Shown piece by piece: positions 1 to 64,000 of a DNA stretch of 64,000 nt (its first letter is position 1; the number at the start of each line of letters is the position of its first letter). Both the position numbers and the translations under genes were made by a program. The notes beneath the pieces were generated by a model that was given only the letters and a program-made list of their open reading frames with translations, had not been told where the DNA came from and did not search any database. This DNA comes from a virus (lineage: Duplodnaviria > Caudoviricetes). Location of the stretch: the IMG/VR virus record IMGVR_UViG_3300042549_006197, positions 9,164-73,163 of that record; one strand, written 5' to 3'.

Positions 1-104
1 TCAAGAATCTTCTGTGCTTTTTGGTAAGTTACATAAGCACCATAACAAAGTCCCGCACTAATTGTCAGACTTGTCGCGGATAGAATGATCGCTAGATGTT
101 TCAT
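1..104 (-). CDS. small membrane protein, runs off window
   Basis: Manual translation MKHLAIILSATSLTISAGLCYGAYVTYQK; hydrophobic N-terminus; not in ORF track. Confidence 0.5.
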   Translation of the reverse strand, partial: MKHLAIILSATSLTISAGLCYGAYVTYQKAQKIL

Positions 105-210
105 CGTCCATCTCCATATGAGCTAACCGTAATATGTAGTAAATGATATACGCAGTCATCGTAAGACCACAACATAATATTACAAGAACTCCCCACGGAA
201 ACTCATTCAT
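58..210 (-). CDS. small membrane protein (50 aa)
   Basis: Manual translation MNEFPWGVLVILCCGLTMTAYIIYYILRL; overlaps neighbours in operon style. Confidence 0.5.
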   Translation of the reverse strand: MNEFPWGVLVILCCGLTMTAYIIYYILRLAHMEMDDETSSDHSIRDKSDN

Positions 211-403
211 TCCACCAACCCTCTTGTTTATGAATCCAAACTTTCAATTCTTTTACATAATTTCTTAAGGTTTCTGCTTGTGAAAGGTGCCAGTCGTCAC
301 CCGTTTTCAGGTGCAATCTCATATGCTCATCTACAGCATCGAGACACTTTTTAATTACCGGGTTCCAGGGCTCCCGAACTGGCGTGTTCCATTCTCTTGG
401 CAT
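203..403 (-). CDS. hypothetical phage protein
   Basis: 66 aa ORF with GAGG RBS upstream, in operon. Confidence 0.7.
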   Translation of the reverse strand: MPREWNTPVREPWNPVIKKCLDAVDEHMRLHLKTGDDWHLSQAETLRNYVKELKVWIHKQEGWWNE

Positions 404-420
404 AATACCTCATGTTTTTA

Positions 421-768
421 TTAGACTCCTGTACGTGGTTGAACAAAACCCTCACCTTCATCTACTTTAGTTTCAAGAGCTTCAACTCTCTCTTCTAAAG
501 TTACAGACAGTTCTTCAACTGGAGGTTCTGGGGGAGCAACAACAAACTCCTCTCTACGTGGCTCTTCTTTTTTTTCATCATCTTCACCACCTTTCTTCAT
601 GGTGTTGATACCAAAGGTAGCGGCTGAAGCGGTAAATACTGTCGCAATGAATGTTGGATCCATCTTTGACAGCATACCTGCATAACTGGCAGTAAGAAGA
701 GCAGCAGACCAACTCAAGATAGCAATACGAATAATTTGTCCCATAGCATTTTCCTTTTTCTTATCCAT
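421..768 (-). CDS. two-TM membrane protein, holin-like candidate
   Basis: Two hydrophobic helices then an acidic tail; directly downstream of the lysozyme. Confidence 0.55.
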   Translation of the reverse strand: MDKKKENAMGQIIRIAILSWSAALLTASYAGMLSKMDPTFIATVFTASAATFGINTMKKGGEDDEKKEEPRREEFVVAPPEPPVEELSVTLEERVEALETKVDEGEGFVQPRTGV

Positions 769-786
769 CTTAGTTAGTGTGGTAGG

Positions 787-1458
787 TTAACTTTTTTTCC
801 AGGCTTCGCCTTCTGCCTTTCTTCTACGTGCAAGACCTGCTTCTACATTTGAACCAGGATTGCGATACATATAAAGAGCATCGGGAACCATGTCCCACTC
901 CTTATTCTTCAGGCGTTTAGTAATAGTATTAAAGTTATCACCACCGTAAAAGCCGGCACCAAGATTATAAGCAAAGCTGAGCAGAGCGCCTCTTTTTCCA
1001 TCTGACATTTCATTCCAATGAGGGATCTTACGAAGGGCAGGAAGAAACTGATTCTTGCACTGACTGATCAGCAATTCATCGGCTTCTTGCTGGGTAATTT
1101 TATCGCCAAGTTTGAAAGGTGATCCATCTTTCTTGCGAGTAGATCCCCAACCAATCGTGATTGGAAGTCCGCCAGATAAAGGATCTGGATATGCAGATAA
1201 ATGACATCCTTCAAACTCTTTGATTAACTTGATGCCCATCATTGGAACATCATCACCACCGCTAGTCACAGGAGCAGTTGCTGCAGCTGCCGGTGCTGCA
1301 GCGTTCGACTTTTTTCCGCGATAGATTTCTGCCCAATCTACGTTGTCCTCAAGGAACTTAACAGGGAGATTATCTTCTAACCACTGAACTGCCTTGACGT
1401 GATTGGGGTTCTTCTCGTCATAGAACTTGAAAAAGTTGTGTAAATCGATACGTGCCAT
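787..1458 (-). CDS. endolysin, GH24 lysozyme with N-terminal accessory domain
   Basis: KEFEG..AYPD..TIGWG (E-D-T triad), SFAYNLG, GLARRRKAE; start MARIDL with GGAG RBS. Confidence 0.9.
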   Translation of the reverse strand: MARIDLHNFFKFYDEKNPNHVKAVQWLEDNLPVKFLEDNVDWAEIYRGKKSNAAAPAAAATAPVTSGGDDVPMMGIKLIKEFEGCHLSAYPDPLSGGLPITIGWGSTRKKDGSPFKLGDKITQQEADELLISQCKNQFLPALRKIPHWNEMSDGKRGALLSFAYNLGAGFYGGDNFNTITKRLKNKEWDMVPDALYMYRNPGSNVEAGLARRRKAEGEAWKKS

Positions 1459-1472
1459 TGTTTGTTCTCCTA

Positions 1473-2144
1473 TCAGTCGAAAATTCTGCCCCAGCCATCG
1501 TTGCCACCTGGACACCAACGATGCTTAAGAACTGCTTTGGTATAAATGGTCTTCTTACCATTTGTCACAGGGCCTGTATAGTTGTCATTCAGAGAACCAT
1601 ATGGGTCATTAACATAATATCCTTTGCCGTCTGGAGTCTTACCGATTACAACACACATATGCCCACCAGTAGGTGCAGAAAGAGAACCCCTATGCAGGAT
1701 ACCAATAACGACAGGCTTCCCAGCGTCAAGACTTTTATCAATATCAGCAAAAGAAAGATTGTAACTAAAGTGTGACTTAACTCCATAACCTGCCAGAACC
1801 TTTGTCTGTACCGAATGGTCAGTCGTGTCGCCAATCGCAAATACTTTCTTAACATACTCATCATCACCCTTAATCGATCCTGGCTTAAGGAAAGCAAGGC
1901 ACATAGCACACGATGAACTGTTGCAAGTTCTATGTGCATCTCTGTAGTTATCTACTTGGTTGAAGTATGGAACTGCAAGAACTTCTGGTGTAGGGGGTTT
2001 AGTTCTAAAAATTCCGATCCACTCGGTTTCTGCGTCATCCATGAAGTTAGCAGGTAGGTTGTCTTCCAACCATTGAACTGCTGCTACATGATTTGCATTA
2101 CCATCATCATAAAATTTGAAAAAGTTATGAAGATCTAATGTCAT
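1473..2144 (-). CDS. C39-like cysteine peptidase with the same N-terminal domain as the lysozyme
   Basis: VPYFNQ..TCNSSSCAM, GHMCVVIG, VNDPYG (Q/C/H/D papain-like residues). Confidence 0.85.
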   Translation of the reverse strand: MTLDLHNFFKFYDDGNANHVAAVQWLEDNLPANFMDDAETEWIGIFRTKPPTPEVLAVPYFNQVDNYRDAHRTCNSSSCAMCLAFLKPGSIKGDDEYVKKVFAIGDTTDHSVQTKVLAGYGVKSHFSYNLSFADIDKSLDAGKPVVIGILHRGSLSAPTGGHMCVVIGKTPDGKGYYVNDPYGSLNDNYTGPVTNGKKTIYTKAVLKHRWCPGGNDGWGRIFD

Positions 2145-2168
2145 TGGATATTAATCTAAACACTGGAG

Positions 2169-2176
2169 TATTTATA
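2169..2176 (-). promoter_or_regulatory. T4-type late promoter TATAAATA
   Basis: Exact TATAAATA ~25 nt upstream of the peptidase start. Confidence 0.8.
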
Positions 2177-2201
2177 AAAAAAGCGCCCTTTCGGACGCCT
2201 T
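2176..2201 (-). terminator. rho-independent terminator
   Basis: GCGTCC-GAAA-GGGCGC followed by T7, after the peroxiredoxin. Confidence 0.8.
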
Positions 2202-2207
2202 GATTAT

Positions 2208-2735
2208 TTAAACTGTAGTGCCAACTTTTACATTTGCTGACACATACTCTAGAACAACTTCAGGAGTAGTCTGCTCATAAGGGTCGGAGTCGGCATTGTC
2301 CCGTTGCCCCACTTCCACGAATAGTTTCTCGATGACTCCGTTATCCACGACAGCAGCATAACGCCAAGAGCGATCACCGAAACCAAGGTTAGACTTGTTG
2401 ACAAGATATCCCATAGAACGTGTGAAGTAAGCATTGCCGTCTGGAATGAGTTTGACTTTCTCAATGTTCTGGTCCTTAGCCCAGGCATTCATGACAAACC
2501 CATCATTAACAGAAACACAATAAATGTCATCAATACCAAGTCCAATGAATTCTTCATACTTCTCTTCAAATCCAGGGAGTTGATAAGCAGAGCAAGTAGG
2601 AGTGAATGCACCAGGCAGACTGAAAATAACCACACGCTTACCATCGAAAAGTTCCGAAGATGTACGAGTTACAAATTCACCGTTCTCGCGGAATGTAAAT
2701 TCAACTTGAGGAATTTGATAATTCTCTTTACGCAT
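2208..2735 (-). CDS. peroxiredoxin (Prx5/redoxin family)
   Basis: PGAFTPTCS motif, SVNDGFVMNAW, RSWRYA; likely start MRKENY. Confidence 0.92.
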   Translation of the reverse strand: MRKENYQIPQVEFTFRENGEFVTRTSSELFDGKRVVIFSLPGAFTPTCSAYQLPGFEEKYEEFIGLGIDDIYCVSVNDGFVMNAWAKDQNIEKVKLIPDGNAYFTRSMGYLVNKSNLGFGDRSWRYAAVVDNGVIEKLFVEVGQRDNADSDPYEQTTPEVVLEYVSANVKVGTTV

Positions 2736-2746
2736 GTTCACTTCCA

Positions 2747-2866
2747 TCAAAATACGCCGGGAATAATTTGACCAGTAGTAAGATATGAACCGGCAGCGGC
2801 CAGAAATCCAAGCATTGCCAGGCGTCCATTCCAACGCTCAGCGAATTCGGTAAAAATTTTGTTCAT
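2747..2866 (-). CDS. hli: high-light-inducible protein (39 aa)
   Basis: Manual translation MNKIFTEFAERWNGRLAMLGFLAAAGSYLTTGQIIPGVF with AExxNGRxAMxG and TGQIIPGxF; below ORF-track cutoff. Confidence 0.95.
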   Translation of the reverse strand: MNKIFTEFAERWNGRLAMLGFLAAAGSYLTTGQIIPGVF

Positions 2867-2877
2867 TGTGTTTCTCC

Positions 2878-2964
2878 TTAGTAAGTTTCGGAAAGTTGTT
2901 CTACAGATACTGCCAACAATACAAAGAAAGCGACAGAAGTAATTGTAAAGATTGCTTCAGTCAT
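2878..2964 (-). CDS. 28-aa single-TM peptide between hli genes
   Basis: MTEAIFTITSVAFFVLLAVSVEQLSETY; TGATG coupling to the upstream hli. Confidence 0.6.
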   Translation of the reverse strand: MTEAIFTITSVAFFVLLAVSVEQLSETY

Positions 2965-3158
2965 CAGAAGATACCGAAGAAGAAGTTGCCAGTGCTAATA
3001 TAAGATACGAGACCAGCAACAAAACCGACCATTGCCCAGCGCCCATTGGTTCTCTCCTTTACTTGGTTGGGAGTCAGTTGTCCGTAGTTCTCATAATACA
3101 TGGTGGGTTCTTTAGCAAACATATTTTGCTGACCACGCTCATTAGTTGTTACAGTCAT
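2964..3158 (-). CDS. hli: high-light-inducible protein
   Basis: ERTNGRWAMVGF chlorophyll-binding motif; N-terminal NMFAKEP typical of phage Hlips. Confidence 0.92.
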   Translation of the reverse strand: MTVTTNERGQQNMFAKEPTMYYENYGQLTPNQVKERTNGRWAMVGFVAGLVSYISTGNFFFGIF

Positions 3159-3167
3159 TTTCGTTTT

Positions 3168-3214
3168 ATTACGAATTGTTACACAATTATATAGCAAAAA
3201 TAAAGGGGAGTCAA
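3168..3214 (-). promoter_or_regulatory. sigma70-type promoter with HLR1-like direct repeat
   Basis: TTGACT-N17-TATAAT (3214-3186); ATTACGAA-TT-GTTACACA on + strand at 3168-3185. Confidence 0.7.
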
Positions 3215-3222
3215 GCTCCCCC
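3202..3222 (-). terminator. terminator hairpin overlapping the hli -35 box
   Basis: GGGGAG-CTTGA-CTCCCC followed by TTTATTTTT. Confidence 0.7.
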
Positions 3223-3241
3223 TCGTGATTTTATTAGCAAA

Positions 3242-3697
3242 TCAGAACTTGTATCCAACACCAACAGTTGGGGTGTAGGTCGTAGAAGAACCAAACCCAA
3301 ACTTAAGATCGGTGAACAGGACTACATTTTTTGCCACTTCACCTTCTACGCCAAGCACAGCAATGCCTGCAACTTGATTATTAGTGTTGATGGCAGTACC
3401 TGCTCCAAATCCAGCGCCGCCGCCGACATAGGCATTTACGTTGTTAGCAACAGGAACATCATAAGTTACATTAACGTTACCACCAGTTGCGCTGCCAATG
3501 GTAAGTTGAGGACGAAGAGAAACGGGAATCGTAGATCCAAGAGTACGAGAATCTAAACGACCACTCACGGAACCTGCAGTTCTATTTGAATTGGTTCCAA
3601 TCGCAGCACCAGCTGCAGCATAGTTACCAGTCAGTCCACCAGCAAAAGCGGGGCTAATCAGGAAAGGAGCACATGCAGCAAAAAGTGTATACTTCAT
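3242..3697 (-). CDS. outer-membrane beta-barrel protein
   Basis: Signal peptide (AFA cleavage), alternating beta-strand pattern, C-terminal VGVGYKF BAM-type signal. Confidence 0.75.
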   Translation of the reverse strand: MKYTLFAACAPFLISPAFAGGLTGNYAAAGAAIGTNSNRTAGSVSGRLDSRTLGSTIPVSLRPQLTIGSATGGNVNVTYDVPVANNVNAYVGGGAGFGAGTAINTNNQVAGIAVLGVEGEVAKNVVLFTDLKFGFGSSTTYTPTVGVGYKF

Positions 3698-3779
3698 ATT
3701 AAATGTTTTTAATAAACTACGGTAAATCCTAAGACATTCTTAAGATTGGTATCCAATCTAACACGAATTTTTAAGATTG

Positions 3780-4574
3780 TCAACCCTGAGCAACGGCTGA
3801 GTTTTCCACAACTCTTCCAAGATAAGGATCATAATCCATAAGTTCCTCAATCTTCAATTCAGCTCCACGCTGACTCCAGAAATTAAGAAGACCATCATGA
3901 TTACCCTTGTGGAACGCATCAATATGATCTGGATGAATTGATGATCCAAGTTCAATTTTATAAAGAAGAAGAGGAATACTATAAGTATTACCCGAATTAT
4001 AGATAAGATCGTCCGCAACAGGACGTGGCTTGCATCCATTATCGAGTTTATACTTTTCTCCTCGAACATGATGCTTCATTAATTTTTCAGCATGATGACG
4101 AGTGATCATATAACAAGCAGTAGAAAAATCATTCACGAAACGCTTGTGCAATTTGACATGAAGATCTCCAGTGCAAATAATTGCAATCTGCACTACATCC
4201 CAATCATAAGGAATGCGACCATAGAAATCATTCCAAGTAAAATTCCAGAACCTTACAAGATCTAAATTGCAATCATCTTCCATCATGATAGCATAGGGAC
4301 TATCGGACGTTTCGAGCCAATGTTTGATTGCTTTTAGGTGTGATGTGGTACATCCAATTTCACCTGAAGTCATCATCTCTGGATAGCGACCAGAAATAAT
4401 ATCACTCAGATCATCTTCTCTACCATCATATGCGGAGATTCGAGTATAGTTTTCAATCTCCCAATACTTGAACTGATCTTCCATGTATTGCCATCTATCT
4501 GGTTGCCCATCAAGATTGATGCAATAGATTGGACCAATATTTTTTAATTTAAAAGTCGATTTATTTCTATCCAT
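3780..4574 (-). CDS. glycosyltransferase family 25 (LPS biosynthesis-like)
   Basis: YCINLD..DR, RISAYDG, GEIGCTTSH, MEDD. Confidence 0.85.
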   Translation of the reverse strand: MDRNKSTFKLKNIGPIYCINLDGQPDRWQYMEDQFKYWEIENYTRISAYDGREDDLSDIISGRYPEMMTSGEIGCTTSHLKAIKHWLETSDSPYAIMMEDDCNLDLVRFWNFTWNDFYGRIPYDWDVVQIAIICTGDLHVKLHKRFVNDFSTACYMITRHHAEKLMKHHVRGEKYKLDNGCKPRPVADDLIYNSGNTYSIPLLLYKIELGSSIHPDHIDAFHKGNHDGLLNFWSQRGAELKIEELMDYDPYLGRVVENSAVAQG

Positions 4575-5368
4575 TAGACTTGATATACGGCTCCGTGTTG
4601 ATAAGTAAACCCCGTGACGGGTTGAATGTTTTCTTGTGGCATGAACAGATTGACCCCTAAGAATTTAATAGGAGCATCACCCCATCTCTTAGTATAGATT
4701 CCACCATGTTCGCCAATCTTATTATAAAATTCCATGTAGGGACTTGTCAAGAACCAGTCCACTTTACCCAATTCAAAATTAGTATAGAACATCATACCCT
4801 CAGGTATATGATTTGGGTATAGGTCGTTTGTAAATTCCCACAATCCTTCAATTACTTTTGGATTATCAGTTTGAACAGCAGGAGCAATAAAACCATAATA
4901 ACAATGATTACTTTCAGCCCAATCAAAAATATCATAATTCAATGGAGTATGTATAAAAGAATCTGTGTCTAATCTCAAGTAATAATTATAATTTCTTATA
5001 ATACTTTGATTATACATTTCGCCGGAGAAAAATCTACACATGTGGCGATACCCCATGGAAAATCCTGGATGCCCCCAGGCAACAGGACCATTTCCATGAG
5101 TTGGGTGTGGAAAAAATTCTGGTATGTGACGTGCAATTTCATTGGAATATTCTGGCACATCAAATTGAACTAGATTGTACTTAAGGTTTAAATTTGTTTT
5201 AACCTTTTCCACATACGGAAAAAATGAATCTTCTACAAAAACAATTACATCTGCAGAAGTAAACTTAAGTACATTCTCTTCAAGAAGTGCAAGAGACTTA
5301 TTGAACATTTCAACATCTTCATCAGAAGATCTGACAAGATAGATTATACAGTTCATAACATTTGCCAC
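4574..5368 (-). CDS. GT15 (KRE2/KTR-like) mannosyltransferase
   Basis: YRHMCRFFSG, YYLRLDTD, YTNFE, GGIYTKRWGDAPI. Confidence 0.8.
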   Translation of the reverse strand: MANVMNCIIYLVRSSDEDVEMFNKSLALLEENVLKFTSADVIVFVEDSFFPYVEKVKTNLNLKYNLVQFDVPEYSNEIARHIPEFFPHPTHGNGPVAWGHPGFSMGYRHMCRFFSGEMYNQSIIRNYNYYLRLDTDSFIHTPLNYDIFDWAESNHCYYGFIAPAVQTDNPKVIEGLWEFTNDLYPNHIPEGMMFYTNFELGKVDWFLTSPYMEFYNKIGEHGGIYTKRWGDAPIKFLGVNLFMPQENIQPVTGFTYQHGAVYQV

Positions 5369-6765
5369 TCTTTATAGGGTATCATGTTTGGGCTATGCGT
5401 ACCAATAAAAGATTGAGGATAAAATACTTTTGTGTTTGGTTGATTTGAGTCTAAGAAAGCGGACCAAAAACTAAACGTTGATACATGCAAAATATGATAC
5501 TCACATTCTACCATCTTTTGTAGTGATTGAAAAGCATTCCCACCAAATATTTCGAAATGCATATCAAAGTTATCCCTAAACCAAGATAACTTATATCGTG
5601 CTTTATTATTATCGTCAGCAAAGATATAAACTTTACTCTTTGCAGGAATTTTTTCAAATACTTTTATATAAAATTCATCATCAACATAACCATTGACATG
5701 ATCATCCGCAGGACGAGTGCAGAATCTTAGATGTAATGAAACTGTTCCAGATACATTGCTGGTATTAGTACCAAGAACATCTCTAACATCATCAAGATTT
5801 TCTACAGAGCCAAATCTAAACATGTCATTGATAACAAACTTAGTATCAAATGTTGTGGAAAGATTGCCTTGCCAATTTAGATTTGGAAAATATTTTTTCA
5901 TGTCCGCATGAGTTCCATCATGTCCACCAAGAAGTTTGTCAGAGTTGTATGATGGTGGATATAAGTTGCCACCATTCCATAGATCCCATGTACCAAACTT
6001 TGGCTCTGGCAGATTAAACTTCTTGCAGAATGAAATAACTTCTGCCATCTGAAATAAGTTATTACCAAGTCCACCGTGCAGTGTTGTACTAATAGTCCAA
6101 TTGTTAAAATCTACTGGAAGATGTTTTGCTTTTGGAGAACTGTCAATATGAACATCAATTCCCAACCACCCTAAACAACACAGTTGATATTGAGTATTAC
6201 CAAAAAACTCTGGAGCATCTACAATCAAAAAGTTATTTGGGTATTGCTCTTGCAACTCATTTGCAATACGATAATATTCATCCCAATATCTTTCCGTTGC
6301 ATGAAACTCATCTCTTGAATCGCTGTAATTTGGAAACTGACTTACAGCATATCGGTTATGACCAAATCCAATCGATCTATCCTTTACGTAGCAAGGATTG
6401 CGATATCCCCAAGACGTAGCTAAAGATTTAATTGAGTGCTCTCTTCTACCACGCAGACACAAGAATTTCATGTCCGGATAAAATTCCAGAAACTCAGGAA
6501 CATACTTTAAATATGAATGTGTGATGTTTGAAATCACCCACCCATCTTGATCATGATCAAAATGAAAGGATACTCTACGAATTCTTTCTTCCTTTGAAAG
6601 ACTTTCTGCATCCCAGATCAATCCATTACCTTCACTCCAAGTCTCAAAACTATTTTGATACTTAGGACCTCCACCTTTATATTTGATTGGAGTGTGATCT
6701 CTTAGAAGATAATTGGCCCGAAGAAATCCACATCCACCAGATCCGATAATATGAAAGTTACTCAT
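5353..6765 (-). CDS. fusion: sulfotransferase-like N-domain plus GT11 fucosyltransferase-like C-domain
   Basis: N-term HIIGSGGCG and KFLCLR..S; C-term GGLGNNLFQ, SLHLR, STFSFWSAFL. Confidence 0.65.
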   Translation of the reverse strand: MSNFHIIGSGGCGFLRANYLLRDHTPIKYKGGGPKYQNSFETWSEGNGLIWDAESLSKEERIRRVSFHFDHDQDGWVISNITHSYLKYVPEFLEFYPDMKFLCLRGRREHSIKSLATSWGYRNPCYVKDRSIGFGHNRYAVSQFPNYSDSRDEFHATERYWDEYYRIANELQEQYPNNFLIVDAPEFFGNTQYQLCCLGWLGIDVHIDSSPKAKHLPVDFNNWTISTTLHGGLGNNLFQMAEVISFCKKFNLPEPKFGTWDLWNGGNLYPPSYNSDKLLGGHDGTHADMKKYFPNLNWQGNLSTTFDTKFVINDMFRFGSVENLDDVRDVLGTNTSNVSGTVSLHLRFCTRPADDHVNGYVDDEFYIKVFEKIPAKSKVYIFADDNNKARYKLSWFRDNFDMHFEIFGGNAFQSLQKMVECEYHILHVSTFSFWSAFLDSNQPNTKVFYPQSFIGTHSPNMIPYKEWQML

Positions 6766-7573
6766 AAGCAATACCCCTCAATTCATACTCCCAACGAACA
6801 TCCGTGTTCATTCTTGGAGTTCCATTCGCTTCAATAATCTGCCCAACAAATATTCCATATTCCATTGGTTCATGTTCCGGGAATGGCCTGTTATCTTGAC
6901 CGATAGGATAGATTTCAGAAAGTTGATCTCTCACATTACCAGTAATATAAGGAATCAAACCAACACCATACGCTTGATCGTGAGGAACATGATCTCCTGG
7001 TTGAGTAGTTGGTTGTCCAGAAGGTTGAGTATTAGACCAATGATCATGACATACATGATCAAAAGCAATCATAGGCCACACATGTCTATGTAAAATAGAT
7101 TGATCATCCTCTCTATTATTTTGATGTGGGACATCAAGATTCAATTTCCCATACCGCTGATGATAGAGAGTATTATTAATACCAAACATTCCTGCCATGA
7201 TTGAATAACCATGATTATGACAGTCTCTCATAAGATGACATGCCTTATCTGTGGTTAACCATTCATCAACAGCTCTACGCTCTCTCCAAGATAATCGACT
7301 ATCACAATCTCGACTAATCCACACATCAACAGTGTCATCCAGAAAAGGAAGGAATCTCCAATTCAATGCGTCATAAGCACTGTATCTTTGACGAAGATAA
7401 ACTTCTGCATCATAATCTTTAAGTCTCCAAGTATACTCCTCTGGAGTATCCTGGTCCACATAAAATCTTGCTGTCCAATCAGGATAGATTTCTTTTGCAA
7501 GTCTTGCGTTTTCTACCGCACCTTCGCAATAAAGTGGATTAGAACCAAAGAGACTAAACGTTATCAGACGCAT
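6758..7573 (-). CDS. putative glycosyltransferase
   Basis: TFSLFG..Y..GA..N, WRFLP, SRDCDSR (DxD), MRD..H, DQ motif. Confidence 0.65.
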   Translation of the reverse strand: MRLITFSLFGSNPLYCEGAVENARLAKEIYPDWTARFYVDQDTPEEYTWRLKDYDAEVYLRQRYSAYDALNWRFLPFLDDTVDVWISRDCDSRLSWRERRAVDEWLTTDKACHLMRDCHNHGYSIMAGMFGINNTLYHQRYGKLNLDVPHQNNREDDQSILHRHVWPMIAFDHVCHDHWSNTQPSGQPTTQPGDHVPHDQAYGVGLIPYITGNVRDQLSEIYPIGQDNRPFPEHEPMEYGIFVGQIIEANGTPRMNTDVRWEYELRGIAYE

Positions 7574-8150
7574 ACCACGCTCCATAATAACAATCAGATG
7601 AATGAAATCCTCCTTCAGATCCACCACTAAAAATTTTTCCAAAGTCACCTAAAACATCAGTAAAAGTTTCTTTAGTGATGAAGTGTGGGTGTGCTTCATC
7701 AGTTGCACTTCCAATACTTTCAAAAACTCTAATTACCTTTGAGGTTTTCTTTGCGAGTTCGAGTTGTTCTTGTGGGTCAAGTACGTGCTGAACGACATTG
7801 AAGAACCAAGTCTCATCAACTTGTTCTTCAATCTCAAGATCTTCATAAGGTGCTGCGATAATTTCTACTCCAATTGCTTCATAGTCCCGACGAATCTCAG
7901 CAGGCCAACGATCAATCAATGGTTCTACAATAATTCCTCTTTTAAAGTTGCCTTCAGTTAGAAGGATAGAACCCCTTGGGCCGGCACCAACTTCAACAAT
8001 AACTTTATCTTTAAAGTCTTCTTTATAATCAAATTCAAGATATTTTGCAATGATTGAAGATGCATGATTATATGCTTCTCTACTTAAATCTTGATGATGT
8101 GAAAACTCCGTAGTTTGTGCCACATCCCACCTATCAATATCAATTCGCAT
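7554..8150 (-). CDS. class I SAM-dependent methyltransferase
   Basis: VEVGAGP motif I, VEPL motif II, NVVQHVLDP. Confidence 0.8.
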   Translation of the reverse strand: MRIDIDRWDVAQTTEFSHHQDLSREAYNHASSIIAKYLEFDYKEDFKDKVIVEVGAGPRGSILLTEGNFKRGIIVEPLIDRWPAEIRRDYEAIGVEIIAAPYEDLEIEEQVDETWFFNVVQHVLDPQEQLELAKKTSKVIRVFESIGSATDEAHPHFITKETFTDVLGDFGKIFSGGSEGGFHSSDCYYGAWYASDNV

Positions 8151-8964
8151 AAGGTAACTCTCGATGTTCAACAATTCTTCTGGTATTTATCAGATCTTTA
8201 TGACGCTCATAAAAGATCTTACTATTTTTATGGTGCGCTTTTAAAAGCCATGGAGCAGGAGATCCCGTTTCCACTCGTGTTCCCCCCCAACAATCTTCAC
8301 TTTCATAATCAATCCAATATGCACCTACAACTTTTCCAAGTTGTTTGTATGCTCGATAACAGAGATCATGATCATCCATATCCTGAGGTTCAAATGCTTC
8401 ATCAAGATAATCCAATTTCTTAAGATCATCATGATCAATCATCAACGGACCACGATTTACAGAACACCTAACAGCAAATACATCACGAGGTAGTGTATGT
8501 TTACGATCAGCATGATCTACATGATTGACAATATCACACCAACAATCATCAAGATCCTCTTCCATCCTCAAATGTTTTGAGTCTGGATTGAATACCCAAT
8601 TATGTGCAGTTCTGGAGGTCACTGCAAATACATCATCAAAAGCTCTGAAGGGTTTTTCTAATCTTTTATTCCAATCTTGCTCCTTGATAATCATATCATC
8701 TTGAACGATGATAATCTTATCACCCTCAGCATTTTTCATGCCAAGATTATTTGCCTTTGTTTCAAAAACATTTGGCGCATGAAGAAATTTTCTTTTAACA
8801 GGAGTACCACTCAGAGAGTCCCAGATAATCTTTTCAGAATTATCTGTGCATCCATCAATCACCACAATTAACTCATAAGGTTCTGCAGTATACTTGTAGA
8901 TACCTTCGATGACTCGCTCAATCAACCAGTCTTTATTGTGGACTGTAAGAATAATACTATGCAT
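8140..8964 (-). CDS. glycosyltransferase family 2
   Basis: SIILTVHN, VIDGCTDNS, QDD, DDHDLCYR. Confidence 0.88.
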   Translation of the reverse strand: MHSIILTVHNKDWLIERVIEGIYKYTAEPYELIVVIDGCTDNSEKIIWDSLSGTPVKRKFLHAPNVFETKANNLGMKNAEGDKIIIVQDDMIIKEQDWNKRLEKPFRAFDDVFAVTSRTAHNWVFNPDSKHLRMEEDLDDCWCDIVNHVDHADRKHTLPRDVFAVRCSVNRGPLMIDHDDLKKLDYLDEAFEPQDMDDHDLCYRAYKQLGKVVGAYWIDYESEDCWGGTRVETGSPAPWLLKAHHKNSKIFYERHKDLINTRRIVEHRELPYAN

Positions 8965-9697
8965 CTTCTTTAATTGCATTTAAGAACTGATCGATCTGAC
9001 GACCAAATCCTACACCGCCACGTTCATACCAGTAATCATAATCACATTCGACATAATTACGAAACTCATGGCCTCCAACAGTCAAACCATCTCGAATTGC
9101 AAGATTAGTCAGAACACTTTGATCGTTTCTGTGTGCAACAAAACCTTCCAGTTCTTCACCTTCCACACTTGGATCATTGTTAATGATGCGAGGATCTAAA
9201 CAATATTTTTGCCATTCAGCAATCATTTCTCTTGTTTTGTCAGTGACTTTCCAGACCATAAAACCACATTCAAGTTGACGCTCATTCCAATAGTCTTCCT
9301 CATCACAATCCATTAGAATAAAACAGTCGCGTTTAGTATACTGACCGTTCATATTGTTGCTGATTAACAACATTGAAATGTCATCCGTATCATTCATCTC
9401 CTTCTCAACATACAGTCTCAAACCAGGAGAGAACATATCACCACAGTCACAGTAGAGAACATAATCTCCGTCTGCAGCGTGTTCCATTGCTTGCGAAATG
9501 ACATAGGGTTTCCATGCCCACCACCCAGCTCCAACTGGAGCATCAAGAAGTTCTTTATTCTCAGCATAAAAATCTGTGGTTTCTAACCATTCCCGATTAT
9601 ATGCATGATGACAAAATTCTTCCTCATGAATATCATGAAGATACTTTTGTTTGTCTAAAAACTTTTCGTTTGCAAATGTTACCAAATGCCAAGTCAT
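8957..9697 (-). CDS. putative glycosyltransferase
   Basis: WAWKPYVI, YCDCGD, HRNDQSVLT, seen in GT-A fold proteins. Confidence 0.6.
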   Translation of the reverse strand: MTWHLVTFANEKFLDKQKYLHDIHEEEFCHHAYNREWLETTDFYAENKELLDAPVGAGWWAWKPYVISQAMEHAADGDYVLYCDCGDMFSPGLRLYVEKEMNDTDDISMLLISNNMNGQYTKRDCFILMDCDEEDYWNERQLECGFMVWKVTDKTREMIAEWQKYCLDPRIINNDPSVEGEELEGFVAHRNDQSVLTNLAIRDGLTVGGHEFRNYVECDYDYWYERGGVGFGRQIDQFLNAIKEDA

Positions 9698-10572
9698 TTT
9701 AGTCTCTCCCTAACGTAATCTTGGTTCTCGTAGTATTCGATCAGTTGTTCTTTTGAAAGTGTTTTTAAGTATTCCCACAAAGCATTATTATTTTGCATAT
9801 GTGGATTATGGAACCAAGAGTTTTGAGTTCTTTGATGTTCCAGATGATACGCATGATTATCTACTCTACCAATATTATACCCTAAAGTTTGCCATCTGTG
9901 GTGCCGTTCACAATCTTCTGGAGCATATGCAATAAAACCTTCGTTCTCCAGATATCCATCCATATAAACTTTGCGGTTGAAGAACTGTACCATTCCATAT
10001 TCAGCCCAACCTTCTCCTTGGTTGCTTGGATAGTAGAAGAATCGATCATCAAAACAGGTTGAATCATATTCTTTGATAAAGCGAGATACAAACTCATCTT
10101 TCTCAAAGTTGTCCATATCATCTTGAGTTTCAATCGTAAACCCAAGATTTACTTTGCGCTCTCCGTGATTGCCATAACGATATGGATAAACTACATCATA
10201 CTCACCCTGGAGCATTTCTACAACTTTGGTATAAGTATCTAATGGGAGAAGAAGATCAGTATCATAGTTGACCACAATATCACACTTGGATCCCATGATC
10301 ATATCGTTAAGAACCTTTGTACGATGAAATGCATCATCCGTCCGAGTTTCTTCTTCAAAGATAAAGTTTAAATTAGTAGTGTCAACCAATCTTTTAATGA
10401 TGGGAAGTGCATAAGTTTCAAACCTACGCTCAGAATCTACTTCTTTGATTGTGACAGTGCAGTCAAAGTGATGTAAAAGATAAGACGTAGAAAGGATTAC
10501 ATTCCTCAAACGATCTCCAGTATCAATTCTTAATGGGACAATAAAGTCCACATTTTTCAAATCAGTTTTCAT
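9694..10572 (-). CDS. glycosyltransferase (GT2/GT7-like)
   Basis: FIVPLRID..R..N, YDTD, NEGFIAYAPED, YHLEH. Confidence 0.75.
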   Translation of the reverse strand: MKTDLKNVDFIVPLRIDTGDRLRNVILSTSYLLHHFDCTVTIKEVDSERRFETYALPIIKRLVDTTNLNFIFEEETRTDDAFHRTKVLNDMIMGSKCDIVVNYDTDLLLPLDTYTKVVEMLQGEYDVVYPYRYGNHGERKVNLGFTIETQDDMDNFEKDEFVSRFIKEYDSTCFDDRFFYYPSNQGEGWAEYGMVQFFNRKVYMDGYLENEGFIAYAPEDCERHHRWQTLGYNIGRVDNHAYHLEHQRTQNSWFHNPHMQNNNALWEYLKTLSKEQLIEYYENQDYVRERLK

Positions 10573-11371
10573 TTACCATACTCCATTCTTCTGGGAATAA
10601 ATCCTTCGTTAATTTATCTGCATTATTAGGTCCAAACCATTTTGATGGATAGACAACTTTCTTATCTTTGTTTCTAGAAAGCCATGCACCCCACCAAGAG
10701 AATGTGGAGTTAGCAATAATAAAATCAGAACACATTGACATCAAACACAAGTCCACATAAGAACTGCCGCTTTCACATACGGAAAATCTATCTGATGAAA
10801 ACAGTTCTTGTTCCTTACACCAGACAGGATCATCAGAAAAGATAACTACGTTTTGATCTTCAGGAAACTCTTTCAAAGCATTCTCATAATATTTCATAGA
10901 CAAATTATGATGATTTAAAGAGTTAATTAAAAAATCTCCACGACGTATATGAAGTGCAATTGAACCCTGCATATAGGGTCTATGTGGTTCACATGCCTCT
11001 AGATATTCTCTTTTAAAAGTAAATTCATTTCGAATATCTTCTTCAATATGCTTGAAGTATTTTTCAGATTGAAAGTATCCAATAATCGTCACATTGTCTG
11101 GACAATTATCAAGAATATCTTCATCAAAATGAAAATGCATTTCTGTTCTTGCACCATCAGCCAATAGATACCCAGTCTGTTGTGGTTGTATATCAAATAC
11201 ATCAAACAACTCAATTCTAAGAATGTTCCCTAGAGAGTCTTTGATTTTTTCTGAGTGATCTGGAATGGTATAACCATATCCACGTTTAGCAGCAATGCCC
11301 CTAATAGCAGCATACTGGAACATCTGGTTTCCCAGTTGTCCCATTCTACCAAGATAATTTAATCCAATCAT
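10562..11371 (-). CDS. alpha-1,2-fucosyltransferase-like (GT11)
   Basis: GQLGNQMFQYA, GYFQSEKYF, HIRRGD, ANSTFSWWGAWL. Confidence 0.9.
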   Translation of the reverse strand: MIGLNYLGRMGQLGNQMFQYAAIRGIAAKRGYGYTIPDHSEKIKDSLGNILRIELFDVFDIQPQQTGYLLADGARTEMHFHFDEDILDNCPDNVTIIGYFQSEKYFKHIEEDIRNEFTFKREYLEACEPHRPYMQGSIALHIRRGDFLINSLNHHNLSMKYYENALKEFPEDQNVVIFSDDPVWCKEQELFSSDRFSVCESGSSYVDLCLMSMCSDFIIANSTFSWWGAWLSRNKDKKVVYPSKWFGPNNADKLTKDLFPEEWSMVNEN

Positions 11372-12188
11372 CGGGAAGTAAATCTTTAGTGTCGTTATCT
11401 TTTAAAAGTTCTGGACCAAACCAGGGATCTGGTGCAACCACAGGATTTGTACGATTCTTTTGTAACCATGCACCCCACCAGCTCAATGTGCTAGGAGAAA
11501 TAATGGCACCATTACAAAGACTCATCAAACATAGATCAGTATAAGGGATAAAAGAGTTTCTGTAAACCCCATCACCTTCCATACACTTATGAGAATATTG
11601 TTGCACACTTTCATTAATTAAGAATCTTTCATCGGAGAAAAATTCTTGTTCCTTACACCATGCAACATCATCACTACAAATCAAAACCATTGCATTATCG
11701 TCAAAGTTCTCCAGAGCCTTACGATAATAATCAAATGTAGGAACTGGATGCAGATGCTCTCTACCTACATTGTCTCCACGACGAACATGAAGGAAGATGA
11801 CATTATTAAACTGATCTATAAAGTCTTCACAAGGAATTCGAATGTCATCAATGAATTCAAAGTCTTCACGAATTTCATCTTCAATATGCTTGAAGTATTT
11901 CTCAGACTGAAGATATCCATCCAGGTTTGTATTATCTGTAAAATTTTCAAAAAGATCTTCATCAAAATGAAAATGTGCCTCATCTCTAGTTGGATAAGGC
12001 ACTTCACCAATATTTTTAAGATGCTTCAGTTTAAATGGATGGTGAATTCCATAGTTGGCAGTGCGACTACCATCCTCAGGAATACACCAATGATAACCAT
12101 GCTTAGCTGCGATGCCACGTAAAGCGGCATATTGGAAGAGTTGATTTCCAAATCTTCCATTAATACCTAATCGATTATAACCAATCAT
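11346..12188 (-). CDS. alpha-1,2-fucosyltransferase-like (GT11)
   Basis: GRFGNQLFQYA, GYLQSEKYF, HVRRGD, STLSWWGAWL; tandem paralog of neighbour. Confidence 0.9.
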   Translation of the reverse strand: MIGYNRLGINGRFGNQLFQYAALRGIAAKHGYHWCIPEDGSRTANYGIHHPFKLKHLKNIGEVPYPTRDEAHFHFDEDLFENFTDNTNLDGYLQSEKYFKHIEDEIREDFEFIDDIRIPCEDFIDQFNNVIFLHVRRGDNVGREHLHPVPTFDYYRKALENFDDNAMVLICSDDVAWCKEQEFFSDERFLINESVQQYSHKCMEGDGVYRNSFIPYTDLCLMSLCNGAIISPSTLSWWGAWLQKNRTNPVVAPDPWFGPELLKDNDTKDLLPDDWIKLSW

Positions 12189-13300
12189 AACTCAATCCAG
12201 AATACTTCTTCGTTAGGAATACCAAAGATAATTCTATCATCACATTGAGATTTTACATAGTCCTCAACGACATAAACCCTATAACCGTGATTCAAAAGGT
12301 TCAAGCACAGACGATATTGCTGACTCTCAGTAATGATATCTGTTCCTTCTTTGTAGGAAACATAATGAAATGCAAAAGGAAGATTCCTTTCATTCTTCTT
12401 CATGAAATAGTTCGTGAGGAAGATTGCATGTTCATCATTAAAATTATCAGTTGTATATCCAAGGTTATAAACGAGACCCATCTTCTTAGCGAAAGATGCA
12501 AAAGAGCGATTGTCTCTTGGCAGACATGGACCACCATACCCATAACCATACTTAAGGAACTTTCTTCCTACTCGACTGTCATCACCGATAGCACCAAGGA
12601 CTGTATCAATCTCATCTTCAAGGCCAGCGAGAGTCATAACTTCGCCAAGCATATTTGCATAACTGATCTTGGTGGTAAGGAAACAGTTCGTTGCAAGTTT
12701 TACAATCTCTGCTGCCTTTGTAGACATGAAGTTAATCTTTGGTTCGGTTACCTGAATTGCATGATACATTTCAGATAATTTATCATACACATCATTATTG
12801 TAACCTCCAATCAGAACCATATCAGCTCTTTGAAGATCTCGAACGATTGTTCCTTGTGCAATGAACTCTGGATTATAAAATACATTGACTCCACATTCAT
12901 CTAATGCATCTTGGAATGAATCACAGTCTCCTGGATTTGTGGTGCATCCAACGATCAGAGTTTTACCTTCAACAGAAAACTCTGCATTTTGGAAATCCTT
13001 TACTACTTCCCACACAGCACTTACATCATAATCCCCAGAAGGAAGTGATGGTGTTGCAACAAGAGTAAAGATAAGATCACACTGTTTAATAACTTCTACG
13101 TTATCAACAACTGCCACAAAATTCTTAGCATCATCAAGCAGTTCTTCTACTTGAGGCTCATTAGTGGTAATGACTCTATTGTTCAGACCGTCAACATAAT
13201 CGTGGCGGCAATCAGAAACGATAACATCATAACCTGCTTTTTCCAGAAGAAGAGCAAGGCAGATACCAAGTCTGCCTGCTCCGATGACTCCAATTTTCAT
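12185..13300 (-). CDS. UDP-glucose/GDP-mannose 6-dehydrogenase family
   Basis: GAGRLG Rossmann motif, YNPEF, AEIVKLATN, GYGGPCLPRD. Confidence 0.9.
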   Translation of the reverse strand: MKIGVIGAGRLGICLALLLEKAGYDVIVSDCRHDYVDGLNNRVITTNEPQVEELLDDAKNFVAVVDNVEVIKQCDLIFTLVATPSLPSGDYDVSAVWEVVKDFQNAEFSVEGKTLIVGCTTNPGDCDSFQDALDECGVNVFYNPEFIAQGTIVRDLQRADMVLIGGYNNDVYDKLSEMYHAIQVTEPKINFMSTKAAEIVKLATNCFLTTKISYANMLGEVMTLAGLEDEIDTVLGAIGDDSRVGRKFLKYGYGYGGPCLPRDNRSFASFAKKMGLVYNLGYTTDNFNDEHAIFLTNYFMKKNERNLPFAFHYVSYKEGTDIITESQQYRLCLNLLNHGYRVYVVEDYVKSQCDDRIIFGIPNEEVFWIEL

Positions 13301-14037
13301 AGTTTAAATGTGGGGATGGGTTCCATTTTATGTTTGTTTTGGGAGTTGAATTTTTGAAGAACTTCAACACCAGGACCAGTTCCGTACTCCATTGCTTCTT
13401 CCAGTTGAACATATGAAGCTCCAAGTTGATCTTCATCTGTTCTACCATCATCCCACAGACCATCTGTAGGAGCAGCGTTAATAATACGTTCGTCTACACC
13501 AAAGTGTTTGCCAAGTTCCCATACTTCAGTCTTATACAGATCTGCGATAGGAGCAATGTCAACTCCCCCGTCACCATATTTAGTATAGAACCCGACACCA
13601 TAATCTTCAACCTTGTTACCAGTACCCACTACAATACCACCGACAGTTGTAGCAACTTGATAAAGAGTTACCATGCGAAGACGTGAACGACTGTTTGCAA
13701 GAGCGTGTTTGTCAGCACCAAATTCGCGCATGGTGAATTCAAAGGTATTAAACACTTTTGAAAGATCAAACTTTTGAACTACAACGTTACTAAAGTTTGA
13801 TTCAAGCCACTCAAGGTGAGCATCAGAAAGAGTTTCTTGTTCTTCCTTTTGATAGATTGGCATTCCCAGCGTGTACACAGGAAGACCAGTCTTAGCAGCA
13901 AGAGTTGATGACACTGCAGAGTCAATACCTCCAGAGACACCAATAACAAATGCTTTAATATTAAATTGTTCTGCGTAGTCCTTTAACCAAGAAACGATAC
14001 GTGTTTCAAGTTCAGAATAGTTTTCAATGCGGTTCAT
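13297..14037 (-). CDS. nadE: NH3-dependent NAD+ synthetase
   Basis: SGGIDS, RLRM, GTGNKVED..GFYTKYGDG, PTDGLW. Confidence 0.92.
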   Translation of the reverse strand: MNRIENYSELETRIVSWLKDYAEQFNIKAFVIGVSGGIDSAVSSTLAAKTGLPVYTLGMPIYQKEEQETLSDAHLEWLESNFSNVVVQKFDLSKVFNTFEFTMREFGADKHALANSRSRLRMVTLYQVATTVGGIVVGTGNKVEDYGVGFYTKYGDGGVDIAPIADLYKTEVWELGKHFGVDERIINAAPTDGLWDDGRTDEDQLGASYVQLEEAMEYGTGPGVEVLQKFNSQNKHKMEPIPTFKL

Positions 14038-15095
14038 TGTTCAGCGTGTTTTTTCTCAATTTGTTCGTTAATCCATGCGTATGTTTTAGCAATACCCTCT
14101 TCGAGAGTCATGGAGTAGTCCCATCCTAACTTAGAACGAATAAGATCGTTGTTACTATTGCGACCACGGACACCCAATGGTGCATTTAAAATATGTTCTT
14201 TATCAACATATTTGTTTGCTACCTTTGCAGCAGTATCCACAAGTTGATTGATAGTAACCATTTCTTCAGATCCAATATTCACTGGACCCATGAAATCACT
14301 TTCCATCATTCTACGGGTTGCTTCGATGCATTCATCGATGTACAGGAAGGAACGAGTCTGTAAACCGTCTCCCCACACCTCGATTTTTCCTCCTGCGACT
14401 GGAAGATAGGCCACCTTGCGGCAGATTGCTGCGGGTGCTTTTTCTCTTCCACCTTCCCAGGTTCCTTCAGGACCAAAGATATTATGGTAGCGAGCGACCC
14501 GTACAGGGATGCCATGGTTACGGTTATAAGCGAAAAAGAGTCGCTCACTAAAAAGTTTTTCCCAACCGTACTCTGAGTCTGGAGCAGCAGGATATGCAGA
14601 TTCTTCACGACAATCGGGATTATCGGGATCAAGTTGATTATATTCTGGATACATACAAGCAGAACCAGAATAAAAAATCTTAGTTACATTTTTACCAAGG
14701 CGCTCGTTCATCTGACGCTGCATTTCAAGAATGTTCAGATTGATTGCGCAGGAGTTATGCATGATTTCTGCATCGTTTTCTCCAGTGAAAACGAAACCTG
14801 CTCCCCCCATATCAGCTGCAAACTGATAGATCTCATCAAATGGTTGAATATAACGATAAGGAACTGACTGATAAAAATTACCAGCATCTCCTTTCCATTC
14901 GAGAACACGAGCAACAAAATCTACATCGCGGAGATCTCCAACAACAAATTCATTTGCCTCTGTTTTGGAAAACTCAGGACGCTTAAGATCTACACCACGA
15001 ACCCAATATCCTTCAGCTCGCAGTCTTTTTACCATGTGACTTCCAATGAAACCACCAGCACCAAGGACCAGTGCCTTCTTAACGTATTGACTCAT
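14034..15095 (-). CDS. NAD-dependent epimerase, GDP-mannose 3,5-epimerase-like (WcaG family)
   Basis: GAGGFIG, AADMGGAGF, YGWEK, REKAPAAICRK, WGDGLQTRSF. Confidence 0.9.
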   Translation of the reverse strand: MSQYVKKALVLGAGGFIGSHMVKRLRAEGYWVRGVDLKRPEFSKTEANEFVVGDLRDVDFVARVLEWKGDAGNFYQSVPYRYIQPFDEIYQFAADMGGAGFVFTGENDAEIMHNSCAINLNILEMQRQMNERLGKNVTKIFYSGSACMYPEYNQLDPDNPDCREESAYPAAPDSEYGWEKLFSERLFFAYNRNHGIPVRVARYHNIFGPEGTWEGGREKAPAAICRKVAYLPVAGGKIEVWGDGLQTRSFLYIDECIEATRRMMESDFMGPVNIGSEEMVTINQLVDTAAKVANKYVDKEHILNAPLGVRGRNSNNDLIRSKLGWDYSMTLEEGIAKTYAWINEQIEKKHAEQ

Positions 15096-15121
15096 AAAAT
15101 TATTAATTGTTCTCTGTATAT

Positions 15122-15150
15122 ATCATACAGAAAAAGGAGGTTATTGTCAA
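15122..15150 (-). promoter_or_regulatory. sigma70-type promoter for glycosylation operon
   Basis: TTGACA-N17-TATGAT. Confidence 0.75.
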
Positions 15151-16196
15151 GTACATGGGATGTGTATAACATCGTTAAATTGTTCCATTGAAAGTCTTGT
15201 AAGTGCTAAAAAAGTTCCAGCTTTAATTGCAAAAGAAAATCTATCCATCTGTGCCAAATTTGAAAGAGGCATTACTTTGTGTTTAATTGAAGAATCAAAA
15301 ACTATAACTCTCCCCGGCTTAAAATCGACTGCCTTATGAAAAGGTGAATCTTCGCTGTAAAATTTAATATCTCCAGCCCACACATCATCCCATTCAATAT
15401 TTGGATATATTAGAATTGTTACTCCATTTGAATTATTTGAAAGATCGACGTGAGCACTTGTTGTAGTTGATTTTGTATAATGCCCAATATAATATTGTGT
15501 GAGAAATAGATCTTGTCCCAATTCATTTGCAATTCTTCTAAAATATGGTATCAAACCAGTTCTTATAAGATCCTCTTTAGACAAGTGGGAGGCAAATCTG
15601 GTGGATCGATCTTTATCTTTAGAAAAACCGTTACTTACATGTGAACAGATATATTGTGAGTTTGTCGCAAAAGCATATAAACTATGCGTAAAATGATATG
15701 GAAACAAATTATCCATTATTTTAATATCATTTTCGACTGAATTTTTTGAAAATGGATTTATTTTTCTATTTAAAGAATCTAAAAGAATATTATATAATCG
15801 TATATAATAATCGGATTTATTTGAGTTTAAAGATATGAGATTTACCTTACAAATTTTTACTATATCGGATAATGTTTGATTGTCCCAACTAAAATTTCCC
15901 CTTAAAATATCATTTTCTCTGTCTTTTAATAAACACATTTCATATACTAATTTTTCAGCATATTCTCCTATTTCATTTCGTATCAATTCTCTATCATTTT
16001 CTATTGTTTGAACAGTCACATTAAAATAGCAAGTGCCGTAGATTGAATGATACAATCCTGCATTACATACGTCTTCCGACATATTTTCTTTTCTTAATAT
16101 TTCATATACTTCAATACAATGGTTGATAAATTTTTCGGTTGCAATTGGAGATTGTTTAACCAATTCAATAAATTTTTCTACCATAATTACATTCAA
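15147..16196 (-). CDS. HD-like domain fused to 2OG-Fe(II) oxygenase
   Basis: N-term H...AGLYHSIYGT; C-term HVD..H..R with W..GDIKF and PGRVIVFDS; AT-rich. Confidence 0.75.
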   Translation of the reverse strand: MNVIMVEKFIELVKQSPIATEKFINHCIEVYEILRKENMSEDVCNAGLYHSIYGTCYFNVTVQTIENDRELIRNEIGEYAEKLVYEMCLLKDRENDILRGNFSWDNQTLSDIVKICKVNLISLNSNKSDYYIRLYNILLDSLNRKINPFSKNSVENDIKIMDNLFPYHFTHSLYAFATNSQYICSHVSNGFSKDKDRSTRFASHLSKEDLIRTGLIPYFRRIANELGQDLFLTQYYIGHYTKSTTTSAHVDLSNNSNGVTILIYPNIEWDDVWAGDIKFYSEDSPFHKAVDFKPGRVIVFDSSIKHKVMPLSNLAQMDRFSFAIKAGTFLALTRLSMEQFNDVIHIPCT

Positions 16197-16209
16197 ATTT
16201 TTAAAAAAA

Positions 16210-16217
16210 TATTTATA
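16210..16217 (-). promoter_or_regulatory. T4-type late promoter
   Basis: TATAAATA upstream of the HD-2OG gene. Confidence 0.7.
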
Positions 16218-16220
16218 CTA

Positions 16221-16246
16221 AAAAGGGAGATTGATATCAATCTCCC
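16221..16246 (-). terminator. terminator-like hairpin
   Basis: GGGAGATTGATATCAATCTCCC palindrome followed by TTTT. Confidence 0.7.
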
Positions 16247-16253
16247 AATGATT

Positions 16254-16343
16254 CAGGCTCGCCACCAATTCTTTAACTGGAAATTGGAAACCAGGCGGGG
16301 TTGCCCCATCCGCACCACTTGTTTTTTAAAGAAACAAGAAACT
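16254..16343 (-). ncRNA. wcaG-like structured RNA
   Basis: Two stem modules each followed by UGGYG, a GGGG-CAA-CCCC hairpin and CUGG/CCAG pseudoknot potential; lies upstream of a WcaG-family epimerase, as reported for the cyanophage wcaG motif (recalled, not searched). Confidence 0.65.
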
Positions 16344-17053
16344 TATTTTTTTCTAAAAAACCTAAATGGGCATTTGGAGATTTTATTAGAATCAAATATA
16401 ATATCATGATATTTAAATCCCAAACTGTGTCGTTTTGAATTTACAAAAAATATTCTTTTATACATATCCGAAAGTTGTCGTGGATTGATTTCATCATAAA
16501 TTAAATTAAAATTATCATTATGATTTTTACTATGAAATTTTATACAGTATAAAGGATCTCCTCTATTAATAATTATAGGTTTATCTCTATCCACAACAAC
16601 TGCCCCAATATTAATTAATCTGGGCCAATTACTCAAATTAAACCACCCACCACAATGATAAAAATTATTTTTTAAAGATGTTAATGGGTGAGGAAGAATT
16701 GATATCCAAATGTTTTTATCTTTAGTCCAAAAAAAATTACTATACAAATTTGCAATCTGAATTATTGAATGTTTACCGTTATTCCAATTTTTTGCAAGAC
16801 TAACGTATTCATCAAATTCGTTTTGATTTAAATTATTTGAATGAACATAATCAGAATTTGTATCTATTTGTAGATGTAAATTTGATGATGCATAGACAGT
16901 AAAAATTTTAGAACTTTGATGAGCCCATACTGGACAAGATGAAAGAATAGAATCTTCCGAATAACTTGTATCAATTTTTATTGGTACATGCAAATTCTCC
17001 ACAGAAGATGGAGATTTTGGATCAGGATGATAAAAAATTTTTTTACTTTTCAT
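16343..17053 (-). CDS. hypothetical protein (possible dUTPase-like beta fold)
   Basis: AT-rich 236 aa ORF; IIINRGDPLYCIKF; ends KCPF. Confidence 0.6.
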   Translation of the reverse strand: MKSKKIFYHPDPKSPSSVENLHVPIKIDTSYSEDSILSSCPVWAHQSSKIFTVYASSNLHLQIDTNSDYVHSNNLNQNEFDEYVSLAKNWNNGKHSIIQIANLYSNFFWTKDKNIWISILPHPLTSLKNNFYHCGGWFNLSNWPRLINIGAVVVDRDKPIIINRGDPLYCIKFHSKNHNDNFNLIYDEINPRQLSDMYKRIFFVNSKRHSLGFKYHDIIFDSNKISKCPFRFFRKK

Positions 17054-17077
17054 TTTAGGTCAAATTGACTCCACCAC

Positions 17078-17311
17078 TTAGTTTTTCGAAACTAAGAAAA
17101 GTTGGGATAACTTTGATATTTCGGAGATACCAAAGAATGCACATAAGAATAGCACATCCCAAAGTTTAAGTTTAATTGCAAAAGGTATTGTAAGTAAACC
17201 TCCAACACATTTTAACAACAAACCATTTTTAAAATCTCCCCATAACATGATTTGATAACCAGTAATAAGGAAAAGGTTTCCAAGATACCTTAAGATACTT
17301 GATTTAGACAT
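17078..17311 (-). CDS. small 3-TM membrane protein
   Basis: Three hydrophobic segments; paralog of 47156..47413. Confidence 0.7.
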   Translation of the reverse strand: MSKSSILRYLGNLFLITGYQIMLWGDFKNGLLLKCVGGLLTIPFAIKLKLWDVLFLCAFFGISEISKLSQLFLVSKN

Positions 17312-17337
17312 AGGGGGTTTGCTCCCGACCAGTGCTG

Positions 17338-17580
17338 TTATAGACCATCCGTGTCTTCATCATCACGTACATAACAAGGTACACCTTCAGGATCAAGCCA
17401 TTTGGTGTATTCAAAATCTTCCATAGCAGTTGCCAATTGCATTCCATTATCACACAAGTACATGTCAGAATAACGCTTAGTCCAACTATCTGCTTTTTGA
17501 ATTCGATAGTCGGGGAACCCATTTTCTAGGGTTCCACATTCTACATAACGATAAGGAAATCGTTCAAGAATAATGTTCAT
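17338..17580 (-). CDS. conserved cyanophage hypothetical protein
   Basis: ERFPYRYV..G.L.NG.PDYRIQK; ATGA coupling to the upstream ORF. Confidence 0.7.
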   Translation of the reverse strand: MNIILERFPYRYVECGTLENGFPDYRIQKADSWTKRYSDMYLCDNGMQLATAMEDFEYTKWLDPEGVPCYVRDDEDTDGL

Positions 17581-17792
17581 GCTACTTCGACAGATTCGAG
17601 ATCATTGAAGACATATTCCATAAGCATTTCATAGTCATCCAGAGGATCACCAGAGAATACCACACCTTCGCTTTCATAGTAACGACGAACCTTTTTATAA
17701 AGTTTTGGATTCTTTACATCAAGATAGAAATCGCCGCTAGCTGCGCCACGAAGAGTTTGAATGTCTTTCTTGAATTTTGCTGTGAGAGTCAT
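17577..17792 (-). CDS. conserved cyanophage hypothetical protein
   Basis: FYLDVKNPKLYKKVRRYYE; downstream of a promoter. Confidence 0.7.
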   Translation of the reverse strand: MTLTAKFKKDIQTLRGAASGDFYLDVKNPKLYKKVRRYYESEGVVFSGDPLDDYEMLMEYVFNDLESVEVA

Positions 17793-17814
17793 TGTTTTGA
17801 ATGTTGACCTTGAT

Positions 17815-17844
17815 ATTATACTAGTTTGACAGGTGACCTGTCAA
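17815..17844 (-). promoter_or_regulatory. sigma70-type promoter with palindrome
   Basis: TTGACA-N18-TATAAT; TTGACAGGT-C-ACCTGTCAA perfect inverted repeat. Confidence 0.7.
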
Positions 17845-17845
17845 G

Positions 17846-17918
17846 TGCTCCTTGAGGGGATTGAACCCACCTTAGCCGAATTATGAGTTCGGTGCATTCA
17901 CCAGATTGCTAAAGGAGC
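17846..17918 (-). tRNA. tRNA-CAT (Met or lysidine-type Ile2)
   Basis: Cloverleaf GCTCCTT/AAGGAGC, anticodon arm CCGAA-CTCATAA-TTCGG, GGTTCAA T-loop. Confidence 0.88.
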
Positions 17919-17920
17919 AT

Positions 17921-18005
17921 TTTGGGCGAGGGTGTCTGACCACGATAATCTACGATTCAGCGGAGGGGACCCTTCGTTTAATACAACGTCCCTTGTTGTA
18001 CCCAA
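17921..18005 (-). ncRNA. candidate structured RNA between tRNAs
   Basis: Stems TTGGG/CCCAA, TACAAC/GTTGTA, AGGGT/ACCCT, CTGA/TCAG; loop AAGGGAC complementary to GTCCCCT. Confidence 0.5.
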
Positions 18006-18077
18006 TGGGAACACTGGGAGTTGAACCCAGACTAACCCGTTATAAGCAGGCCGCTCTGACCATTAAGCTATGCTCCC
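18006..18077 (-). tRNA. tRNA-Ile(TAT)
   Basis: GGGAGCA/TGTTCCC acceptor stem, anticodon loop CT-TAT-AA, GGTTCAA. Confidence 0.88.
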
Positions 18078-18299
18078 TTATGATCCCTCTTCGTGATCGG
18101 TGTGGATGCGTATGACTTCCTCATCCACTTTAGGTTCTTCAAATATTTCTATGACTTCATTATAAGGAACCATAACAGCGTTTCCGTGCTCGCTTGTTAT
18201 GATAAACGATTCTCCATTTTCTACTCTATCCATTAGAGAATCAAAGTCTGCCTGAAATTGTTCTACAGTAAATGATTGAAGTTCTTGATTCATTTTCAT
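18078..18299 (-). CDS. Phd/YefM antitoxin-like protein
   Basis: FTVEQFQADFDSLMDRVENGESFIITSEHGNAVMVP matches the Phd/YefM N-terminal pattern. Confidence 0.6.
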   Translation of the reverse strand: MKMNQELQSFTVEQFQADFDSLMDRVENGESFIITSEHGNAVMVPYNEVIEIFEEPKVDEEVIRIHTDHEEGS

Positions 18300-18312
18300 A
18301 AGTAAGTTAATA

Positions 18313-18384
18313 TCGGGGCGACAGGGCTCGAACCTGTGACCTCTGGTTCCCAAAACCAGCATTCTACCGCTGAACTACGCCCCG
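18313..18384 (-). tRNA. tRNA-Pro(TGG)
   Basis: CGGGGCG acceptor, CTGGT-TTTGGGA-ACCAG, GGTTCGA. Confidence 0.93.
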
Positions 18385-18500
18385 TTGTCTTTCTTTGAAT
18401 GTACAGCTATAATACCAAGAATTGGAATAATTGTCAACCCCATTCCACAAAGTCCCAACCAAATCTGACTTGCTGCTAATGCCTCTACAAGATGAAACAT
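18375..18500 (-). CDS. small membrane protein (41 aa)
   Basis: Manual translation MFHLVEALAASQIWLGLCGMGLTIIPILGIIAVH; contains TTGACA-N17-TATTAT promoter for tRNA-Pro. Confidence 0.45.
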   Translation of the reverse strand: MFHLVEALAASQIWLGLCGMGLTIIPILGIIAVHSKKDNGA

Positions 18501-18694
18501 TAGTATCCCCTCCAAGTCTTGAACTCATAATAGAAGTATTGATCCATATCACCACTCAACGGTGCGTTAACATCCTTATGAGCCCATTCCATACAAAACT
18601 CTTTTATTTTTATATCACTCATTGCACCTCTTCCCCACATTCTCACAAATGCAGAAGCAGCAAAGTGATATCTTTGTTTAATTTGTGGTTCCAT
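18500..18694 (-). CDS. hypothetical protein
   Basis: 64 aa ORF in tightly packed operon. Confidence 0.65.
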   Translation of the reverse strand: MEPQIKQRYHFAASAFVRMWGRGAMSDIKIKEFCMEWAHKDVNAPLSGDMDQYFYYEFKTWRGY

Positions 18695-18698
18695 TTAA

Positions 18699-18878
18699 TT
18701 ACTTGTCTTTTAATAGTTCTTCTACTCTTTTACGCATGTTGGTACTATCTTGATTGAGATAGTCCCTCAAAGAATACCCACGATGACCTCGTAGGATACA
18801 TGTTCCTTGATAGAACATCGTGGAAGCAAAAACTAATAACAGTATACAACCAATTAGTTCAATGTGATTTTGAGCCAT
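18699..18878 (-). CDS. small membrane protein (59 aa)
   Basis: Manual translation MAQNHIELIGCILLLVFASTMFYQG... Confidence 0.55.
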   Translation of the reverse strand: MAQNHIELIGCILLLVFASTMFYQGTCILRGHRGYSLRDYLNQDSTNMRKRVEELLKDK

Positions 18879-19057
18879 GGCAGTAATGGTGGAATGACAC
18901 CTATGAGTCTGAGGAGACCTTCAGCAAATAAAGCAAGAACGACCCAACCGACACACATAGAAATAATTGCGGCATTGCGGTTGTGCTGACGAATTGCATT
19001 ATCGATCATCTCCTGTACTTCAGACCGACTTACAAGTTCATCTTGTTCTTGAATCAT
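18854..19057 (-). CDS. small membrane protein
   Basis: EVQEMIDNAIRQHNRNA followed by a TM helix, cyanophage-type. Confidence 0.7.
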   Translation of the reverse strand: MIQEQDELVSRSEVQEMIDNAIRQHNRNAAIISMCVGWVVLALFAEGLLRLIGVIPPLLPWLKITLN

Positions 19058-19203
19058 TTTTCATCTCCAAGAAATTTTGCTAAGGGATCTCTTCTGGTTT
19101 TTACAATTTCAACTGCTCTTTTATAGAACATATTATCCGTATTACCAGAAGATTCAAAGGTTTCTTTGATCTTCACCCAATTATCATAGGTGTGTTGATC
19201 CAT
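19054..19203 (-). CDS. hypothetical protein (49 aa)
   Basis: Manual translation MDQHTYDNWVKIKETFESSGNTDNMFYKRA...; ATGA coupling. Confidence 0.65.
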   Translation of the reverse strand: MDQHTYDNWVKIKETFESSGNTDNMFYKRAVEIVKTRRDPLAKFLGDEK

Positions 19204-19298
19204 GAGTTTGTAGTGATAATACTACTATATACTAATCACTACAGTTCAAAAGTCAACCATTGTGTTCATTATGTAACACTGTTTAAGAAATTATTAAA

Positions 19299-20471
19299 TC
19301 ACCAGAAATTTATATAGGTATCCTTAAACTCCATTTTTTGTCCCATCATACCAGCATGAACTTGAAGATAGTCTTCATATCCAAAACATCCAATGTTGAA
19401 ATATTCATTTGAAGAGAATTTTCTATCGTGTTGAAGAGCATCTTCATAATATTCTTTATTTGTATTATATGAAATATTCAACAAATCATTTGCCCTTTCT
19501 TTAACATCAACCCAAAACGAAGTTTCATGTTTTGACCCATAGCTATAATGCCATGCTAAAGACAATTGATAATCAAACATGTCTTTGTAGTATTTTTGAT
19601 TATATTTTATATAATTTTCGTGTTTTTTATCTTCAACAAATTGACAAATATGGGCGGCAAATCGTTTGTAATAGTATAATGATAGGGCTTGTAATGGTTC
19701 CAAAAACATTAATCTATTTCCATTATAAGAACAAAAACGATTTTGAATCATTTTTTTGCAATATTTTGGTTCCCAAGATATATGTTTTACATCTTCACAT
19801 CCAATACTTTTTCTTGCATCTTCAATACTTGTAAATTTTGAATTAAAAAGATATCCGTGTTTGATTAAGTTTTTATCTGGAAATGGAAGACCAAATTGCC
19901 AACCATGTTCTGTTGATAAATGATGTGTGTATGGTTGACTATTAGAGCACTCTTTAGAGTAAACAAATGCATTGTTCACCGTTTCAAAAATTGGTTTTCT
20001 ATATTCATCTCCCCTATCCCATCCAGAACAACAAATTAAGTGATCATACGGAATATCATTAATGATTACTTTTTCTGCATCCAAATCCACATCATATTTT
20101 TCAATTTTAAACGCATGGTATTTAACGCCACGATTTTCTAAAATATCATGAATAAATTTATTGAATATTCCACTTTCAAAATGAAAAGCAATCGCATTGG
20201 AATTAAAATAATGTCGGAAAGTATTTCCTATTCCCCATCCGTCAAATAATATACCATTTTTAAGTGAAACAATATTTTCATCTATTAAATCGCCTATTGA
20301 GATATTTAATGTTTCTTTAATTATTCCTGCAATATGTGGAGTTGTAGATTCTCCAACATTCAAATGCGGTTTACTTGGATCATAGTATATCTCAACTTTA
20401 TGTCCACGTCCAATACATGTAAGTGCAGTTATAATAGCAGACGTACCTTTTCCTAAAATTGCTATTTTCAT
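19299..20471 (-). CDS. flavin-dependent tryptophan halogenase-like protein
   Basis: GKGTSA FAD motif, VGESTTP, K.GI.F.GW (catalytic Lys context), GWQFGLP, FLEPLQA. Confidence 0.8.
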   Translation of the reverse strand: MKIAILGKGTSAIITALTCIGRGHKVEIYYDPSKPHLNVGESTTPHIAGIIKETLNISIGDLIDENIVSLKNGILFDGWGIGNTFRHYFNSNAIAFHFESGIFNKFIHDILENRGVKYHAFKIEKYDVDLDAEKVIINDIPYDHLICCSGWDRGDEYRKPIFETVNNAFVYSKECSNSQPYTHHLSTEHGWQFGLPFPDKNLIKHGYLFNSKFTSIEDARKSIGCEDVKHISWEPKYCKKMIQNRFCSYNGNRLMFLEPLQALSLYYYKRFAAHICQFVEDKKHENYIKYNQKYYKDMFDYQLSLAWHYSYGSKHETSFWVDVKERANDLLNISYNTNKEYYEDALQHDRKFSSNEYFNIGCFGYEDYLQVHAGMMGQKMEFKDTYINFW

Positions 20472-20488
20472 TTGACACTACTTATAAA

Positions 20489-20573
20489 CGGAAGGGGTGG
20501 GATTCGAACCCACGGATGCTTTCACATCGCTAGTTTTCAAGACTAGAGCCTTCAACCACTCGACCACCCTTCC
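20489..20573 (-). tRNA. tRNA-Ser(TGA)
   Basis: Long variable arm, CTAGT-CTTGAAA-ACTAG, G discriminator. Confidence 0.93.
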
Positions 20574-20578
20574 AATAT

Positions 20579-20827
20579 TTAACGAATGTCAAATTCGAGT
20601 TTACGAACTTTACGCTGTCTCCTTGCCTCCTGAAAGGCAAGGTCTTGGGATGAAAGAATACCAGATTGTTTTTTCTGGTTATGCGATTCTACCACAACTA
20701 TTTGAGATAAGTCAATCGCAGAGATCTTGTCCTCTTTCACTGACATCTGATTTGGGCAACCGCAAACCTGTAGTTTGGATGTACCAATCAATTCTTTGTT
20801 GCAGCATTTGCATCTGACTACTAACAT
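20579..20827 (-). CDS. small Zn-ribbon protein
   Basis: CKCC...CGCPN; ends RRQRKVRKLEFDIR. Confidence 0.7.
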   Translation of the reverse strand: MLVVRCKCCNKELIGTSKLQVCGCPNQMSVKEDKISAIDLSQIVVVESHNQKKQSGILSSQDLAFQEARRQRKVRKLEFDIR

Positions 20828-20923
20828 GATCCAATTTACCTTTAATCTCTTCTAATTCTTCGTGAATATCTTGATGATGAAACCTCAAGGGTCCCTGAAT
20901 AAGTTTACTAATAGTTTTCTTTT

Positions 20924-21361
20924 TCATTCTTTTAAAAAGGAACGTAACATCCAAACATTTTTACCATGTGCTTCCATTAAATCTTGAACTAGATTTGCTG
21001 TAGCATATTGTCTTTGTTTTTCCGACTCTTCTGAAATTTTAGCACACATTTCACAAAATGTCTTGTTATCAGCAAGCAATTGACTGACCATCGATTCTGC
21101 AGTTGATGAAGTTTTTGCCTCAGGAATTTCCGAAGTTTCAACAACCATACTAATTGGACCTATGGCTTTCATGCGAAGATATCGCATGTGTTCTGTAAGG
21201 CGATCAATTTCACTAAACATTGTTTCATATTGATTGCCAAACAGTTTATGCAATTGTGGAAAATCAGATCCCACTACATTCCAATGATAAACCCAGGTTT
21301 TCTGAAATAAACAGAAAAGACTTGTTTGTGCTTTATGAAGAAGTTCGTATAACTCGTCCAT
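20924..21361 (-). CDS. dps: Dps/ferritin-like DNA protection protein
   Basis: HWNVVGSDFPQLHKLF, EIDRLTEH, HGKNVWMLRS; start MDELY. Confidence 0.88.
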   Translation of the reverse strand: MDELYELLHKAQTSLFCLFQKTWVYHWNVVGSDFPQLHKLFGNQYETMFSEIDRLTEHMRYLRMKAIGPISMVVETSEIPEAKTSSTAESMVSQLLADNKTFCEMCAKISEESEKQRQYATANLVQDLMEAHGKNVWMLRSFLKE

Positions 21362-21374
21362 TATCTTTTTGAAG

Positions 21375-21382
21375 TATTTATA
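21375..21382 (-). promoter_or_regulatory. T4-type late promoter
   Basis: TATAAATA just upstream of dps. Confidence 0.75.
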
Positions 21383-21384
21383 AG

Positions 21385-21456
21385 TGGGCGAAGAGGGGAT
21401 CGAACCCCCGACAGCTTGCTTGTAAGGCAAGAGCTCTACCGCTGAGCTATTCGCCC
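21385..21456 (-). tRNA. tRNA-Val(TAC)
   Basis: CTTGC-CTTACAA-GCAAG anticodon arm, cloverleaf. Confidence 0.93.
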
Positions 21457-21460
21457 TAGG

Positions 21461-21533
21461 CTCCCCCACCTGGACTCGAACCAGGAACCCCAGTGTTAAC
21501 AGCACCGTGCTCTGCCAATTGAGCTATAGAGGA
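21461..21533 (-). tRNA. tRNA-Asn(GTT)
   Basis: TCCTCTA acceptor, CGGTG-CTGTTAA-CACTG. Confidence 0.93.
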
Positions 21534-21553
21534 ATAAGAACCCGAAGGTTCAG

Positions 21554-21625
21554 AGCGGATGACCCGATTCGAACGGGCGACGAACTGCTTGGAAGGCAGC
21601 CATTCTACCACTGAATTACATCCGC
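21554..21625 (-). tRNA. tRNA-Gly(TCC)
   Basis: GCGGATG/CATCCGC, loop CT-TCC-AA, U discriminator. Confidence 0.93.
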
Positions 21626-21633
21626 ATGAGACA

Positions 21634-21662
21634 ATTATAGAGTAATTGAGTATAATTGTCAA
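21634..21662 (-). promoter_or_regulatory. consensus sigma70 promoter for tRNA-Gly/Asn/Val
   Basis: TTGACA-N17-TATAAT, perfect consensus. Confidence 0.85.
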
Positions 21663-21736
21663 CAGGTCCAGCAGGACTCGAACCTGCGACACACAGCTTA
21701 GAAGGCTGTTGTTCTATCCATCTGAACTATGGACCC
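21663..21736 (-). tRNA. tRNA-Arg(TCT)
   Basis: ACAGC-CTTCTAA-GCTGT, cloverleaf. Confidence 0.93.
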
Positions 21737-21749
21737 TAACGACTTTCTT

Positions 21750-21778
21750 ATTATACTAGTCCTTGGGGCAGTCGTCAA
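21750..21778 (-). promoter_or_regulatory. sigma70 promoter for tRNA-Arg
   Basis: TTGACG-N17-TATAAT. Confidence 0.8.
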
Positions 21779-22169
21779 CCCATATAGAACAGATTCTCAT
21801 TGGTGGTGCAAGTGCTTTACATTCATCAGTGTAGCACACAGTCTCATCATTTTTTTCTTCCACATATTTTTGTTTATATTTACGAGTATAATCGGAAATA
21901 ATCCGATCATACTCTGGCGTAACATCACGAATCGCTTTGTCTACATCTCTTTTGACTCTGCGTTCTACTTTGTCAGGATCTTGAATAAGAATCTCATTAA
22001 GAATAGTTTGTGGAAAATACTTTCTTTGAATTTCATCCAATAAGTCCCAAAGTCCATCTTCTGATGCTCCAGTGCATTGTGAGAGTGTTGCAATTATACT
22101 TGATAATACTACACTAAGTATAAGTAATTGTTTTTTATCTGGTTTCTTTTTACCAAAATTGAAGTTCAT
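21756..22169 (-). CDS. hypothetical membrane-anchored protein
   Basis: N-terminal TM helix; C-terminal CYTDEC..C..C. Confidence 0.7.
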   Translation of the reverse strand: MNFNFGKKKPDKKQLLILSVVLSSIIATLSQCTGASEDGLWDLLDEIQRKYFPQTILNEILIQDPDKVERRVKRDVDKAIRDVTPEYDRIISDYTRKYKQKYVEEKNDETVCYTDECKALAPPMRICSIWVDDCPKD

Positions 22170-22335
22170 CTTCTAGACCTTCAAGATAAATTTTTAGAGC
22201 TTTTTCTAATTCTTCCTCAGTTAAATTTGGCTCATAATGTAAGTATGTATCAAGAGTAATTTTACAACGAGTCTTAAGTTGATTATCACTCGACCAACTT
22301 AAAAGTTTTGATACAACCTTTGCTGAGATTGACAT
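22150..22335 (-). CDS. hypothetical protein
   Basis: 61 aa ORF in operon. Confidence 0.5.
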   Translation of the reverse strand: MSISAKVVSKLLSWSSDNQLKTRCKITLDTYLHYEPNLTEEELEKALKIYLEGLEDELQFW

Positions 22336-22355
22336 ATAGAAAATTCAATCCAATG

Positions 22356-24065
22356 CTATTTATTTGGAACGTAAACTATCTGATTAATTTCGGGAAGATA
22401 CAAATATTCCAATTCAGATCTTCTTAGAGTGTTCAAAGCATCATCAATAGTTTCTACTATTGGATCTCCAGCAAGATTAAAAGATGTATTAAACAAAATT
22501 GGAACACTAGTTTTTTTATAAAAGTCTTTAATCAAATTATAGTAATGAAAATTTTGTTCTTCAGTTACAGTTTGAATTCTACATGTATTATCAACATGAA
22601 TCACCGAAGGAATAATGTCTTTTACTCCAGGCAATGCATCAAAAGAATACATCATATGTGGAGATTCCTCAATCAAAGACATATCAAACCATTTATGAGA
22701 TTCTTCTAATAATACTGAACACGCAAAAGGTCTGAAAGGTTCTCTTCTCTTAACTCGATTCACAATATCTTTTCCATTTTTAATTCTCGGATCAAAAAGA
22801 ATACTTCTATTACCAAGTGCTCTAGGACCAGCTTCAGATTTTCCCTGAAAAATGGATACTATATTTCCACCAATTAACAAATCTGTCACATCAGAATAAC
22901 TTGCATTTTCAATTAAATTTTCATTAATTTCAATTTTAAAATTGTAATCGGAGAAATTTCCACACAAATATAAATGATCCGGAACAATTAATTTTTTATG
23001 ATCATTATGAATGGAATGTAATTGACATACGCCAATACTATTTCCCTCATCTCCACACAAAGGATCTACATATAAATTAATTTCTTTTGAAAGATTTTTT
23101 TTAATAAAACTATTTGCAACAATATTTAAAGTTACTCCTCCAGTAAGTATTAAATTTTTGCATGAATGTTTTTTTAGTATTTTTTGAATATAATTGAGTT
23201 CTATTTTTTCTAAAGATTTTTGAGTTTCATAAGAAAAATCTAACAACATTTCTTCATTTTCTTCAATATTTGTTTCCAAAAAATTAAATTCTTCTACATT
23301 TATTTTTTTACCACAAAACAAATCTGGTTTAAATGAACCCCCATCACAAATTAAATTTGATAGAAATTTATTTTCTTTTCCGTAAGAATGTAATCCCATT
23401 AATTTGCCACAATCTTCCTCATCATATCCAAAATGTTCAGCAACATGACTATAATAATGCCCAATATCATGGATTGTCCCGTTTATTTCGGGTTTAAAAT
23501 CCGATTCTATTTTATAAGCTAAAATGGCATTATTTGCAACGTATTCTGTAAAAAATATTATTTTTAAATTCTTTAAGTCTGATTCAATTTTAGATTGGGG
23601 ACGATATACTTTTTTATTCAGCAATTTAAAACCTTCTTCGTAAGATGCATGAAAAACAGATGTTGTTTCATATGCATTTGTCCCATCACTCAAATTATAA
23701 TTTGATCCTCTTCCATCCCAAACAATAATTAATGCTTCCTCAAAATTGGAGGAAGAAAATGCTTTAGATGCATGACATAAATGATGTGGTTTATGATATC
23801 CGTAATAATCTTTTACATTAAATCCAAGATAACGAGCGACACTATCTACAGCATAATAGGTGTCATTGTTGTGATTGTAATCAGTTATAAGCAACAAATC
23901 TATTTCTGTCGTTATTTTTTTTATTTCTTGCAAACAATTTACAGGAATTCCCCCACATTTTTTTCTTTTAGATAATCTTTCTTCTTGATTGAAATATATT
24001 AAACTTCCATTATCAAAAAGACACGCAGAACTTAAGTGACCAATATTAACACCAAGTATTTTCAT
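22356..24065 (-). CDS. carbamoyltransferase (CmcH/NodU family)
   Basis: EERLSKRK, HHLCHA, DGRG, GKLMGL, GPRALGNRSIL, KRREPFRPFA, NTSFN. Confidence 0.92.
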   Translation of the reverse strand: MKILGVNIGHLSSACLFDNGSLIYFNQEERLSKRKKCGGIPVNCLQEIKKITTEIDLLLITDYNHNNDTYYAVDSVARYLGFNVKDYYGYHKPHHLCHASKAFSSSNFEEALIIVWDGRGSNYNLSDGTNAYETTSVFHASYEEGFKLLNKKVYRPQSKIESDLKNLKIIFFTEYVANNAILAYKIESDFKPEINGTIHDIGHYYSHVAEHFGYDEEDCGKLMGLHSYGKENKFLSNLICDGGSFKPDLFCGKKINVEEFNFLETNIEENEEMLLDFSYETQKSLEKIELNYIQKILKKHSCKNLILTGGVTLNIVANSFIKKNLSKEINLYVDPLCGDEGNSIGVCQLHSIHNDHKKLIVPDHLYLCGNFSDYNFKIEINENLIENASYSDVTDLLIGGNIVSIFQGKSEAGPRALGNRSILFDPRIKNGKDIVNRVKRREPFRPFACSVLLEESHKWFDMSLIEESPHMMYSFDALPGVKDIIPSVIHVDNTCRIQTVTEEQNFHYYNLIKDFYKKTSVPILFNTSFNLAGDPIVETIDDALNTLRRSELEYLYLPEINQIVYVPNK

Positions 24066-24121
24066 AGTAATAACGTATATTCATGGGGAGAATTAATCTC
24101 CCCAATATTTATTCTATTGTA

Positions 24122-24757
24122 TCAAACTTCTACCGTGATCAGTCGAGACACATAATCATGTGCATAATCTGTTCGGGCACCATGATGACCCCAACCAATC
24201 CAACTATACGCATAGTCCATGTAGCGATGAATTGATTTCCCAGGAGTTTTCATCTTCTCCTCAATTCTTTGCCACTGAACTTCATTTGTTAGATAACGAA
24301 GTTGCGTGTGAAGTGATGATGGAGAACCACCATACTTCTTAGCAAAATCACCCAATCCATAATATCTGTTGGCAGATGTCCATTGAATCAGTCCGTAACC
24401 GCGGCCGCAGTTACTCCAACTGGTTCTGCTACCTCCTTCACAAATGTTAGGAACAAAAGTTGATTCCTGACGAATATTACCCATGATGGTAGCAAGGGCG
24501 TTTCTGTCTTTAATACCACGATCCTGGAAGTATGCCAGGGTAGCATTTTCATTTTCATTACACGCTTTACAAATTAGCCTTTTTTCTTTTGGTTTTTCAG
24601 GCGGAGCAACCTCCTTGGTCGCTGTCAGTGTTTCAAACTCCTTAATGATTGAAAATGGCACTGGAGGTGCCGTCAGAGGAGGAAACAGGGGCAGTGTTGC
24701 CACATTGGTTGTAACCGTTGCCAGAAGGGGCAGGGCTACAGTAAAGAATTGTTGCAC
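24122..24757 (-). CDS. secreted cell-wall hydrolase (phage tail lysozyme-like)
   Basis: ALATIMGNIRQES, GYGLIQWT, QLRYL; N-terminal signal and Pro-rich linker; likely GTG start. Confidence 0.75.
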   Translation of the reverse strand: MQQFFTVALPLLATVTTNVATLPLFPPLTAPPVPFSIIKEFETLTATKEVAPPEKPKEKRLICKACNENENATLAYFQDRGIKDRNALATIMGNIRQESTFVPNICEGGSRTSWSNCGRGYGLIQWTSANRYYGLGDFAKKYGGSPSSLHTQLRYLTNEVQWQRIEEKMKTPGKSIHRYMDYAYSWIGWGHHGARTDYAHDYVSRLITVEV

Positions 24758-24759
24758 TA

Positions 24760-24850
24760 GGTTAAATTGAACTCTACATCCCAATAGAGAAAGCACACTT
24801 CCCCCATCTCTGGGGGCAATCTCCTGGGCTCTAATTGTCACATCAATGAC
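24760..24850 (-). ncRNA. candidate structured 5' leader RNA
   Basis: CCCCCA-GAGA-TGGGGG GNRA hairpin enclosed by CCCAGGAGA/TCTCTATTGGG; GC-rich island in an intergenic gap. Confidence 0.45.
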
Positions 24851-24857
24851 TCATAAT

Positions 24858-24886
24858 AAAAAACCCACTCTTTAGAAGTGGGTTTT
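24858..24886 (-). terminator. rho-independent terminator
   Basis: AAAACCCACT...AGTGGGTTTT followed by T-run. Confidence 0.7.
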
Positions 24887-24908
24887 GTGCATTATAAGTG
24901 ATTATTTA

Positions 24909-25133
24909 TTATTTGTCAAGAATGTCAATCTCTTGATCTCCAAATCCAGGGGGTCTCTCAAGTACAAGACACTGCAGGTAGTTAGGACCTTCTGGAGGAT
25001 GAATCCATTCATCAAATTCTTCCGCAATTGCAACCGCATCAAACTGACTTTTCAGATCTCCTTCTGCAAGTTCATGGATACGATCAATACTCCATTGGCG
25101 AGCATACTTAACTGGTTCAATCGTCTTTTCCAT
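24909..25133 (-). CDS. hypothetical protein
   Basis: Likely start MEKTIEP; AIAEEFDEWI. Confidence 0.6.
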   Translation of the reverse strand: MEKTIEPVKYARQWSIDRIHELAEGDLKSQFDAVAIAEEFDEWIHPPEGPNYLQCLVLERPPGFGDQEIDILDK

Positions 25134-25563
25134 AGTAATCTTTTCGGAAGTACCTGCTGAGGATGTTGCTATTGTACCACGCTGGGCTTCCATCGTCAAA
25201 CGATTCTGTGAGTACATTGTTTGCAAATAACTGGCGGGTTTCTTCGAAGTTTGTTTTGCCGCCTGTTTTATGTACTGATAACATAGTTCGACTAAAATTT
25301 TCTCTGCCAAACTTGATAACGTCTTCTTTAAGTTCCGGACAAGACCCATAATACTTTTTCCAATCAGATTCAGATTTTACTTTTCGACTTTTACCCTTTG
25401 GTTTTCGAAATGACCAGAAGTATTTTCTTCCAATATATTTTCTACCGTTTAATTTGTTTTCAATCAAATAAACGAATCCAAAGTTGTCTCCAATATTGTC
25501 GGAAAGAAACACTTGCCCATTATAGTACCATGGGTTCTCATAGTCAATATCGGTACTCATCAA
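25117..25563 (-). CDS. GIY-YIG family endonuclease-like protein
   Basis: FGFVYLIENKLNGRKYIGRK, YYGS, WYNSNI. Confidence 0.75.
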   Translation of the reverse strand: MMSTDIDYENPWYYNGQVFLSDNIGDNFGFVYLIENKLNGRKYIGRKYFWSFRKPKGKSRKVKSESDWKKYYGSCPELKEDVIKFGRENFSRTMLSVHKTGGKTNFEETRQLFANNVLTESFDDGSPAWYNSNILSRYFRKDYYGKDD

Positions 25564-25705
25564 TAAAATTAATGACTTGATTCAGATATTTATGGGCAAG
25601 GCCTTTCATATCCATATCATGCCTTACATGTTCATTATAAAGATTATCTTTTAATTCCAACACACGAGTTTTGATTTCTTCTTTACTAATTAGATTTCTA
25701 GGCAT
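25544..25705 (-). CDS. hypothetical protein (53 aa)
   Basis: Manual translation MPRNLISKEEIKTRVLELK...AHKYLNQVINFIDEYRY. Confidence 0.6.
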   Translation of the reverse strand: MPRNLISKEEIKTRVLELKDNLYNEHVRHDMDMKGLAHKYLNQVINFIDEYRY

Positions 25706-25755
25706 AAAAAAAGAGGAGACTATTGCTCCTCTATGTATATTGTTTTATTTAAATA

Positions 25756-26946
25756 TTACAATTTAAAACCACTAAATGCATCTTTCTTCATATCTTGTTT
25801 GATTCCACCTACCACATACGATTCTACCTCCGTTTCCTGGGGAGCTACCTGAAGTCCTTTAGAAGAAATCCAGTGCTGAGTCCATGGAAGTGGATTATTG
25901 TTTGCAGGAATATCATATTGTGGTTTAAGTCCAATCGCTTTTAATCGACGATTTGCAACCCATTCTACGTACTGTTGAAGAAGTTTATCGTTAAGTCCGA
26001 TCATGCTTCCATCTTTGAACAGATAGTCTGCCCAACGCTTTTCTTCATTTACTGCACGATCAAACATTGCATAAACCCATTCCTCTTCTTCTTTTGCAAT
26101 TTGCTTCATTTCTGGATCATCACCATCACGCCACTTGTTTAAAATATTTTGCGTGATTGCTAGGTGTTGGTTTTCGTCTCTTGCGATAAGAGAGATGATC
26201 TTAGCGGATCCTTCCATAAGCTTAAGTTCACCAAAGGCGAAACTACAAGCAAAACTAACGTAGAACCGAATACCTTCAAGAATGTTAACGTTTGCGACTG
26301 CTCTGTACAATTTTCGTTTAACATCGTTGAGTGTTTCCTTAGCGTATGAAACTCCTTCAAGATTATGCATCCAAGCATTAGATGCGCCATAACTCTGAGC
26401 GGAGTTTATGAAATCATCATATGATTCCGTGACACTCGAAGATCTTTCCAAGATACGTTCATCGGTAATAATCGTATCAAATACTTCAGATGGATCAGAA
26501 TAAACATTCTTGATAATGTATGTGTATGAGCGACTATGGATCATCTCCATAAATCCCCACACTTCCATACAAGCTTCCAATTCAGGAAGCGAGCAATAAG
26601 GCAAGAATGCCATTCCAGGTCCACGGCCCTGAACACTGTCAAGCATGATTTGATACTTCAGATTAGAAGTATAGATATGCTTTTGCTCGGGACGGAGCGT
26701 TTGATAATCTCCGCGATCTTTTTGAAGAGAAACTTCTTCTGGTCTCCAGAAGTATCCTAATTGTTGAGTTGTAAGTTTTTCAAAAATTGGATATTTGTAT
26801 GAATCATATCTTTGGATTCCAAGTGGTTTTCCGAAAAACATTGGTTGTTTTTTAGAATCAAAGTGATCAGTATTAAATACTGTCATTCCTTTGACTTGCA
26901 TTTGGTTTTCCTTGGTGGATGAAATTTTAAACTGCACAGGATTCAC
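25756..26946 (-). CDS. nrdB: ribonucleotide reductase class Ia beta subunit
   Basis: FWRPEEV, EMIHSRSY, LEGIRFYVSF, RDENQH, VAPQETE. Confidence 0.97.
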   Translation of the reverse strand: MNPVQFKISSTKENQMQVKGMTVFNTDHFDSKKQPMFFGKPLGIQRYDSYKYPIFEKLTTQQLGYFWRPEEVSLQKDRGDYQTLRPEQKHIYTSNLKYQIMLDSVQGRGPGMAFLPYCSLPELEACMEVWGFMEMIHSRSYTYIIKNVYSDPSEVFDTIITDERILERSSSVTESYDDFINSAQSYGASNAWMHNLEGVSYAKETLNDVKRKLYRAVANVNILEGIRFYVSFACSFAFGELKLMEGSAKIISLIARDENQHLAITQNILNKWRDGDDPEMKQIAKEEEEWVYAMFDRAVNEEKRWADYLFKDGSMIGLNDKLLQQYVEWVANRRLKAIGLKPQYDIPANNNPLPWTQHWISSKGLQVAPQETEVESYVVGGIKQDMKKDAFSGFKL

Positions 26947-29227
26947 ACTCTCCCTCCTCAACTTTACTTAACTCATTAATTAGATTTTCAAGATTGGGTT
27001 TCTTATCTTCAGTTACCTCATCAGTTTTGGCATCATATGTGTTTTGGTAATAAGAAGTTTTCCACCCGTATTTGTATGTAGTCAAAAAGTCATTTGCCAT
27101 GACCGAAACTGGAACTTCATTATCTGGATAATTTTCTGGATTGTAACTCCAGTTACCAGAAATTGCTTGATCAAAGAACTTTTGCATCATAGCAACAATT
27201 TTAATGTATCCCTCATTACTCTTCATATCCCATAACAATGTGTAATTGTTTTTCAATGATGTGTATTGTGGAACAACTTGCTTAAGAGGCCCCTTCTTCG
27301 ATTTCTTAATGGACAAGAATCCACGAGGGGGTTCGATTCCATTGGTTGCGTTTGACACAACGGAACTGCTCTCCGATGGCATCTGTGCGGACAGTGTACT
27401 GTGTCGGAGACCATGCTCCAGGATAGATAGTCTAAGAGTTTCCCAATCATGTTGATACTTAGGGGCAACGATTTCGTCTACTTCTTTTTTGTAAGTGTCA
27501 ATGGGCAGTATGCCATCTGCATACTTGGTACGACCAAAGTTTTCGCAATAGCCTTTCTCCTTGGCGAGTTGATTTGATGCCTTCAGGAGAAAATACTGGA
27601 ATGATTCTGAAAGACCATGAACAGCGTTCCATGCTTCTTGAGAATCATATTTGAATCCAAGTTTTGCCAAATAGTGCGCTAACCCAATAAACCCTATACC
27701 GAGCGAACGACGTGCCTTGGTGGCGATTTCTGCTGCCTTTACGGGATAGTTCTGATAATCAATCAACTCATCCAGAGAACGAACAGAAAGATCACAAAGG
27801 TCTTCAAGTTCTTCATCAGATTTTACCTTACCAACGTTGATGGCTGAAAGAATACACAAAGCAATTTCACCATGCTCTTCATCGATATGCTGAATTGGAT
27901 AAGTTGGTAGAGTAATTTCTTGACATAGATTGCTCATCTCAATCTTATCCTTAAAGGATGAGTGAGAATTGCAATGATCAAGGTTCATGATGTAGATACG
28001 ACCTGTCTCAGCACGTTCTTTGAGGAGGTCAAGAATGAGTTCTTGTGCCTTAACAGTTTTTTTCTTAATGGACGGATCTTTTTCATATTGTACATAGAGA
28101 TCGTCAAAGCGATCTGATCCGAAAGCATCATAAAGTCCAGGTACATCGTGTGGAGAGAAAAGAGTGATCTCGCCATCTTGAATGAATCTTTCATAGAATA
28201 ACTTACTAATCTGAATTGAGTAATCGAGTTTACGGACACGATTATCTTCTGTGCCTTTGTTGTTCTTAAGAACAAGAATATCTTCTATTTCTTGGTGCCA
28301 GATTGGAAAGTGGACAGTTGCTGATCCACCTCTGATGCCATTTTGAGTACAGCATCGGACAGTTGCCTCAAACTTTTTGAGGAATGGGATAACACCAGTG
28401 TGCTGTACTTCGCCACCTCGGATTTTAGAGTTGATCCCACGGATTCGGCCTGCGTTGATACCAATTCCCGCTCTTTGAGCAACATACCGACCAATTGCCA
28501 TATCAGAGCTGAAGATGCTATCAAGGGTGTCATCAACATCAATAAGAACACAACTTGCAAATTGGCGAAGTGGGGTTCTAACACCTGCCATGATTGGCGT
28601 AGGAATGTTGATTTTGTGCTTACTGATTGCGTCGTAGTATCGTTTGACATAAGACAGACGAGTCTCCTTTGGATATTCTGTGAAGATAGTCAATGCAATC
28701 ATGATATACATGAACTGGGGAGTTTCATAAACTCCACCGTTGCTACGATCCTGTACAAGGTACTTATCTACAACTTGACGAAGACCAGCATAAGTGAATA
28801 GAAAGTCTCTTTCATGATCGATGAAACTATTTACTTTATCGATTTCTTCTTGAGAATACTTTGTGTAAATATCATGATCGTAAACTTCGGCAGAAACACA
28901 ATCAATAATGTGTTGCTCAAGATGAGGAAGTTCTCTCATCTTACCATAAAGATTTTTACGCAAAGCAAACATGAGCAATCTTGCTGCAACATATTGATAG
29001 TTTGGATGATCCAAATCAATCAAATCTGAAGCAGAACGAATCAAAATTTCTTGAATTTCTCCAGTGGTGATTCCATCGTAAAATTGGATGCCTGATTGCA
29101 TTTCAACTTGACTCGCAGAGACCCCTTTAAGACCCCTACATGCCTCTTCAACCATCAAATGCATCTTATCTAAGTCAAGAGTTTCAATTGAACCATTTCT
29201 CTTGACAACCTTTGTTCCGTTACTCAT
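26927..29227 (-). CDS. nrdA: ribonucleotide reductase class Ia alpha subunit
   Basis: ATP cone VVKRNG, PTPIMAG, SNLCQEI, C-terminal CESC. Confidence 0.97.
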   Translation of the reverse strand: MSNGTKVVKRNGSIETLDLDKMHLMVEEACRGLKGVSASQVEMQSGIQFYDGITTGEIQEILIRSASDLIDLDHPNYQYVAARLLMFALRKNLYGKMRELPHLEQHIIDCVSAEVYDHDIYTKYSQEEIDKVNSFIDHERDFLFTYAGLRQVVDKYLVQDRSNGGVYETPQFMYIMIALTIFTEYPKETRLSYVKRYYDAISKHKINIPTPIMAGVRTPLRQFASCVLIDVDDTLDSIFSSDMAIGRYVAQRAGIGINAGRIRGINSKIRGGEVQHTGVIPFLKKFEATVRCCTQNGIRGGSATVHFPIWHQEIEDILVLKNNKGTEDNRVRKLDYSIQISKLFYERFIQDGEITLFSPHDVPGLYDAFGSDRFDDLYVQYEKDPSIKKKTVKAQELILDLLKERAETGRIYIMNLDHCNSHSSFKDKIEMSNLCQEITLPTYPIQHIDEEHGEIALCILSAINVGKVKSDEELEDLCDLSVRSLDELIDYQNYPVKAAEIATKARRSLGIGFIGLAHYLAKLGFKYDSQEAWNAVHGLSESFQYFLLKASNQLAKEKGYCENFGRTKYADGILPIDTYKKEVDEIVAPKYQHDWETLRLSILEHGLRHSTLSAQMPSESSSVVSNATNGIEPPRGFLSIKKSKKGPLKQVVPQYTSLKNNYTLLWDMKSNEGYIKIVAMMQKFFDQAISGNWSYNPENYPDNEVPVSVMANDFLTTYKYGWKTSYYQNTYDAKTDEVTEDKKPNLENLINELSKVEEGECESCAV

Positions 29228-30198
29228 ATTTTTTTCCAAGTAGTAAACTTTAACTTTGCTTCTAATCCACTATAAGTATTCGATTCTATCACAGACTGAA
29301 CATTAAGTCCAGACAAAACCATATCATTAATGTCCTTTTGGTTTATACTAGATGACCAAATGACGACTCTTTCTCCTCTTGATATAACATTGGAGATGCG
29401 GGAGTGTATTTCTGCATTTCGTGGTTCGTTATCATAGATCCACACAGGATTGCTAATCCCCCACTTACTAAGATCACCATCAGCTCCACACAGAGCAATC
29501 GAATTTGAAATGAATGTTGAGTCAAATGGTCCTTCCGTAACATAAACTGTTTTCTTCTTGTTAAGGTCATCGAGTCCATAAATCTTTGGTGCATCATCAA
29601 AAAGCATGACAGTGATATATTTATTGGGAGATGGACCCAATGCTCTTCCCTGAAAACCGATTAGATCTTTTTGATAGTACAGAGGAATTATGATGCGAGA
29701 CTCTTCGTAATCTGTATTTGCAAATGTTGGTTTAAGCGAGTTAGTGAACTCCTTAAACTTTTCTGCATAATAAAACTTCGTTGGGTCGAGTTTACGTTTC
29801 TCAAGATAGGTTCTACCACGCTCCACTTCAGAACATAGAGGGAGAACAATCTTGGTTTTAAATACAGGTTTTTCAAAAACGAAATCTGGTTCATCAGTAA
29901 TAAAGTTTCTTCCAGTATGCCCCTCTTTAAACTTTTCAAACGTATATTGTTTATACGTTGTAGAATCTAACTGCTTCAGAAAATTATTGAAAGAAACATT
30001 GACTCCACAGTTGTGACACTTGAAGTTTGTATTATTCTTGACTTGATACAGATATCCTCTGGATTTACTCTTGTTCTTCTTTGAGTCTCCACAAATCGGA
30101 CATCTAAAATTATAAAGATTATTTTTTACTCTTTTAAAATTTAACAGTCTTGCAGAAATCAAATTGATGTATTTAACATCAACATAATCCATAATCAA
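29224..30198 (-). CDS. gp61: DNA primase
   Basis: CPICGDS..CHNC Zn finger, TEGPFDS, DNEPRN TOPRIM. Confidence 0.95.
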   Translation of the reverse strand: MIMDYVDVKYINLISARLLNFKRVKNNLYNFRCPICGDSKKNKSKSRGYLYQVKNNTNFKCHNCGVNVSFNNFLKQLDSTTYKQYTFEKFKEGHTGRNFITDEPDFVFEKPVFKTKIVLPLCSEVERGRTYLEKRKLDPTKFYYAEKFKEFTNSLKPTFANTDYEESRIIIPLYYQKDLIGFQGRALGPSPNKYITVMLFDDAPKIYGLDDLNKKKTVYVTEGPFDSTFISNSIALCGADGDLSKWGISNPVWIYDNEPRNAEIHSRISNVISRGERVVIWSSSINQKDINDMVLSGLNVQSVIESNTYSGLEAKLKFTTWKKI

Positions 30199-30575
30199 AC
30201 TCTATAATTTCGCTGCTCCATTATAGGACTTTGACTGCCTGGTGTCAAGAACTGCACAATCTTTGTATTCATTAAAAATGTCAAGCAGGCGATTGCTCCA
30301 ATAGCCATCCAAACACGTTTCTCGATCAGCGATACTCTTGACACAATGATGTCATAATCGCTGTCAACCTTATCACGGAGTTTGTCAATTTTTGTAAAGA
30401 GTATACTGTCAGATTCTTCTTGCTTAGTGATTCTTTCTTCATGTACCGCGAGCATCTTACTCACATTACTATTTACTTCACTAAGTTTTTCAATAGCATT
30501 ATCAATCTTGACAATAATATCTTTTACATCTTCTAGTTTTTGTTCTAGAACTGCGACTCTAATTTCTTCGGCCAT
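30195..30575 (-). CDS. coiled-coil protein with C-terminal TM
   Basis: KMLAVHEERI coiled coil, C-terminal hydrophobic helix; conserved position before primase. Confidence 0.7.
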   Translation of the reverse strand: MAEEIRVAVLEQKLEDVKDIIVKIDNAIEKLSEVNSNVSKMLAVHEERITKQEESDSILFTKIDKLRDKVDSDYDIIVSRVSLIEKRVWMAIGAIACLTFLMNTKIVQFLTPGSQSPIMEQRNYRV

Positions 30576-30628
30576 GGTGAGAATTCTTTACTCCTAGGTC
30601 TCAACAAATGGCATTTTGTAGATCAAAA

Positions 30629-30832
30629 TTATTTATCATTTTTCCACCTTTTACGAGAACCAGGAGGTAACTTAATCTGTGGTCCTTTTCTTCTTCTCAA
30701 TCCCATTACAGGATCAAATCCAGCGGTTGGTCCTTTTGGATCTGAAGAACCACTAAACCCACCAGAACCCCCTGGAGCATTCGCTACCATTTGTTCTCTT
30801 ATTATTTGAATGATTCTATCAAGATTGGCCAT
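30629..30832 (-). CDS. hypothetical protein
   Basis: IREQM..Gly-rich..AGFDPVM, basic tail. Confidence 0.65.
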   Translation of the reverse strand: MANLDRIIQIIREQMVANAPGGSGGFSGSSDPKGPTAGFDPVMGLRRRKGPQIKLPPGSRKRWKNDK

Positions 30833-31208
30833 TTTTACAAATGCTCTGAAGTTCTGATAGGCATGTTATATCCACTGGAACATCGTGTATATAACATCTT
30901 GGAGTCTCTGGTAATTTATTTAAAAATAAAATAAATGTTTTTACTGTAGACCAAAGATCATTTTCAATCTTATAAAATAACATTGGAGTGGCAGCATCAC
31001 TAAAAATATTATAAAGAATGATAAAGTGATTCAAAAGCAAATGCGCTTTCAATTCTCCAGTGTTCTTATACTTTTTAAGCAAACGCTTAATGTATTTGAA
31101 ATGCTGTAGGTCTTTATCAAAATCTTCTTTGGTTACTGCCTGAGGATTTTCATAATGTTTGATGGCAAAGAGAAGAAAGTTTTCCTCATTCAATTCATTA
31201 AAAATCAT
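30819..31208 (-). CDS. conserved T4-like hypothetical protein
   Basis: F.ELNEENFLLFAIKHYENP, FKYIKRLL, LLLNH. Confidence 0.8.
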   Translation of the reverse strand: MIFNELNEENFLLFAIKHYENPQAVTKEDFDKDLQHFKYIKRLLKKYKNTGELKAHLLLNHFIILYNIFSDAATPMLFYKIENDLWSTVKTFILFLNKLPETPRCYIHDVPVDITCLSELQSICKNGQS

Positions 31209-31214
31209 AAATTA

Positions 31215-31739
31215 TCAAGCAACCGTTGGATCGCCGTCGTAAATTGGAAGATTGCCAGTAGTGATACCAGACATTGCAACCAGAGTCTCGGTCTTAACTC
31301 TTAAAGTTCCAGTATTGTCATTGTAAGTTGTAACACCAACCCAACCTTCGTGAGTTAATGCATATGAAGTCCCTTGAGCAGCAGCAATACCACCTTCAGC
31401 AACACCATAAACGTGTGGTTCGTAGTTGGTATTAATTTCACTCCAACGACTATCAAGAACAGTATACTTAGGTTGTTCACTGATTTGGAAGTCAGTGGCA
31501 GCAACTGCAACACCACTCAACCCAGCGGTTGATGCAATGGAGAGTTGTGTGGTACTTGCAATACCAACGATTACAGCATTTCCAATTTCTCCTCTTGGAC
31601 CAAAACGAATTACATCTCCAGTCGCAGCTGCGCCAACTTGACCAAAGGTTGTACCACTACCAGTTACAACAAGGGTTGAATAATTAAGAGATACTGTTCC
31701 ACCGGAACCTTTATTGTCATTATTTCCCCAGAGTGCCAT
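31215..31739 (-). CDS. putative virion structural protein
   Basis: MALWG start, HEGWVG, RVKTETLVAMS; late promoter at 31770-31777. Confidence 0.7.
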   Translation of the reverse strand: MALWGNNDNKGSGGTVSLNYSTLVVTGSGTTFGQVGAAATGDVIRFGPRGEIGNAVIVGIASTTQLSIASTAGLSGVAVAATDFQISEQPKYTVLDSRWSEINTNYEPHVYGVAEGGIAAAQGTSYALTHEGWVGVTTYNDNTGTLRVKTETLVAMSGITTGNLPIYDGDPTVA

Positions 31740-31828
31740 GTTCTTTTCCGTAAAAAATTTTGCTAGAAATATTTATAAAAAAAGGAGACCTTACTTTTGG
31801 TCTCCTTTTTAATTGAGTTTAAACTTTA

Positions 31829-32008
31829 TCAAGGAGTAATATCCTTTGCACCTTTGTTCTTCAACTGTGCTTGCACTTGTAAAAGAATGAGTGAGAGAAT
31901 ACCGTTTGACTTGACTTTTGGGTTTGCTCCGAGTGCTTCAGAAACTGCAAACAAAACGGTTGCAATTAAAGCCTGGTTAGCAAGACACCATGCTACTAAA
32001 GCGGACAT
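31829..32008 (-). CDS. small membrane protein
   Basis: MSALVAWCLANQALIATVLFAVSEALG.NPKVKSNG; GGAGG RBS. Confidence 0.7.
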   Translation of the reverse strand: MSALVAWCLANQALIATVLFAVSEALGANPKVKSNGILSLILLQVQAQLKNKGAKDITP

Positions 32009-32051
32009 AATGACCTCCATGTAAAAAGTGTATCCTGTCCTATTTAGAAAA

Positions 32052-33431
32052 TCAATCCCTTGGAGAATGCATTGCGTCTTGTGCTCTTTGAGCGGAATCG
32101 CGGCGTCTTTTAACTTTTTCTGCAGGAGTGATCTGTGTAGATGGTTTTTTCTCACCAGGAACTTTTTTCTTTCCTCTTGGTTGAACACCCATTCTACCCG
32201 CACCCATAGATTTTGAAATTAATTCAAATGCTTTATCTCTGGGTTTTCTTGGAGTTCCCTTTTCTTCTCTTCTTCTTTCATCAATAACTTCACCTTCTGG
32301 TTCATAAGAGGCACTGATTCCAGTTACACCCGATCTTACTGCTCTTTGCTTTTGCTGTAACAATTGCAGCATTCTCTGCTGCTGTTGCTTTTCAACTTTT
32401 TTTTCGGCAGGATCTTGAGATTCTGCCTCAGCTAACTTTTTTGCTTGCTTCGTGGCAGTAGCATACATAACTTCTTTACCACGACCAGGATATCTCTTTT
32501 CAAAATCGCCTGCACTCTTCTTCATCGACTTAACGATTTGCTCTTTCTTCTTTGTTTCTGCAGGAGTCAGAGTCTTTTCATCAAGTTGATATTCTTCATT
32601 ATGTGCTGGTGATTGGCCGATACGATCAAATCTTTCCTTTTCTTTCTGTCTGGTGATTGCACTTACAATCTTTGAAGATTTCTTTTGTGCAACTTCTTTT
32701 TTCTTGCCAGTTGAAGAAACTGCAGTGCGAGCAAGGTTACCTGCCCTACGGTACATTGCACCTTCTTTCTTTTTATCAATTGGTTGATATGCTTCATCAA
32801 CTTCAACAGTCTCAAGAAGAACTCCACCAAGATCTTCTACTGCTTCTTTGAAGTCGGGATTAATTACAACTTTGTTGTTTATGTTTTTCTTCTCTTTAAT
32901 CTGATTATGCTCTTCTTCCTTTTCAATTTTGTCCATTACTTCGGCAAGATCTTGTCTCCAGTTAGAGAATGATTCTTTGCGAGTTGCAATAGCAGTACCA
33001 CGAACCTTACGACGGTTTAAAAGATACTTATCAGACTTATCATGATCTCCATCATTATCAATATCTTTATCTTCCTTTCCAACGGGATCAAGAGATTCTC
33101 TTGTCATACCAGGAATATGCTTTCCTTTAGTTTTCTTATCAATGTAAGAAATTTGGTGTCCCTGATACTTTCCATAATTCTTACCCTCGCTTGGAGGGAG
33201 TTTCTTAGTTAAAGTATCACCTGCCCTTCTTTCTGCAGAAGCAGCCTTTCTCATTTCAGTATCTTGTCCTCTAACTGCCTCTGCAACTTCTTTCTTGTCC
33301 TTAAGAGCCTTCTTCATTGACTCTTTTTTATTACCATCCTTATCAAAGTCAAGATAATCTGGTTTTGCCGCTTCAGTGGCAATCGTCTCTAAGTAAACCT
33401 TAGAGATATCGTTAAGAATATTCATCGACAT
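32052..33431 (-). CDS. charged low-complexity protein, possible internal head protein
   Basis: K/E-rich modules, DKDGN and DNDGD motifs, many xxE potential gp21 sites; CATAAATA late-like promoter. Confidence 0.6.
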   Translation of the reverse strand: MSMNILNDISKVYLETIATEAAKPDYLDFDKDGNKKESMKKALKDKKEVAEAVRGQDTEMRKAASAERRAGDTLTKKLPPSEGKNYGKYQGHQISYIDKKTKGKHIPGMTRESLDPVGKEDKDIDNDGDHDKSDKYLLNRRKVRGTAIATRKESFSNWRQDLAEVMDKIEKEEEHNQIKEKKNINNKVVINPDFKEAVEDLGGVLLETVEVDEAYQPIDKKKEGAMYRRAGNLARTAVSSTGKKKEVAQKKSSKIVSAITRQKEKERFDRIGQSPAHNEEYQLDEKTLTPAETKKKEQIVKSMKKSAGDFEKRYPGRGKEVMYATATKQAKKLAEAESQDPAEKKVEKQQQQRMLQLLQQKQRAVRSGVTGISASYEPEGEVIDERRREEKGTPRKPRDKAFELISKSMGAGRMGVQPRGKKKVPGEKKPSTQITPAEKVKRRRDSAQRAQDAMHSPRD

Positions 33432-33443
33432 GGTAATTTGAAT

Positions 33444-34706
33444 TTATTTTTTCTTATACTTATTTATGAAATTAATACCATATGACTTTCCACCATACTG
33501 AAGATTTTCTTTTCCGACACCTAAAGATCCTGGTGTCATTTTTGCTGCTGTTTTAAAATAACCAGTGGTTCCAATTAATGTATTTGGTTTCTTTGGAGTT
33601 CTCATCTGCTTATCCATCTTGACTTCAGTATATTCCATCAAATCTTTAATCCAAGACTTGAACATCCAACCTTCTTTGGTTACACAGATTAAGTGATTGG
33701 CTCCACGACGCATTACTTCACCAACCAAACCAGTGTTTAAATTCTCTACAAGGTCTCCAAGTCTAAAAATCTTTTTGGTTATATAATTTTCACGGAGATT
33801 CCACATATCAAACTTAGGAGCAATCTCCCAAAGATTATATGACTCTTTTGTAGATACTCTCATGGATTTACGGAGAGCATTGAAAAGATTTTTTGTTTCT
33901 TCCGGACCTAATGACTTTGGAATTCCAGATTTAAAAGTCTCAAAATCATTATCCGCTGCTGCCTTTCTCAATTTAGATGCAGACATTCCCTCTACACCCT
34001 CAGCATCAGCGTCACGTTCGCCTGCAGATACGACATTAATCATATCAAAAGTATAAAGATCTCCATTATACTTATTAGCTAAGTTCTTAAATTCACCAAG
34101 ACGATCTGCACCAACAACAATAGTTACATCAGTAAATCCGTCTTCATCAGCAACTTTTAGAACATCAAAGATTGATTTCATATTGTCATCATCAATAATA
34201 TTCTCCTCATATTTGGGGAACATTTTCTTCATGTAATCAATCTTCGTTGAAGGATCTAATGGATTCTTCTTTGCATCTTGAGTTCTGGATGGGTAGATTC
34301 TCAATTCGGATCCAGCAGAAATGTTTGATGCAGAATCAAGAAGTTTTTTATGACCCGTTGTTGGTGGATTGAAACGACCAAATACAACTGTCACACCTTT
34401 ACCATCTTCATCACCACGAAGAACTTCTGCTTCTTTTCTTTGTGGTTGTTGCTCTTGTGGTTTCGTTGCAGATTGAGTTGCAGCAACTTGCTGATTCGCT
34501 TTTGTTCTTTGTTGAGGAATATCCCTTTGCCCAGTTCTTTGCCCCTGATTATAAAACTTCAGTTCTCCACTTTCTGTTTTTGCAACAAATTCTCCCTGGG
34601 GATTGTACCAACCGCCGTGGCCATCACCCTTGAGTCCCATGCGTCGTGCCTGCATTGACGCTTGGGATTCTTTTGCTTCGTTCAGAAAGTTGAAAAACTG
34701 TTTCAT
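33444..34706 (-). CDS. cytidyltransferase-like nucleotidyltransferase
   Basis: FGRFNPPTTGH (HxGH-like), VVGADR, MSASKLR. Confidence 0.85.
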   Translation of the reverse strand: MKQFFNFLNEAKESQASMQARRMGLKGDGHGGWYNPQGEFVAKTESGELKFYNQGQRTGQRDIPQQRTKANQQVAATQSATKPQEQQPQRKEAEVLRGDEDGKGVTVVFGRFNPPTTGHKKLLDSASNISAGSELRIYPSRTQDAKKNPLDPSTKIDYMKKMFPKYEENIIDDDNMKSIFDVLKVADEDGFTDVTIVVGADRLGEFKNLANKYNGDLYTFDMINVVSAGERDADAEGVEGMSASKLRKAAADNDFETFKSGIPKSLGPEETKNLFNALRKSMRVSTKESYNLWEIAPKFDMWNLRENYITKKIFRLGDLVENLNTGLVGEVMRRGANHLICVTKEGWMFKSWIKDLMEYTEVKMDKQMRTPKKPNTLIGTTGYFKTAAKMTPGSLGVGKENLQYGGKSYGINFINKYKKK

Positions 34707-34732
34707 ATTTATCTTAATATAAACTTATTTAT

Positions 34733-35455
34733 TCAAAACTCTACAGTCAGAGCATTTTTAGGTGGTTTTTTTGCTGTTACGATTCTTCTTCCAGAATCTC
34801 CTCTACTTGGAGATCTTCCAAGAATCAATGGAAGACCTTTAGAATCTTTCTTGGTTGGCTCAAAAGGTTGGTCTTCTCTTCTTTTTCTAAGTCTCAAATA
34901 TAAATCATTATCTTTAGCATATTTCTTTGCTTCATAAAAATTACCATTAACTCTTAACGTACCACCAGAAAATGAGGATGTAACATCCATGGGTCCAATG
35001 TACATATAGTGAATTGGTCCACCCATTTTTTTATTGCCAACAACAATTGTTTCTTTTAAAGAATCACTAACTTTTCCATACATATCTGGAAGCCCAGACA
35101 TTCCTGCCTTGAATCCTTTTTTCTTATACTCTGATAATGCTGCTTCCAAAAACAATTTAGTTAAACCTGGAACAGCAAGTTCTAATCCAGCTAATCCCCC
35201 ACCTGCAATACTAGGAGCACTTTCACCTTTATTTGAAACATTAATTTTTTTTGTTGTAGTTGTAATAATCACATCAGTATATGGTTCAGTTCCAGCAGAT
35301 GATCTTCCCTCAAATTTTTCTGCTGAGATTACATTAGTTATTCTCACTCCATTTGCACCAACGAGAGTAAATGGTTTTGCTCCATTTTTTCCATATCCAC
35401 TATTAATAGCATCAACCAATCCTCTTTCTTGACGCTCAGCGAGTAACCCTGCCAT
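34733..35455 (-). CDS. putative PD-(D/E)XK nuclease-like protein
   Basis: E...EPYTDVII...NVSNK pattern. Confidence 0.45.
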   Translation of the reverse strand: MAGLLAERQERGLVDAINSGYGKNGAKPFTLVGANGVRITNVISAEKFEGRSSAGTEPYTDVIITTTTKKINVSNKGESAPSIAGGGLAGLELAVPGLTKLFLEAALSEYKKKGFKAGMSGLPDMYGKVSDSLKETIVVGNKKMGGPIHYMYIGPMDVTSSFSGGTLRVNGNFYEAKKYAKDNDLYLRLRKRREDQPFEPTKKDSKGLPLILGRSPSRGDSGRRIVTAKKPPKNALTVEF

Positions 35456-35489
35456 CCTTTGGAATTTATTATTCTTCTGTAATATTTAG

Positions 35490-35562
35490 TGGAGATAAGG
35501 AGACTCGAACTCCTGACATCCTGCTTGCAAAGCAGGCGCTCTACCAACTGAGCTATATCCCC
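35490..35562 (-). tRNA. tRNA-Ala(TGC)
   Basis: GGGGATA/TATCTCC with G3-U70, CCTGC-TTTGCAA-GCAGG. Confidence 0.95.
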
Positions 35563-35586
35563 AGAAAACCCCGAAGGGTAATTTAT

Positions 35587-36000
35587 TTATAGATCTCCTT
35601 CAACACGATTTTCGGAACGATAAACATCAAACGCACCCTCAGGATAACGAGCACTCAGTTTATCAAAGTTCATTTGCAGAACTTCTTCAAAGTTTGTATC
35701 AAGTGCCATACATGCTTGTGCAAGATACCAACAGATATCTCCAAGTTCACGCTTCAGGTGAAATACATTTTCTTCGTTATATGGTTTACCTTGGAGAAAA
35801 ATCTTTTTCACCACTTCAGTAAACTCACCCGCTTCAGCAGTCATGCCCAGAGCTGCTGTCAAAAGGCGAGGAACATCGGCATCAAACTCAACTTCAAGTT
35901 GTGACAGGCGAGAAACTAAATCTGCATAGTTGCTACTTGCAGGACTTGTAGTTTGACGAACGAATTCAATATACTTGTTTGTATCAATAATTTTAGTCAT
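35587..36000 (-). CDS. mazG: MazG-like pyrophosphatase
   Basis: AEAGEFTEVVKK, RELGDICWY, N..KL..RYP. Confidence 0.9.
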   Translation of the reverse strand: MTKIIDTNKYIEFVRQTTSPASSNYADLVSRLSQLEVEFDADVPRLLTAALGMTAEAGEFTEVVKKIFLQGKPYNEENVFHLKRELGDICWYLAQACMALDTNFEEVLQMNFDKLSARYPEGAFDVYRSENRVEGDL

Positions 36001-36064
36001 ATAATTAAGTGATTTTTTTGGTTTTTGTAATTGTAGTCGTTATCTTTTTTGGCGTCAAGTAAAT

Positions 36065-36583
36065 TTATTCCATAAGATATTCGGCATTTTTAGTAAACCA
36101 CATTGCCAATGTATATCTTGGATTATTTTTAATTAAATTGACTCCATGTGGATAATAAGAGGGAAAAATAACAACCTTTCCTTTTTTTGGTATGCATGAA
36201 TAATTATGTTTTGGTAAAAAAGTTTCCCCCCCATCATAATCATCATTTAAATAACATATTGAAGTATAGTGTCGCATAATCACATCTGGATGTCCATTAT
36301 CAACATGAATTTTCATATTCATTTCTGGATACCATTTTACAATATCACAAAATTCGGGAAATATAAATTCTTGATATTGAATATATGCTTGTTGTGTTAC
36401 TTTGTAGATAACAGATTTTATTTTTTTTCTCAATGGCACATCTCCAATTTCGGAAATACAAAGAGTTCTTCCACTGAAAAAATCTATATTTTGAGATGTG
36501 GTTCTTTTTTGAGAATATTCAAAATACTCAATTATATTATTGCATAAATTTTTTTCTATGAGATCTGGAAATTCATGAATCAT
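36065..36583 (-). CDS. 2OG-Fe(II) oxygenase (prolyl hydroxylase-like)
   Basis: HVD, YLNDDYDGGE, FPS..PHGV, RYTLAMW. Confidence 0.88.
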   Translation of the reverse strand: MIHEFPDLIEKNLCNNIIEYFEYSQKRTTSQNIDFFSGRTLCISEIGDVPLRKKIKSVIYKVTQQAYIQYQEFIFPEFCDIVKWYPEMNMKIHVDNGHPDVIMRHYTSICYLNDDYDGGETFLPKHNYSCIPKKGKVVIFPSYYPHGVNLIKNNPRYTLAMWFTKNAEYLME

Positions 36584-37959
36584 CAGAATTTAAATCCTTC
36601 AAATGATTTTTTTGGTTTCTTTTCTTCGTAATCATACTCCTCTTCTTTCTTATTGTCAAGGATATCATCTTGAGCAGATTGTTCACAATCATAAAGACGC
36701 ATCTTAGCGCGATCAATTCCAATCACAAAACGTTTATGAATAGTAGGATCATTATAACGATTCTTTAATTGCTTTACAAGAATTTGTCCAAGTCCCTCAA
36801 GTTCTTCTGTACTGATCAGAGCAAACATAAGGTCAGCAGTAGCAGGAAGACCAAAGGATTCTGAGGTATCAGTAAGTTCAACGTCAGAGCTTCCATAACC
36901 AGAACGAGTGGTTTGAGTAGCAGAGACAATCGGAACATTAAATTCAACTGCAAGTCCCCTAAGTTCCTCAGCAATTGCCTTGATATACGAATAAGAGTTA
37001 ACAGAAAGATTTCCCTTATAACGTGAAGATGCACAAATATTCAAATAGTCGATGAAAATAATATCTGGTTTAAATGACTTCTTAAGTGCGAGTTCATTAA
37101 GAAGTGATTTAAAATGTCCGCTGTGTGCAGATGCAGTTGGATACTCTTTAATGATTAGAGTGCCTTGAGTTTTCTTTGCAAGGTTAGTTACTTTATTTTC
37201 AAAGATTTGCCTCGGCAATTCTGAGATTTCTTGGATAGGGACGTTAAGGAGATTTGCATCAACTCGTTCTGCAATTCGCTCCTCAGCCATTTCAAGAGTG
37301 ATATAGAGAACGTTTTTTCCTTGCAATAAGACGGAAGCAGCCACATGGCACATGAATAAAGATTTTCCGACACCCGTACCAGCAAGAGCGATGTTGAGAG
37401 TCTTATTAGGGAGACCGCCTTTTGTAATCTTGTTAAAGAACTCAAGGTCAAACTCAATCTTTTCTTCCTTTTTGTGATATGACTCGTAACGTTGCTCATA
37501 GTCTTCTAAGTAATCGTGACCTACATGATTATCAAAAGAAACTGCTAAAGCATCTGACAGAATACTAGGAATGCTATCCCGATTCTTTTTTTCGTCTTTG
37601 CCATCAGCAATATGAATAGACTCCATAAGAGCCAAATAAATTGCACGATCACGACACCACTTTTCTGTAGTATCGACAATCCAATTCATTTCAATAGGTA
37701 CATCATTAAGATTATCAATCAAATGGACAATCTCTTTAAATGATGTATCCGTAATATCTTTACGATTCTCTACTTCGATGCAAAGAATTTCCTTTGTTGC
37801 AAGTTTGTTATATTCTTGTACAAAGGAAACAATCTCTTCGAATACAATTTTTTGATTTGCATCTTCAAAATATTCAGATTTGATGAACGGTAAAACTTTT
37901 CTTAAATACTCCTCATTATATAATAAATTTCTAAGAATTAGAAATTCAACTTGCTCCAT
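36583..37959 (-). CDS. gp41: replicative DNA helicase
   Basis: AGTGVGKS, LEMAEE, IDYLN, ATQTTRSG, QLKNRY. Confidence 0.96.
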   Translation of the reverse strand: MEQVEFLILRNLLYNEEYLRKVLPFIKSEYFEDANQKIVFEEIVSFVQEYNKLATKEILCIEVENRKDITDTSFKEIVHLIDNLNDVPIEMNWIVDTTEKWCRDRAIYLALMESIHIADGKDEKKNRDSIPSILSDALAVSFDNHVGHDYLEDYEQRYESYHKKEEKIEFDLEFFNKITKGGLPNKTLNIALAGTGVGKSLFMCHVAASVLLQGKNVLYITLEMAEERIAERVDANLLNVPIQEISELPRQIFENKVTNLAKKTQGTLIIKEYPTASAHSGHFKSLLNELALKKSFKPDIIFIDYLNICASSRYKGNLSVNSYSYIKAIAEELRGLAVEFNVPIVSATQTTRSGYGSSDVELTDTSESFGLPATADLMFALISTEELEGLGQILVKQLKNRYNDPTIHKRFVIGIDRAKMRLYDCEQSAQDDILDNKKEEEYDYEEKKPKKSFEGFKF

Positions 37960-38953
37960 AACTAAATTCCTTTTGTGCGATTTCGTCCAACTGTTGCATC
38001 ACTTCTTCAGTGAAATATTGATCAGGATTCTTTAGAATCTCTTTTGCGTAAAGTTTTTTACCATTAATCTCATAACGCCCAGCAACGTTCTTCCAGAGTC
38101 CACCAATCTCACCAAGTTCCAAAAGACCATAGTAACGATCAAGACCGCGCTCATCATAATACAGACGGACTTCAACGTCTTTATTTTCCTTACTCAAACG
38201 CGACTTAGCAGTCTTAGCTTTGATAATATTGCCGACCACTTCTGTTCCATCTTTCTCTTTCTTTTTGCTGAGATAGATGATCGTAGATGCTGCATATTTG
38301 AGTCCAGAACCTCCGCCCATTTCTTTTGTTGGTACGTAAGCTCCAATGACATCGTATGTATGATTTGTGACAATGAGCGGAACATTTGCTTGGCCTAATT
38401 TGAGTGTGAGCATTCGAAATGCACCTTTGACAAGTTGCGATTTAGTCATGTCACGAACTTGCTTGTCATTCAGTGCATCAGTAATTTCTTTCTCGGTGGA
38501 AAGCATACCCAAAGAGTCTAACACAAAAATACAAGGTTTGCGTTCTTCTACAGGTTTTTTTAAGTAAATGTCTACTGCCTTAAGTGCCTTAGTACGAAAC
38601 TCTTCGATTGTCACTACATTAACAACAACCGTTCTATCAGTATCCACTCCACGAGATTCTAAGAGTGACTTGGTAATAGCAGCCTCAGTATCAAAGTAGA
38701 GACAATAACCATCGGGATTAATATCAAGAAAGTTCTTAACCACTGCGAGAGAGAAAAAAGTCTTTCCAGTAGAAGACTCTCCAGCAATAGCAGTAATCTT
38801 ATTCCCAGATACACCACCAAATATGCTACCCGAAACCAGTGCATTAAAAACGTATGAACCTGTATCCACATACGTTTCAGTTTCGTCAATATCTGATGCT
38901 AACTTGGTGTAGTCATCACCAATTTCTTTTACAATATCCTTTAAAAAGTCCAT
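37946..38953 (-). CDS. uvsX: RecA-like recombinase
   Basis: GESSTGKT, FDTE, LDSLG, MGGGSG. Confidence 0.95.
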   Translation of the reverse strand: MDFLKDIVKEIGDDYTKLASDIDETETYVDTGSYVFNALVSGSIFGGVSGNKITAIAGESSTGKTFFSLAVVKNFLDINPDGYCLYFDTEAAITKSLLESRGVDTDRTVVVNVVTIEEFRTKALKAVDIYLKKPVEERKPCIFVLDSLGMLSTEKEITDALNDKQVRDMTKSQLVKGAFRMLTLKLGQANVPLIVTNHTYDVIGAYVPTKEMGGGSGLKYAASTIIYLSKKKEKDGTEVVGNIIKAKTAKSRLSKENKDVEVRLYYDERGLDRYYGLLELGEIGGLWKNVAGRYEINGKKLYAKEILKNPDQYFTEEVMQQLDEIAQKEFSYGAS

Positions 38954-38959
38954 AATAGT

Positions 38960-39598
38960 TTATAATCGCGGAGTAATAACATCAAATGCAATGGTAATTC
39001 TAGGTTTAAATGAATAATGTGGAGTTGTATAATGAAAAATATATGAGGGAAATATAGTCATTTCTCCGTTTTGATTTTCAATATCGATAACATCTGGATC
39101 ATTTAATTGATTTATTGGTGACATATACACTGTTGAAGTATTTTTTACCTGGACATTAAAATGTCCACTCAAATAACAAAACGGTCGCGTAGAATGCATA
39201 TGTGGTTTTATTTTTTGACCAAATCTCAAAACATTGTACCAACACTGTATTCTCAATTGATTTGGAGTATTATTTCCACACTCACTATTATATTCAATTA
39301 AATTTTTAATTATATTTTGTTTTAATTTTGGTATCTCTGGATGATCCCAAGTCAAAATATTATATTGATTTGCCCTTGATGTAGTGCTATTTGAGCCCAA
39401 TCCAGTATATCCATCAAATATTTTTTCCTCTTCGTAAAATTGTATAGGAAGTTTTTTTACTTCCCGTTCTTTTCTTAATAAAAATTGAGAAAGAGATTTA
39501 GTATCAATATCTTCACACAAAGAAGTTCCAACTCGGAAATCCCAAGTTGGTGCATAAGGAGTTAAAGGGGGATCACTTGAAAATCTTTTAAAATTCAT
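38960..39598 (-). CDS. putative 2OG-Fe(II) oxygenase
   Basis: WYNV..PHMH..LSG..FPSY..H..RITIAFD. Confidence 0.82.
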   Translation of the reverse strand: MNFKRFSSDPPLTPYAPTWDFRVGTSLCEDIDTKSLSQFLLRKEREVKKLPIQFYEEEKIFDGYTGLGSNSTTSRANQYNILTWDHPEIPKLKQNIIKNLIEYNSECGNNTPNQLRIQCWYNVLRFGQKIKPHMHSTRPFCYLSGHFNVQVKNTSTVYMSPINQLNDPDVIDIENQNGEMTIFPSYIFHYTTPHYSFKPRITIAFDVITPRL

Positions 39599-39762
39599 TA
39601 TACTACTATCCCATATTGTTCGCGTAAAATTTTTTTATACGGAAGTTTTTGATCTTTAAGTTCTTTAACAAGTTTAAGTTTTTGATACAATGCCACATCA
39701 CCTCCAAAAGCCATGGCATTAATAATCGTATTTAGTTCTTCATCGGTGATTGGTAAATCCAT
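39598..39762 (-). CDS. hypothetical protein (54 aa)
   Basis: Manual translation MDLPITDEELNTIINAMAFGGDVALYQKLKLVKEL. Confidence 0.7.
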   Translation of the reverse strand: MDLPITDEELNTIINAMAFGGDVALYQKLKLVKELKDQKLPYKKILREQYGIVV

Positions 39763-40377
39763 TTATAAAACTCTCAAATTTGCACTAATTGTAATTCTTG
39801 GGTCCTCGGTTTTTTGTACTAATACTCCATGAGGAACATATGACGGAAAAATTATTAGATCATCTTCTTTAACATTCAATTCATGACAGATGTGTACAAT
39901 TGAATGATTTATATCATCACGATTATAAACATTTTTTATTTTTTTATTGCAGGAATAATATGCATGATAATTTGTATAATTGTGAAATGTTATTTTTGGA
40001 TGAGTATCATTAATTCTTAAAAAATAAACGAAACTATATATCGTTCTATCATTGCTAATATGATCATGATATTCTTGATTGTATCCGTTTAAATAATAAT
40101 TATACCATATATCATGTATTTCATAATTATGGAAATTCAAATTTAATTGTTTAGAAAATTTTTCATATTCTCTTTTAAAAGATAAAATTATAGAAGAAAA
40201 ATCAATATTATTGTTTTCTAATAAACTTGTATGAACTTTACACCCCCAATATGGGTGCAAATAATCTTTATTTTCTATAAAATTTTTTTGAATCTGATTA
40301 AAAATATCAGTTTTAATTGATTCTTCAAGGTTTAAAGAAGTTTTCCATATTTTAGATGGAAATAAATTTTGAATCAT
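39763..40377 (-). CDS. putative 2OG-Fe(II) oxygenase
   Basis: LFPS, WYNYY..QEYHDH, FPSYVPHGV, RITISAN; ATGA overlap with the gp43 stop. Confidence 0.85.
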   Translation of the reverse strand: MIQNLFPSKIWKTSLNLEESIKTDIFNQIQKNFIENKDYLHPYWGCKVHTSLLENNNIDFSSIILSFKREYEKFSKQLNLNFHNYEIHDIWYNYYLNGYNQEYHDHISNDRTIYSFVYFLRINDTHPKITFHNYTNYHAYYSCNKKIKNVYNRDDINHSIVHICHELNVKEDDLIIFPSYVPHGVLVQKTEDPRITISANLRVL

Positions 40378-42869
40378 GAGAAAAAAGAATCTAAATTCAC
40401 AGTTTTTTCCACATTCCAACCAATCGCATCTAGGATTGATTTCAGTGGTTCAAGAAATGCTTTCTCAAATTGTAGGTCATGATCCACATATTTGTCAAGA
40501 CCCAGTTCTTTGGGAAAGTCTTGAATAAAAGAAATAATATTTTCTTGAATAGTATTCGGTTTTTTCAAATATACAAACTTAATCTTTTCACCATTTCCAA
40601 TCAAAGAATACTTATTCGTAAGTTTTTTCTGTTTGACATAATGATTGAACAGTAAAGCTCCACGCACATGAATGGGTGTACCCTTACTATAAATTTCTGA
40701 TGAAGAATGATATTTTTGAACATCAGATGCTGTTCTTGGGAAGGCAATATCTTCTGGGCGAAGCGATCTAAACTGTTCACGACACTTATCAATAAAATTA
40801 ATCACATCATCTTCACTACCAGTCATCATGATCTTAAGAGCATCTTTAATCATTTTACGACAAGGTGCTGGTGTAGATGATTTGACTGCTTCTATTCCCA
40901 TGATCTTAAGTTTGGGTTCAGAATATGCAACACCTTCACTGTTCCACACATTCAGAATGTAGCGTTTCTTTGCAGTCCAGATTCCACGATCTGCAATATT
41001 CTCACGCTTCATCTGCATCTTCTGATCGTATGCATTCACATAGTCAGCCAATTCTTGGTAAGAACCTTCAATATACTTTTCAAGTTCCATTTCACAGACC
41101 TTATCAAGGAATGAAACAATGCTCTCAGTAGTTTTCTCTCTTGACTTGAATACACATTCAACCAAAGGACCCATATTAAGGTATATAGAATCAGTATCTG
41201 AAGCAATAACGTAATCAACATCATTTGTCTTTAGAATTTTATTGAGATAAGAATTCATCTTTCCTTCAATCCAGCGGATACTGACTTGTCCAGAAAGAGT
41301 AATTGCCTCGGCATTGGCTAATTTATAGTAGCGGAAATACTGATTACCGATAGCACCATAAGCAGAGTTAAGAGAAATCTTTTTTGCCATCTGGATGTTG
41401 TTGCATCTTGCAATTTCCTTTTCCAGTTCTTTCGTCGGAGTTTTTTCATACTTCTTTTTTGCCTCAATCATTTTCTTTTTGAAAATGACTCGTTCATTAT
41501 ACATCTTCTCCATGAGTTCTGGCAGGAACCCACGAACATCCTTACGGAACATTGCTCCGTTAGCACAAACTGCTTGATCTTTATAGAGTTCAAAATTAAT
41601 TTCTTGATTTAAGATCCTTTCAACATTTGCAGTGGGATGTCTTTCGTCCAGGAGGGTTTCTGGCGAAATGTTGTACTGCATAATAAGATGGGGATAAAGA
41701 GAATTAAGGTCAAAGTTGACCACCCAATCATATACCCCAGGATTCGGTTCCTTAACATATGCTCCCGCATACTTAGTGTCCTTTGCTGTACGTTCTTTAG
41801 GCGGAATTACAATATTCCTCTTCTTTAGATAGTTATAAATGATGTTATCCCACATGCGAACTTGATAGAAAACGTCACCAAAGTTTACCTTTGCATCGAA
41901 AGCCATGGTGAGAGCAAGTTCAATCAGTTTCATCTTGTCTTCCAGACGGTCAACAAGTTCCACGTCAACAATATTGTACTCTACAAACTTCTGCCAACCT
42001 TTGCTGTAGAAGTCTTTAAACGTATCAAACTCTGAGTGATCCAGTTTTTTCTGACCAAGTTCAACTTCGGCAATGTGATCTAGGCGATATGATTCTTGAG
42101 CTTTATAAGTGAACTTTTTATAGAGATCCAAATAATCAAGTTGAGTAATACCACCGACATCAAAATAAATCTGCTTTCTACCGCTTACATAAATTTCATT
42201 TTCCGTATTCAATCCCCAGGGGGACATACGTTTCATTTGCTTTTCACCCAAAACTCTATTGAGTCTACGGCAAATGTATGGAATATCATAAAGTTGTACG
42301 TTCCATCCAGTAATCACATCTGGATGATTATTGTCCCACCATTCAATAAAAGTTTGTAGTAGATTATACTCATCACCACATTGATGGTAAGTGACATTAT
42401 CTTGTTTATTTTTAAACGGATTCGTACCCCAGGTAATAATCTTTTTTGTATTATAATCCTGAATCGTGATCAGAAGAATTTGTTCCGAGGCCGACTCTAC
42501 ATTTGGAAACCCGTTTTCGGATGCAACCTCAATATCCAAACTGTACAAACGAATTTTAGAAATATCAAACTTAATTTCGTCTTCTGGATATTTTTCAGAA
42601 ATATATTGGGAAACGTATCTATCATTTCCATAGATACGAAACCCGTCCACACCCTCATACTTTTTGTAGAACTCTCTACAATCTCTTACAAATCCGGGTT
42701 GAATCGGTTCAACACTTTCTCCCTCAAGAGTTTTATACTTAGATTCTTTTTTTGTTGGAATAAAAAGAGTTGGAGTATATTCCTCCTTAAACATTACATA
42801 ATTTCCATTATCATATGCACGAACTAAAAACTGATTTCCAATTAATTGTACGTTGGTGTAAAATTTCAT
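40374..42869 (-). CDS. gp43: family B DNA polymerase
   Basis: DIE exonuclease motif, DLNSLYP, KISLNSAYG, SDTDS. Confidence 0.98.
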   Translation of the reverse strand: MKFYTNVQLIGNQFLVRAYDNGNYVMFKEEYTPTLFIPTKKESKYKTLEGESVEPIQPGFVRDCREFYKKYEGVDGFRIYGNDRYVSQYISEKYPEDEIKFDISKIRLYSLDIEVASENGFPNVESASEQILLITIQDYNTKKIITWGTNPFKNKQDNVTYHQCGDEYNLLQTFIEWWDNNHPDVITGWNVQLYDIPYICRRLNRVLGEKQMKRMSPWGLNTENEIYVSGRKQIYFDVGGITQLDYLDLYKKFTYKAQESYRLDHIAEVELGQKKLDHSEFDTFKDFYSKGWQKFVEYNIVDVELVDRLEDKMKLIELALTMAFDAKVNFGDVFYQVRMWDNIIYNYLKKRNIVIPPKERTAKDTKYAGAYVKEPNPGVYDWVVNFDLNSLYPHLIMQYNISPETLLDERHPTANVERILNQEINFELYKDQAVCANGAMFRKDVRGFLPELMEKMYNERVIFKKKMIEAKKKYEKTPTKELEKEIARCNNIQMAKKISLNSAYGAIGNQYFRYYKLANAEAITLSGQVSIRWIEGKMNSYLNKILKTNDVDYVIASDTDSIYLNMGPLVECVFKSREKTTESIVSFLDKVCEMELEKYIEGSYQELADYVNAYDQKMQMKRENIADRGIWTAKKRYILNVWNSEGVAYSEPKLKIMGIEAVKSSTPAPCRKMIKDALKIMMTGSEDDVINFIDKCREQFRSLRPEDIAFPRTASDVQKYHSSSEIYSKGTPIHVRGALLFNHYVKQKKLTNKYSLIGNGEKIKFVYLKKPNTIQENIISFIQDFPKELGLDKYVDHDLQFEKAFLEPLKSILDAIGWNVEKTVNLDSFFS

Positions 42870-43111
42870 TTAGTCAGTTGCTCGTATTTTTCAAGAAGTG
42901 ATGGTTTGGGATCAGTAATTGTAATAATTTTATCAGAGTGAATCATAAAGACATTTTGATTTGTCACCTCAAATAACCAAGGTTCCAAATTTCCATCCTT
43001 TACAACAAAAGGATTTGTCAATTTACAATCAGGTTCTCCCATTTCAGAACCAACTTCTTCTATTTGTGTGATCAAAATTTGATCATCAGATAAAACTAAC
43101 AACTTAATCAT
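42866..43111 (-). CDS. conserved hypothetical protein
   Basis: GEPDCKLTNPF, SDKIITI; typical position between hsp20 and gp43. Confidence 0.75.
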   Translation of the reverse strand: MIKLLVLSDDQILITQIEEVGSEMGEPDCKLTNPFVVKDGNLEPWLFEVTNQNVFMIHSDKIITITDPKPSLLEKYEQLTK

Positions 43112-43207
43112 AGCATTTCTCCAATGCATCTATTCTACCAATAAAAAAGAGGGGAGTCAACTGGATTGTGCCAGTTTCCCCTCTGCGCCGACGATATTCA
43201 ATTCTAT

Positions 43208-43639
43208 TTAGATATAATCTTTTCGTTGATGATGTTGAGGAACAATTTTTTTCAATTCAATTGAAAGAAGTCCGTCTTCAAATTTAACTTCTTTGACTTC
43301 CGTATCATCTGCAATTGTCCATGCTCTCTGGAAACTTCTTTGAGCCACTCCTCTATGGATGTAGTTTGACTCGGAAGATTTATCTTCCTTTTGCCCTTCG
43401 ACAAAAAGTTTTCCATACTCGGTGTACACATGAACTTCCTCCTTTTTAAATCCTGCAAGTGCAAGTTCTAAGCGAGATTCTACATTACTTACTTGAACAA
43501 GATTGTATGGAGGATAATTTGAATTGGATTCAAAGTTAAACAGACGATCAAGGTATTCGTCCATACCAATACTATTGCGAGTAATCTTATCCATCAATGC
43601 AGGAAGATCCGCAGCAGTATAACGTGTAAGGTTAGTCAT
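43208..43639 (-). CDS. hsp20: small heat shock protein
   Basis: NYPPYN, LALAGF, HRGVAQRSF, FEDGLL. Confidence 0.95.
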   Translation of the reverse strand: MTNLTRYTAADLPALMDKITRNSIGMDEYLDRLFNFESNSNYPPYNLVQVSNVESRLELALAGFKKEEVHVYTEYGKLFVEGQKEDKSSESNYIHRGVAQRSFQRAWTIADDTEVKEVKFEDGLLSIELKKIVPQHHQRKDYI

Positions 43640-43715
43640 TATGGTAGCTCCTTTAAAAGCGAGTTTGTGTTTTGTGGACCCTTGCGGCATCCACTACTAA
43701 TTATACAAGAAATAT

Positions 43716-43741
43716 AAAAAAAAGGGAGTGTTGAACTCCCT
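43716..43741 (-). terminator. terminator after regA
   Basis: AGGGAGT-TCAAC-ACTCCCT followed by T-run. Confidence 0.75.
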
Positions 43742-43747
43742 ACAAAA

Positions 43748-44191
43748 TCATTCGGTTTCTTCAACTGATGATTTTTTCTTTCCAATATTATATTTCTGCT
43801 CCAGGATCCACTCACCTTTATCTCTGTGAGCAATTACTTTAATTTGATTCAAAGGAGCAATATCTTGAACCAGATCTTCGTTAACAATAGTGATTAATCC
43901 CCAATCACCAAGTAAACGAACAATTCTATTGCGGCGCTGAACATCGTTTACAGTAAGATTTGCATACTTGCCATCAAGGGCAAATAATTCCTTAAAGTGA
44001 ACAATATAATACTTACCTTGTTTATGTAAAATGTGACAACTTTGATAGAGTTTTTTCTCTTTTCTTGATGCCACTCCGATACGAGTCAAAGTTTCACGTA
44101 CCTTTAGAAAATCGTCAGGTTCATTTAAAAGGACTTCTACCATCATATGAGGAGCCCAATTTACCTGAGGTTCAGTTGTTTGGTTTACCAT
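43748..44191 (-). CDS. regA: translational repressor RegA
   Basis: FLKVRETLTRIG, LYQSCHILHKQG, HFKELFALDG. Confidence 0.96.
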   Translation of the reverse strand: MVNQTTEPQVNWAPHMMVEVLLNEPDDFLKVRETLTRIGVASRKEKKLYQSCHILHKQGKYYIVHFKELFALDGKYANLTVNDVQRRNRIVRLLGDWGLITIVNEDLVQDIAPLNQIKVIAHRDKGEWILEQKYNIGKKKSSVEETE

Positions 44192-44555
44192 TGTTTCCAC
44201 CAGTTTCAAGTCGTTTTTTTATGAAGTCGATTTGTTGTTTAGATAAAATCCTCAAAGCTTGAGATGCTTTTTCATTACTATAACCATAGTACTGCTTAAT
44301 GCATTCTAAATCTTTGATATTATCTTTTCGGATCCAAGGAGAGAATCTCTTTTTTTTCCTTAGACTATTTAGATAAAAGGAATATTGTAGATTTTTATCG
44401 AGATGATGATTCATGTTCATTTCATTTGCAAACATGATGCAATCAATATGTCCAGATAAACATCTATTGATAATATATGGTGGATAAGATTTTATCTCTT
44501 CAGATAAATCTTCTTTTGTAAAGTTAATTGAATTTAACCAGTCTTTGAGTTCCAT
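44172..44555 (-). CDS. gp62: clamp loader small subunit
   Basis: YPPYIINRCLS, ANEMN, YYGYSNEKA. Confidence 0.93.
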   Translation of the reverse strand: MELKDWLNSINFTKEDLSEEIKSYPPYIINRCLSGHIDCIMFANEMNMNHHLDKNLQYSFYLNSLRKKKRFSPWIRKDNIKDLECIKQYYGYSNEKASQALRILSKQQIDFIKKRLETGGNNGKPNN

Positions 44556-45670
44556 TATCTAATAATTTGAATTTCATCATCATCTGTCCAGAGTTCGACC
44601 TTAGTTCTGAATCGGTTTTCTTCCTTTAATTTTTTATATCGTTTTACTGCTTTCTTCTTCCACCAAGAAATAATATTTTCTACATAAAACTTATCCCAAT
44701 TTAAACCACGAAGAAGTTCTTTCTGTTCGCCAAGAATTACTTCCCTAACATTTGAATAACCATAATCGCAGATATAAAATCTTTTCTTTTGAGTTAATGC
44801 AAATGCGGCGCCAATTACAGAATTAAATTCAGCAAGTTTTTGTTTATCTTGAAGTGAATTGCGAATAATGGAAATCATCTTTGTCTGGCGCTTCATCTTT
44901 TTGGATGAAGCTTTGTTATCCGTCAATGGAGTATTATTATTCAATAAAGTAAATCTGTCATGCAACTTATGGAATACCTCATCATGAAGAAGCGGAAGAA
45001 ATTTACTTTCTGTCAATCCTTTGTACCGCATAAAAGGTTTTAGACCATCATACTGAGATGCATCTGTTGTGGATCCATAAAGAGATGTAGTTTCAAACAG
45101 AGCAATATCCTTTTCAAATATTTCATTTAGAGACTCTCTTGCAAGATGCGAGCAACAAAGAAGAGCAAGAAGTTTACCACCAAGATAGTTGTATCCAAAA
45201 GGTTGTGATGGAACAATTACAAATCCCATGGCTGCATGTCTATTAAAGATAGTAAGATCTGGTGACTTGCCCAACCATTCATTTCTGGGTTTTGAATTGA
45301 TTGTGGGTGAACCGAAACGAATAAATCCAAGAACTTTTTTGGTGTTCTTTTCAAACACCATCCAACGCAATTCGCGTCCAGGAATGTTTGATTCATTATT
45401 ATGTGAAGAAACTGCTCTCAGAAGATTGACATAATGTTCTTGAGGAACAGAATTTTGAAATCTAGTTCCAACAAACTTAATATCAAAATCCATTTCTTCT
45501 GGATGAATATCTTCATTAAAAAATTCGTCATGCAATGATACAAGAGAACTTGTAGATGCAATCACTTCTCTTTTCACAAATCTCAAATAGTCTTCAATGT
45601 TAGACATATGAGAAAAATATTCAATAAATTCATTTGCAGCCCAAACTGCATCACTTTCACTAATAATCAT
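44555..45670 (-). CDS. DUF4338 (DruA-like) domain protein
   Basis: PGR.L, GFI..GSP, VPSQPFGYNYLGGKLLALL, TTSLYG..SQY. Confidence 0.6.
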   Translation of the reverse strand: MIISESDAVWAANEFIEYFSHMSNIEDYLRFVKREVIASTSSLVSLHDEFFNEDIHPEEMDFDIKFVGTRFQNSVPQEHYVNLLRAVSSHNNESNIPGRELRWMVFEKNTKKVLGFIRFGSPTINSKPRNEWLGKSPDLTIFNRHAAMGFVIVPSQPFGYNYLGGKLLALLCCSHLARESLNEIFEKDIALFETTSLYGSTTDASQYDGLKPFMRYKGLTESKFLPLLHDEVFHKLHDRFTLLNNNTPLTDNKASSKKMKRQTKMISIIRNSLQDKQKLAEFNSVIGAAFALTQKKRFYICDYGYSNVREVILGEQKELLRGLNWDKFYVENIISWWKKKAVKRYKKLKEENRFRTKVELWTDDDEIQIIR

Positions 45671-46212
45671 TTTGAATACATTGGAATACTAATGCTCAAT
45701 CTGTCAGAAAGTGGTTCAAACAAATGAAATTGCAAGGAAGGAATAAAAATTGAATTTCCTGGTTCAAGAATATACAACTCTTTAATGGTTACGTTTGCAT
45801 CAGGAAATACTCCGGCACAATCCGAAAATTCATTATAAACAGTAACTTTTGATTTACCAATACACTGGACAATTAAATTATCTGGATTATCGGCATGAAT
45901 AGAAAAAGATCGACTCCCAAATTTTCCCATGTAAATATGAGATTGTGCATTAACATTATTATTATTTTCTACTTCTTCGATTACTTTTCTAACTTCAGGA
46001 GTTACACAACTTCCATGTACAATAAAGGAATAACATTCTTCCCACAAATTTTTTAAAACAGCCATATCATAACGTTTTTCCCAAGGAGTTTGCATGATAT
46101 AAATGCTTGGGGAAATTCTCTGTCCCGTTTCTGGATGAAGTATTTCTACAACATCGTCAGTAACATAAGTTGTTTCAATAAAATACCAAATTTGTTCAAA
46201 TGTGATGATCAT
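45667..46212 (-). CDS. JmjC/cupin-like oxygenase
   Basis: HIY...SFSIHAD..NLIVQCIG.S, LEPGNSIFIP...H...RLSISI. Confidence 0.75.
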   Translation of the reverse strand: MIITFEQIWYFIETTYVTDDVVEILHPETGQRISPSIYIMQTPWEKRYDMAVLKNLWEECYSFIVHGSCVTPEVRKVIEEVENNNNVNAQSHIYMGKFGSRSFSIHADNPDNLIVQCIGKSKVTVYNEFSDCAGVFPDANVTIKELYILEPGNSIFIPSLQFHLFEPLSDRLSISIPMYSK

Positions 46213-47153
46213 TTAAATTCACACTCCACCATAATTTCAGTTAATGCTGCAAGAAGATTAATCTCTTGATCTGCTACGAAAGCAATCTGATATTGGTATT
46301 TAGCTATAATCAAAACAGCAGCAGGAATAGAACTAGGAACAAGAAACTCATAAGATGAGTCATAAATGCGGCGAAGCAAATCAGAAGAATCGTTGTCCAA
46401 ATTATTGACCACCCATTTACGGACTTCGGGAAAATTTTTCTCTTTAAGATTCTTAATAAGTTCATTGACGGAAACATCAGAAAAAGATGCAAGAATTGCT
46501 GAGTCTATTTTACCATTAGATGCATATCTTTGACACTCATTCAATACGCGGCGCCAATCTGGAAAGTGTTTATTGATCAGTTCAATCAAAACTTTCTGAT
46601 CAAATTCTACACCTTCGGTTTGAAGGATTTCTTGAAGGCGGTTATAAAAACCTGCAGCAAGTTTGGCTTTGTCTTTTCCTTTAATTCCAAATTCAACGAC
46701 TGCACATCGGGAGTGAAGTGGTTCGATGATTTTGTTTTTGTAGTTGCAGGTGAAGATGAATCTGCAATTTTTACTAAATTCTTCAATAGATGCCCGTAAG
46801 AGGAGTTGAACATCCGAGGTTGTGTTATCTGCCTCATCAATGATGATGACTTTGTGTTTAGCAGTTGACGAAAGCGATACGGTCGAAGCGAAGTTCTTCG
46901 CATTGTTTCTGACAGTATCGAGGAATCTACCTTCGTCGGATCCATTGATGACATAAAAATCTACTCCCAATTCATTACAGAGTGCTTTTGCAACTGTGGT
47001 CTTACCAATACCTGGAGGACCAGCAAGAAGCATATTTGGAATTTCACCTTTATTTAGAAAGTCGATAAAGGTTTTCTTAATACTTTCTGGGAGAATACAC
47101 TCATCAATTGTTTTGGGTCGATACTTTTCAACCCAAATAAAATCACCGTTCAT
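46209..47153 (-). CDS. gp44: clamp loader large subunit
   Basis: WVEKYRP, GPPGIGKT, DEAD, SRC. Confidence 0.96.
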   Translation of the reverse strand: MNGDFIWVEKYRPKTIDECILPESIKKTFIDFLNKGEIPNMLLAGPPGIGKTTVAKALCNELGVDFYVINGSDEGRFLDTVRNNAKNFASTVSLSSTAKHKVIIIDEADNTTSDVQLLLRASIEEFSKNCRFIFTCNYKNKIIEPLHSRCAVVEFGIKGKDKAKLAAGFYNRLQEILQTEGVEFDQKVLIELINKHFPDWRRVLNECQRYASNGKIDSAILASFSDVSVNELIKNLKEKNFPEVRKWVVNNLDNDSSDLLRRIYDSSYEFLVPSSIPAAVLIIAKYQYQIAFVADQEINLLAALTEIMVECEFK

Positions 47154-47155
47154 AA

Positions 47156-47413
47156 TTAAAAAAAGAAAATTTCAATAAGCTTTGCTAGTTCTATGATAGC
47201 AAAGAAACTACGAATAGTCATCATGTCCCACATTCTCACTTTATAAAAATATGGAAATGATAAAAGGTTTCCAAACAAGCGGAAATAAATTCCTAGTTGC
47301 ACACTATTAAAAAGAATTACTGCATATCCAAAAATAAAGAATGCATTACCAACGATTCGCAACCAACTTAATCTTGGATACTGTGGGTGTATAAATTTAT
47401 CAGTTGAACTCAT
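47156..47413 (-). CDS. small 3-TM membrane protein
   Basis: Start MSSTDK; paralog of 17078..17311. Confidence 0.65.
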   Translation of the reverse strand: MSSTDKFIHPQYPRLSWLRIVGNAFFIFGYAVILFNSVQLGIYFRLFGNLLSFPYFYKVRMWDMMTIRSFFAIIELAKLIEIFFF

Positions 47414-47414
47414 T

Positions 47415-47924
47415 TTAGATCCATTCAGGTTTACGTTCAGGCATACGGAGATAATTAGTTGCAACCCAAGGTTTAGATGCAATATACATCTTATAAGCAG
47501 TAAAAGTGTCAATGCTAGTATCATATTTCCACTCTTCAGGCATCGCTCTTGCGAATGGTGTTACTTTAGTAAGTTTACCTTTAGGAAACAAATAGTATGC
47601 CTCTACAAGCGCATTTTGACATGCATGTATTTTATTATAGCGCAAAGTGTATTCATCACACAAGTTCAATCCCCACTTAATAAGCCAATATGCATTATCA
47701 ATAGATTGTGCTGCCCATTGTGTACATGGATGATTGCGAAACGCGCCTTTTACAGTTGAATACGGAGTGCCATCAGTTTTATGAATTTGTCCATAGTTAT
47801 GATACCACTTGGATGCTACGATAGAAAGCATCTGACAGCACTCAAGTGGCATTTTAACAATGTGTTTGTCTGGAAGACAAATTGCACTTTCTGCAGGAAA
47901 AGGATTAGTTACAAAGATGTTCAT
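47415..47924 (-). CDS. pyrimidine-dimer DNA glycosylase family protein
   Basis: MNIF...DKHIVKMPLE..QMLS, NHPCT.W, EY..RY.K.H. Confidence 0.8.
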   Translation of the reverse strand: MNIFVTNPFPAESAICLPDKHIVKMPLECCQMLSIVASKWYHNYGQIHKTDGTPYSTVKGAFRNHPCTQWAAQSIDNAYWLIKWGLNLCDEYTLRYNKIHACQNALVEAYYLFPKGKLTKVTPFARAMPEEWKYDTSIDTFTAYKMYIASKPWVATNYLRMPERKPEWI

Positions 47925-48586
47925 CCAAAAGTAGAATCAGGTTCGAGAGCTACATAATAGCAGAGATCGTGATTGGTACTAGTAAAACGCGACAAAAGTT
48001 TAGAAGAGACAACCACTTCATATGAACCAGGAAGAATCTTAATATTCTCAACTTTAAAGTTAAACACGAAATCGGAATTGGTTTCTCCAACTACAACAGA
48101 GAAATCATTGGAGGTGTCATTCTTCTTATCACGAACAACTAGTTTGATTACGCCCGCTTCACCAATTGCAGAAAGATCTGGAAGTTGATACACAGCAGCT
48201 GCCTTCAGGAGTTTATCCAGTTCCTTAGTATCAAGAACAAAACAAACATCTTCACTAGGAAGATTGATAGACTTGTCGGGAGGAACGACAATTACATTTG
48301 GATCTGCAAAGAAATATTTTGAGCGCGACTTACCTTCACGAATCACAACGTAGTTCTCATTCTGAAAATCTAGTTCTGCACTTTGATGAAGTGACAGGCC
48401 ATTCAGAAACTGGTTAAGATCATAGATACCAAAGTCTTTGGGAAATTCTTCTTCGATCGTTGCTTCTGCGAGGATATTTTTCATCACAGAAATAGTACGA
48501 AGTTGCTTACCTTCCTTAATCAGAATAGACTGATTGATATTGGAAAAGTTTTTCAGAAGATTTACAGTTTTATCAGAGAGTTTCAT
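47921..48586 (-). CDS. gp45: sliding clamp
   Basis: MKLS..T..LLKNFSNINQSI, FGIYDLNQFL, YYVALE. Confidence 0.95.
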   Translation of the reverse strand: MKLSDKTVNLLKNFSNINQSILIKEGKQLRTISVMKNILAEATIEEEFPKDFGIYDLNQFLNGLSLHQSAELDFQNENYVVIREGKSRSKYFFADPNVIVVPPDKSINLPSEDVCFVLDTKELDKLLKAAAVYQLPDLSAIGEAGVIKLVVRDKKNDTSNDFSVVVGETNSDFVFNFKVENIKILPGSYEVVVSSKLLSRFTSTNHDLCYYVALEPDSTFG

Positions 48587-48609
48587 AGTTTTGTCTTTCA
48601 GTTTCATAA

Positions 48610-49038
48610 TCAACGGAATTCGGTAAGTCCATTATCTTTGCGAGAATAATGGCCATCGAAGTGAAGCAGTAGCATAGCATAGTGAATGACTTTCATCAAG
48701 TCACGCTTGTTGCGACCATCCTTATCACCATAACGGCTTCCATACTTAAGGATGTTTGCCTGACAAAAACCAGCAGCAAGTTTCTTCGCTGCCATTAAGT
48801 CAATAGTTTGGATATCGCTGTAACCATCTTCATCTCCACAGTAATGACCGTGATAAGTGCTAGTCACATAATCTTCAACATCCTTGAGAATTTTATCTTC
48901 GTTGTATTTCCAAAGATGATTTTTAGGTTCGTTCATAACAGGTGTTTTTTCAATTACAATTTTATGATCACTATTCAATGCCATAGTGAACTGGTATTCA
49001 GAATAAGGATACTCATCCATAATAAAGGGGAAGGTCAT
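48610..49038 (-). CDS. conserved phage protein (DUF3310-like)
   Basis: KYNED, TY..HY, FCQANILKY..RYG.KDG, DLMKVIHY. Confidence 0.7.
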   Translation of the reverse strand: MTFPFIMDEYPYSEYQFTMALNSDHKIVIEKTPVMNEPKNHLWKYNEDKILKDVEDYVTSTYHGHYCGDEDGYSDIQTIDLMAAKKLAAGFCQANILKYGSRYGDKDGRNKRDLMKVIHYAMLLLHFDGHYSRKDNGLTEFR

Positions 49039-49059
49039 AGTTTACCTCCCACAATTATA

Positions 49060-50166
49060 TCAAATGTTGGGGGGATAGTCAACTTTCTCAGGCATCTGAA
49101 AATCAGCATCTACTTTATCGTAGAGTTCGATAAAAGCAGTCTTAGTTTCATCATCAAATCGTGCAGTGCAAACATCAATTGCTTTTGCTTTATTGCCAAA
49201 GATGCTGTAGGCACGGATGATATGAACCAGGCGACGGGTGCTGATGATTTCTTCAATACCACCATCATAGAATGTCTTACGAATGATATCAGCCCAATCT
49301 GCAAGTCGCTCACAGAAAGCAGAGTCATCAACACCAACGGATTTAGCAACACCTTGCAAAATGCGACATTCGATTTTAGCAGTAGGATATTCTTGCTCCA
49401 GAGTTACAGGGAAACGCTCAAGGAATGCCTCATTAAGCACGTTGGTGCCGATGAAGCGACCGTCATCAGAACCCTTACCCTTGGTGTTTGCGGTGGCAAC
49501 CACATTAAAACCAGCAGCAGGTTTCACAAAGCGACCAATTTTTTTCAGGAAGACACCCTTACCTTCCAGAACAGATTGGAGACACAGAATCTTGTTAGAA
49601 GCAAGGTCAATCTCATCCAGCAGAAGAATTGCACCACGCTCCAGTGCCTCAATCACAGGGCCATTGTGCCAGGCAGTTTCACCATTCACAAGACGGAAAC
49701 CACCGATCAGATCATCCTCGTCAGTCTCAATCGTGATGTTGACGCGAATCAGTTCACGCTTAAGTTGAGCACACGCTTGTTCCACCGAGAACGTTTTACC
49801 GTTACCCGAAAGACCCGTAATGAACGTAGGATAGAAAAGACGGGACTCAATAATTTTTTTAATATCGTTGAAATTACCAAACTTGACGAAGGTATCATCT
49901 TTATCGGGAATAAGGTTTTGTTGCACAGGAGGAATTGCAGCAGGAGCTTGAAAAGTACGTTCAATTTCATCAACTTTTTGTTGAGTGACTTCCAAGTTCC
50001 ACTTGCCACGACCAACTTTAAAGCAGTCAAGTCGTTTGGTTACCGTAGGATAGGAAAGATTTTTTGACGCACAAAAACCACGAACATCAGCTGCGGTGAT
50101 ATAAGAACCAAAAGTGGTTTTGAGATCAGCAAGAATTTGATCGTCGGTCATTTGAATGCGGGACAT
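49060..50166 (-). CDS. cobS: CobS/MoxR-like AAA+ ATPase
   Basis: GLSGNGKT, LLDEID, TANTKGKG, NEAFLERF, STRRL. Confidence 0.9.
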   Translation of the reverse strand: MSRIQMTDDQILADLKTTFGSYITAADVRGFCASKNLSYPTVTKRLDCFKVGRGKWNLEVTQQKVDEIERTFQAPAAIPPVQQNLIPDKDDTFVKFGNFNDIKKIIESRLFYPTFITGLSGNGKTFSVEQACAQLKRELIRVNITIETDEDDLIGGFRLVNGETAWHNGPVIEALERGAILLLDEIDLASNKILCLQSVLEGKGVFLKKIGRFVKPAAGFNVVATANTKGKGSDDGRFIGTNVLNEAFLERFPVTLEQEYPTAKIECRILQGVAKSVGVDDSAFCERLADWADIIRKTFYDGGIEEIISTRRLVHIIRAYSIFGNKAKAIDVCTARFDDETKTAFIELYDKVDADFQMPEKVDYPPNI

Positions 50167-50189
50167 AATGTGTGTTTTTCACTGAAGCC

Positions 50190-50235
50190 ATTATAAGGGC
50201 AGAGTGGGGCAGAGTCGGGGCAGAGTGGTCAGTTT
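50190..50235 (-). promoter_or_regulatory. promoter with three ACTCTGCCC tandem repeats
   Basis: TATAAT at 50195-50190 preceded by three copies of ACTCTGCCC; no TTGACA. Confidence 0.55.
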
Positions 50236-50248
50236 CAAAATTGAACAC

Positions 50249-52435
50249 TCATGCGATCAAAGAAATAAATTCGCCAAGAACTTTCTTATTTAGTTTCTTG
50301 GTTTTAAGAGATTTGATAAACGCAGATTTAATTTCAGACTTAGTTGCAGCATCATCAACATTGAATTGGGAATTTTGAGAAAGTGCAGTTGCAGACATTC
50401 CAAAGTATGCGTCATATCCAGATTTTTTGATAGTAAAACTCTTTTGTTTTTTCCAATCATTTTGAATTGTCAGGTAATCTTTATCAGAAGTTGAATGATA
50501 AAGACTAATAAAACGATGAATGTTACGTCCCTCAAGAACACGAATGCCAATAAAGTTTACAGAAGAAAACTTATCCTTCAAATTACGAAGAAGAACATCA
50601 GTAAATTGGTGATATCCATAATCAATTTTGTAATTTGTGCCCAGTTTACGATCACGAAGGAAAGTCAAACCGTTAGCCGTTCCACGAACACCCAAATAAG
50701 GTTCGGACTCCCATCCTCGTTTTACTTCAACATGGTATGGAAGATGATTGGATTCCCCATCAGTCAAAACAATACACTGAACTTTTTGAACTTTATTTTC
50801 TTTCTGGAAAGTTGGAAGGATTTGATGAAGAGAAATCAATGCCTCATTCAAAGGAGTTCCAGAAAGAGCCAAGCGATGAGGAAAAGTAAATGGGCAATGA
50901 TACATATTCGAAAAACTAGAAGCCAAACGCCAAATATTATTCATCTGATGTTCAAGATCTTTTCCAGATACTTTACTGGTGAGAAGATTCATCATAGAAA
51001 ACGTTTCATCAACATAAAACACATATTCTTTTTTCTCATAGTGCGGAGTAAGATCGCAAGATTTGTAGGTTCGATTATCATAATCATATTCGCGGCGGCG
51101 CCACTCATTTGTGAAGGCATAAACTTCAAACGGAATCGCAACTTTCTTGCAGAACCAAACAAGATTGAAGAGTTGCTTGACCGTATCCAGCATAACGTCA
51201 CTCATTGAACCGGACCAATCCAACACAAACACCAGACCATGGTTCTTTCCATCTGCAAGAGTGGTAACTTTCTTGAACAAGTCTTCATTGTATTTGTAAG
51301 TATGAAGTTTGGAACAGTCCAGAACACCAGTGCGGGCAGTTGACGCACGGGCATAAGAGTCCGCAGCTTTTTTACACTCAAACTCTTTAACCAGATAATT
51401 GACTTCCTTTTGTGCAGATTGTTTGAATTTCTTAAACTCCAAATCAACGGTCTCAAACAAGTTCATAGCTTTGAACTCATTCTCTTTCGCATGTTCATTA
51501 TGCATTTCTTGTTGCTTGGAAAAGCACAAGTCAATATCATTATGGACTGCACTATTCTTTGCAATTACAGTGTCAAGATTTACTTTGGTAACTTCAACAT
51601 AAACATTTTCCCAAGTATTTTCCTTTACAAGATCACGAATCTTTTCTTCCAAAGAATCTGCTGTACGAACTTCTGGTTCGCAACTATCACCAGCAGCATT
51701 TTCCATTTCAATTTGATCGCCATCAATTGATTGTCCACTAGAGTTTTCAGTATTCTGCGAACTAGAATCATTTTCTTCTTGATCAGAAGAAGAATTATCA
51801 CCTTCTACAATATCACTTGGAGGCGATTGAGAATCTGATTGTTGTTTAGGAGGTTCTTGATTTTCAATCTTTTTTTCTTCTTCTTTCTTTTTCTTACAAT
51901 ACTTATAAAGTTCTTCTGCAGCAATCAAAACATCTGCAAAAGATTCAGTAGCAGAAATCATATTAACAATTTCCATCTCTTCACCGCGATCAATCGGCAC
52001 TTCGGCAAAATTACCAATTTTGAACCACAGATTTACTCGGTCAGCAAGATTCATTTTGCTCACATCTTCTTCACTAATTTGAAAGAAATCGTCATCAGTA
52101 AGTTCTTTATATCCATTAAAGAAAGTCTTTGCCAGGCCAGGATAGCGACGCTTCATCAGTTTCTCAATGCGAGCATCCTCTACCACATTGACAAACTGCG
52201 GGGGAATCTTGTGTTCCTTTATCCAATCCTCATCGGGAGTATAGAGAGCATGACCCACCTCATGACCCACCAGAAGGTCATACACGGTGTTGCTTGCCTT
52301 CTCCCACATCGGCAGGGTCAACACACGAGTGTGAACGTTGAAACAAGCAGTCTCTACATTCTTGTGCTCAACCACAAGGTCTTCAGTGGCAAGAAGTTTG
52401 GCAAGTTGGGACTTGATTTCGTGCGAAATAGCCAT
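50249..52435 (-). CDS. CobT-like metallopeptidase-vWA protein
   Basis: HEVGH, EDARIE, MIDAS DWSGSM, TPL, LTDGE. Confidence 0.85.
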   Translation of the reverse strand: MAISHEIKSQLAKLLATEDLVVEHKNVETACFNVHTRVLTLPMWEKASNTVYDLLVGHEVGHALYTPDEDWIKEHKIPPQFVNVVEDARIEKLMKRRYPGLAKTFFNGYKELTDDDFFQISEEDVSKMNLADRVNLWFKIGNFAEVPIDRGEEMEIVNMISATESFADVLIAAEELYKYCKKKKEEEKKIENQEPPKQQSDSQSPPSDIVEGDNSSSDQEENDSSSQNTENSSGQSIDGDQIEMENAAGDSCEPEVRTADSLEEKIRDLVKENTWENVYVEVTKVNLDTVIAKNSAVHNDIDLCFSKQQEMHNEHAKENEFKAMNLFETVDLEFKKFKQSAQKEVNYLVKEFECKKAADSYARASTARTGVLDCSKLHTYKYNEDLFKKVTTLADGKNHGLVFVLDWSGSMSDVMLDTVKQLFNLVWFCKKVAIPFEVYAFTNEWRRREYDYDNRTYKSCDLTPHYEKKEYVFYVDETFSMMNLLTSKVSGKDLEHQMNNIWRLASSFSNMYHCPFTFPHRLALSGTPLNEALISLHQILPTFQKENKVQKVQCIVLTDGESNHLPYHVEVKRGWESEPYLGVRGTANGLTFLRDRKLGTNYKIDYGYHQFTDVLLRNLKDKFSSVNFIGIRVLEGRNIHRFISLYHSTSDKDYLTIQNDWKKQKSFTIKKSGYDAYFGMSATALSQNSQFNVDDAATKSEIKSAFIKSLKTKKLNKKVLGEFISLIA

Positions 52436-52444
52436 GGGTTTGTT

Positions 52445-52603
52445 TCAGATGAGGCTATAATACGACGAAGGGTTGCCTTTTGAGCAACCCATGTGACGCT
52501 TTTTGAACTGGGCAAGGCGTGCCTTTGCCTGTCGCAACGCTTGCGGTTTTAGTTTACGCTTTTGCTCCTTCTTGGAGTGGTGTTGCCAGTTTGGAGTGTT
52601 CAT
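52445..52603 (-). CDS. small basic protein
   Basis: MNTPNWQHHSKKEQKRKLKPQALRQAK. Confidence 0.6.
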   Translation of the reverse strand: MNTPNWQHHSKKEQKRKLKPQALRQAKARLAQFKKRHMGCSKGNPSSYYSLI

Positions 52604-52616
52604 TGTTCTATGGCAG

Positions 52617-54329
52617 TCAGGCCACCATACTAGAAAAACCTTTGAGTTTTTCGAATCGAAGGACACTTTCGAATCTGTCCTCCAATCCAGACTTGTGAGA
52701 AATCACAAAAACATTTGCATTTGTAATGACATAACGAATAATCTTAAGAAACTCTTCTGTTCCAAATCCATCGAGAGAAGAATCAAACACTTCATCCATA
52801 ATCAAAAGATTTGTGTTAACTGAGTTTTTAAATCGAGCAACTTCCCGCCACGTAAAGAGAAGAGATAAATCAATTCTCATTTTTTCACCTTCACTAAAAG
52901 AAGCATAGGAAAAATCTTCATGAATTGGAGACTGAACGGTTTCGTTGAACTCTTCATCAAGAGTAAAATTAATATAGAAGTCCATCATTTGAAGGAACTT
53001 ATTAACCTGCTGATTAATCAGAGGAAGATACTTCTTGATAATTTGAGATTTAACTCCACCGTCTTTGAGTAAACTATACGAAAAATCGTAATGTCTGATA
53101 GTGTCCTTTTTAGAAGCGAGCTCGTCGTATGTTGTTTTTAAATTGTCTTTGAAGGATTCTAATTTCTCATGTTCAGAATTTCTGTTTGCAAGGTTCTCGG
53201 TAATAGTTTGAATTTCAGATTCAAGATCTCTGATTTGTCTCTGACATCCAGCGATCTTAGTATTATTTTGAGAAATGCCATGCGTTAGTTTAGTGATCTC
53301 CTTCGATAGTGTAGTAAATTGACGCTCTCGCTCTTCTTCTTCTTTAATTGCTTCCTCTAACTCTTTATAACCAGATTGCAACTCCTTTGCTTTATCTTGA
53401 GCGTCTGCAATTCTATTTAACCGAAATTCTTCCTCAATCGTTTGAGTGCAAGTAGGGCAGACCGTATTCTCTGTGAAAAACTTATGCTCAGCAGTAATCG
53501 TTGATACCTTCTGCGATATCTTTCCTTTCAGATTTCCCAACTTACGAAGTTTATCGCTAGCACCAATTACATTCTCTTGTTCTTTCGTATATTGCTGCAT
53601 ATATCCTTCAAGAATAATATTTGCATCAGCATATTCACCAACTTCAGAATCTAACTTGGCAATCTTTTCCTTATTGGCATTGATATTGGCATTACCACGA
53701 TTCTCTAACTCTTCAATAAAGTTCTGCTGCATCTCAACTTTATCTTTCAAGTTTTCTTTCTTCAACTCCAGAGTTTTAATTTCTTCTTTGAGTTGACGGA
53801 TCTTTTCTTTAATTACAATATTCATTGATGAAAAGATCTTAATATCCAAAAGATCTTCAATCACTTCTCTGCGATTTGCAGCCGACAGTTGCATGAACGG
53901 AACAAAAGTACTTGAACCCAAAATTACAATTTGAGTAAAAGACTTATAGTTCATTTTAAGAACATTCTGTTCCAACCATCTTTGTTGATCTGATGTAGCA
54001 GATGATTGATCCAACAAAGAATCGTTTCTATAAATTTCAAAAAGATTTGGTTTAATTCCCCGAACAACTTTCCAATTTGTTGTTCCAATAGAAAAGTATA
54101 CCTCAACTAAACAATCCTTTTCATTTACACTATTGATTAGTTGTGGTTTATTAATTTTGCGAAAAGGTTTTCCAAACAAAGAAAAAGTAAGTGCATCCAA
54201 CACAGTACTTTTTCCAGCACCATTTGATCCAACAATCAATGTTGTGTTGTGTTTTTGAAAATTAATTTCGGTAAATTGATTGCCAGTAGAAAGAAAATTT
54301 TTCCAGCGAATCTTTTCAAATAAAATCAT
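52617..54329 (-). CDS. gp46: recombination endonuclease, SbcC/Rad50-like
   Basis: GSNGAGKS, CPTC hook, FSEGEK, MDEVFD. Confidence 0.96.
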   Translation of the reverse strand: MILFEKIRWKNFLSTGNQFTEINFQKHNTTLIVGSNGAGKSTVLDALTFSLFGKPFRKINKPQLINSVNEKDCLVEVYFSIGTTNWKVVRGIKPNLFEIYRNDSLLDQSSATSDQQRWLEQNVLKMNYKSFTQIVILGSSTFVPFMQLSAANRREVIEDLLDIKIFSSMNIVIKEKIRQLKEEIKTLELKKENLKDKVEMQQNFIEELENRGNANINANKEKIAKLDSEVGEYADANIILEGYMQQYTKEQENVIGASDKLRKLGNLKGKISQKVSTITAEHKFFTENTVCPTCTQTIEEEFRLNRIADAQDKAKELQSGYKELEEAIKEEEERERQFTTLSKEITKLTHGISQNNTKIAGCQRQIRDLESEIQTITENLANRNSEHEKLESFKDNLKTTYDELASKKDTIRHYDFSYSLLKDGGVKSQIIKKYLPLINQQVNKFLQMMDFYINFTLDEEFNETVQSPIHEDFSYASFSEGEKMRIDLSLLFTWREVARFKNSVNTNLLIMDEVFDSSLDGFGTEEFLKIIRYVITNANVFVISHKSGLEDRFESVLRFEKLKGFSSMVA

Positions 54330-54585
54330 GGTGTGGTGGTGGAACTACAATGTCGTCTTGTGTGATTAAAGTATATCTACAATCTTGTATTTCGCAAGTT
54401 TTAAGGATTAAATCATCATCTACTTCTATAACATGCATTTCTGGAAATCCTTGTTCCTCAAGCATCATCGCAAATCTACATGCATCGTCTTCTTCTTCGA
54501 ACAAATAGAGAATAGAATCTCCATCATCATCTACAACCGAATATGCTCCTTTGTGTTCTTTTCCTTCTATGGTAATAATAAACAT
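54316..54585 (-). CDS. conserved hypothetical protein
   Basis: GAYSV, LFEEEDDA.R, DIVVPP; between gp47 and gp46. Confidence 0.75.
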   Translation of the reverse strand: MFIITIEGKEHKGAYSVVDDDGDSILYLFEEEDDACRFAMMLEEQGFPEMHVIEVDDDLILKTCEIQDCRYTLITQDDIVVPPPHHDFI

Positions 54586-55634
54586 TAAACCAACTCGCAG
54601 GCTTCTTGATAGATTTCTTGAAGAAGTTTTTGAACTGTCGATTTGTTTAAATCTACTTCTGCTTCCTCAACATATCTATTTAAGATAGAAAGAGTATCTT
54701 CGGATTCAAAATCTGCTAGATCTTCTTTACCATACCAACCAGTAAAATCAAAGTTTTCAACTACCTTTAATTCAGAAACATTTGCAGAATAAAGTTTATC
54801 AATAAATTTTTCAAACTTTTTAATGTCTGATTTTTTTCTTACGATAACTTTAACGATCTTATTTTCATATTCTCTTGTATCAAATGTTTGGTGTGGAGTG
54901 TCCTCATAGTAGATGTTATAAAACATTCTATACGGATTATTGATAGGAGTCAACTCCAAAGTATCAGTATCAAAAATATGAAATCCACGAGGATCGTTTA
55001 CATCATTCCAATACAATTCATATGGATTTCCTAAGTAGAAGATTCTTCCATCAGTCGATCGAGTGTGATAGTGGCCCGAGAACACATGGGTGAACTTCTC
55101 AAATAACTTGCTTTCCAAACCATGCTCCATGACGATTTGGTTATTAACTCTAAATCCTTGGAGTTCAAGGTGCCCCATCGCACACGAGCAAGTTGTATTT
55201 TGAATACGTTTGAGAGTAATTTCTTCATTTTCTTGATTGATCCAAGGTATAAACAAAAGTTTTAATTTATCTAACTCAACTTCGGTTGCTTCAGAATAAA
55301 CTTTTACATTGTCATATTCTCTTAAGAGAAGATCGACAGAATTAAGATTGTTTGTATTTTTGTAATACGTTGTATGATTGCCAACAATCGTGTGAACCGT
55401 ACATCCAAGATCCTTAAGGCGATCGTAGTAATTATTTTTAGCCCATGCAAGAGCAGAAAAATCAATACCTTTACGACTATCAAAGGTATCACCCATATCT
55501 ACAACTGTGGTAATACCTTCCTGCTCTAAAGTTGGGAAAAATATGTTGTTATAGAACTCCAGAAAAAAGTCATGGAAAAGCTTAGAGTTTTTCCTTGCTC
55601 CAAAATGCTGGTCCGTAATGATTGCGACTTTCAT
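54585..55634 (-). CDS. gp47: recombination endonuclease, SbcD/Mre11-like
   Basis: TDQHFG, GDTFD, GNH, GHLE, SGHYH. Confidence 0.96.
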   Translation of the reverse strand: MKVAIITDQHFGARKNSKLFHDFFLEFYNNIFFPTLEQEGITTVVDMGDTFDSRKGIDFSALAWAKNNYYDRLKDLGCTVHTIVGNHTTYYKNTNNLNSVDLLLREYDNVKVYSEATEVELDKLKLLFIPWINQENEEITLKRIQNTTCSCAMGHLELQGFRVNNQIVMEHGLESKLFEKFTHVFSGHYHTRSTDGRIFYLGNPYELYWNDVNDPRGFHIFDTDTLELTPINNPYRMFYNIYYEDTPHQTFDTREYENKIVKVIVRKKSDIKKFEKFIDKLYSANVSELKVVENFDFTGWYGKEDLADFESEDTLSILNRYVEEAEVDLNKSTVQKLLQEIYQEACELV

Positions 55635-56129
55635 TCAGTATCTAAGTTTAGAATACACGGCATCCTTAATAGAATTATAGTCGGAGTAGTTTGATCCGTC
55701 AACACCACCGTCTTCAAAAACTTCATCAAATCCACTGCTTTCCAGAATTTTATTTTTAATTTCTAGTTGCTTCTTTTCCTTTTGAATTCTCCTCAAAAAA
55801 GCGTAGTGAATAATCTGAGTAAAGTATGCAAAAGGGTTTTGAGATTTCTGTGGATCAAAGTTATGAATATATTGAACACAATTTTCAATGCCATCACAAA
55901 TCATGTCATCCTTAAACATGTAGTTGACAAAATTTGGTTTAAATGATAAATGTGTTGCAATCTTTAAAAAGCATTCTCCAATATAATTTGGAATAGGAGG
56001 TTTTGGTTTTCCTCGAATCAGTGCAATTTCTTTATCTTCACGATACTTAATTAGAGCTGCAAGAAACTCCTTATTATTAACGTAATGTTCTGACCTTTTT
56101 CTTTTGGTCATAATTGCTGTAGTTATCAT
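55635..56129 (-). CDS. gp55: late sigma factor
   Basis: HYVNNKEF, NFVNY, DGIENC, NPFAYFTQI..AFLRRI.KEK. Confidence 0.96.
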   Translation of the reverse strand: MITTAIMTKRKRSEHYVNNKEFLAALIKYREDKEIALIRGKPKPPIPNYIGECFLKIATHLSFKPNFVNYMFKDDMICDGIENCVQYIHNFDPQKSQNPFAYFTQIIHYAFLRRIQKEKKQLEIKNKILESSGFDEVFEDGGVDGSNYSDYNSIKDAVYSKLRY

Positions 56130-56153
56130 TAGGGTAACTCATAATATGTATGA

Positions 56154-56204
56154 ATTATAGCATTTTTACAAATGCTTGACAAGTAGCAGAAATATATGTA
56201 GAAT
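56154..56204. promoter_or_regulatory. overlapping divergent sigma70 promoters
   Basis: Minus: TTGTCA-N17-TATAAT toward gp55; plus: TTGACA-N17-TAGAAT. Confidence 0.65.
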
Positions 56205-56230
56205 ACCTTTGTCCGGGTTAAAGATGAGGC

Positions 56231-56623
56231 TTAGCTATCTTTAAATAACTTCTCTAAGATCTCTTTAGCATCATTGATGTTAGAAATATAACCCATGTTT
56301 CTGTTCAGTTTTGTTTGCTTTGTCTTTACCTTTTCAGATTGTCTAATGTAAGACTGGTAGAGAGTGATCATTTCAATATCGGAAGATTCACTCATTGTAA
56401 GGATATCATCCATGTTCAGAATGAACATGTCTTCAGTGGTTGTTTTTAACCATGGTTCTAGTTTGTATCCCATGATTCCCATTCTTCCTTTAATTTCAGA
56501 AATGATAATGGGATTTGATACTAAAAGAAGTGTTCTGTCTTCCTCTTCGGTAGCTGCTACCTTAGCGAAGATTTCTTCTCCTGTTTTTAATTTGAGTGTT
56601 GCATAAAAATCGTCTTCGATCAT
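56231..56623 (-). CDS. conserved cyanophage protein (Sm-like fold)
   Basis: FYATLKLKTGEEIFAKV, KLEPWLK; between uvsW and gp55. Confidence 0.75.
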   Translation of the reverse strand: MIEDDFYATLKLKTGEEIFAKVAATEEEDRTLLLVSNPIIISEIKGRMGIMGYKLEPWLKTTTEDMFILNMDDILTMSESSDIEMITLYQSYIRQSEKVKTKQTKLNRNMGYISNINDAKEILEKLFKDS

Positions 56624-58098
56624 ACCTTTAATTTAATTGTGATTATATCATAGTTAAAATTTTCTTCATTGTAGATTTTTACTCTTTCAATAAAATGATT
56701 TAAAGTATAGTTTTTTCTTGATTTATATGTACAATCGTCAGAGATGTCGTAGAGTACTGCTTCAGATTTATTTTTTCCTTTTCTAAGTACTCTTCCAATC
56801 GATTGTAAATTTCTAATTCTCGATTTACTGGGTGAAGCGAAGATAACATTGTGGAGTCTTTTAATATTAATACCAGTAGAAAAAGTTCCATAAGAGGCAA
56901 CGATAATAGCGTTGTTTTCCCTTTCAGTAATTTCTCGAACTAACTCTCTTTCTTCAGTATCAACTCCACCATGTACAAAAAATACCTTGCGGTCGTCACC
57001 CTTATCATTATTTATCTTTTCGTAGAGTACTGCTCCGTGGGCTTCAACTCTTGCAAAAAGAACAAGTGTGTTTCCTTTTAGATCTAGTGCAAGGTTCTTA
57101 ATAAATTTGTTTCTTTGTTCATGTGATATTAAATACTGAATTTCATCCTCATAAGTTTCAAATTTTTGTGGAGGATGTTTCAAGACTAAACAGCGAATAT
57201 TGAGTTGAGAAAGATGTCCTTGTCTCATCAACTCTTCAGTTTTAGTTACCTTATATGATGGACCAAACAATCCTTCCAAAACCCACTTGTGAGTTTGAGT
57301 TCCATCCAATGTTCCAGTAAAACCAAAGCGATATTTTGCATGGTGTAATTTTGTCATTATAGATATTAATGACTTACTCTTAAAGAGATGAGCTTCATCT
57401 CCAATGATTACATTGTAATCTTCAAAGAATGATCGATCCAATTTATAAATTGATTGCCAAGTAGTAATTGTAATTGGATGTTCGTTAGTTTTTTCTTTTC
57501 CTGCGTATATTTGGTGACAGCATGACTCAACATCCATCCCATAATCATGAAAGTCCCCGTATAGTTGACTTACAAGACTGGTCGTTGGAACGACTACAAG
57601 AATTTTTTCGTTCCTATCCATATAGTAGCGCACGAGGGCGTAAATCATCAGCGATTTACCTGACGCAGTGGGACTTATCAGCAACTTTCGATTATGTCGT
57701 AGGGCATCATATACTCCCTCAATTTGATAATCCCGAGGAGTATGTGAGCATATAGAATTCATATAATCTTTTACGCCTTCATATGATATCAGTTCGTTAA
57801 CTTCAAATGGAAACCCGTAAAATTTATTATCTTCAAAACGATAAGTGTATCCGTATTGCTCGCAGAAAGATACAATCTTATCTAAAAGACCCACATAGAT
57901 TTGTTTGGATCTCATATCAAACAGATGAATTTCTCCATTCCAATTTCTGCCACGATACTGTGGCATGAACTTTGCATTAGGAACGTCGAATTTAAAATGA
58001 TCCCTTAACTCATATTCTATATGAGGTTCAGTTTGAATCTTTAAAAAGACTTCATTAGATTTAGATATAACAAGATTAGCTGCGCTCGTATGAATCAC
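56620..58098 (-). CDS. uvsW: SF2 helicase UvsW
   Basis: PRDYQ, SPTASGKS, DEAH, TGT, QSIGRVLR. Confidence 0.95.
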   Translation of the reverse strand: MIHTSAANLVISKSNEVFLKIQTEPHIEYELRDHFKFDVPNAKFMPQYRGRNWNGEIHLFDMRSKQIYVGLLDKIVSFCEQYGYTYRFEDNKFYGFPFEVNELISYEGVKDYMNSICSHTPRDYQIEGVYDALRHNRKLLISPTASGKSLMIYALVRYYMDRNEKILVVVPTTSLVSQLYGDFHDYGMDVESCCHQIYAGKEKTNEHPITITTWQSIYKLDRSFFEDYNVIIGDEAHLFKSKSLISIMTKLHHAKYRFGFTGTLDGTQTHKWVLEGLFGPSYKVTKTEELMRQGHLSQLNIRCLVLKHPPQKFETYEDEIQYLISHEQRNKFIKNLALDLKGNTLVLFARVEAHGAVLYEKINNDKGDDRKVFFVHGGVDTEERELVREITERENNAIIVASYGTFSTGINIKRLHNVIFASPSKSRIRNLQSIGRVLRKGKNKSEAVLYDISDDCTYKSRKNYTLNHFIERVKIYNEENFNYDIITIKLKV

Positions 58099-58126
58099 AT
58101 CTTTCCATTCATCTTATTAATATTTA

Positions 58127-58564
58127 TTAACCCAGTCCAGATTGGAATCTTATGAATTCAATTGCATTCTTAATTTGATACGTTCGATTTCCAACTTGCT
58201 TCAGAATACTTTCAATATAAACAAGCATTGTTTCATAATAATCAATCTTCAAACAAACTTGAGATAGTTTTTGATCTGCATCGAGATACTTCTGCATCGT
58301 TTCTTTATCTCGAATTTTTTTAGGGAACGGACTATCAATATAAACTTCTGGATCTGCTTTACCAGAATAATACTCATATCTTTCATGACGAATATTTCTC
58401 TTTTGCTGTTCTGCTTTTTTTCTTAAAAGTAAAATGTTATTATAAAGTTCAAAATATTTTGCATGGAGTGTTGGGATGTTTAAAGATTCTGTATGAAGAT
58501 TATCCACATCAATCTTTGAATCTTCCTCCCACATTCTTTGTATAGTGTCAAGGTCAAAACTCAT
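58127..58564 (-). CDS. uvsY: recombination mediator UvsY
   Basis: LHAKY, YYSGKA, R.YQIKNAIE. Confidence 0.9.
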   Translation of the reverse strand: MSFDLDTIQRMWEEDSKIDVDNLHTESLNIPTLHAKYFELYNNILLLRKKAEQQKRNIRHERYEYYSGKADPEVYIDSPFPKKIRDKETMQKYLDADQKLSQVCLKIDYYETMLVYIESILKQVGNRTYQIKNAIEFIRFQSGLG

Positions 58565-59124
58565 AGTTTATTTCCATTCATATCAGTTATATCATATACA
58601 GTATACTTGAAAGTTACCTCCGCAGTCAAATATTCAATATCAGTGTCAGTTGCATCAAACTGTAAATTAGATATTGAATATGGCCAAAGATCTTTAAATT
58701 TTAATTTGAAATTTGGTTTACTTGAACTTGTCAATACGTGAAGAGTTCCATCTGAATAGATGTTCATTAACTTTGTATCACTTGTGTCAACATATTCCTG
58801 TTGATTCTGTAAGGCATAGATTTCTTGTAGACTTTCTGGAAATCCAAGTCCACGAATCCAATTCTGAATCTCCATATAATTTTCAAGATTTTCATCAACT
58901 AAAAACCTGAGCGTTAAATCATCAAACTCAATCTTATCGCCAGGAGTATCAATGTTCTTGAGATATGATGGTTGCACCGCAATCCCTAAATTGAGACCAG
59001 GAATGTTTGCAGAGTTTGAAAAAAATGCAACCTTAGGTGATCTATTTAATGTAAACTTAAAACCTACGGGAGATAAAAAATTTCTATTTTGTATCTGCGT
59101 AGAAAATGCGTTTCCAGTAGCCAT
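58561..59124 (-). CDS. gp3: tail completion protein
   Basis: NFLSPVGFKF, PGDKIEF, FLVDENLENY, TFKY. Confidence 0.85.
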   Translation of the reverse strand: MATGNAFSTQIQNRNFLSPVGFKFTLNRSPKVAFFSNSANIPGLNLGIAVQPSYLKNIDTPGDKIEFDDLTLRFLVDENLENYMEIQNWIRGLGFPESLQEIYALQNQQEYVDTSDTKLMNIYSDGTLHVLTSSSKPNFKLKFKDLWPYSISNLQFDATDTDIEYLTAEVTFKYTVYDITDMNGNKL

Positions 59125-59142
59125 TTTTATTTCTATTTAGAA

Positions 59143-59168
59143 TAAAAAAGGGACCCTTTCGGGTCCCC
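59143..59168 (-). terminator. terminator after major capsid gene
   Basis: GGGACCC-GAAA-GGGTCCC followed by T6. Confidence 0.9.
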
Positions 59169-59190
59169 AGTATAACCTTTGTGAAATGGA

Positions 59191-60609
59191 TCACATGAGG
59201 TTCTTAACTGCAACGCGACGATAGTAGCGGTTGCTGTTAACACGCAGTCTTCCGAGACCCTGGTTTGTACCTTCAGCGAATGGGTTGGCAACAATACCGT
59301 AACGGGTCTTGAAGCCGATTTTTGGCTGGAAGGAGTTCTCACCAACGGCACGAACCATTTGGAGAGGAACATATGGGCAATAGAAGAGACCTGCATCATA
59401 AGGCGAAGAACCCTTATAACCAACAACGTAGTACTGGTTGGATCCTTGTGCCAGACCGCTGTTATCAGCAGCCAGGTTTGCCGAATATGGGTCGATATAT
59501 ACGCGATACTTACCTTGGATTGTACCAGCGAAGGTGTTGCCGGTATCATCAACGTTCAGGTTAGCGTTGAGTGCAGGGGTGTAATCGAGAACACCAGCCA
59601 TGGTCAGTGCTGAAGCAACGTCAGCAGAGCACATGATGATGTTGCCCTTGCCGCGACGAGTTCTCTGAGCGATTCTGTTTGCATCTCTTTCGATTTGGAA
59701 CAGAAGACCCTTGAACTTTTCAACGGACCAACGACCGTTGGAGTCGATGTCGAGGTCGAATACACCAGCGGTAGCGGTGTTTTCTACAGCACCTTGCTCA
59801 GCAATCTTGTAGATGGTTCTGATAACTTCGCGGTTGATTTCAGCAAGAATCTCGGTTGAGAGAATGTTTGCTAATTCAGCCTCAGCATTCAGACCGTGGA
59901 TTGCCTTGAGGTCTTGAGCGAGCTCGAGTGAGTACTCAGCCTTCAGTGCGCGTGACTTAGCAGTTACAGTGACTTTCTCGATCGAGAATGCCATCTGGTT
60001 GAAAGCGTTGCTTCCGCTATCCAGATTCTCAGCATCGCCAGTTGGCATACCCGAACCTACGTTGTACGCGGTTGAGGTTGCAGTACCAACAGGGTTCAGG
60101 ATTGAAGGGTTGGTGCCACCCTGAGTAGTTGTACCGATACCAGCAGCAGCATCAGCGAAACCACCAGTAACATCGAATCCAGCATCTTGACCAGAGAATG
60201 CGGTATCAACTTCGTTGAAGAAGCTCTCAGTTCCACTCTGGTTGTTGTAGCGGGAACGCATTGCGAAGATGAGTCCAGTAGGACCGCTCATTGGTTGAAC
60301 GCCAGCCAGGTCATAAGCGACCAGATTTGGCATTGAACGACGGATCAGCGAGATCAGAACTGGGTCGAAACCAGCGGTAGGACCAGCAGCAGCAGATCCA
60401 CCAGTGAAACCACCAGTACCGGTTGAGTTGGTTGGTGATTCCATCAGGCTCATGCCTGAGGAGAATGATGCTTCCTCACGGAGGAATTTTTCTTGGTTTT
60501 CTAACAGGACGGCGGTTACCGCTCTACGATGGGAATCTTTGATTTGATCAAGACCCTCATAGTTGAGGAGTGGTGCCCACTTTTCCTGCAGATGTTCTGC
60601 GTTGAACAT
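59191..60609 (-). CDS. gp23: major capsid protein
   Basis: LLENQE, GVQPMSGPTGLIFAMR, KSRALKAEYS.ELAQDLKAIHG, FQPKIGFKTRYG. Confidence 0.98.
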   Translation of the reverse strand: MFNAEHLQEKWAPLLNYEGLDQIKDSHRRAVTAVLLENQEKFLREEASFSSGMSLMESPTNSTGTGGFTGGSAAAGPTAGFDPVLISLIRRSMPNLVAYDLAGVQPMSGPTGLIFAMRSRYNNQSGTESFFNEVDTAFSGQDAGFDVTGGFADAAAGIGTTTQGGTNPSILNPVGTATSTAYNVGSGMPTGDAENLDSGSNAFNQMAFSIEKVTVTAKSRALKAEYSLELAQDLKAIHGLNAEAELANILSTEILAEINREVIRTIYKIAEQGAVENTATAGVFDLDIDSNGRWSVEKFKGLLFQIERDANRIAQRTRRGKGNIIMCSADVASALTMAGVLDYTPALNANLNVDDTGNTFAGTIQGKYRVYIDPYSANLAADNSGLAQGSNQYYVVGYKGSSPYDAGLFYCPYVPLQMVRAVGENSFQPKIGFKTRYGIVANPFAEGTNQGLGRLRVNSNRYYRRVAVKNLM

Positions 60610-60653
60610 TTGCGTGTACCTTTGTGAATGTTTGCGTTTGATTAATCTTAAAT

Positions 60654-61766
60654 TCAGTTTTTAGCAACTGCTTGAAGCGTTCTCAGATATGCAGCCATTG
60701 GACCTGAAACGGATTCAGGTGACTGGTCTACACCCTCAGAGAGAGTTTCAGTGTGTGCCTTTGGAGTTTTATTCGCTGGGAAATATGATTCCTTCAGCAT
60801 CTCCAGTTTTTCACGATATTCTTCCTCACTTTCAAACTCAACACTTTCGGCAAGTGAAGCGAGCTTTTCTTTCTGAGTAACAGCAAGTCCCTCAGAAACT
60901 TGATCTAAAATCCCATCAGCAACCGACTCTGCGAGACGCTTGTTAAGGGAAACGTTTTTCTCAATTTGCTCGTTGAGTTTTGTCTCCATTTCATCAAGTT
61001 TTTCTACCATGCTCTCTAAAACATCATATTTATCTTCAGGGATTGAAACATAATGATCTTCAAAAAGTCCTCTCATTCCTTGGAGGAATGATTCGGTCAT
61101 TTCGGTCTTAAGACCGTGCTCAATTGCGAGTTCGTTTTCTACGAACCACTCTTCTGAAACGTATTCGAGATAAGCATCGACACGCTCAGCGAGTGCTTCT
61201 TTGATAACTTCTACTTCTTCTACAAGTTTTTGCTCATATTGAGCTTCGATTGCTTCTTTAATTTCAGCAACCTTAGACTTCAGAGCAGCTTCAAAGATGG
61301 TCTTTGCTTTTTCTTTGAAACCTTCGGAGAGTTCTTCTCCACCGAGGAGTGCATTTACATCATCTTCGATTTGGAATGACTCTTCCATCTCTTCTTCCTC
61401 TTCCTCTTCTTCCTCTTCTTTTTTGCTTTCTTTCTTTTCTTCTTCGTGCTTAGCTTCTAAGAGTTCTTCTTCATCCTCTTCAACTTCTTCCTTCATACCT
61501 TTCATAGGATCGGCAGACTTAGCACCCTTATTGACAACATCTCTGACTTGCTTCAGAGTTGCACCAGGAGTCTTCAGCTTTGCTGAATCATCATCGGGGC
61601 GATAGTTAGAAGGATCTGGACCACCAAGATCTTCTACATGTCCAAGTTGTGTACCTGGATCTGCCATATGAGGCATCGATTCCGCTGCCTTAGCATTTGC
61701 ATTTACGGCAGTTTTGGATTGTGTAGTGCCTACTTCCATTTCTTGTAATTGTTTGCCACGAGACAT
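60654..61766 (-). CDS. gp22: prohead core scaffold protein
   Basis: FKEKAKTIFEAA, VDAYLEYV..EW, acidic; between gp21 and gp23. Confidence 0.93.
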   Translation of the reverse strand: MSRGKQLQEMEVGTTQSKTAVNANAKAAESMPHMADPGTQLGHVEDLGGPDPSNYRPDDDSAKLKTPGATLKQVRDVVNKGAKSADPMKGMKEEVEEDEEELLEAKHEEEKKESKKEEEEEEEEEEMEESFQIEDDVNALLGGEELSEGFKEKAKTIFEAALKSKVAEIKEAIEAQYEQKLVEEVEVIKEALAERVDAYLEYVSEEWFVENELAIEHGLKTEMTESFLQGMRGLFEDHYVSIPEDKYDVLESMVEKLDEMETKLNEQIEKNVSLNKRLAESVADGILDQVSEGLAVTQKEKLASLAESVEFESEEEYREKLEMLKESYFPANKTPKAHTETLSEGVDQSPESVSGPMAAYLRTLQAVAKN

Positions 61767-61804
61767 TTGAACTCTCCGTTTAACCTTTGGTTATAAACTA
61801 TATT

Positions 61805-61812
61805 TATTTATA
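61805..61812 (-). promoter_or_regulatory. T4-type late promoter
   Basis: TATAAATA upstream of gp22. Confidence 0.8.
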
Positions 61813-61822
61813 ATTTGACAAA

Positions 61823-62473
61823 TTACAGATTATTTAAGAAATCGTTGAACAGATTCAGTTTCTGCTCATCCAATTTCTTTTGATCAACAAGAGTATTAAT
61901 TCTCTTGTAGGTCTTTACAGCATACTTTTCACGAAGAATGCCGCCATCCCAAACCCATTCTTTACCTTCCATAATTCCAGATACAAATGCATCAGGAGCA
62001 GAAGGATCCGCTACGATATCTGCAGCGGTTGCAAGCATAAAGTCTTCTCCAACAACATTGATTCCTTCACGACTAACGCGAAGAGAACCAACACCACGAG
62101 AAGAAACACCTAACTTAACACCTTCAGAAATCAGCGATTCTGCAATTTTTCCCATTGGTGTATTCAGGATTTTAGCCTTACCAATGAAGTTAGAACCACT
62201 TTCACGAAGAGAAGTAATTTTATGCGAAACTCTATCAAGATTTACAGTAGGACCATCTGGGTGACCGAGTTCTCCAAGTGCTCTTCCAGCCATAACATGG
62301 TTTTCGTTATAACGAGCAACTTCACGACGAAGAGTTTCCATAGGATACATACGACCATTGCGGTTCTTGATATCCCCTTGAAGGAAAACGCCTTCAATAT
62401 ACAGTGACTTTTTACCGTTGCGCTCTTCAACGATAAACTCTACTGATTCGATTTCTTCCCTGATGAGTTTCAT
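61823..62473 (-). CDS. gp21: prohead protease
   Basis: NRNGRMYP, GELGHP, GVSSRG.GS, DIVADPSAPDA. Confidence 0.96.
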   Translation of the reverse strand: MKLIREEIESVEFIVEERNGKKSLYIEGVFLQGDIKNRNGRMYPMETLRREVARYNENHVMAGRALGELGHPDGPTVNLDRVSHKITSLRESGSNFIGKAKILNTPMGKIAESLISEGVKLGVSSRGVGSLRVSREGINVVGEDFMLATAADIVADPSAPDAFVSGIMEGKEWVWDGGILREKYAVKTYKRINTLVDQKKLDEQKLNLFNDFLNNL

Positions 62474-63027
62474 TATGCTTGACCTGTAATTTGAACTTGT
62501 TGTGTATAAAGGATTCCAGCACCAGTATCGGTAATGGCTGCAACTTTAATGGAGTTTCTCAAAATTGCATCTGGATCACTAAATGCTGTAGCAATTCCTG
62601 AAGTAGTAATTGCAATTCCAATTCTTGTTGAAAAATAACCACTCTGATTTGAAGTATTGAATACTTCAGTTACAGGCCCATGAACAAAATTATAATAAGT
62701 TTGCTGAGATGCAGTCAGGCTTACATAATCTCCAATGCCAAAAGGTGATGCTTGGCCTTCTGGAAAATCGATATAAGTTGTGGTTGCCCCAGTAGTCACA
62801 CCAGAAACTCTTGCAGAACCATTATCAATTGCAAGAGTTGCAGAAGTTCCAGCTGGAACACAATAATCGCTAAGAGTTGCAGTTGGCTCAGTTCCAATTG
62901 CTACAAACGCATTTGCGCCAGTTGCAACTATTCTGAGAGTATTGCTTCTCCCAGAGAACGCTGCTGATTTTGCTGATGTTGTGGATGTGGCAAAAGAAAC
63001 TCCAGATCCAACTGGTCTATGTGTCAT
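62473..63027 (-). CDS. putative virion structural protein
   Basis: Thr/Ser/Ala-rich beta protein; TATAAATA at 63052-63059. Confidence 0.65.
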   Translation of the reverse strand: MTHRPVGSGVSFATSTTSAKSAAFSGRSNTLRIVATGANAFVAIGTEPTATLSDYCVPAGTSATLAIDNGSARVSGVTTGATTTYIDFPEGQASPFGIGDYVSLTASQQTYYNFVHGPVTEVFNTSNQSGYFSTRIGIAITTSGIATAFSDPDAILRNSIKVAAITDTGAGILYTQQVQITGQA

Positions 63028-63079
63028 TATTCGTATAATACATTTATTAGTTATTTATAAATTTGCAATTATAGCATTA

Positions 63080-64000
63080 TTATACAGAGACTACTGTAAG
63101 AATAATTGATGGAATAGCAGGAACAACTCCACTTGCGTTCCTTGCTTTGATTTCAACGTGAATATCAGTAGAACTCCACATAAGTTCATAATAATCATTC
63201 GCAGAAGCAGATACTACATAATTCCAAGCAGCAATTGCTTCTGCTGCTGTTCCTTGAACTGCAATTTCTCCTGCACTATTTGGAACATCTACTCCATTTT
63301 TTTTCAACCAAATATAAACGTGTGCTAGAGAACCTTGTGACTTATCAATTTGTAAAGAAAATTGAATATTATATATTCCAGAGTTTGCAATGACAATATG
63401 AGAACTATTTGCGATAGATACTTGATTTGATATATCAGTCGTATTGATTGTAAATGGTTGATATGTATTGATGCCTACTGCATTTTGTGTTGTGGTATCA
63501 TAAAAACTTCCATAATATCCTGTAACAATACCAACAATATTTCCTGAATTAATAGTTACAAACTCAGCTTCATTTGTAGTTGAGTTCCATTGAAGAAATT
63601 TGTCATCATAAAAACTTGAATTTGTTGCAACACCTACAACATCATCCAAGTATCTTAATCTCGTTTCCCCACCGCCACCTAATGTGGAAAGTTGTTGTTG
63701 AATGCGATTGATGAATAACTTATAATGCTGTTGAAGCTGATCTAAAGTTACAAAATTTTGATTAAGTGGAGTAAGAGGATCTGAATTTTTCTCATTGGAG
63801 GGAATATTTAATAATCCTTCTTTGATATATTTTTTAGTATCTTGTTGAGGTTCTGGGTTAATGATATTTCTAACAATATCATTAATACCCTTTACCCCCT
63901 CTTCCACTTCTTCAATAATATTATCAACTAATTCTTGTTGATCTTCTTTATATTCATTTTCTGTAAGTTTGCGAAGTATATTTTCTACGACATCATTTGC
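63080..64000 (-). CDS. putative virion structural protein (5' end outside window)
   Basis: Frame open to the window edge; STLGGGGE.RL..LDDV linker, C-terminal YGSFYD..GIYNIQFSLQ beta domain. Confidence 0.65.
   Translation of the reverse strand, partial: ANDVVENILRKLTENEYKEDQQELVDNIIEEVEEGVKGINDIVRNIINPEPQQDTKKYIKEGLLNIPSNEKNSDPLTPLNQNFVTLDQLQQHYKLFINRIQQQLSTLGGGGETRLRYLDDVVGVATNSSFYDDKFLQWNSTTNEAEFVTINSGNIVGIVTGYYGSFYDTTTQNAVGINTYQPFTINTTDISNQVSIANSSHIVIANSGIYNIQFSLQIDKSQGSLAHVYIWLKKNGVDVPNSAGEIAVQGTAAEAIAAWNYVVSASANDYYELMWSSTDIHVEIKARNASGVVPAIPSIILTVVSV

Follow-up and report, generated by a model that had tools for sequence, protein, structure and literature searches.

Organization of the locus

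The window considered here is a stretch of 64,000 nt from the viral record IMGVR_UViG_3300042549_006197 (positions 9,164-73,163 of that record), and the locus, with all of its features described below, lies on the minus strand. Read along that strand, the order is a promoter (17844-17815), a 71-aa gene, an 80-aa gene, an S module, a U1 module, the wcaG RNA core U2-P2-U3 and a terminator (16246-16220). The promoter is of the sigma-70 type (TTGACA-18-TATAAT, with 12/12 consensus matches) and directly follows a tRNA-Met, with an inverted repeat, TTGACAGG/CCTGTCAA, that covers the -35 box; it is probably the start of the transcription unit. The 71-aa gene (17577-17792; phrog_552) and the 80-aa gene (17338-17580; phrog_481), assigned from the ORF list and a family search, are conserved and very conserved, respectively. 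Profile searches gave neither protein a Pfam family or a PDB relative, and in the Atlas both appear only in unnamed viral clusters.

Three further genes are treated here as cargo. A gene for a 77-aa hydrophobic protein (17078-17311; phrog_2318) is found between S and U1, and a 236-aa AT-rich ORF (16343-17053; phrog_17480, GC 0.26) between U1 and the core. Behind the core is a PeSL-like composite of an intrinsic terminator and a promoter (16210-16246), in which the terminator hairpin GGGAGATTGA-TATC-AATCTCCC is followed by TTTTT, with TTGATA inside the hairpin and TATAAATA 17 nt later. The third cargo gene (15147-16196) encodes a 349-aa protein in which a DUF6817 (HD-like) domain is combined with a 2OG-Fe(II) oxygenase domain. 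It is followed by a second promoter (15122-15150; TTGACA-17-TATGAT), which retains what is left of a terminator hairpin, its 3' half (AACCTCCTTTTT), and by the gene for a 353-aa WcaG-like NAD-dependent epimerase/dehydratase (14034-15095), the source of the name of the RNA.

Each module starts from a small hairpin that folds independently of the others; a UGGYG tail, conserved and single-stranded, comes next, and in most cases another mini-hairpin. The genes are fitted closely to the modules. The UAA in the linker of the S module doubles as the stop codon of the 80-aa gene, and the TAA of the 77-aa ORF falls within the 3' arm of the U1 hairpin; the 236-aa ORF starts at 17053, 5 nt past the small hairpin of U1, and its TAA (16345-16343) adjoins the GTTTC of U2. 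The first-pass annotation had described three repeated units, their small hairpins, a 5' element and the placement of the two ORFs, and all of these are present on the minus strand. When the pattern TTT-stem-loop-stem'-TGGYG was searched with a stem of at least 5 bp, the window gave 5 matches, versus 0.22 on average and 2 at most in 50 dinucleotide-shuffled versions of it. Three of the five have stems of 7-8 bp; these are the three units, all on the minus strand.

The wcaG core and two further module families

The Rfam model for wcaG (RF01761) matches 16251-16346 with 102.9 bits (E 1.1e-18; gathering score 42) and is covered over model positions 1-98. The match takes in U2 (within 16341-16313), a GGGG-CAA-CCCC hairpin and U3 (16290-16260). 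P1, P2 and P3 are all paired in the alignment to the RF01761 consensus, with UGGUGCGGAUGGG after P1 and GUGGCG after P3. Among unique cases, U3 begins 25-33 nt past the UGG of U2 in 99/110, and none of the 110 has an ORF between U2 and U3. Therefore, although all three units of the first-pass annotation exist, they are not equivalent: U2, P2 and U3 form one canonical wcaG RNA, not two free modules, and U1 and the 5' element belong to separate families. Scored with the RF01761 model, U1 reaches 24.8 bits (E 0.054) and fails as a wcaG RNA by itself. A scan of 15900-17700 against Rfam with E up to 10 gave the two wcaG matches and otherwise chance-level matches (SpF39, snoRNAs, flavivirus CRE). 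The manA RNA, which had been suggested along with wcaG, has no match in the window at the gathering threshold.

The U1 module (17053-17102) was delimited by its own model and by covariation. It begins with TTTT and an 8-bp hairpin, CTTAGTTT/AAACTAAG, at 17096-17077, continues with the tail TGGTGGAG at 17076-17069 (also written GTGGTGGAG), and ends with a small hairpin, GTCAATTTGAC, at 17069-17059. The window copy carries the consensus of the family, which is UUUC, a covarying hairpin of 7-8 bp, GUGGUGGAG and a GUCA...UGAC mini-hairpin. A model built from 40 sequences, with the window excluded, finds U1 at 17053-17102 with 62.2 bits (E 2.2e-16) and also matches U2, with 21.1 bits.

The S module (17313-17359), which is the 5' element noted earlier, was likewise delimited by its own model and by covariation. 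Its 4-bp hairpin, AGAC-ACGGATG-GTCT, is joined by the linker ATAACAGCAC to the tail TGGTCGGGAG, and the module also has a small GGG/CCC hairpin. Here, too, the window copy carries the family consensus: a covarying hairpin of 4-5 bp with an NYGGANN loop, a linker that contains YUAAA, and a UGGUSGG tail. The sole match in the window to a model built from 66 sequences, the window again excluded, is at 17324-17359 (44.4 bits, E 9.7e-13). Loops of the NYGGANN type include ACGGATG, ATGGAGA and GCGGACA, and GGA also recurs in the tails. S and U1 are thus two further conserved, covarying module families outside the Rfam wcaG model; their newness is judged against that model, and the supplementary alignments of Weinberg 2010 may show more of the flank.

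Several minor observations concern the core. An ORF crosses wcaG in one relative (L009), and CDSs are annotated over wcaG in S-SRM01 and Syn9. The core was considered as a gene for a small peptide and rejected as such, given that the reading frame shifts with loop length among relatives. A link to tRNAs via complementarity of UGGYG to CRCCA 3' ends was treated as probable chance. The U2 tail GCGGATG is identical to the first 7 nt of the tRNA-Gly in the window, yet mismatched at the discriminator position, and none of the other tails has a match of this kind.

Evidence for action as RNA

Matches to the L-type modules are confined to one strand, with 107 on the gene strand versus 0 on the opposite strand (52/87 loci, 567 kb), and a looser pattern for S gives 101 versus 3. 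In the U1 stem, 92.6% of the alignment cells are paired and double changes occur in 5 of the 8 pairs. The number of compensatory cells is 37, compared with 10.8 +/- 2.3 in shuffles, and for the S stem it is 61, compared with 21.7 +/- 3.5; in both cases 0/500 shuffles are as high. The covarying stems include G-U pairs. Together with the gene-strand-only occurrence, covariation and G-U pairing point to selection on RNA, and the modules act as RNA and in a strand-specific manner. The earlier proposal of a multi-module, covarying, sense-strand RNA related to wcaG is thereby borne out. A stable global fold was also considered and rejected, since the ORF-free array of the relative L014 (236 nt) is no more stable than its shuffles (z = -1.08), which points to modules that form local hairpins.

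Array composition and inserted genes in relatives

To obtain an unbiased sample, a 14-mer of the core was used to fetch 119 loci, of which 89 hold a true wcaG RNA, 74 of them with at least 1200 nt upstream. All 74 of these RNAs are preceded by at least one S or U1 module, with one to three modules per core. The arrangement is S-U1-U2 in 29 loci, S-S-U2 in 28, S-U2 in 13 and of another kind in 4. The arrays contain 137 inter-module junctions, 95 of which are shorter than 120 nt (5-98 nt, mostly 13-26) and 42 of which are at least 120 nt. An ORF of at least 40 aa is present in 41 of the 42 long junctions, and the interrupting translated genes span 0.2-0.8 kb. The cargo families are mutually unrelated and include a cupin, two 2OG-Fe(II) oxygenases, a coiled-coil protein, a membrane protein and the p236 family.

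The same plasticity is seen among near-identical relatives, in which the 71-aa, 80-aa and 353-aa products are 96-100% identical and the genes for the 77-aa, 236-aa and 349-aa products vary independently. L014 has none of the three, and its four modules are contiguous. Contiguous modules are also found in L009, L012 and S-SRM01, and different ORFs occupy the same junctions elsewhere, a positive outcome for the check that the first-pass annotation had proposed. The 236-aa gene is missing from L009, L010, L012, L013 and L014, and its product is 62-66% identical in L008 and L011. The 349-aa gene is present in L011, L012 and L013 and missing from L008, L009, L010 and L014. Compared with L008, the window is 99-100% identical at the nucleotide level across S and the genes for the 71-aa and 80-aa products; identity drops to 84% for the 77-aa gene and 78% for the 236-aa gene, and is 95% for the core. 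One DNA run from lake water contains both contigs with the 236-aa gene and contigs joined across its site. Contigs from three RNA libraries link the 80-aa and 77-aa genes and U1 to the core in relatives that do not have the 236-aa gene; these contigs may contain DNA, and starts, ends and strand are not readable from them. The RNA libraries have no depth at 15900-16234 or across the 236-aa gene, which is uninformative because the covered relatives do not have those genes.

Linkers of about 20 nt between S, U1 and U2 tolerate whole genes, because the modules fold locally, and in the window the 77-aa and 236-aa ORFs occupy them. Behind the array, it is the terminator/promoter composite that received the insertion of the 349-aa gene, and the composite at 15150-15122 matches the one found right behind wcaG in L009 and L014. 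The gains and losses of ORFs look like the ordinary plasticity of a T4-type hyperplastic region.

Could each module serve as a signal for RNA processing or stability right behind an ORF, in line with the processing sites suggested by the first-pass annotation? With the hairpin as a barrier to 3' exonucleases and the single-stranded UGGYG tail as the place of endonuclease cleavage, an early polycistronic RNA would be divided into stable pieces. Every module has a hairpin and a conserved single-stranded tail, and in 41 of 42 ORF-filled junctions the stop codon of the ORF is -24 to +8 nt away from the module that follows; in the window, the 80-aa and 77-aa stops are inside S and U1. However, 95 of the 137 junctions have no ORF to punctuate, wholly ORF-free arrays are conserved (L014, L029), and the fixed order and distinct tails of S, U1, U2 and U3 exceed what a generic stabilizing hairpin needs. 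Punctuation of cistrons is therefore an unlikely account of the array. The tight abutment of ORF stops and modules fits it equally well as it fits modules that bind a factor.

Operon context

The RNA accompanies the genes upstream of it. Of the 71 true wcaG loci whose upstream sequence spans 1500 nt or more, 55 have the 80-aa gene within 1500 nt and 8 more have the 71-aa gene (63/71), and neither gene is in range in 8/71. Modules were found behind the 80-aa gene in 50/71 loci by a search pattern that misses degenerate forms. Given the counts of 50/71 and 8/71, an obligate protein-RNA pair is at most putative.

Downstream of the RNA, transcription is predicted to end and to begin again. A hairpin with a T-run occurs within 130 nt behind U3 in 87 of 105 unique copies, compared with 14 of 525 random segments. 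Behind these 87 terminators, a -10-like box is found in 74 and TTGNNN at 16-18 nt spacing in 55, suggesting that the next gene has its own promoter. In 18 of the 105 U3 copies no terminator is detectable within 130 nt, and Syn9 has only a promoter there. From the promoter at 17844-17815 up to the 349-aa gene, the window has just one minus-strand terminator-like site, at 16246; the promoter next in line lies at 15150. By this test the RNA in the window is not a 5' UTR element, since a terminator and a promoter-like site precede the next gene, which encodes the 349-aa protein. Because the array is behind the 71-aa/80-aa pair, and between a perfect promoter and a terminator/early promoter, it has the appearance of a 3' tail to an early operon and not of a 5' UTR for the epimerase gene. 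The link to a downstream WcaG epimerase implied by the first-pass annotation is weakened by the same terminator and promoter.

The wcaG RNA is presumed to be in the 5' UTR of exopolysaccharide or high-light genes (PMC2864571), and in the literature searched it appears only as a riboswitch candidate or a predicted cis-regulator, with no function assigned. The locus shares with the published motif the three hairpins, UGGYG after P1 and P3, and an origin in T4-like cyanophages (PMC2864571). It differs in that the model is 98 nt long, whereas S or U1 modules precede the core here and in 74/74 sampled loci, and in that genes may sit between those upstream modules. The tie to the upstream 71-aa and 80-aa genes, along with the terminator and promoter before the downstream gene, makes the presumed 5' UTR role of wcaG doubtful.

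A classical riboswitch would have U2-P2-U3, perhaps with S and U1, as a putative ligand-binding aptamer that controls downstream sugar-nucleotide or high-light genes via the terminator. The grading of wcaG as a probable riboswitch by Weinberg et al. 2010 (PMC2864571) favors this, as does the resemblance of conserved unpaired nucleotides and a terminator directly downstream to an aptamer and its expression platform. An epimerase or dehydratase homologue also lies within 2.5 kb downstream in 36/52 loci. However, the terminator stems vary freely while the core is constant, with no conserved alternative pairing seen by eye, and the terminators are followed by promoter boxes, with the -35-like box in the hairpin where present. 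The next gene also varies, such that an epimerase starts within 400 nt in just 11/52 loci and the next gene here is the oxygenase-like 349-aa gene, and the RNA instead keeps company with the upstream pair. Riboswitch control is therefore improbable.

Comparison with known systems

The array resembles the sRNAs CsrB and RsmZ in its tandem short hairpins, in the GGA of the S loops and tails, and in the terminator at its end. We take these GGA-bearing loops and tails to resemble CsrA/Rsm binding sites. Such a likeness, with 4-5 short hairpins and a rho-independent terminator, would suit a stable RNA of about 200 nt that is freed from the transcript to titrate an RNA-binding protein or to base-pair with host targets. 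In contrast to CsrB and RsmZ, the array is co-linear with genes and sometimes interrupted by them, and arrays broken by translated genes of 0.2-0.8 kb cannot form a compact sRNA. No separate promoter was seen ahead of S either, and S shares sequence with the end of the 80-aa gene. GGA is missing from the loops of L-type modules, and CsrA (PF02599) is absent from the 73-kb record, itself only about 38% complete. A trans-acting role of this sort seems to us as improbable as a riboswitch.

PeSLs, which have been described in phages of gram-negative hosts, provide the closest parallel to the composite (Arbiol 2010, PMC2839356; Comeau 2014, PMC4122927); the main text of PMC4122927 contains the word "cyanophage" 0 times. 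The segment at 16246-16210 shares with them a stem-loop with a T-run, a -35-like box placed within the hairpin and a -10 box beyond it, and the related half-copy at 15150-15122 flanks the 349-aa indel. Terminators with both promoter boxes at the proper spacing, as in a PeSL, make up 55 of the 87 behind wcaG. Near-identical T4-like phages that differ by ORF indels show the phenomenon already described for PeSLs (PMC2839356, PMC4122927). The modules themselves differ from PeSLs, in that S, U1, U2 and U3 have no promoter or T-run, S and U1 are not dispersed, and the covariation is of the RNA type. A different likeness is that of CTGGTGG in the module tails, which resembles the E. coli Chi sequence. 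That the modules are DNA-level recombination sites, cassette junctions that capture and excise ORFs in the manner of integron attC sites, T4 PeSLs or Chi, is very improbable: ORFs do come and go exactly at module junctions in near-identical genomes, the cargo alleles are far more diverged than their flanks, and the 349-aa cassette is flanked by two related composites, as in PeSL-mediated shuffling (PMC2839356, PMC4122927), but every S and U1 match with E < 0.005 in 5 complete phage genomes sits at this single locus rather than dispersed in hyperplastic regions, which also speaks against the dedicated cassette-array mechanism of the first-pass annotation, and the covarying stems have G-U pairs and occur on the gene strand only, no direct repeats were seen at the 77-aa and 236-aa junctions, and no recombinase or integrase family match was found among the six ORFs from 14034 to 17792.

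Possible functions of the array

Repeated, putative protein-binding or processing sites are the best class of explanation for the array. Within that class, the locus can be read as a single-copy, sense-strand, modular RNA element at the tail of an early operon, in which independent modules, as putative binding sites for a factor, would decide what becomes of the transcript at the terminator; this reading is tentative, and we give it a little less than an even chance. The modules would be repeated binding sites for a trans-acting factor, which might be a host factor or a phage protein such as the product of the adjacent 80-aa or 71-aa gene. The factor would act on the transcript, or on the elongating polymerase, just ahead of the terminator. 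It might thereby decide whether the RNA ends at the terminator, is stabilized, or is extended by read-through into the sugar-nucleotide genes. The element would then not be a 5' UTR riboswitch of the epimerase gene.

A more specific proposal, by analogy with nut and put sites, is that S, U1 and wcaG make up a processive antitermination system, possibly as an RNP with the adjacent 80-aa or 71-aa protein. From each hairpin-UAAA-UGGYG module, polymerase leaving the early 71-aa/80-aa operon would pick up a factor, such that it ignores the PeSL-type terminator and enters auxiliary sugar-nucleotide or high-light genes. As the modification would last over kilobases, genes between modules would cost nothing. 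Like the array, nut, the boxB-boxA-boxC region of rrn, put and EAR are cis-acting modules of hairpins and single strands on nascent RNA before terminators, a placement that 87/105 U3 copies share. EAR and ops elements are linked to polysaccharide operons. The order of parts in S, with a hairpin, an A-rich linker (CUUUAACAG in some copies) and a GU-rich tail, also recalls boxB-boxA-boxC, for which the order and the sequence of boxC are taken from PMC10250234. Antitermination in this specific form is nevertheless judged unlikely, on a par with the punctuation of cistrons. If it were true, wcaG would represent a new antiterminator class rather than a riboswitch, and cyanophages would have their first antiterminator RNA. 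Mimicry of boxA was rejected, as the S model had no match in 35 cyanobacterial rrn loci (best E 0.08). A boxA candidate picked by eye in the picocyanobacterial rrn leader, GCACTCTTTGAAAC, matches the module linkers in part, with the resemblance limited to CUYU..AA.

Whichever function applies, what is curated as a 98-nt motif makes up only the 3' part of a modular array that is longer and includes two new, covarying families of modules. That array appears to close a conserved early operon at its 3' end, with the terminator/promoter composite separating it from the "regulated" gene. Factor binding, 3'-end control and antitermination are thus more promising directions for a search for function than ligand sensing in a 5' UTR. 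Among the papers listed in a search for a Syn9 transcriptome, none was relevant. Whole genes are tolerated between the accessory modules and never within the core, and the locus is a clean natural example of phage gene insertion that spares a structured RNA. Both ORF-free and ORF-bearing variants exist in nature, and the isolates include S-SRM01, Syn9 and S-CAM7.

Modules of the wcaG array

A single wcaG RNA (RF01761) was found in an Rfam scan of the whole window, on the minus strand at 16251-16346 (102.9 bits, E 1.1e-18). It covers model positions 1-98 and scores well above the gathering score of 42 bits, which bears out the affinity to wcaG proposed in the first-pass annotation. That annotation described three like units, and the unit pattern is real: a structure-aware search (TTT, a stem of 5 bp or more, loop, complementary arm, TGGYG) gives five matches in the window, where 50 dinucleotide shuffles average 0.22, and the three matches with stems of 7-8 bp are exactly those units. 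The second and third units, however, are parts of one known RNA, as the RF01761 alignment identifies them with hairpins P1 and P3 (here U2 and U3) and the GGGG/CCCC hairpin with P2. The first unit matches RF01761 only below threshold (17062-17141, 24.8 bits, E 0.054). The U2-P2-U3 core is an ordinary RF01761 member. Of the 110 U2 copies that are unique, 99 are followed by another module after 25-33 nt and one after 83 nt, U3 is degenerate in 10, and no ORF lies between U2 and U3; the core is never interrupted, unlike the junctions of the accessory modules.

For comparison, 80 IMG/VR loci were fetched with the 80-aa protein (p80), and 119 new loci, as an unbiased sample, with a 14-mer of the wcaG core. 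The first unit belongs to a conserved family, here named U1, in which UUUC is followed by a 7-8 bp hairpin, GUGGUGGAG and a GUCA..UGAC mini-hairpin; 51 distinct copies were collected. Over 52 sequences, 92.6% of stem cells are paired, five of the eight pairs show changes on both sides, and 37 compensatory cells are found versus 10.8 +/- 2.3 in shuffles (0/500 as high); pairing collapses in slid controls. A covariance model of 40 sequences, from which the window was left out together with 11 rows that were misaligned or near-identical, finds the window's unit at 62.2 bits (E 2.2e-16). Because the same model matches U2 at 21.1 bits, U1 and U2 are related.

The element seen 5' of these units represents a second conserved family, here named S. 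Its hairpin of 4-5 bp, for which AGAC/GTCT, AGTC/GACT, CGTC/GACG and CGTG/CACG interchange, encloses a 7-nt loop, NYGGANN, and precedes a linker with YUAAA and the tail UGGUSGG. In 90 sequences picked by tail and linker only, 61 compensatory cells were counted versus 21.7 +/- 3.5 in shuffles (0/500 as high), so that the covariation claimed from the one sequence holds in both families. A model of 66 sequences, window excluded, has its sole match in the 64 kb at 17324-17359 (44.4 bits, E 9.7e-13). The families are strictly strand-specific: L-type modules match 107 times on the gene strand, in 52 of 87 loci, and never on the other strand (567 kb), and a loose S pattern matches 101 times versus 3. 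In each of five complete cyanophage genomes, every S or U1 match with E < 0.005 falls at this one locus. The whole array of the near relative L014, which contains no ORF, folds no better than its shuffles (z = -1.08), so that the structure is a chain of local hairpins.

Genes between modules

Both ORFs that the first-pass annotation had placed among the modules lie where it put them. The 77-aa ORF (p77; 17311-17078, minus strand) ends within the 3' arm of U1, and the 236-aa ORF (p236) starts at 17053 on the same strand, five nt past the U1 mini-hairpin, with its TAA (16345-16343) adjoining U2. These are genuine phage gene families: p77 is similar to phrog_2318 (E 5e-20) and has tblastn relatives in 98 phage records, and p236 is similar to phrog_17480 (E 1.6e-32) and has them in 12. 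Such cargo genes are AT-rich (GC 0.26-0.30 versus 0.38-0.43 for conserved genes), and the 77-aa protein is hydrophobic. A Pfam search with the 236-aa protein (16343-17053, minus strand) gave no match; in its nearest Atlas clusters, some members (23-31%) carry DUF6065. Homologues in other cyanophages occupy unrelated genome positions (10 kb in S-H38, 84 kb in S-T4, 189 kb in S-SM2), and p236 is therefore a roaming accessory gene.

Seven IMG/VR contigs encode 71-aa, 80-aa and 353-aa proteins (p71, p80, p353) that are 96-100% identical to those of the window, in which the order is S, p77, U1, p236, U2-U3, terminator, p349 (named, like the others, for the length of its product), p353. L011 has the same layout with p236 62% identical, and L008 has it without p349 and with p236 just 66% identical. 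In L009 and L010, p77 and U1 are followed directly by U2-U3 and p353, and L012 and L013 add p349. L014 is free of any cargo, with S, U1, U2 and U3 contiguous within about 200 nt; S-SRM01 and S-CAM7 likewise have p77, U1 and core in contiguous order. Modules are thus contiguous in some genomes and hold different ORFs at the same junctions in others, as the reading of ORFs slotted into an array had predicted. At the nucleotide level, L008 and the window are 99-100% identical across p71, p80 and S; the values are 84% for p77, 78% for p236, 95% for the core and 94% for p353.

True wcaG is present in 89 of the 119 loci fetched with the core 14-mer, the remainder being chance matches. In 74 of the true loci the upstream sequence spans 1200 nt or more, and every one of these carries one or more S or U1 modules before U2, arranged as S-U1-U2 (29), S-S-U2 (28), S-U2 (13), U1-S-U2 (2) or S-S-U1-U2 (2). 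The 137 junctions between modules in this unbiased set are bimodal in length: 95 measure less than 120 nt (13-26 nt in most of them), and 42 are 148-770 nt long. An ORF of at least 40 aa fills 41 of the 42 long junctions, and in 41 of the 42 the ORF stop falls between -24 and +8 nt relative to the module that follows. Unrelated families share these junctions: besides p77 and p236, they are a 72-aa coiled-coil protein, a cupin of the mannose-6-phosphate-isomerase type and 2OG-Fe(II) oxygenases of two kinds.

Public reads, taken as contigs from libraries of which the RNA ones may contain DNA and used solely for the existence of both forms, agree that arrays with and without p236 exist. One lake-water DNA run has contigs with p236 (depth ~24) and contigs joining across it (depth 25-38), and contigs of three riverine RNA libraries, from relatives without p236, link p80, p77 and U1 straight to the core. 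A lake-water metagenome DNA contig (run X9) joins 16342 to 17611, skipping 1268 nt, which suggests relatives with the core right after the 71-aa gene and without the 80-aa, 77-aa and 236-aa genes; this fits the 8 of 71 loci with the 71-aa gene only.

Promoters, terminator and operon position

A perfect sigma-70 promoter (TTGACA-18-TATAAT, 17844-17815, minus strand) lies between tRNA-Met (17845-17918) and p71. In this stem-loop promoter, which has no T-run, the -35 box forms the 5' arm of the inverted repeat TTGACAGG/CCTGTCAA. The sole terminator-like site on the minus strand between this promoter and p349 is directly behind U3 (16246-16220), and the next good promoter (15150-15122, minus strand) precedes the epimerase gene; an early unit of 1.6 kb thus appears to end in the array. 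A hairpin with T-run occurs within 130 nt after U3 in 87 of 105 unique U3 copies, and random segments show one in 14 of 525. A -10-like hexamer comes next in 74 of the 87, and TTGNNN lies inside the hairpin at 16-18 nt spacing in 55. This composite has the architecture of the promoter-early stem-loop (PeSL), a stem-loop terminator combined with an early promoter, as described in two reports on other T4-type phages (PMC2839356, PMC4122927).

Two related composites flank p349 (16210-16246 and 15122-15160, minus strand), whose product combines a DUF6817/HD-like part with a 2OG-Fe(II) oxygenase. The downstream one has lost the 5' arm, keeping just the 3' arm AACCTCCTTTTT and a TTGACA-17-TATGAT promoter, and is nearly identical to the composite directly after wcaG in L009 and L014. 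The p349 indel therefore looks like a PeSL-mediated insertion.

The wcaG RNA accompanies upstream genes more than downstream ones. In the unbiased sample, p80 lies within 1.5 kb upstream in 55 of 71 loci and p71 in 8 more, whereas an epimerase starts within 400 nt downstream in just 11 of 52 and within 2.5 kb in 36. Modules behind p80 were found by pattern in 50 of 71 loci, and the link from p80 to modules is not strict.

Possible functions

The array is a single-locus, sense-strand RNA element of independently folding, covarying modules, bounded by promoter and terminator, with accessory modules that genes can separate and a core that they cannot. It extends and re-reads the known wcaG RNA: the available parts of the wcaG literature give no account of upstream modules, of a terminator and promoter behind the RNA, of a link to 71-aa and 80-aa genes or of genes between modules, and the 2010 alignments may show more.

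It is quite possible, if tentative, that a trans-acting factor recognizes the modules at several sites and that the array controls 3'-end fate, namely stability, termination or read-through. Sequence-specific recognition is suggested because the unpaired parts, GUGGUGGAGUCA, GUGGUGCGGAUGGGG, CCUGGUUUC, UGGCGWGC and the S loop, are very highly conserved and repeated, and 3'-end control because the array sits just before the terminator. A more specific version, nut- or put-like processive antitermination, appears unlikely. The S module, with its hairpin, CUUUAACAG-like linker and GU-rich tail, resembles the boxB, boxA, boxC order of rrn operons (PMC10250234), but host leader motifs match the module only in part, and the S model had no match in 35 cyanobacterial rrn loci.

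Other readings compete with factor binding and 3'-end control. That the modules punctuate cistrons or mark processing sites, as the first-pass annotation had suggested, is rather improbable. The available parts of earlier papers treat wcaG solely as a presumed cis-regulator or a candidate riboswitch in front of high-light or exopolysaccharide genes (PMC2864571, PMC9602691, PMC9964418); a riboswitch is doubtful here, given the promoter between the RNA and the next gene, the variability of that gene and the unconserved terminator stems. Action in trans as a small RNA or sponge is of similarly low probability. DNA-level cassette recombination is very improbable in view of the single locus and the RNA-type covariation.

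Host leaders, tRNAs and variant arrays

Picocyanobacterial 16S leaders, from Synechococcus, Vulcanococcus and Prochlorococcus (e.g. L226, L236, L273, L209), share ACGGATCTGAGATCYTGGAAAGTCAC, a hairpin and then UGG, as well as GTGCACTCTTTGAAAC-like motifs. ACGGATCTGAGATCYTGGAAAGTCAC has CGGAU and YUGG in common with the wcaG P2 region; scored with the S model, the leader similarity does not reach significance. UGGYG is the complement of CRCCA 3' ends of tRNAs, and nine genes for tRNAs are found a short way upstream of the operon. The phage tRNA-Gly(UCC) (21553-21625, minus strand) starts with GCGGATG, the 7-mer after UGGU in the U2 tail (16306-16312, minus strand); this is possibly chance, because no such pairs were found for other module tails.

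Arrays also vary among named phages. Phage B3 (L007, 2492-2725) lacks the 80-aa gene and any module, the 77-aa gene coming after the 71-aa gene. In ACG-2014f (L005, 2717-2790), the end of the 77-aa gene falls in a lone L-type module whose tail is UGGUGCG; a terminator comes directly after this module, and there is no core. The third module of Syn9 (L003, 3078-3240) has the U1-type tail GTGGTGGAGTCAACGACCC instead of the usual UGGCG tail and is followed by a TTGACA-17-TATAAT promoter, the terminator hairpin not being obvious; the annotated gp208 CDS overlaps the RNA. S-RIM4 (L004, 3704-3960) has a U3-like module 134 nt upstream of U2 and, after U2, a module without the UGGCG tail. An S-type hairpin replaces the U2 hairpin before the usual UGGUGCGGAUGGGG tail in L020 (4729-4925) and L037, and in S-CAM7 (L006, 2760-2815) an additional module, GTCGG..CCGAC-TGGCGCG, separates U1 from the core.
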